Shown: in pieces, positions 1 through 22,941 of the stretch
Layout: each line of letters begins with the position of its first letter
How positions within the stretch are numbered: position 1 is the stretch's first letter
Source: Octopus sinensis
Taxonomy: Eukaryota
Assembly: GCF_006345805.1 (NCBI RefSeq)
Contig: NW_021836677.1
Coordinates: forward strand, 1-22,941
DNA: 22,941 bases
Direction: 5' to 3'
Position numbers and translations under genes: made by a program
The notes under the pieces: model-generated
The model's input: the letters and a program-made list of their open reading frames with translations, nothing else
The model's database searches: none
What the model was told of the DNA's origin: nothing

Positions 1-82
1 CCATTGGATGACTAAAACAATGCGAAGTGCATTGTGACCAGCGATGTGTAGCAACATCTGATAGCCTGGTCGGTCACGGTGA
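1..82 (+). mobile_element. 3' end of SINE family C, variant-1 tail (cut by window start)
   Basis: Close reverse-complement match to ~14900-14985; retains the ACAATGC/GCATTGT stem (17-35); ends in (TA)n. Confidence 0.75.
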
Positions 83-391
83 TATATATATATTCTAGCA
101 AAAACTGTCCGACGAACGGCAACGGGAAACTCAGAGTAACAGGTTTTGTTGAATTTTCTGTTGCTTTAAATAAAGTATATATATATATATATAAAGACAG
201 ACAGACAGGGATGTTTCTTTATTGGTCACGCAAGGTTGAACACAGAAGGTATAAAATACGAAGTAGAGCTTTTCTTTTTGGGAGGAAGAAGGGAAGAAAA
301 AAAAAGAAAGAAAAAAGATGGATCGAATTCTGATCAAAAGGGATCGTGAAAAAAAAAAGAAAAAAAGGGGGGAACGATCAATAGGGATCGT

Positions 392-444
392 ATAGATAGA
401 CAGGTAGGTAGGTAGATAGGTAGGTAGACAGCTAGCTAGCTAAG

Positions 445-520
<76 letters not shown>

Positions 521-540
521 CACACACACACACACACACA
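392..540. repeat. Compound microsatellite (GGTA)/(GATA)n then (CA)n
   Basis: Direct reading of tandem units. Confidence 0.95.
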
Positions 541-724
541 TGGGTGTGTGCTAAAGAGTCGGTGTTTGTCTCAGATCACTTGTCAACCGATATTGGTTTG
601 TTTCTGTCTCTTAACTAAGATATGCAGCACACTGACCGATCGCATGTGTAGGCATGTACATATGTGTATGCGTATGTATGTATGTATGTACGTATCTATA
701 TATGTATGCATTTATGTATATATA

Positions 725-1150
725 GGAGCAGACGTGGCTGTGTGGTAAGTACCTTGCTTCCCAACCACATGGTTCCGCGTTCAGTCCCAGTGCGTGGCAA
801 CTTGAGCAAATGTCTTCTACCATAGCCTCAGGCCGACCAAAGCCTTCTAAGTGGATTTGGTAGACGGAAACTGAAAAAAGCCCGTCGTGTGTATATATAT
901 ATATATATATATATATTATATGATATACATATATATATATGTTTGTGTCTGTGTTTGTACCCCTATCATCGCTTGAAAACCGATTTTGGTATTTTTATGT
1001 CACCGTAACTTACCGGTTCGACAAAAGACACCGATCAAATAAGTACTAGGCATACAAAGAATAAGTCCTGGGGTAGATTTGTTCGACTAAAGGCGGTGCT
1101 CCACCATGGCCGCAGTCAAATGACTGAAACAAATAAAAGAATAAAAGAAT
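725..1150 (+). mobile_element. tRNA-derived SINE family A, full length (A1)
   Basis: Head with A-box-like GTGGCTGTGTGG and B-box-like GTTCAGTCC; internal (TA)n; 3' module GGCGGTGCTCCA..CATGGCCGCAGTCAAATGACTGAAAC; (TAAAAGAA)n tail; many homologous copies in the window. Confidence 0.9.
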
Positions 1151-1164
1151 ACGGGTATGTAAGA

Positions 1165-1719
<555 letters not shown>

Positions 1720-2430
1720 TGCATCTATGCATGCATGTATGTATATGTGTATGTATGTACGTATGCATGTTTGTATGTTTGCATTAATGTCTGTATATAT
1801 ACATTTATGTATATATAAGTATGTATGTATGTATGCATGTATGTGCTTTTGTATATATGTAAGTAATCCATCTACGTATGTGTGTATGTATGTATGCATA
1901 CTTGAATGCATGTTTGTATGTATATATGTATATATGCATATATGTATGTATTTAGCATGTATGTATATGTGCATGTTTGTGTGTATGCAAATATGTATGT
2001 GTGTATGTATGTGCGTGAGAATGTATGTATGTGTTTATGTATGTATATCTGTATGTATGTGTGTATGTATGTGTGTATGTATGTGCGTGCGGTTGTAAGT
2101 ACGCATGTATGCACATATGTATGAATATATGCATATATACATGTATGGGTATATGTATATATGTATGTACATGTATGTTTTTGTGTTGTATGTATGTATG
2201 TATGTATGTATGTATGTATGTATGTATGTGTGCATGCATGTATACATATATAGAAAGATAGATACATACATACAAACACATACATGTGTACGTGTGTGTG
2301 TAACTTTGCGTTTGTATGTGTGTGTTTCTGTGATTGCTTGTGTGTGTCTGTGTGTGCGTGTGTTAGTCTATTCGCGTGCGTGCGTTTGTGTGCGTGTTTC
2401 TGCGCGCCCGTGTGTGTGTGTGTGTGCGCG
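1720..2430. repeat. Degenerate (TATG)n/(TG)n low-complexity tract
   Basis: Interrupted TATG/TG units; source of the MYVC/HTYI pseudo-ORFs. Confidence 0.9.
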
Positions 2431-2819
2431 CGCGAGGTTGAACATGCATTTGTCTGTGATTACAAATGCGTAAAATCCAAAGTCTAGACTTGATAATTTT
2501 TTTTCGTTTTTTTTTTTTTACTTTGTACCCTTTTCAACACATAAACATGCAAAACGCGCATTGTACACACACACACTATCGTGCGCGCACTCGTGTACTA
2601 AAAGGGTATGCGCATACCATCATGCAAAACATGGTGCAGGCTTGCACCTAGCAATATATATATATATAAACACGCAAACACACATGCACGAACAGGCGCT
2701 CTTAACGCACGTTCGTGCGAATTCTGTATTGATATGCGCGCTTGTTTATGTGTACAGGTATGCACACACGGACACAGGTATTACAGGAAGACGGTTGGGG
2801 CGAGGAAGGCGGTGAGAAG

Positions 2820-3410
<591 letters not shown>

Positions 3411-3492
3411 AACCTTACGACCCCTATACATAGGGATAATATTTGCAGAAATCCCACCGTTCAACCCCTGCCCTCGATTTAATATTCCAATA

Positions 3493-3649
3493 ATCGCCGG
3501 CGTGACTGTTTGTTAACAAGTTTGCTTTCCATCCACATGGTCCCGGGTTCAGTCCCACTGTGTGACACATCTTGGACAAGTGTCTTCTACTATAGCCTCG
3601 AGCTGACCAATGCTTTGTGAGTTGACGGAAACTGAAAGAAGCTCGTCGT
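3493..3649 (+). mobile_element. SINE family A, 5' half only (A3)
   Basis: Diverged head (GGTCCCGGGTTCAGTCCCACTG) through GAAACTGAAAGAAGCTCGTCG; stops at the internal microsatellite. Confidence 0.8.
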
Positions 3650-3701
3650 GTATGTGTTATATATATATATATATTATATATATATATATAATATATATAT
3701 A

Positions 3702-4069
3702 TACTCTTTTACTCTTTTACTTTTTCAGTCATTTGACTGCGGCCATGCTGGAGCACCGCCTTTAATCGAACAACTCAACCCCGGACTTATTCATTCTAAG
3801 CCCAGTAATTATTTTATCGGTCTCTTTGGCCGAACCGCTAAGTGACGGGGACATAAACACACCAGCATCGGTTGTCAAGCAATGCTAGGGGACAAACATA
3901 AACATACACGCACACGGGCTTCTTTCAGTTTCCGTCTACCAAATCCAATCACAAAGCTTTGGTCGGCCCGAGGCTATAGTAGAAGACACTTGCCCAAGGT
4001 GCCACGCAGTGGGAGTGAACCCGGAACCTTGTGGTTGGTAAGCAAGCTACTTACCTCACAGCCACTCCT
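3702..4069 (-). mobile_element. SINE family A, near full length (A4)
   Basis: (TACTCTTT)n tail at 3702, body, head ending CAGCCACTCCT at 4069; internal microsatellite almost absent. Confidence 0.9.
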
Positions 4070-4079
4070 ATATATATAT

Positions 4080-4248
4080 ATAGTATTTCATACATAAATA
4101 TTAGTGGGAATTTTTAAACAACTATGTGGAAACCTTATGCTAGAAGAAGATCCGCTATGGTCTCAATCATAGCGGATCTTCTTCTAGCATAAGGGTTTCC
4201 ACATAGTGGTTAAAAAATTCCGTCTTATATTTATGTATGTAATACTAT
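4080..4248. repeat. Long inverted repeat (hairpin), ~80-bp arms, 8-nt loop
   Basis: 4133-4159 and 4168-4194 are perfect 27-bp reverse complements; pairing extends with few mismatches to 4080/4248; loop GTCTCAAT at 4160-4167. Confidence 0.9.
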
Positions 4249-4366
4249 TTACTGAATTTCAGTTTTTTGTTATATTCTAGACCACTGGTGTTAAAATTGA
4301 TGTTATATATAATTAAATCCTGATTTTAATTTTATACACACACACACACAAACACACACACACATA

Positions 4367-4397
<31 letters not shown>

Positions 4398-4531
4398 AAT
4401 ATATATATATAATATATATAATATATATGGGCAAAAATGCAATACAGGTCAATAAAACATCCGAACAGATAGACGACACATAGGCGGACAACAAATAGAG
4501 GGACAGGAAAAAATAGATGTATGTATGCATG

Positions 4532-4570
<39 letters not shown>

Positions 4571-4699
4571 TAAGTGTGTGTGTGTCTCTGTGTGTGTCTG
4601 TGTGTCATATACATACATATATGTGTGTGTATGTATATATATATATAGAGAGAGAGAGAGAGATCACACGCACGCGCGCGCACACACGTGTGTGCGTGT

Positions 4700-4836
4700 G
4701 TCTGTTTGATTATGTGTACGCGTGCTTGTCCTGCCAGCGCTTGACAACCGGTATTGGTTTGTTTACGCCCCTGTAACCAAGCGGCTCAATAACAGAGCCT
4801 GATAAAATAAAGAGCGCCAGTTTTTTTAAAAAGAAA

Positions 4837-4877
<41 letters not shown>

Positions 4878-4985
4878 TGATGATGATGATGATGATGATT
4901 ACAGCAGTCAATCAGCTCAAGGAAATTCCTTGAAGACGGTGCCCCAGCATGGCCGCAATCCAATAAATGAAACAAGTAACAAAAA
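4700..4985 (+). mobile_element. SINE family A-like 3' half containing (AAT)n(GAT)n
   Basis: GCGCTTGACAACCGG...GACGGTGCCCCAGCATGGCCGCA...GAAACAAGTAA; trinucleotide run ~4847-4898. Confidence 0.7.
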
Positions 4986-5099
4986 AAAATGGGAAATGAA
5001 AGCCCCCCCCCGCCCTCCAGCACACCCATCCCACCCCCATAAACAAGGAGGAGAGCACCACAAGGCATCTTGTGTGATGCTCTAACGATTTTGCTAGTC

Positions 5100-5629
5100 C
5101 CCAAAACTACACACACACGCACACACACACACACACACCTATACACGTATACAGACATACATACATACATACACATAGCCCCATGCATTCACTTATGCAT
5201 ACATATATATATATATACACACACAAATGCCTACACATGCACACATGCACAGACACTCATGCTTTAATGCACACACATAAACATTGTTTACACACATATG
5301 CCTACACACGCGCACATATACACACTACGCGCGCGCACACACACACACACACACTTTGTGAATAAACAACGCCCGTGATGAGACAACGAAGGTTCCTCAA
5401 CGTGGTCAATCGACTTTTAAGAAATAGCAACCATATTTCCCTCAAATCACACTACTGTCTATATATAAAAAAAGGAAGAACTTCTTGGGGATAGTCATGG
5501 CTGGAACACTAATTACCTTAGGTTTGCTCAGTCATTGCCGACATGATCTAAATTACACACACACGCATACACACACACACACAACACACACACACACACA
5601 CACGGATATAAATACATACACAAATTTTC

Positions 5630-5662
<33 letters not shown>

Positions 5663-5960
5663 TACATACAACTGAACAGTACATGTATACGCACATATAT
5701 ACAGATACATTTACATACACTCAAAAATACACACACACACACACACACAACATACACGTGCCCATTTACACAAACTCCCCCACACACGCACACATATATT
5801 CACAGAGGCATGTATATACACACATACACAAATTCTCACACGACCGAATAGTACACACACACACACACACACACACAAAAGAAAACTGTAAACATACAGT
5901 CATACACACACTCACTCTAACATGTAAACATACACACATATTTACACACATGCACACATA
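5100..5960. repeat. CA/TACA-rich low-complexity region (interrupted by E1)
   Basis: Degenerate (CA)n/(CATA)n runs. Confidence 0.85.
5396..5555 (+). mobile_element. Repeat family E fragment (E1)
   Basis: Shares AGAAATAGCA.CCA and GTCATGGCTGGAAC motifs with copies at ~5990, 6190, 6850 and 8870. Confidence 0.6.
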
Positions 5961-5974
5961 GTCTGTTTGGTGAA

Positions 5975-6172
5975 CCTTAAGCAGTCTCTCCATTTGCTAG
6001 AAATAACACACAAATCTCCCTGATATCGCACTCCATTGGCTTAAAATTGGAAGGACGCGTTGGACAAATAGAAGTTCTAGTTACAGAATTCGACAAAATA
6101 GTCATAACTGGAAGGCTTTTGATCATAGTCCTGCTAGAGCATATCTGACCAGGGGCTAAAGAACAATAACAG
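5975..6172 (+). mobile_element. Repeat family E (E2), ending GACCAGGGGCTAAAGAACAATAAC
   Basis: GCTAGAAATAAC...GGAAGGACGCGTTGGA...GTCATAACTGGAA...GGGGCTAAA motifs are collinear with other E copies. Confidence 0.6.
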
Positions 6173-6184
6173 TTGGAGCGAGAT

Positions 6185-6425
6185 TGTACGTGGTCATCAA
6201 TTTGCGTGAAATAGCAGCCAAACCTCACTTTTTTTTAAATATATATAATGAAAAAGTTCATAGGCGCAGGAGTGGCTGTGTGGTAAATAGCTTGTTTACC
6301 AACCACATGGTTCCGGGTTCAGTCCCACTGCGTGGCACCTTGGGCAAGTGTTCTTCTACTATAGTCTCAGGCCGACCAAAGCCTTGTGAGTGGATTTGGT
6401 AGACGGAAACTGAAAGAAGCCCTTC

Positions 6426-6465
<40 letters not shown>

Positions 6466-6920
6466 TAATATATTATATATATATATATATATATAATATA
6501 TATATTATATATGTGTGTGTGTTGTGTGTGTGTGTGTTGGTATGTGTATGTGTATGTATGTATGTATGTATGTATGTATGTATGTATGTGTGTCTGTGTT
6601 TGCCCCTCACCACCACCAACATCGCTTGACAACCGATGCTTGTGTGTTTACGTCCTTGTAACCTAGCGGTTCGGCAAAAGCAACCGACCGAATAAGTACT
6701 AGGCTTACAAAGAATAAATCATGGGGTCGATTTGCTCGACTAAAGGCGGTGCTGCAGCATGGCCGCAGTCAAATGACTGAAACAAGTAAAAGAGTAAAAA
6801 GAGTAAAGAGTATTGGATAATATTGAAATAAATATATAAAAAGACAAGATTGTCACGGCTGGAACACCTCTGATATTAGATTTGTTCACTCATAGTTGAC
6901 CTTGGGCTAAACAACTTTAC
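6185..6920 (+). mobile_element. Repeat family E (E3), split by insertion of A6
   Basis: 5' part 6185-6262 (GAAATAGCAGCCAAA) resumes at 6813 (TTGGATAAT...GTCACGGCTGGAAC...GACCTTGGGCTAAAC). Confidence 0.6.
6263..6812 (+). mobile_element. SINE family A, full length, well conserved (A6)
   Basis: GGCGCAGGAGTGGCTGTGTGG head, GGTTCAGTCCC B-box-like motif, internal microsatellite, GTCGATTTGCTCGAC hairpin, (GTAAAAGA)n tail. Confidence 0.92.
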
Positions 6921-6924
6921 AGAA

Positions 6925-7045
6925 CCTAGAACGGGTTTGCTCGACTTACTAGAAAATAAAATCGCGCCGCCTTTTCAAGATTAAAAAAAAATATATGATT
7001 GAACGCATTAGATAATGCATTCCTAAAAACAAAAAAAGAATATAA
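6925..7045 (+). mobile_element. Repeat family E fragment (E4)
   Basis: CGCGC..CTTTTCAAGAT(A)n...TGAAC.CATT.GATAATG.ATTCCTA matches ~8905-8958. Confidence 0.6.
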
Positions 7046-7394
7046 CAACAGCAACAACAACAACATATAAACAACAGCAACAACTCCTGCTGCACTTGCT
7101 ACTGCAGTTAATAAACTGCAATGGTATCTCAAAGAGCTCTGGAACTGCTGTTCCAACACCAGCCTGCACTCACTCATTGATGTGGCGTGTGTGTTGCACA
7201 CAACTGATGTAGCTACGAAGAAGAGAGAGATTCCTTCTCTGACTATGGTCCAACACACAGACACAGTAAAAAAGCGCCGACTAACTTATACACTTTATAA
7301 CCAGCTTTATAGGTGGTCGCCCGGTTCTGTTAGAAATAGCAGTCAAATTCTGCTAAATCGTTTCTTGCCAAGGGGTATGATAGAACAAAAGGAA

Positions 7395-7573
7395 GGCGCA
7401 GATACGTGAGTGTGAAAAGAAGTTTGCTTCGCAACAATATGGTCTCAGGTTCGGTCCCACTGCGTGGTACCATGGGTACGAGTCTTCTACTATAATCCCG
7501 GGCCGATCAAAGACTTCTCAGTAGATTTGACATAGGGAAACTGAAAGAAGCCCGTTGTGTATATATATATACA

Positions 7574-7614
<41 letters not shown>

Positions 7615-7822
7615 TTATTTTATAGAAGGAGCTTCTACAGGACTAGAACTAGAAATTAATTTACTCTGCCATGTATTGAGTACCTTATTTACTGTGGTTA
7701 ACCCCGACTCAACCCGGGACCTACATATATATATATATGCACGTATTATGTATGTATTTATGTGTCTGTGTTGTCCCACACCATCGCCTAACAACCGATG
7801 TTGGTGTGTTTACGTCCCCGTA
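7395..7822 (+). mobile_element. Diverged SINE family A (A7), 3'-truncated, with an unrelated ~100-bp insert in its microsatellite
   Basis: Head 7395-7560; insert ~7620-7722; post-microsatellite part ~7755-7822 stops at CCCCGTAA. Confidence 0.75.
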
Positions 7823-7825
7823 ATT

Positions 7826-7857
<32 letters not shown>

Positions 7858-7896
7858 CGTGTGTGTGTGTGTATGTATGTATGTATGTATATTATA

Positions 7897-8057
7897 TACG
7901 ACGGGCTTCTTTCAATTTCAGTTTCCGTCAACCAAATTCATACTTTGGTCGGCCCGAGGCTATAGTAGAAGGCACCTGCCTAAGGTGTCACGCAGAGGTG
8001 AACCCGGAACCATGTGGTTGGGAAGCAAGATTCTTGCGAAATAGCCACACCTGCGCC
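7897..8057 (-). mobile_element. SINE family A, 5' half (A8)
   Basis: ACGACGGGCTTCTTTC...GAACCCGGAACCATGTGGTTGG...GCCACACCTGCGCC. Confidence 0.85.
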
Positions 8058-8093
8058 TAAATATGTGTGTGTATGTGTGTGTATGTATGTATA

Positions 8094-8156
<63 letters not shown>

Positions 8157-8159
8157 GTG

Positions 8160-8386
8160 TCTTTATGCTTGTGAGAGTCTCCTTTCCACTTAACAACCAA
8201 GGTTAGATTCTTCACGGCCCCGTAACTTAGCGGTTCGGCGAAAGACACCGACAGGATAAGTAGCAGATTTCAAAAAGCAAAATGAAAATAAAGTAAGGGA
8301 GTCAATTTGTTCGACTAAAAACCCTTCAAGGCGCTGCCCCAGCATGGCCGCAGTCCAACGAAAGAAACAAGTAAAAGATCAAAGGT
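8160..8386 (+). mobile_element. SINE family A-like 3' half following (GT)n
   Basis: CCCCGTAACTTAGCGGTTCGG...CCCTTCAAGGCGCTGCCCCAGCATGGCCGCAGTC...GTAAAAGA. Confidence 0.75.
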
Positions 8387-8470
8387 AACAGATGAAGGAT
8401 GGACACACTGGATAACGTAGTCCTAGATTTACTTAGGTTAGTTGGTCATATATGAAACATTTTTGATCAA
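8385..8470 (+). mobile_element. Repeat family E fragment
   Basis: GGACACACTGGATAACGTAGTCCTAGAT...GGTCAT...TTTTGATCA is collinear with E2. Confidence 0.5.
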
Positions 8471-8839
8471 AGCGCAGACGTGGCTGTGTGGTAAGTAGTT
8501 TGCTTACCAACCACATGGTTCTAGGTTCAGTCATACTGCGTGATACCTTAGGCCGGTGTCTTCTACTATAGCCAACCAAGGCCTTGTGAGTGGATTTAGT
8601 AGACGGAAACTAAAGGAAGCATATATATGTATATGCGTGTATATGTTTGGGTGTCTGTGTTTGTCCCCCACAACCGATGTTAGCGTGTTTATATCCCCAT
8701 AACTTAGTGGTTCGGCAAAAGATAAACCGATAGAATAAGTACTAGGCTTCCAAACAATAAGTCCTGGGGTCGATAGTTTCGACTATAGGCGGTGCTCCAG
8801 CATGGCCGCAGTCAAATAACTGAAACAAATATAAGAATA
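8471..8839 (+). mobile_element. SINE family A, full length (A9)
   Basis: Head, short microsatellite, GTCGATAGTTTCGAC hairpin and 3' module all present. Confidence 0.9.
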
Positions 8840-8844
8840 CTAAA

Positions 8845-9035
8845 GACCAGCTTATATGCGGCCGTCCGGATCCGCTAGAAATAGCAGTAGAATTGAATAA
8901 AGTCGCGCTTTTCAAGATAAAAAAAATCTCATGAACACATTTGATAATGTATTCCTAGATATACAAAGCTGGTTATGAGTTGAACATCTTTGATGATAGA
9001 TTCGCTCAGTCTGCGCTGGCCTGGGGCTAAACAAA
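8845..9035 (+). mobile_element. Repeat family E fragment
   Basis: GCTAGAAATAGCAG...GGCCTGGGGCTAAAC. Confidence 0.6.
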
Positions 9036-9076
9036 AAATTACTGTGGCTCAATCACATAGCCTAAGAAGTTGTGAA

Positions 9077-9303
9077 AAGCAGCGTTGTGGCAGAATCGGT
9101 AGAGCGCTGGGCAAGATGCTTAACGGAATTTCTCCCGGATCTTTATGTTCTGAGTTCAAATGCTGCTGTGGCCTACTTTGCTTTTCATCCTTTTAGGGTC
9201 AAGAAAATAAGTACCAGTTGAGAATTGGGGTCGATGTAATCGACTCAAAACTTTACCCACGAAATTTCAGTCAGGCTATGAGCCTGTAGTACAAAGAAAG
9301 ATT
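9077..9303 (+). mobile_element. tRNA-derived SINE family B (diverged)
   Basis: TGGCAGAATCGGTAG A-box-like, GAGTTCAAAT B-box-like, TTTCATCC...AAATAAGTACCAG core, GTCGATGTAATCGAC hairpin. Confidence 0.75.
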
Positions 9304-9319
9304 CAAGACGGGGATCTGA

Positions 9320-9591
9320 TAGAAATGTGAGCGGCAATTCTTCAGGCTTTGCATTCTGAGTTCAAATCCTGCCGAGGTCGACTTTGCCTTTCGTCCTTTC
9401 GGGATAAATTAAATAAGTACCAAAGTATAGGCGCAGATGTGGCAGTGTGGTAAGAAGCCTGCTTCCCAACCACATGGTTCCGAGTTCAGTCCTATTACAT
9501 TCCACCTAGGGCAAGTGTCTTCTACTATACCCTCGGGCCGACCAAGGACTTGTGAGTGGAATTGAGAGACGGAAACTGAAAGAAGTCCATC

Positions 9592-9640
<49 letters not shown>

Positions 9641-9932
9641 TGTCTCCGACACCATCGCTTGACCAACGATGTTGATGTGTTTACGTTCCCGTAACTTAGC
9701 GGTTCTGTAAAAGTACCGATAGAATAAGTACTACGCTTACAAAGAATAAGTCCTGGGATCGATTTGTTCGACTAAAGGCGGTGCTCCAGCACGGCCGCAG
9801 TCAAATGACTGAAACAAATAAAGGAAAAGAAAAGAGTACCAGTTCAGTTCTCAAATCGATTTCATCGATAATTCCCCTTCCCCAACCCCTCAGAATTCCA
9901 GGCCATGTACCTAAAGGGTAAATGTAATTAGT
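9320..9932 (+). mobile_element. SINE family B interrupted by A10
   Basis: 5' part ends TAAGTACCA (9422); B continues from AGTACCAGTT (9835) through an ATCGA-N5-TCGAT hairpin and tail. Confidence 0.7.
9430..9837 (+). mobile_element. SINE family A, full length (A10), nested in B
   Basis: GGCGCAGATGTGGCAGTGTGG head through GACTGAAACAAATAAAGG tail. Confidence 0.9.
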
Positions 9933-9946
9933 CTTGTAAAGCGGTA

Positions 9947-10150
9947 AGGTGTCAGAATCGTTACACCGTCGGACAAAATGCCTAGTGGCATTTCTTCCGG
10001 CACTTTCTGCATTCAAATGATGATGTAGTGGATTTACCTTTCATTGATGTAGGATCAAAAGATTAAGCCAAGTTGTGATGCCGATGGTGTAACCTAACCA
10101 CACCTCTCCTAAAGACTGCTGGCCTTGTCTCTGAATCAAAAATCGTTATT
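9947..10150 (+). mobile_element. Highly diverged SINE family B
   Basis: CAGAATCGTTAC...GGACAAAATGCCTAG...TTCAAAT...CCTTTCAT...GCTGGCCTTGT collinear with other B copies. Confidence 0.55.
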
Positions 10151-10161
10151 AGTAGCAACGG

Positions 10162-10503
10162 TAAGGGCGGGCGTTTAGCAGAATCGTTAGGACGCTGGGC
10201 GAAATGCGTAGCCGTATTTCGTCTGCCGTTACGTTCTGAGTTCAAATTCGGCCGAGGTCGACTTTGCCTTTCATCCTTTCGGGGGTCGATAAATAAAGAA
10301 CCAGTTACGCACTGGGGTCGATGTAATCGACTTAATCCCTTTGTCTGTCTTTGTTTGTCCCCACTATGTTTAGCCCCTTGTGGGCAATAAAGAAATAAGA
10401 ATCGTTAGGACGCTGGACAGAGGCCTTGTGGGGTTTTGCACCGGCTCTTTATATTTCTGAGTTCAAGTCACGCCGGGGTCAAGTTTGGTATAATAAAGTA
10501 CCA
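10162..10503 (+). mobile_element. SINE family B, full copy plus abutting partial copy
   Basis: Full copy 10162-10398; AGAATCGTTAGGACGCTGG is identical at 10180 and 10398, where the partial copy starts. Confidence 0.85.
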
Positions 10504-10524
10504 GCGAAGTGAACTCGCGTGTCT

Positions 10525-10630
10525 TTGTGGGTGAGGTATTGCTCTCACGATTGCGAGGTTGTGAGTTCGATTCCCGGGCCGAGAGGTGCGTTGTGTTCTT
10601 CAGCAAACCATTTTATTTCGCATTGTTCTG
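10525..10630 (+). mobile_element. SINE family F fragment
   Basis: GTGAGTTCGATTC B-box and GTTGTGTTCTTCAGCAA..C..TTTATTTC match 14080-14140. Confidence 0.6.
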
Positions 10631-11073
10631 CTTGAAGGAGAGTAACAGAATCCTTGTTGTGTTGGCAGAAGTGCTTAATGGGTATATGTGTCGGTTCTCT
10701 ACATTCTGAGTTCAAATCCCACCCACCTGGAGAAGGTAGAACCTACATGAAGAAGGCAACAGGAAATCACACCACCATTCATCTCAAGTCTTGTCATGGT
10801 GGCCCAAAGTTGCAGTAATTTATTTAACAGCAGCAGGGAAGGTACAGGCCCTTCAAGATCGTATAGAGAGTGCTGGAGAAGGTTTACATGCACTGGATCT
10901 GCTATACTAAACCAGTGAAGTATAATTAAGTCGATTAAATCAACAAAACCCTTTCTCAAAATGCTAGCCTTTTGCTTAAATTGCGGACAATAATTAGCTC
11001 GTTCCGTCAGGTACATGTCCTAGTGGTCAGACTGCTCGCATGTATTCGCTTGTTTTTAATATTACAAGTTTAT

Positions 11074-11627
11074 ATGGCGGCGAGCTGGCAGAAATGTTAG
11101 CACGCCGGGCGAAATGCGTAGCCGTATTTCGTCTACCGTTACGTTCTGGGTTCAAATTCCGTCGAGATCGACATTGCCTTTCATCCTTTCGGGGTCGATA
11201 AATTAGGTACCAGTTACGCACTGGGCTCGATGTAATCGACTTAATCCGTCTGTCTGTAGTAAAGAAATAGGTAAGAAATAGGTATTTCGTCAGCCGCTAC
11301 GTTCTGAGTTCAAATTCCGTCGAGATCGACTTTGCCTTTCATCCTTTCGGGGTCGATTAAATAAGTACCACTGGGGTCGATATAATCGACTTAATCCGTT
11401 TGTCTGTTCTTGTTTGTCCTCTCTGTATTTAGCCCCTTGTGTGTAGTAAAGAAATAGAAATAGGTATTTCGTCTGCCGCTACGCTCTGAGTTCAAATTCC
11501 GCCGAGGTCGACCTTGCCTTTCATCATTTCGGGGTCGATAAATTAAATACGAATCATGTACTGCTGTCAATCTAGTCAACTGGTCTTCTCCCCAAAAATT
11601 TCGAACCTTGTGCCTAGAGTAGAAAAG
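11074..11627 (+). mobile_element. Head-to-tail trimer of SINE B plus terminal tail, inside one 16-bp TSD
   Basis: Units begin at 11076, 11282 and 11464; AATATTACAAGTTTAT occurs at 11058-11073 and 11628-11643. Confidence 0.88.
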
Positions 11628-11937
11628 AATATTACAAGTTTATTTACATTTGAAGTCAGTGAAATACATGACATTTTACATTGTAAACACAAACGAAGGA
11701 GATTGTTTAAACTCGATGTTATTCAGAAGAGGTTAAGTGGAGGTGTTCCTCCTTCAACTAGTTTGCTAAAACTAAAACCAAATATTTCAGTGAATGGCGA
11801 CATTCCCAATGTTCCTTTTGCCTAAATTGCATTCTCGGTCTTCGATTCTCGATGTTCTATTCCATTCTCAACGTTCCTTTTGTCTAAATTTCAGACAATA
11901 ATTAGCTCAACGCATATAAGAGTGGACGATTATCAGA

Positions 11938-12023
<86 letters not shown>

Positions 12024-12066
12024 GGACTGACGGACGGACGGATGGATCGAGCGAGCGAGCGAGCGA
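11938..12066. repeat. (GATA)n grading into (GGAC)/(GGAT) and (GAGC)n
   Basis: Direct reading. Confidence 0.9.
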
Positions 12067-12195
12067 AACCGGGGAGTGAGTTTACAGGCAAGTGGGTAGA
12101 TAAACAGTTAGGAAGCGCATTGACAGACGCACGGATATTTTTTTTTTTTTAGAAAGAAAGAGGGTGAGCAGACGGTGTTCGGTTACTTGGAATTA

Positions 12196-12356
12196 TACCT
12201 TTTATCTTCGCAGCCATTAAAATGAAGCCATGCTGGGGCACCATCCCGGAGAATTTTTAGCACTCTTTTTTTTAGCCAAACCACTAAGTTACGGGGATGT
12301 AAACACAACACCAGTTGTCAAGCGGTAAGCGGCACAAACATAGACACACACACACG

Positions 12357-12360
<4 letters not shown>
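12196..12360 (-). mobile_element. SINE family A-like 3' fragment with internal deletion
   Basis: GCCATGCTGGGGCACC...CTAAGTTACGGGGATGTAAACAC...GTTGTCAAGCG. Confidence 0.7.
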
Positions 12361-12388
<28 letters not shown>

Positions 12389-12395
12389 ATGCCAT

Positions 12396-12584
12396 GATAG
12401 ATCGTTAGCCACTACACACATTTTTTCTCTCTTTGTTTCTCTCCTTGTTTTTTCTGTGTCCCTTGCTGTAGAAGAGCGTAGGCTCGAAACGTAAAATATT
12501 TTTTCTATTCCTGAGCTTTATACTAATACATCTGTTTGTTTTGTACACCACCTGTCTTCATCTTTTGTGTTTTTCCTAAACTCT

Positions 12585-12588
<4 letters not shown>
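12396..12588 (+). mobile_element. Repeat family G copy 1 (possible Penelope-like-derived element)
   Basis: Collinear with 15235-15404 and 14365-14520; core GAAGAGCGTAGGCTCGAAACGT; ends in (TA)n. Confidence 0.75.
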
Positions 12589-12629
<41 letters not shown>

Positions 12630-12764
12630 TAAAAAATGGAGTTAACGCAGGTGTAATCAAATATTTTTACTTTCGATACATGTTTCGAAAATTCCACTGA
12701 TACTATTCAAAAGAATAAATGGTATAAACAATGCAATCTTCTCGGTTTACGATATGGGAGGTAA

Positions 12765-12842
12765 GAGTTTTGGTCAGCCCGAGATTATAGTGGAAGTCAC
12801 TTACCGGAGGTGCCATGCGGTGAAGCAGAACCCGAAACCGTT
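12765..12842 (-). mobile_element. SINE family A head fragment
   Basis: TTTGGTCAGCCCGAG..TATAG.GGAAG.CACTT...GGTGCCA.GCG...GAACCCG. Confidence 0.55.
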
Positions 12843-13145
12843 TTTTGTGTTAATTTTTAAAATTTTGATTAATATTTTTATTTAATCCCTCTCGTTATAC
12901 ATCTGTGAACAATATCCTTCAATCGTTGATCTCAATGGCATTAAATGGATTTTATTTACAAACAGCTGTATCTGGTCTTAACATTTGTTTCGCACACATA
13001 GCTTGTGCAATTTATGATTGATCTGGAAACGTCTCCCTCTTAGAGAAAGCAAATGATTTTTTTTTTCAAATATTGTGTTACACCAATATTGGATAGATTA
13101 TTGGTAACATAGAGCATTTCTTTTCCTCTTTCCCTTGTATTTTAG

Positions 13146-13168
13146 GGCGATTTCTCATAGATGAATTG
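13146..13168 (+). CDS. Candidate 23-nt coding microexon (xRFLIDEL), product unknown
   Basis: Long pyrimidine tract ending TTTAG (13145) and donor-like TTG|GTGAAT; one open frame, ending in phase 0. Confidence 0.3.
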
Positions 13169-13577
13169 GTGAATTTACACACGTTATATTGAAAAATATC
13201 AGCTGTAGTCAGCAAGCGCAGAAAGAACAGAAGGCTATCATATAATATGCCATCATTCTGAAGTTCATTAAATCCATTTCAGTCATATTTCTTTTCTAAT
13301 ATTCACGTTATATTTCTAAAGTATGTTTTTCCAAAACTATCGCGCAGATTTTCACGCAAACACAGATTACTCAACATCATAATTCATTGCTATGTAGACT
13401 GATAGCCGATACAGAATGGCGAGCTTACTGGGAATAGCCGTATGATTCTTTGAATCTTTATATTATGCAACGAGGTAGGATCGTTTTATCAGTCTTACGA
13501 ATGTGTGTATGTATGTATGTATGTATGTACGTATGTATGTATGGATGGATGTATGTATGTATGTATGTATACATGTA

Positions 13578-13992
13578 TACTCTTTTTTTTACTCTTTTAC
13601 TTGTTTCAGTCATTTGACTGCGACCATGCTGGAGCACCGCCTTTAGTCGAGCAAATCGACCCCGGGACTTATTCTTTGTAAGCCCAGTACTTATTCTATC
13701 GGTCTTTTTTGCCGAACCGCTAAGTGACGAGGACGTAAACACACCAGCATCGGTTGTCAAGCAATGCTAGGGGGACAAACACAGACACACAAACACATAC
13801 ACACACACATATATATATATACATATATACGACAGGCTTCTTTCAGTTTCCGTTTACCAAATCCACTCACAAGGCATTGCTCAGCCCGGGGCTATAGCAG
13901 AAGACACTTGCCCAAGATGCCACGCAGTGGGACTGAACCCGGAACCATGTGGCTGGTTAGCATGCTACTTACCACACAGCCATTCCTGTGCC
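13578..13992 (-). mobile_element. SINE family A, full length (A12)
   Basis: Tail, GTCGAGCAAATCGAC hairpin, short microsatellite, head ending CATTCCTGTGCC. Confidence 0.92.
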
Positions 13993-14032
13993 TTCATATA
14001 TATACGTGTATGTATACACGTATATATATATG

Positions 14033-14340
14033 AAGGCGCATGCTCAGTGGTTAGAGCATCGGGATCACAATGATGAGGTAGTGAGTTCGATTCTCAATCA
14101 GGCTGTGTGTTGTCTTCCAGAACAAGACTCTTTATTTCACGTTATACTAGTTCATTCAGTTATAGAAATGAGTTATGACGTCACTGATGCCAAGCTGTAT
14201 CGGATTTTGCCTTTCCCATCGATAACATCGGTAGCGTGGAGAGAAGAGGCTGGCATACATGGATGAGTTCTGGTCTTCCATAAACAATCTTGCCTGAACT
14301 TGTACTACGGAGGGGAACATTCTTAGGTGCAGCCATGCTG
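14033..14340 (+). mobile_element. tRNA-derived SINE family F
   Basis: GGCGCATGCTCAGTGGTTAGAGC A-box, GAGTTCGATTC B-box, followed by a CORE-like GTTGTCTTCCAGAACAAGACTCTTTATTTCAC segment; 3' limit approximate. Confidence 0.65.
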
Positions 14341-14364
14341 GACCGCTCAAATTGACATTTTTTT

Positions 14365-14520
14365 TTTATTCTGTCTGTTTATTTCCTTTATATCTTTCTG
14401 CTGAAGAGCGCAGGCTCGAAACGTAAAAGACTTTTTCATTTTTCCCGAGCGTCAAATTAATACACTGGCGTGTTGTTCATACACCTGTCTTTGTCTTTTG
14501 TTTTTCTATAAATTTCAATT
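14365..14520 (+). mobile_element. Repeat family G copy 2
   Basis: CTGAAGAGCGCAGGCTCGAAACGTAAAAGAC core and downstream homology to G1 and G3. Confidence 0.7.
14393..14430 (+). ncRNA. Hammerhead-ribozyme-like motif (type I, minimal stem III), variant core
   Basis: Stem I UCUUU/AAAGA, core CUGCUGAA (contains CUGAAGA in a shifted register), stem II GAGC-GCAG-GCUC, GAAA, palindromic ACGU, putative GUA cleavage triplet. Activity untested. Confidence 0.5.
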
Positions 14521-14896
14521 ATATATGTGTGTATGTATGTATGTATACATGTATATCTCTCTCTATATATATATATATATGTGTGTGTGTGTGGGTGGGT
14601 GTGTGTATGTATATATGTAAATGTATACATAAAAATATATATGTATATATGTGTGTGTGTGTACGTGTGTATATATATATGCATATGAAATTTAATACGA
14701 GTTTGAACCAGCTGTTCCTTAAGTTTATGGGGGAGGGCAACCTGTAACGTATCGCGTTCGGCATCAAGAGAAGATGGTTAATGAGATAAGATTGTTCCAT
14801 CAGCCTCACGAAACTTTAAGTTTTACTTGAAGCTGAGTCAAACCGTTATCAAAAACTATATATATACATACATGTATGTATGTATGTATATATATA

Positions 14897-15200
14897 TCAC
14901 GTGATCACGTGACCGACCAGACCATCAGATGTTGTTACACATCGCTGGTCACAATGCGTTCGCATTGTTTTAGCCTTCGAATGACGCCACCGCGCTGGCT
15001 AAGCGAGCAGGCCAACAAAAGAAAGAGTGGGAGAAAGAGTGGTGAAAGAGTACAGCAGGGATCACCACCCCCTGCCGGAGCGTCATGGAGCTTTTAGGTG
15101 TTTTCGCTCAATAAACACTCACAATGACCGGTATGGGAATCGAAACCGCGATCCTGCGACCGCGTGTCCGCTGCCCTAACCACTGGGCCATTGCGCCTCC
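14897..15200 (-). mobile_element. SINE family C, tail variant 1 (C1)
   Basis: On the - strand: GGAGGCGCAATGGCCCAGTGGTTAGGGC A-box and GGTTTCGATTCC B-box; shared body; 3' end with ACAATGCG-TT-CGCATTGT hairpin. Confidence 0.85.
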
Positions 15201-15203
15201 ATA

Positions 15204-15234
<31 letters not shown>

Positions 15235-15404
15235 GATACATCGTTGGCCACTACACACATTTTTTCTCTCCTGTTTTTTTCTGTGTTCCTTTCTGTAGAA
15301 GAGCGTAGGCTCGAAACGTTAAAGACTTTTTCTATTCCTGAGCGTTATACTAATACATCTGTTTGTTTTGTACACCACCTGTCTTCGTCTTTTGTTTTCT
15401 CCCT
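15235..15404 (+). mobile_element. Repeat family G copy 3
   Basis: High similarity to G1; motif CTTT-CTGTAGAA-GAGCGTAGGCTC-GAAACGTT-AAAG at 15289-15324. Confidence 0.75.
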
Positions 15405-15895
15405 ATGTATATATATATATATAAGAGGATTTAAATCAAAAAGCAATTTCGTTAAAGCGAAGAAGAAAAATAAAAAAAGGACTCCAGCTGGAATTGTTCG
15501 GGTGACACCAAGGCGAAAGGAGGAATAAACTGAAAGGTATAATGAATAAACGTTCCAATCGGTCAAAACAACTTTATAATATTCCCAAATTATCATAAAT
15601 CGAATATAAATATATATTGAAACATCAGAGCACCCAATGGTAAAACCCGACAGTATAAAATATTCACATGTACAGGAATAAAAGGTGATAAAATCTAATA
15701 CATACATACATATATGTGTGTGTGTGTGTGTGTTGTGTGTGTGCGTGTGTGTATGCATGTATGTATGTACCTATATGTATATATAGATATATACATATAT
15801 AAGTATATATATGTACATATATATATTACACATCGTTGTTATTATGTTAAACTATCGTATGTCCAAATTTGACCAAATGCGTTTATTTATTTATA

Positions 15896-15972
15896 TGGCG
15901 GTGCCCCAGCATGGCCACAGCTCGTGAGCTGAAACTAGATAAAATAAAAATAAAAATAAAAAATAAATAAAA
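15896..15972 (+). mobile_element. Isolated SINE 3' end with (AAAAT)n tail
   Basis: GGCGGTGCCCCAGCATGGCCACAG module shared with family A, followed by a different terminus. Confidence 0.6.
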
Positions 15973-16338
15973 ATTTATTTATTTATTTATTTATTCAATA
16001 TTTACTTTTGCTTGCAATAGCCGGTTCTTTTGGTCAAACTATCGTATCTCCAGCTGCTTTAGATGCCAAGTTATCAAAAATTGTCAAAGTGTAGTACAGC
16101 GGTTCTGCTATGGAATGGTGAAACTATTTTCTCGTTTTTTGAAAAGAACAACGTTTTGGACTTACGACACTTCTGCATAATAGCAACGATATATGGTGGC
16201 TGTCCCCTTGTTATCGAGTATGGCTATTGCACGAAGCTTAATCAATGTTGTTATCGTGCAATGCCTGTGCAAGAAGATTTTTTTCAAAGTGAGGAAAGGC
16301 TGTGCACTGAGTCAATCCCACTCGCTAAGCAACAGCAG

Positions 16339-16699
16339 TCATCATCATCGGTAACCACTGAGCCGCAGGTTTTATGTCGGAGTTATCCCAGTTACCTGAG
16401 TTATCTTCTCCTAGAAGGATGCCCTAACAAAGGCTAGGAGTCCTTCACTCCCAATGGTTTAACCTCGCGATCGGGTATTCAGTCCGATTATTTCTATGTC
16501 CCCATGCATGATACACCCTTAAGATATTTATTGGATGGCCGTTGACTCTCAAGAGTTCCTCCACTTTTTGACAGGTTTTGTTTTTCATCCCGCAGGGTGT
16601 CCAATAAACACCCTCCTCACCAAGCAATCTTGGTGGGGTTGCCAGTTTAGTCGCCGACAACAAGACCATGCAACAGGTTGTATTAGGTTATATGTTACC
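16339..16699 (-). mobile_element. Non-coding RTE-like retroelement derivative with (GAT)n tail
   Basis: The - strand reads ...ACTAAACTGGCAACCCC...TAGGGCATCCTTCTAGGAGAAG.TAACTC... ending GATGATGATGA; resemblance to RTE-clade UTRs is from recall, not a database match. Confidence 0.4.
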
Positions 16700-16729
16700 A
16701 GTAGCACTCGAAAGTGACCTGACGTAACA

Positions 16730-16900
16730 TAACATACATACATACATACATACATACATACATACATACATACATACACACACACATACACTCATACACA
16801 CACAACCATACATACATACATACATACATACATACATACATACATACATCATACATACATACATACATACATACGTACATACATACATACATACGTGTAT
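16730..16900. repeat. (TACA)n microsatellite
   Basis: Direct reading. Confidence 0.95.
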
Positions 16901-16914
16901 ATAGATATATATTT

Positions 16915-17087
16915 TTCACCTTTTTCAGAGATGGGAATAGGGCCATGCTGGATAACAACCTTGAAGGTTTCAGAGGACCACAGCACTTACTTTTCAAAGT
17001 CCGACATTTATTGTATCGGTCCGCCTATTCCAAATTGGCTGTCACGAGATGGAGGGGTGACAAACACAAACAAAAAGACACACACCC

Positions 17088-17090
<3 letters not shown>
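16915..17090 (-). mobile_element. Degenerate SINE A-like 3' half
   Basis: GGCCATGCTGG...CCTTGAAGG...TATCGGTC...GACAAACACAAAC motifs. Confidence 0.5.
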
Positions 17091-17126
<36 letters not shown>

Positions 17127-17154
17127 GTTTATTTACACACATATATGTATGTAT

Positions 17155-17471
17155 TTTGTTATTTGTTTCAGTCATTTGACTACGGCCATTATGGAGCACC
17201 GCCCTTAATCGAACAAATCGACACCAGGACTTATTCTTCGTAAACCTAGTATTTATTCTATCGGTTTATCTTTTGCCGAACCACTAAGTTACGGGGATGT
17301 AAACACACCAACATCGGTTGTCAAGCGATGGTGGGGGGACAAACACAGACACACACACGTATATATATGTGTGTGTGTGCGTGTGTATGTATATATATAT
17401 ATACACATATATATATGTATTTATATATTAATATATATTTATGCATATGTATGTATGTGTGTGTGTGTGTA

Positions 17472-17502
<31 letters not shown>

Positions 17503-17625
17503 TGTGTGTGTGTGTGTGTGATAGGTTTCGACTCGATGAATATCAGATTTTCTTGCAAGCGTAAGTTTAGCCGGGGGCTACAGGAAAAGACACTTGCTCA
17601 AAATACCACACAGTGGTACAAGCTC
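17155..17625 (-). mobile_element. SINE family A (A14): conserved 3' half, very diverged 5' half
   Basis: 17155-17360 closely matches the A 3' half; 17521-17625 matches the head only weakly (GGGCTACAG.AAAAGACACTTGCTCAA). Confidence 0.75.
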
Positions 17626-17735
17626 GTCTGCCTCTTTATTGAGGTTTTTATATATACATAAATATATACATATACATATACATATATATACATTTATATA
17701 TATATAATATATATTATATATATATATAATATATA

Positions 17736-18115
17736 GTGGCGTTCCTTCGGTTACGACGACGATGGTTCCAGTTAATCCGATAAACGGAACAGACTGCTCG
17801 TGAAATTAACGTGCAAGTGGATGAGAACTCCACAGACATATCTACCACTAGCGTAGTTCTCGGGGAGATTCACCATGACACAGAGTGTGACAAGGCCGGC
17901 CCTTTGAAATACAGGTACAACAGAAACACGACGAAAAAGTGAGAGAAAGTTGTGGTGAAAGCGTACAGCAGGGTCTCCACCATGCCCTTGCCGGAGCCTT
18001 GTGGAGCTTTAAGTGTTTTTGCTCAATAAACACTCACAACGCCCGGTCTGGGAATCGAAACCGCGATCCTACGACCTCGACTCTGCTGCCCGAAACACTG
18101 GGCCATTGCACCTCC
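17736..18115 (-). mobile_element. SINE family C, tail variant 2 (C2)
   Basis: Head and body homologous to C1 (TTTAAGTGTTTTTGCTCAATAAACACTCACAA...GGGAATCGAAACCGCGATCCT); ~17736-17935 is unrelated to the C1 and C3 tails. Confidence 0.85.
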
Positions 18116-18136
18116 ATACACCCCCACACACATATA

Positions 18137-18172
<36 letters not shown>

Positions 18173-18341
18173 TGTATGTATGTATGTATGTATGTATGTA
18201 TGTATGTATAAAGATTATAATTTACTTATTAAATATACGTGCGTATTATCTCATAGTTTATATAGTTATAAACGCCTAAATGTGTGTTGTTTTATACACA
18301 TACACGCACACACGTGTATGTCTGCGTCCACGTATGTATGT

Positions 18342-18705
18342 ATCTTTTAGTTTTTACTTGTTTCAGTCATTACAATACGGCCATGCTGGAGCACCGCCTT
18401 GAGGAATTGAAGTACAAATCGACCCCAATGCTTTTTTATTAAACTTGTCGAATTTACAGGAACATAAACACACCGACACCGGTCGTCAAGTGGTGAAGAG
18501 GACAAACACAGATGCAAAGACACACACATACTCATAGGTACAATATATCTACGTCAGGCTTCTTTTCAGTTTCCCTCTACCTAATCCATTCACGAATTCG
18601 GTCGACCCGAGGCTATAGCGGAAGAGACCTGGCGAAGGTTCTACGGGGTGGAACTGAGCCCGGAGCTGTATGACTGGGACGCGAACTTCTGACCACATAG
18701 CCACA
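18342..18705 (-). mobile_element. Diverged SINE family A (A15)
   Basis: Tail, GGCCATGCTGGAGCACCGCC, GGCTTCTTTTCAGTTTCC and degenerate head in order. Confidence 0.8.
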
Positions 18706-18740
18706 TGTTTGTTTAGGGTTAGGGTTGGGGTTATGTCATT

Positions 18741-19052
18741 AAGGCAGCGAGCTAACAGAATTGTTAGCACGAAGGGCAAAATGCGTAGCGACATTTCGTC
18801 CGTCTTCACGGACTGACTTAAAATTCCGCAGAGGTCAACTTTGCCTTTCAACCTTTTGGGGTCGATAAATTAAGTATCAGTCAATTTATCCGAAATGGTT
18901 GTCCTTGTGCCAAAATTTGAAATCTTTTTTTTTTTTTACATTTAATTTGTAGGCAGTGAGTTGGCAGAATTGTTAGAACGCCGGAAAAAAGCTTACTAGC
19001 ATTTGATCGGTCTTTACCTTGAAACCTTTCGGGTCGATAAATTAAGTATTAG
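18741..19052 (+). mobile_element. Two SINE family B copies (18741-18924; internally deleted 18950-19052)
   Basis: AAGGCAGCGAGCTAACAGAATTGTTAG heads and GGGTCGATAAATTAAGTA cores. Confidence 0.75.
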
Positions 19053-19156
19053 GTGTGCACTTGAGTAAAACAATCTTTACTTAAGGGTTCCCTCCGGAGA
19101 ATAGACTCAAATTTAATGTAAAATTCATGATTATACTGAGGTAACATTTTTCGCCT

Positions 19157-19455
19157 TTATTTATTTATGCGCCCTTTTCAAGACTAGCCAGACTCATGGG
19201 CCCGGTTTCCCGGTTTCTGTGGCGTATGTGTTCTCCCCAGCTGGACGGGACGCCAGTCCATCGCAGCGTTACTCAAGTAACAGGAAGAGGGGATGAGAGA
19301 AAGTTGGGGCGAAAGAGTACAACAGGGGTCGCCACCTCGCCCTGACGGAGCCACGTGCAGATTTAGGTGTTTTCGCTCAATAAACACACACAACACCGAG
19401 TCTGGGAATCGAAACTGCGAGTCCGCTGCCCTAACCACTGGGCCATTGCGCCTCC
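19157..19455 (-). mobile_element. SINE family C, tail variant 3 (C3), with 14-bp TSD
   Basis: TSD AACATTTTTCGCCT at 19143-19156 and 19456-19469; (TAAA)n tail; 14-nt deletion in the head relative to C1. Confidence 0.9.
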
Positions 19456-19471
19456 AACATTTTTCGCCTAG

Positions 19472-19498
19472 GAAAAAGATAAAAACTTTTCTCTACAG
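19472..19498 (+). CDS. Candidate 27-nt coding microexon (EKDKNFSLQ), product unknown
   Basis: TTTTTCGCCTAG acceptor, CAG|GTGAGC donor, 9 open codons in phase 0. Confidence 0.45.
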
Positions 19499-19840
19499 GT
19501 GAGCATTGATATTTGAAAATATATCATACTTAGATCGATTTACTGCGCCAAAATATATGCACACATATAGATATATGTATGTATGTTTTCCTTGTCAAGT
19601 GAGCTCCCGGGATTTGTAAATATTTCGATGAGTTAATGGTGTGCATATACGTAGGTGTGTGTACCCTCTGTGGACATGCCACTTTCGTAGTTTGTGCAAG
19701 TGCGTGTGCGCGAACGTCATTGCTTTTTACATGCGTGTACTTGTAACCGACTACAGCTATGTGTGCGAATATGTTCGATTACAGAATCTCACACGGAAAG
19801 TCTTTGGGATGTCTTAAAACTTTCATTTTGTTGCTAATAG

Positions 19841-19894
19841 ATTGGATTTGAAGGCCGAGTGGCAGGTTCTTTTACTCCATCACAGGAAATCCAG
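19841..19894 (+). CDS. Candidate 54-nt coding exon (IGFEGRVAGSFTPSQEIQ), product unknown
   Basis: TTTCATTTTGTTGCTAATAG acceptor, CAG|GTATTT donor, 18 open codons in phase 0; lies in non-repetitive sequence after a 342-nt GT-AG candidate intron. Confidence 0.45.
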
Positions 19895-19990
19895 GTATTT
19901 CTCGGTTTTTGTGAAGATCATGTATGTGCGTATGTATGTTCATAGTATGAATGTATGTTTGTATATACGTACGTATGTATATAAAAAGGA

Positions 19991-20273
19991 ATACAAAAAT
20001 TGGGACAAGAACACAGAACATCCAGGCAGATGATACAAAAAGGGGACAAGAAAAAATAAGGATGGGTCATTCGGAGTTTTCTTTCGTCATTCGAGTTCCA
20101 GATTATCTTTGCAATTTTGACTGGTTATACTTGAGATAGCTCCAATTTGTACACATGTATGTATTATGTGTGTGTATGTATGCGTCCATGCATGCATGTA
20201 TGTATGTGTATATGTATGTATGTATACATGCATGTATGTATGTATGTATGCGTGAATGCATCTATGTATTATG
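19991..20273 (+). repeat. Left arm of long inverted repeat (repeat D fragment plus microsatellite flank)
   Basis: 20017-20152 matches the reverse complement of 20814-20949 at 130 of 136 positions. Confidence 0.9.
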
Positions 20274-20359
20274 TATGCATGCATGTATGTGCGTATGTAT
20301 GTATGTATGTATGTATGATGTATGTATGTATGTATGTATGTATGTATGTGTAATATGTC

Positions 20360-20465
20360 GTTTTCAAATTTTGGCAGAGAGCCAGCAATTTCGAGAAACT
20401 GGTACTTATTTTATCGACTCCGAAAGGATGAAAAGCAAAATCGACCTCGGCAGAATTTGAACTCA
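20360..20465 (-). mobile_element. SINE family B fragment inside the inverted-repeat spacer
   Basis: CTGGTACTTATTTTATCGAC.CCGAAAGGATGAAAAGCAAAATCGACCTCGGCAGAATTTGAACTC. Confidence 0.8.
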
Positions 20466-20696
20466 TTTCGGCCTCATCTTCCGAATAATGTTGTCATAGT
20501 GATACGTTATAGATGCGTTTACTAGGAGTCAGCGAGACATCATGGGTAACATTTTGTATCTCATCAAATCATCATCGTCATGTATGAAGTCAACTGCCAG
20601 CTATTGGTTACTTTTGTAATTCAGTTCACGTGTACTTTGCTGATATCTGATTTGTACTTTGTTAATAGCAAACCTGACTTAGTCCTTTTTCTTAGT

Positions 20697-20969
20697 CATA
20701 ATACATAGATGCATTCACACATACATACATGCATACATACATGTATACATATATGCGTACATACATATACACATGCATGGATGCATATATACACACACAT
20801 ATTACATACATACGTACAAATTGGAGCTATCTCGAGTATAACCAGTCGAAATTGCAAAGATAATCTGGAACTCGAATGACGAAAGAAAACTCCGAATGAC
20901 CCGTCCTTGTTTTTTCTTATCCCCTTTTTGTATCGTCTGCCTGGATGTTTTGCTGTCCCTTTTTTGTAT
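20697..20969 (-). repeat. Right arm of long inverted repeat
   Basis: Inner end CATAATACATAGATGCATTCAC (20697-20718) is the exact reverse complement of 20252-20273. Confidence 0.9.
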
Positions 20970-21128
20970 CATTTAATTCTCTGGATGTTTTACGTTCTTG
21001 CTCCATTTTTCTCTGAGGGGCGCATATTTGAGATTCAACATGGGCCGAGAAAGAGTCACAATGTTAATCGATTTCTGAATGTTACAGTTCGAAACTAAAT
21101 ATATACGATATATAGAGATCATTTTATA

Positions 21129-21506
21129 GACGTAGGAGTGGCTGTGTGGTAAGTAGCTTGCTTACCAACCAAATGGTTCCGGGTTCAGTCCCACTGCGTG
21201 GCACCTTGGGGAAGTGTCTTCTACTATAGCCTTGGGCCTACCAAAGCCTTGTGAGTGGATTTGGTAGATGGAAACTGAACGAAGCCCGTCATATATATGT
21301 ATATATATATATATATGTGTGTATGTGTGCGTGTGTTTTTGTGTGTCTGTGTTTGTTCCCCCAACATCGCTTGACAACCGATGCTGGTGTGTTCGGTAAA
21401 AGAGAACCGATAGAATAAGTCCTGGGGTCGATTTGCTGGACTAAAGGCGGTGTTCCAGCATGGCCACAGTCAAATGACTGAAAAAAAGTAAAAGATTAAA
21501 AGAGTA
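21129..21506 (+). mobile_element. SINE family A (A16) with two short internal deletions
   Basis: Intact head; deletions relative to A6 between GTT/GTT and between AATAAGT/AATAAGT direct repeats. Confidence 0.9.
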
Positions 21507-21546
21507 AAATACTGAACTTGAATAAAGCTAGTTCTATGCTTTAAAG

Positions 21547-22015
21547 CATGGGTTGTCAAGAGGGGTCCCAATGAATTACAGGGGCTCGATGATAGCCAAG
21601 GGTTCGAATGGGGGTCGGCTTACGAAAGACCTGCTCGCCCAGATGAACTGTCTCAAATACTTAGTCAGCTCCATGAAACGTGGGAAAACATGATGCATTT
21701 TTCATATTTTCTAACCATGAAAACAATTTCATAAAAATTGAAAGTTTAATACTGTAGAATCGTACTCATGCTGTTTTAAATCTAAAAAGTGTATCATGTT
21801 CAATAGGATTTCTTCATTTGTCGTACACGTATATTTTAGCTAACATTTTAATTGCCAGACTCAGTACCGGGTGCGCATTTAAAATATGGTGCAGGAGAGT
21901 AGGGTATTAAGATATTTTAAATGAGGAGGGTGGTCGATACGGAAGGAAAAATGTCTAAAGGTAGTCGATGCGAAAGAAGAAGTGGCTAAAAGTTGAAAAA
22001 ATTTGGTGACCCCTG
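21547..22015. mobile_element. Probable non-autonomous hAT-type DNA transposon
   Basis: Imperfect TIRs CATGGGTTGTCAA / CAGGGGTCACCAA (9/13); 8-bp flanks CTTTAAAG (21539-21546) and CTTTAAAA (22016-22023); 8-bp TSDs and CAGGGG-type ends are typical of hAT; no transposase ORF. Confidence 0.55.
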
Positions 22016-22098
22016 CTTTAAAAGAAAACTGTACCTTATCTATACGCACTTGCATGCACAAACACAGATATTTATACACATTCATGCTCACAAGCGAG

Positions 22099-22146
<48 letters not shown>

Positions 22147-22158
22147 TATTATTATTAT
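22099..22158. repeat. (ATT)n microsatellite
   Basis: Direct reading. Confidence 0.95.
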
Positions 22159-22704
22159 TGAGTGAGAGAGCAGTGCATGCCATCAAAGTGACACTGGGGT
22201 AAAAATATACGAAGCCCAATATACCATCATGACTACCGTCTGATAAAGGTACACCAGGCACATTGCATCACAACCATATGTGCGCGACATGATGATCTAA
22301 TATAAAGATAAACAGCACATGACCTTGCAGGTGGGGCCCAGTTAGAATTTTCTTCAGTTGAGTAGCCCATCCCGCTCAAAAGGTCCCTGAATAAGGGTTG
22401 TTTAAGGATGTTGAAAGAACCACCCATGTTTCCAGAGATGAATTATTCAAACCCCAAAGAATCCCTCTCAACACATGGCTATGATGTCCCCCACTACTTC
22501 TGCTCGTGATCAGAGATGCACATATCGTCAGCCACTAAGGGACATGCTCAACTGGTTAAGGTCAAACAAGACAAGCAAATCTGTGGTATTGAGCAGAATA
22601 TTTGCTGTAGCCCATCTTTTATACCAAGACAAAACAATATACATGATAACACTTCCAATCAGTTAAGATCAGAAGCCATGAGAGCCACTGCCTGGTACTG
22701 CATC
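22159..22704. mobile_element. ~545-bp non-coding interspersed repeat bounded by (ATT)n on both sides
   Basis: Its start GAGTGAGAGAGCAG.GCATG.CATC.AAGTGACA.TGGGGT recurs at 22880 after another ATT tract. Confidence 0.65.
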
Positions 22705-22712
22705 TATTATTA

Positions 22713-22773
<61 letters not shown>

Positions 22774-22845
22774 CATTATTATTATTATTATCATCATCAT
22801 CAACATCATCATCATCAACATCATCATCATCATCATCATTATTAC

Positions 22846-22878
<33 letters not shown>
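22705..22878. repeat. (ATT)n/(ATC)n compound microsatellite
   Basis: Direct reading; source of the poly-Y/H/N/D pseudo-ORFs. Confidence 0.95.
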
Positions 22879-22879
22879 G

Positions 22880-22941
22880 GAGTGAGAGAGCAGCGCATGT
22901 CATCCAAGTGACATTGGGGTTAAATTATACAAAGCACAATA
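22880..22941. mobile_element. Start of a second, tandem copy of the 22159 element (cut by window end)
   Basis: Collinear similarity to 22159-22220. Confidence 0.7.

What the first reader, a model, noticed from the sequence alone, without database searches (positions are those of the whole stretch)
12460..15326. Repeat family G carries a hammerhead-ribozyme-like fold with a non-canonical core (three copies, all + strand)
Seen: three copies (12461-12498, 14393-14430, 15289-15324) read [stem I]-CUG(UA/CU)GAA-GAGC-G(U/C)AG-GCUC-GAAA-CGU-(A/U)-[stem I']. Stem II is intact in all three, and changes fall in its loop and at the cleavage position, which is A or U and never G (NUH rule). Stem I is 5 bp in copy 2, 4 bp in copy 3 and degraded in copy 1. 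Known: Penelope-like elements carry minimal type I hammerheads whose tiny palindromic stem III (here ACGU) is proposed to work as a dimer. Unusual: the core is 8 nt rather than CUGANGA; copy 2 also has canonical CUGAAGA in a shifted register. Inference: a non-autonomous Penelope-like or retrozyme-type family with a variant ribozyme, co-oriented with the candidate host pre-mRNA and clustered closely enough for dimer formation.
Basis: partly seen in the sequence, partly recalled or inferred. Interest (0 to 1): 0.75.

Follow-up and report, generated by a model that had tools for sequence, protein, structure and literature searches.

The report
Degenerate Penelope-type hammerhead in short repeat
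Three copies of a ~180-base repeat carry the minimal hammerhead-ribozyme motif typical of Penelope-like retrotransposons, but with one essential core base changed, so they are most likely dead-on-arrival offspring of such an element, not working ribozymes.

Summary
Three + strand copies of one repeat (12388-12587, 14329-14507, 15232-15403) share the exact block GAAGAGCGYAGGCTCGAAACGT.

The "8-nt core" is the normal 7-nt CUGANGA box plus the 1-nt bulge that every real Penelope-like-element (PLE) hammerhead I fetched also has. The only core deviation is position 6, which is U, C, U instead of A.

A covariance model built only from PLE hammerheads of nine elements from other animals ranks the three copies first, second and third in the window. 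They score 22, 16.9 and 10.2 bits, with E about 6e-4, 0.013 and 0.8. Held-out real PLE hammerheads score 30-35 bits.

The copies are discrete single units in TA-rich microsatellites. They are not tandem, and no RT/GIY-YIG ORF was found in the window. Three copies give no covariation, and their folds are no more stable than shuffled sequence. Rfam finds no hammerhead.

A6 changes cripple cleavage in Mg2+. The A6C core CUGCUGA, identical to copy 2, is reported to keep Mn2+-dependent activity.

Best reading (about 0.6): monomer copies of a PLE-dependent, retrozyme-like element carrying an impaired hammerhead. No further copies could be retrieved, so the family consensus is untested.

The parts
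12388..12587 (+). Repeat G, copy 1 (whole unit, about 192-200 nt)
   Evidence: nhmmer and BLAST extents and the alignment. It sits between (TG)n at 12363-12388 and (TA)n at 12588-12626, inside the internal microsatellite of another SINE.
12466..12493 (+). Hammerhead-like motif of copy 1: CUGUAGA (C3-A9, U at position 6), bulged A, helix II GAGC/GUAG/GCUC, GAAA, CG, U16.1, A17. Stem I is degraded.
   Evidence: Descriptor hit with 1 core mismatch. PLE-hammerhead model R1 gives 10.2 bits, E 0.81.
14329..14507 (+). Repeat G, copy 2 (whole unit, about 179 nt). It is the most diverged copy, 73-80% identical to the others.
   Evidence: Its 5' end directly abuts a tRNA-like SINE at 14036-14328.
14398..14425 (+). 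Hammerhead-like motif of copy 2: CUGCUGA (C at position 6), bulged A, GAGC/GCAG/GCUC, GAAA, CG, U, A17. Stem I is 5 bp (14393-14397 with 14426-14430).
   Evidence: R1 gives 16.9 bits, E 0.013. The core string equals the published A6C mutant core CUGCUGA.
15232..15403 (+). Repeat G, copy 3 (whole unit, about 172-175 nt)
   Evidence: It has (TATG)n at 15202-15234 upstream and TATG(TA)n downstream.
15293..15320 (+). Hammerhead-like motif of copy 3: CUGUAGA, bulged A, GAGC/GUAG/GCUC, GAAA, CG, U, U17. Stem I is 4 bp (15289-15292 with 15321-15324).
   Evidence: R1 gives 22.0 bits, E 5.7e-4.
12549..12568 (+). Second conserved block of the unit, CACCTGTCTT(YR)TCTTTTGT, near the 3' end. It also occurs at 14482-14501 and 15376-15395.
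   Evidence: It is as conserved as the hammerhead block in sliding 22-column windows between copies 2 and 3. Its function is unknown. A role as a site for reverse-transcription initiation is only a guess.
12588..12626 (.). (TA)n at the 3' end of copy 1. Equivalent TA-rich microsatellites follow copy 2 (14520-14686) and copy 3 (15404-15424).
   Evidence: TRF and the sequence.
14036..14328 (+). tRNA-like SINE abutting copy 2. Whether it belongs to the element is uncertain.
   Evidence: A-box-like and B-box-like strings are visible. It is unique in the window and ARAGORN is negative.

Best explanation
Repeat G is a short (about 175-200 nt) non-autonomous retroelement unit derived from the hammerhead-bearing terminal region (pLTR) of a Penelope-like element (PLE). 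It is the same kind of sequence as a monomer of an animal non-LTR retrozyme.

Inferred: its RNA (+ strand) was copied by a PLE reverse transcriptase/GIY-YIG endonuclease supplied in trans and inserted into TA-rich microsatellites.

Shown: the unit carries a PLE-type minimal type I hammerhead. This consists of the CUGANGA box, a 1-nt bulge, helix II closed by G10.1-C11.1, GAAA, the palindromic ACGU that stands in for helix III, and a non-G cleavage base.

Shown: position 6 is a pyrimidine in all three copies. Inferred from published mutational work: these copies cleave very poorly or not at all in Mg2+. As isolated monomers they also lack the second hammerhead that this type needs to form helix III.

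Inferred: the three copies are inert offspring. The motif probably persisted in the master copy either because it was recently functional or because propagation does not need cleavage.
For: 1. Architecture. Every PLE-specific feature listed by Cervera & de la Pena 2014 is present except A6.

2. Positive controls with the same descriptor. The experimentally validated Anolis Poseidon hammerhead is recovered at its tandem junction as CUGAGGA + U + helix II + GAAACGUC. Ten further hammerheads sit next to real PLE ORFs from a weevil, a mealworm, a spider, a lamprey, a lizard, a cockroach, a damselfly and two metagenome contigs. All have a 1-nt bulge and GAAACGU(C/U). These real hammerheads covary strongly: 9 of 10 pairs show compensatory changes.

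3. Independent model. Covariance model R1 was built from 9 of those sequences and contains nothing from this window. It ranks the G copies 1st to 3rd in the window in the predicted register, at 22.0, 16.9 and 10.2 bits. The next hit scores 8.4 bits.

4. Chance. The descriptor null gives about 3e-3 hits per window.

5. Anatomy of a retroposed unit:
   - The 5' ends of the three copies lie within about 5 nt of each other, and the 3' ends are common.
   - TA-rich microsatellite lies at all three 3' ends. PLE endonucleases prefer AT-rich or (TA)n DNA, and the lizard PLE in L006 also ends in (TA)n.
   - The unit ends 82-94 nt after the putative cut. Six real PLE insertions measured here end 53-94 nt after it, and in Anolis Poseidon reverse transcription starts 82-89 nt after it.

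6. Size and state fit published non-LTR retrozyme families, whose consensus is 51-972 bp and which leave dispersed monomer derivatives.

7. Hammerhead catalytic mutants do not impair PLE insertion in vitro. A family can therefore spread with a defective core.
Against: - G scores below the held-out real PLE hammerheads: 10-22 bits against 30-35.
- Helix II is 4 bp with a 4-nt loop, against 6-7 bp in the real ones.
- Rfam finds no hammerhead, even at E<=10 on 76-nt pieces. Whether the Rfam models detect helix-III-less hammerheads could not be checked.
- Three copies give zero covariation.
- Folding energies are no better than shuffles, with z of -0.27, -0.49 and +0.55.
- Stem I is a U-tract paired with AAAG, which is easy to get by chance.
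- No PLE ORF is in the window.
- The + strand is 43% T and 19% A, unlike the A/C-rich sense strand around most real PLE hammerheads. There is no recognisable similarity downstream of the cut.
- Microsatellite flanks are common to other repeats in this window, so they are not specific.
- About 340 one-mismatch motifs per genome are expected by chance.
- No copies from elsewhere could be obtained.
Confidence: 0.6

Rival explanations
1. Chance resemblance. G is an unrelated short retroposon (a SINE, or the tail of a LINE), on either strand. Its conserved GAGC-GYAG-GCUC hairpin is, at most, a recognition element for a partner reverse transcriptase. The flanking CUG..GA and GAAACGU strings mimic a hammerhead by accident.
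For: - About 340 one-mismatch hits per genome are expected by chance, so some repeat family could carry one.
- There is no covariation and no thermodynamic signal.
- Rfam is negative.
- The + strand is T-rich, unlike typical retroelement sense strands.
- The flanks show no similarity to real PLEs.
- A second block near the 3' end is equally conserved.
- Microsatellite flanks are generic in this window.
Against: - The match includes PLE-specific details that were not needed to call it hammerhead-like: the 1-nt bulge, the G10.1-C11.1 pair and the exact GAAACGU-H string.
- An independent PLE model places the copies 1st to 3rd in the window, with E about 6e-4 for the best copy.
- The 3' end lies at a PLE-like distance from the putative cut.
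Confidence: 0.27
2. One reading: a working variant ribozyme. The pyrimidine-6 core cleaves in vivo, alone or by pairing of neighbouring copies in one transcript.
For: - A natural A6C hammerhead (phage Bcep176) and an engineered CUGCUGA core cleave at about 0.2-0.3 per min with 0.3-1 mM Mn2+. Copy 2 has exactly CUGCUGA.
- All other core positions are intact in all three copies.
Against: - A6C lowers the rate in Mg2+ to 3.55e-6 per min at 0.3 mM in the mouse-gut ribozyme, against 0.3 per min for the native A6 form, and leaves only low activity in Bcep176.
- I found no data supporting an active U6 core (copies 1 and 3).
- Even canonical PLE min-hammerheads cleave poorly, and only as dimers or with an extended helix III.
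- The copies here are 895 and 1932 nt apart, and the ACGU duplex is worth only about -3.7 kcal/mol.
- Copy 1 has no stem I.
- In the context of the whole unit the hairpin is not part of the minimum-energy fold of any of the three copies.
Confidence: 0.08
3. A minus-strand tRNA-derived SINE. The reverse complement, GTTTCGAGCCT, would be a degenerate B box.
For: It matches 7 of the 9 specified B-box positions (GGTTCGANNCC; my reading). The minus strand is A-rich.
Against: - ARAGORN finds no tRNA-like structure in the window.
- I see no A-box-like string upstream on that strand.
- Only 2 of 3 copies have a microsatellite at the end that would then be the 3' end, against 3 of 3 for the + strand reading.
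Confidence: 0.05

Closest known systems
Minimal type I hammerheads in the pLTRs of Penelope-like elements (Cervera & de la Pena 2014; validated example: Poseidon_Ac of Anolis, Frangieh et al. 2024)
   Same: - CUG.NGA box, then one bulged nucleotide.
- Helix II closed by G10.1-C11.1.
- GAAA, then the palindromic A-CG-U with no helix III loop, then a non-G cleavage base.
- A short stem I.
- Location tens of nt upstream of the element's 3' end.
- An AT-rich target.
   Different: - Position 6 is U or C, not A.
- Helix II is 4 bp with a 4-nt loop, against 6-7 bp with 5-8 nt loops.
- H17 is A or U, against C or U.
- No RT/GIY-YIG ORF, no pLTR pair and no inverted partner copy lie nearby.
- The flanks are T-rich.
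- Model score is 10-22 bits, against 30-58.
Animal non-LTR retrozymes (Cervera & de la Pena 2020; Li, Clavereau & Pollet 2026 preprint)
   Same: - A short non-coding unit (here 175-200 nt; published families are 51-972 bp) with a type I hammerhead.
- Thought to depend on PLEs.
- Dispersed monomer derivatives are described.
   Different: The defining tandem arrangement, with at least two consecutive complete hammerheads, is absent here. The core is non-canonical. CircRNA formation is untested.
Natural A6C hammerhead of bacteriophage Bcep176, and the CUGCUGA mutant of a mouse-gut hammerhead (Perreault et al. 2011; Naghdi et al. 2020)
   Same: Cytosine at core position 6. Copy 2's box CUGCUGA is letter-for-letter the tested mutant core.
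   Different: Those are full ribozymes with a stable helix III and tertiary contacts. G is a helix-III-less minimal motif in a eukaryotic repeat. Two of the three copies have U6, which those papers did not test.

Membership tests
Hammerhead ribozyme (PLE-type minimal type I) | Catalytic box C3-U4-G5-A6-N7-G8-A9 | tested here: not met
   The boxes read CUGUAGA, CUGCUGA and CUGUAGA. A6 is U, C and U; the other five specified positions are intact.
Hammerhead ribozyme (PLE-type minimal type I) | G12-A13-A14 box, A15.1...U16.1, and a non-G base at position 17 | tested here: met
   GAAA-CG-U-A/A/U in all three copies.
Hammerhead ribozyme (PLE-type minimal type I) | Helix II closed by G10.1-C11.1 | tested here: met
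   GAGC/GCUC, 4 bp, 4-nt loop, identical in all copies. It is shorter than the 6-7 bp of real PLE examples.
Hammerhead ribozyme (PLE-type minimal type I) | One unpaired nucleotide between A9 and G10.1 | tested here: met
   An A in all three copies. 10 of 10 real PLE hammerheads and Poseidon_Ac have a 1-nt bulge.
Hammerhead ribozyme (PLE-type minimal type I) | Palindromic 15.2/16.2 (ACGU) replacing helix III | tested here: met
   CG in all copies, as in all real examples.
Hammerhead ribozyme (PLE-type minimal type I) | Helix I of about 3-6 bp flanking the motif | tested here: inconclusive
   0, 5 and 4 contiguous bp. It is a low-complexity pairing of CUUU(U) with AAAG(A).
Hammerhead ribozyme (PLE-type minimal type I) | Covariation supporting helices I and II | tested here: inconclusive
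   Zero covarying pairs among 3 copies. Helix II never varies, so this says nothing either way. The real PLE set covaries in 9 of 10 pairs.
Hammerhead ribozyme (PLE-type minimal type I) | Significant score against a model of the family | tested here: inconclusive
   My own model from 9 real PLE hammerheads gives 22.0, 16.9 and 10.2 bits (E about 6e-4, 0.013, 0.8; E-values are rough). These are the top 3 hits in the window but fall below held-out real members at 30-35 bits. The Rfam hammerhead families give no hit.
Hammerhead ribozyme (PLE-type minimal type I) | Site-specific self-cleavage | not testable with these tools
   Needs in vitro transcription and cleavage assays.
Penelope-like element (autonomous) | ORF with a telomerase-like RT and a GIY-YIG endonuclease | tested here: not met
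   tblastn with the Poseidon_Ac protein against the window gives a best E of 0.94. Pfam on the 10 longest non-repeat ORFs finds nothing. The longest ORFs are microsatellite-derived.
Penelope-like element (autonomous) | pLTR pair, partial tandem, or an inverted truncated partner copy | tested here: not met
   There is no inverted or tandem G partner in the window. Such partners are present in 6 of the 10 real loci.
Penelope-like element (non-autonomous derivative) | 3' end a fixed short distance after the hammerhead; AT-rich or (TA)n target | tested here: met
   The ends lie 82-94 nt after the putative cut, against 53-94 nt in six real loci and 82-89 nt in Poseidon_Ac. TA-rich microsatellite lies at 3 of 3 3' ends. 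Neither feature is specific.
Penelope-like element (non-autonomous derivative) | Sequence shared with the pLTR of a PLE in the same genome | not testable with these tools
   No genome of the source organism was reachable.
Non-LTR retrozyme | Tandem repeat with at least two consecutive units, each with a complete hammerhead | tested here: not met
   TRF finds only microsatellites in 12200-15600. The copies are 1932 and 895 nt apart with unrelated sequence between them.
Non-LTR retrozyme | Small circular RNA intermediates | not testable with these tools
   Needs RNA data.
tRNA-derived SINE | tRNA-like head with A and B boxes within the unit | tested here: not met
   ARAGORN finds nothing in the window, and I see no such head in units 1 and 3. 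Copy 2 abuts a tRNA-like SINE (14036-14328) whose relation to G is unresolved.

The most novel reading that the evidence does not exclude
The pyrimidine at core position 6 is ancestral to the family and kept by selection. In that case an animal retroelement lineage has been propagating with a C6/U6 hammerhead. The motif would be either a metal-biased (Mn2+-preferring) or very slow ribozyme, or a catalytically silent RNA scaffold that the PLE machinery still needs.

The parsimony argument from the three copies favours a pyrimidine-6 ancestor: U and C differ by one transition, whereas an A6 ancestor needs two independent transversions at the same site.
Probability: 0.12. Interest if true: 0.6.

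Novelty: new member of a known kind. Interest (0 to 1): 0.3.

Why it matters
If the reading is right, this is one more PLE- or retrozyme-derived hammerhead family, and in itself ordinary.

Its small value is as a natural example in which every core position but A6 has survived in copies that are 20-27% diverged. Published in vitro work shows that PLE insertion does not need hammerhead catalysis. Together these bear on the open question of what PLE hammerheads are for.

A genome-wide look at this family could show whether the core decays freely after insertion, or whether a position-6 variant is transmitted.

Tried and rejected
Attempts to get more copies or the source genome all failed:
- An exact-pattern scan of metagenome contigs gave one high-GC bacterial coding contig, which is a chance match.
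- Scans of viral contigs and of prokaryotic genomes gave 0 hits.
- A protein-database search with the ORF that runs through copy 3, and one with a peptide of the window's commonest SINE, gave nothing.
- Look-ups of two window ORFs found them not on record.
- A search with the Anolis PLE RT/EN gave 4603 hits. The 120 listed include no named cephalopod or other mollusc. I used them instead to fetch real PLE loci as controls.
- Supplements of three papers held no usable cephalopod or PLE-hammerhead sequences.

Readings I rejected:
- The shifted-register canonical core in copy 2, because helix II cannot form.
- An MBD-like exon at 16448-16687(-). Pfam gives E 0.063 and PDB gives nothing.
- The Rfam miRNA hits in the region, which are microsatellite artefacts.
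- Homology of G's flanks to real PLE flanks; none is visible.

MAFFT misaligned G with Poseidon_Ac because helix II differs in length, so I made the comparison by descriptor and by covariance model instead.

The window looks to me like cephalopod (octopus-type) SINE- and microsatellite-rich DNA. That is recollection only and I could not test it.
Full report
WHAT IS THERE

The window is dense in SINE-like repeats and TA/TG/TATG microsatellites. It has no long ORF apart from microsatellite-derived ones. Rfam gives no hit at gathering thresholds.

Family G is real. The 22-mer GAAGAGCGYAGGCTCGAAACGT occurs exactly three times, all on the + strand, against 0 expected. BLAST and an nhmmer profile find no other copy in the window.

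The repeated unit is larger than the finding states: 12388-12587, 14329-14507 and 15232-15403. Copies 1 and 3 are 86% identical. Copy 2 is 73-80% identical to them.

RE-READING THE MOTIF

I numbered the motif by the rules that Cervera & de la Pena (2014) give for the minimal hammerheads of Penelope-like elements (PLEs). Copy 3 then reads:
- stem I: CUUU
- core: C3-U4-G5-U6-A7-G8-A9
- one bulged A
- helix II: G10.1-AGC, loop GUAG, GCU-C11.1
- G12-A13-A14
- A15.1-C15.2-G16.2-U16.1
- U17
- stem I': AAAG

The real deviation is position 6: U in copies 1 and 3, and C in copy 2. The canonical string CUGAAGA in copy 2 (14401-14407) is incompatible with helix II, so I reject that register.

CONTROLS FROM REAL ELEMENTS

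The published Poseidon_Ac consensus of Anolis carries a hammerhead that has been shown to cleave. When its 3' end is joined to its 5' end, as in a tandem copy, it gives CUGAGGA-U-helix II-GAAACGUC. My descriptor finds it with no mismatch.

I used its RT/EN region to find PLE proteins and fetched ten loci from insects, a spider, a lamprey, a lizard and two metagenome contigs.
- Nine of the ten loci have a descriptor hit just downstream of the ORF. Six loci also have an inverted truncated copy upstream.
- Every descriptor hit (ten distinct sequences) has a 1-nt bulge, a 6-7 bp helix II, and GAAACGU followed by C or U. One, from Tenebrio, has the core variant CCGAAGA.
- The tenth locus, from Dendrolimus, has a degenerate core that only the covariance model caught.
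- Aligned, these hammerheads covary in 9 of 10 pairs.

INDEPENDENT TEST

I built covariance model R1 from nine of these sequences. I searched the window on both strands with filters off.
- The three G copies are the top three hits, in exactly the register above: 22.0 bits (E 5.7e-4), 16.9 bits (E 0.013) and 10.2 bits (E 0.81).
- The next hit scores 8.4 bits. E-values from this model are rough.
- Real PLE hammerheads left out of the model score 30.5-35.3 bits, and members of the model score 45-58 bits.

G is therefore well above background but clearly weaker than real members. It loses score on A6, the short helix II and stem I.

A separate null, 80 Mb of order-1 Markov sequence, gives about 3e-3 one-mismatch descriptor hits per window and about 340 per 2.7-Gb genome. 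The three copies are one evolutionary event. The motif alone is therefore suggestive, not conclusive.

ANATOMY OF THE UNIT

- All three copies begin within about 5 nt of the same point and share a 3' end. G is a discrete short unit, not a set of random 5' truncations of a long element.
- Each copy is followed by TA-rich microsatellite. Copies 1 and 3 have microsatellite on both sides, and copy 1 sits inside the internal microsatellite of another SINE.
- PLE endonucleases are reported to prefer AT-rich or (TA)n DNA, and the lizard PLE in L006 ends in (TA)n. Other repeats in this window also abut microsatellites, so this feature is weak evidence.
- The unit ends 82-94 nt after the putative cut. 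Six real insertions end 53-94 nt after it. In Poseidon_Ac reverse transcription starts 82-89 nt after it.
- There is no tandem array of the unit, no inverted partner and no PLE ORF in the window.
- The size and the monomeric, dispersed state match what a 2026 preprint describes as monomer derivatives of non-LTR retrozymes, which it relates to PLE pLTRs.

IS IT ACTIVE?

Probably not.
- A6 is a conserved core base. The natural A6C variant of phage Bcep176 has low activity. An engineered CUGCUGA core, the exact string of copy 2, drops to 3.55e-6 per min at 0.3 mM Mg2+, against 0.3 per min for the native form. It keeps about 0.18 per min with 0.3 mM Mn2+. I found nothing supporting an active U6 core.
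- Even canonical PLE minimal hammerheads cleave poorly, and only as dimers or with an extended helix III. Here the nearest partners are 895 and 1932 nt away, and the ACGU self-duplex is worth about -3.7 kcal/mol.
- Local folds are no more stable than shuffled sequence, with z of -0.27, -0.49 and +0.55. In the context of the whole unit the helix II hairpin is not part of the minimum-energy fold of any of the three copies.
- Copy 1 has lost stem I.

WHAT THE COPIES SAY ABOUT THE ANCESTOR (inference)

U6 and C6 differ by one transition, whereas an A6 ancestor needs two independent transversions at the same site. The last common ancestor of these copies therefore probably already had a pyrimidine at position 6.

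The hammerhead block is more conserved than the rest of the unit: 21 of 22 positions, against about 63% elsewhere (post hoc Fisher p about 1e-3). A block near the 3' end is equally conserved.

This fits a master copy that kept the motif while being catalytically impaired. It is compatible with the finding that hammerhead mutants do not affect PLE insertion in vitro.

WHAT SPEAKS AGAINST

- Three copies give no covariation.
- Rfam has no hammerhead hit. I could not check whether its models detect hammerheads that lack helix III.
- The + strand is T-rich, unlike the sense strand around most real PLE hammerheads.
- The flanks show no similarity to real PLEs.
- I could not reach the source genome by any route.
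- That the window is cephalopod DNA is my recollection only. The literature on PLE and SINE load in octopus is relevant only if that is true.

VERDICT

G most likely (about 0.6) consists of monomer copies of a PLE-dependent, retrozyme-like short element carrying an impaired PLE-type minimal hammerhead. I put a chance look-alike in an unrelated retroposon at about 0.27 and a working variant ribozyme at about 0.08.

It is a new member of a known kind and of modest interest. The position-6 question is the only unusual part, and a genome-wide census of the family would settle it directly.

Noticed in passing
window 14036-14328 (+): A tRNA-like SINE head (A-box-like TCAGTGGTTAGAGC, B-box-like GAGTTCGATTCTC) runs straight into the 5' end of G copy 2 with no microsatellite between them. 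It is unique in the window and ARAGORN is negative. It could be a composite SINE with a G-type 3' module, as in the hammerhead-bearing Sm-alpha SINE of Schistosoma, or it could be two adjacent insertions.
   Followed up: partly
window 14880-15195 (-); also 17933-18109, 19294-19450, 2-92: A tRNA-derived SINE family with four copies. The copy at 14880-15195 ends in the palindrome CACGTGATCACGTG followed by a TA/CATA microsatellite.
   Followed up: partly
window 20014-20265 and 20701-20952: A 252-nt inverted repeat, 87-91% complementary, with a 435-nt spacer. Its arms are partly TATG/CATG microsatellite. It could be a foldback structure or two inverted repeat copies.
   Followed up: no
window 9088-9422, 10178-10321, 11060-11230, 11282-11370, 11464-11563, 18740-18881, 20397-20465(-): A family of about 145 nt, clustered with 160-180-nt spacing around 11.0-11.6 kb. 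It looks like a short local array of a SINE-like unit.
   Followed up: no
window 12332-12388, 13509-13581, 14637-14683, 15730-15799: Sub-threshold Rfam hits to mir-297, mir-466 and mir-3149 fall on TG/TA/TATG microsatellites. They are artefacts of low complexity.
   Followed up: yes
window 5001-6000: A strong negative GC skew (-0.48), caused by CA-rich microsatellite tracts.
   Followed up: no
L002-L011 (real PLE loci from other animals): - A CCCG(A/G)AA box lies about 33-38 nt after the hammerhead cut in several loci and in Poseidon_Ac.
- A GGCCGTGAAAGCC-like extension (the PLE 'tail') is present in only one copy of each inverted pair.
- The Dendrolimus copy (L009 5212-5257) has a degenerate core, CCGUGAU, yet is duplicated in inverted orientation.
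   Followed up: partly
protein P0060: A PLE reverse transcriptase 62% identical to Anolis Poseidon is recorded as a partial hypothetical protein of Escherichia coli on a 2.6-kb contig. It is probably eukaryotic contamination of a bacterial assembly.
   Followed up: no
L001 341-362 (-): The only metagenome match to the G 22-mer lies in a high-GC bacterial coding contig. It is a chance match.
   Followed up: yes
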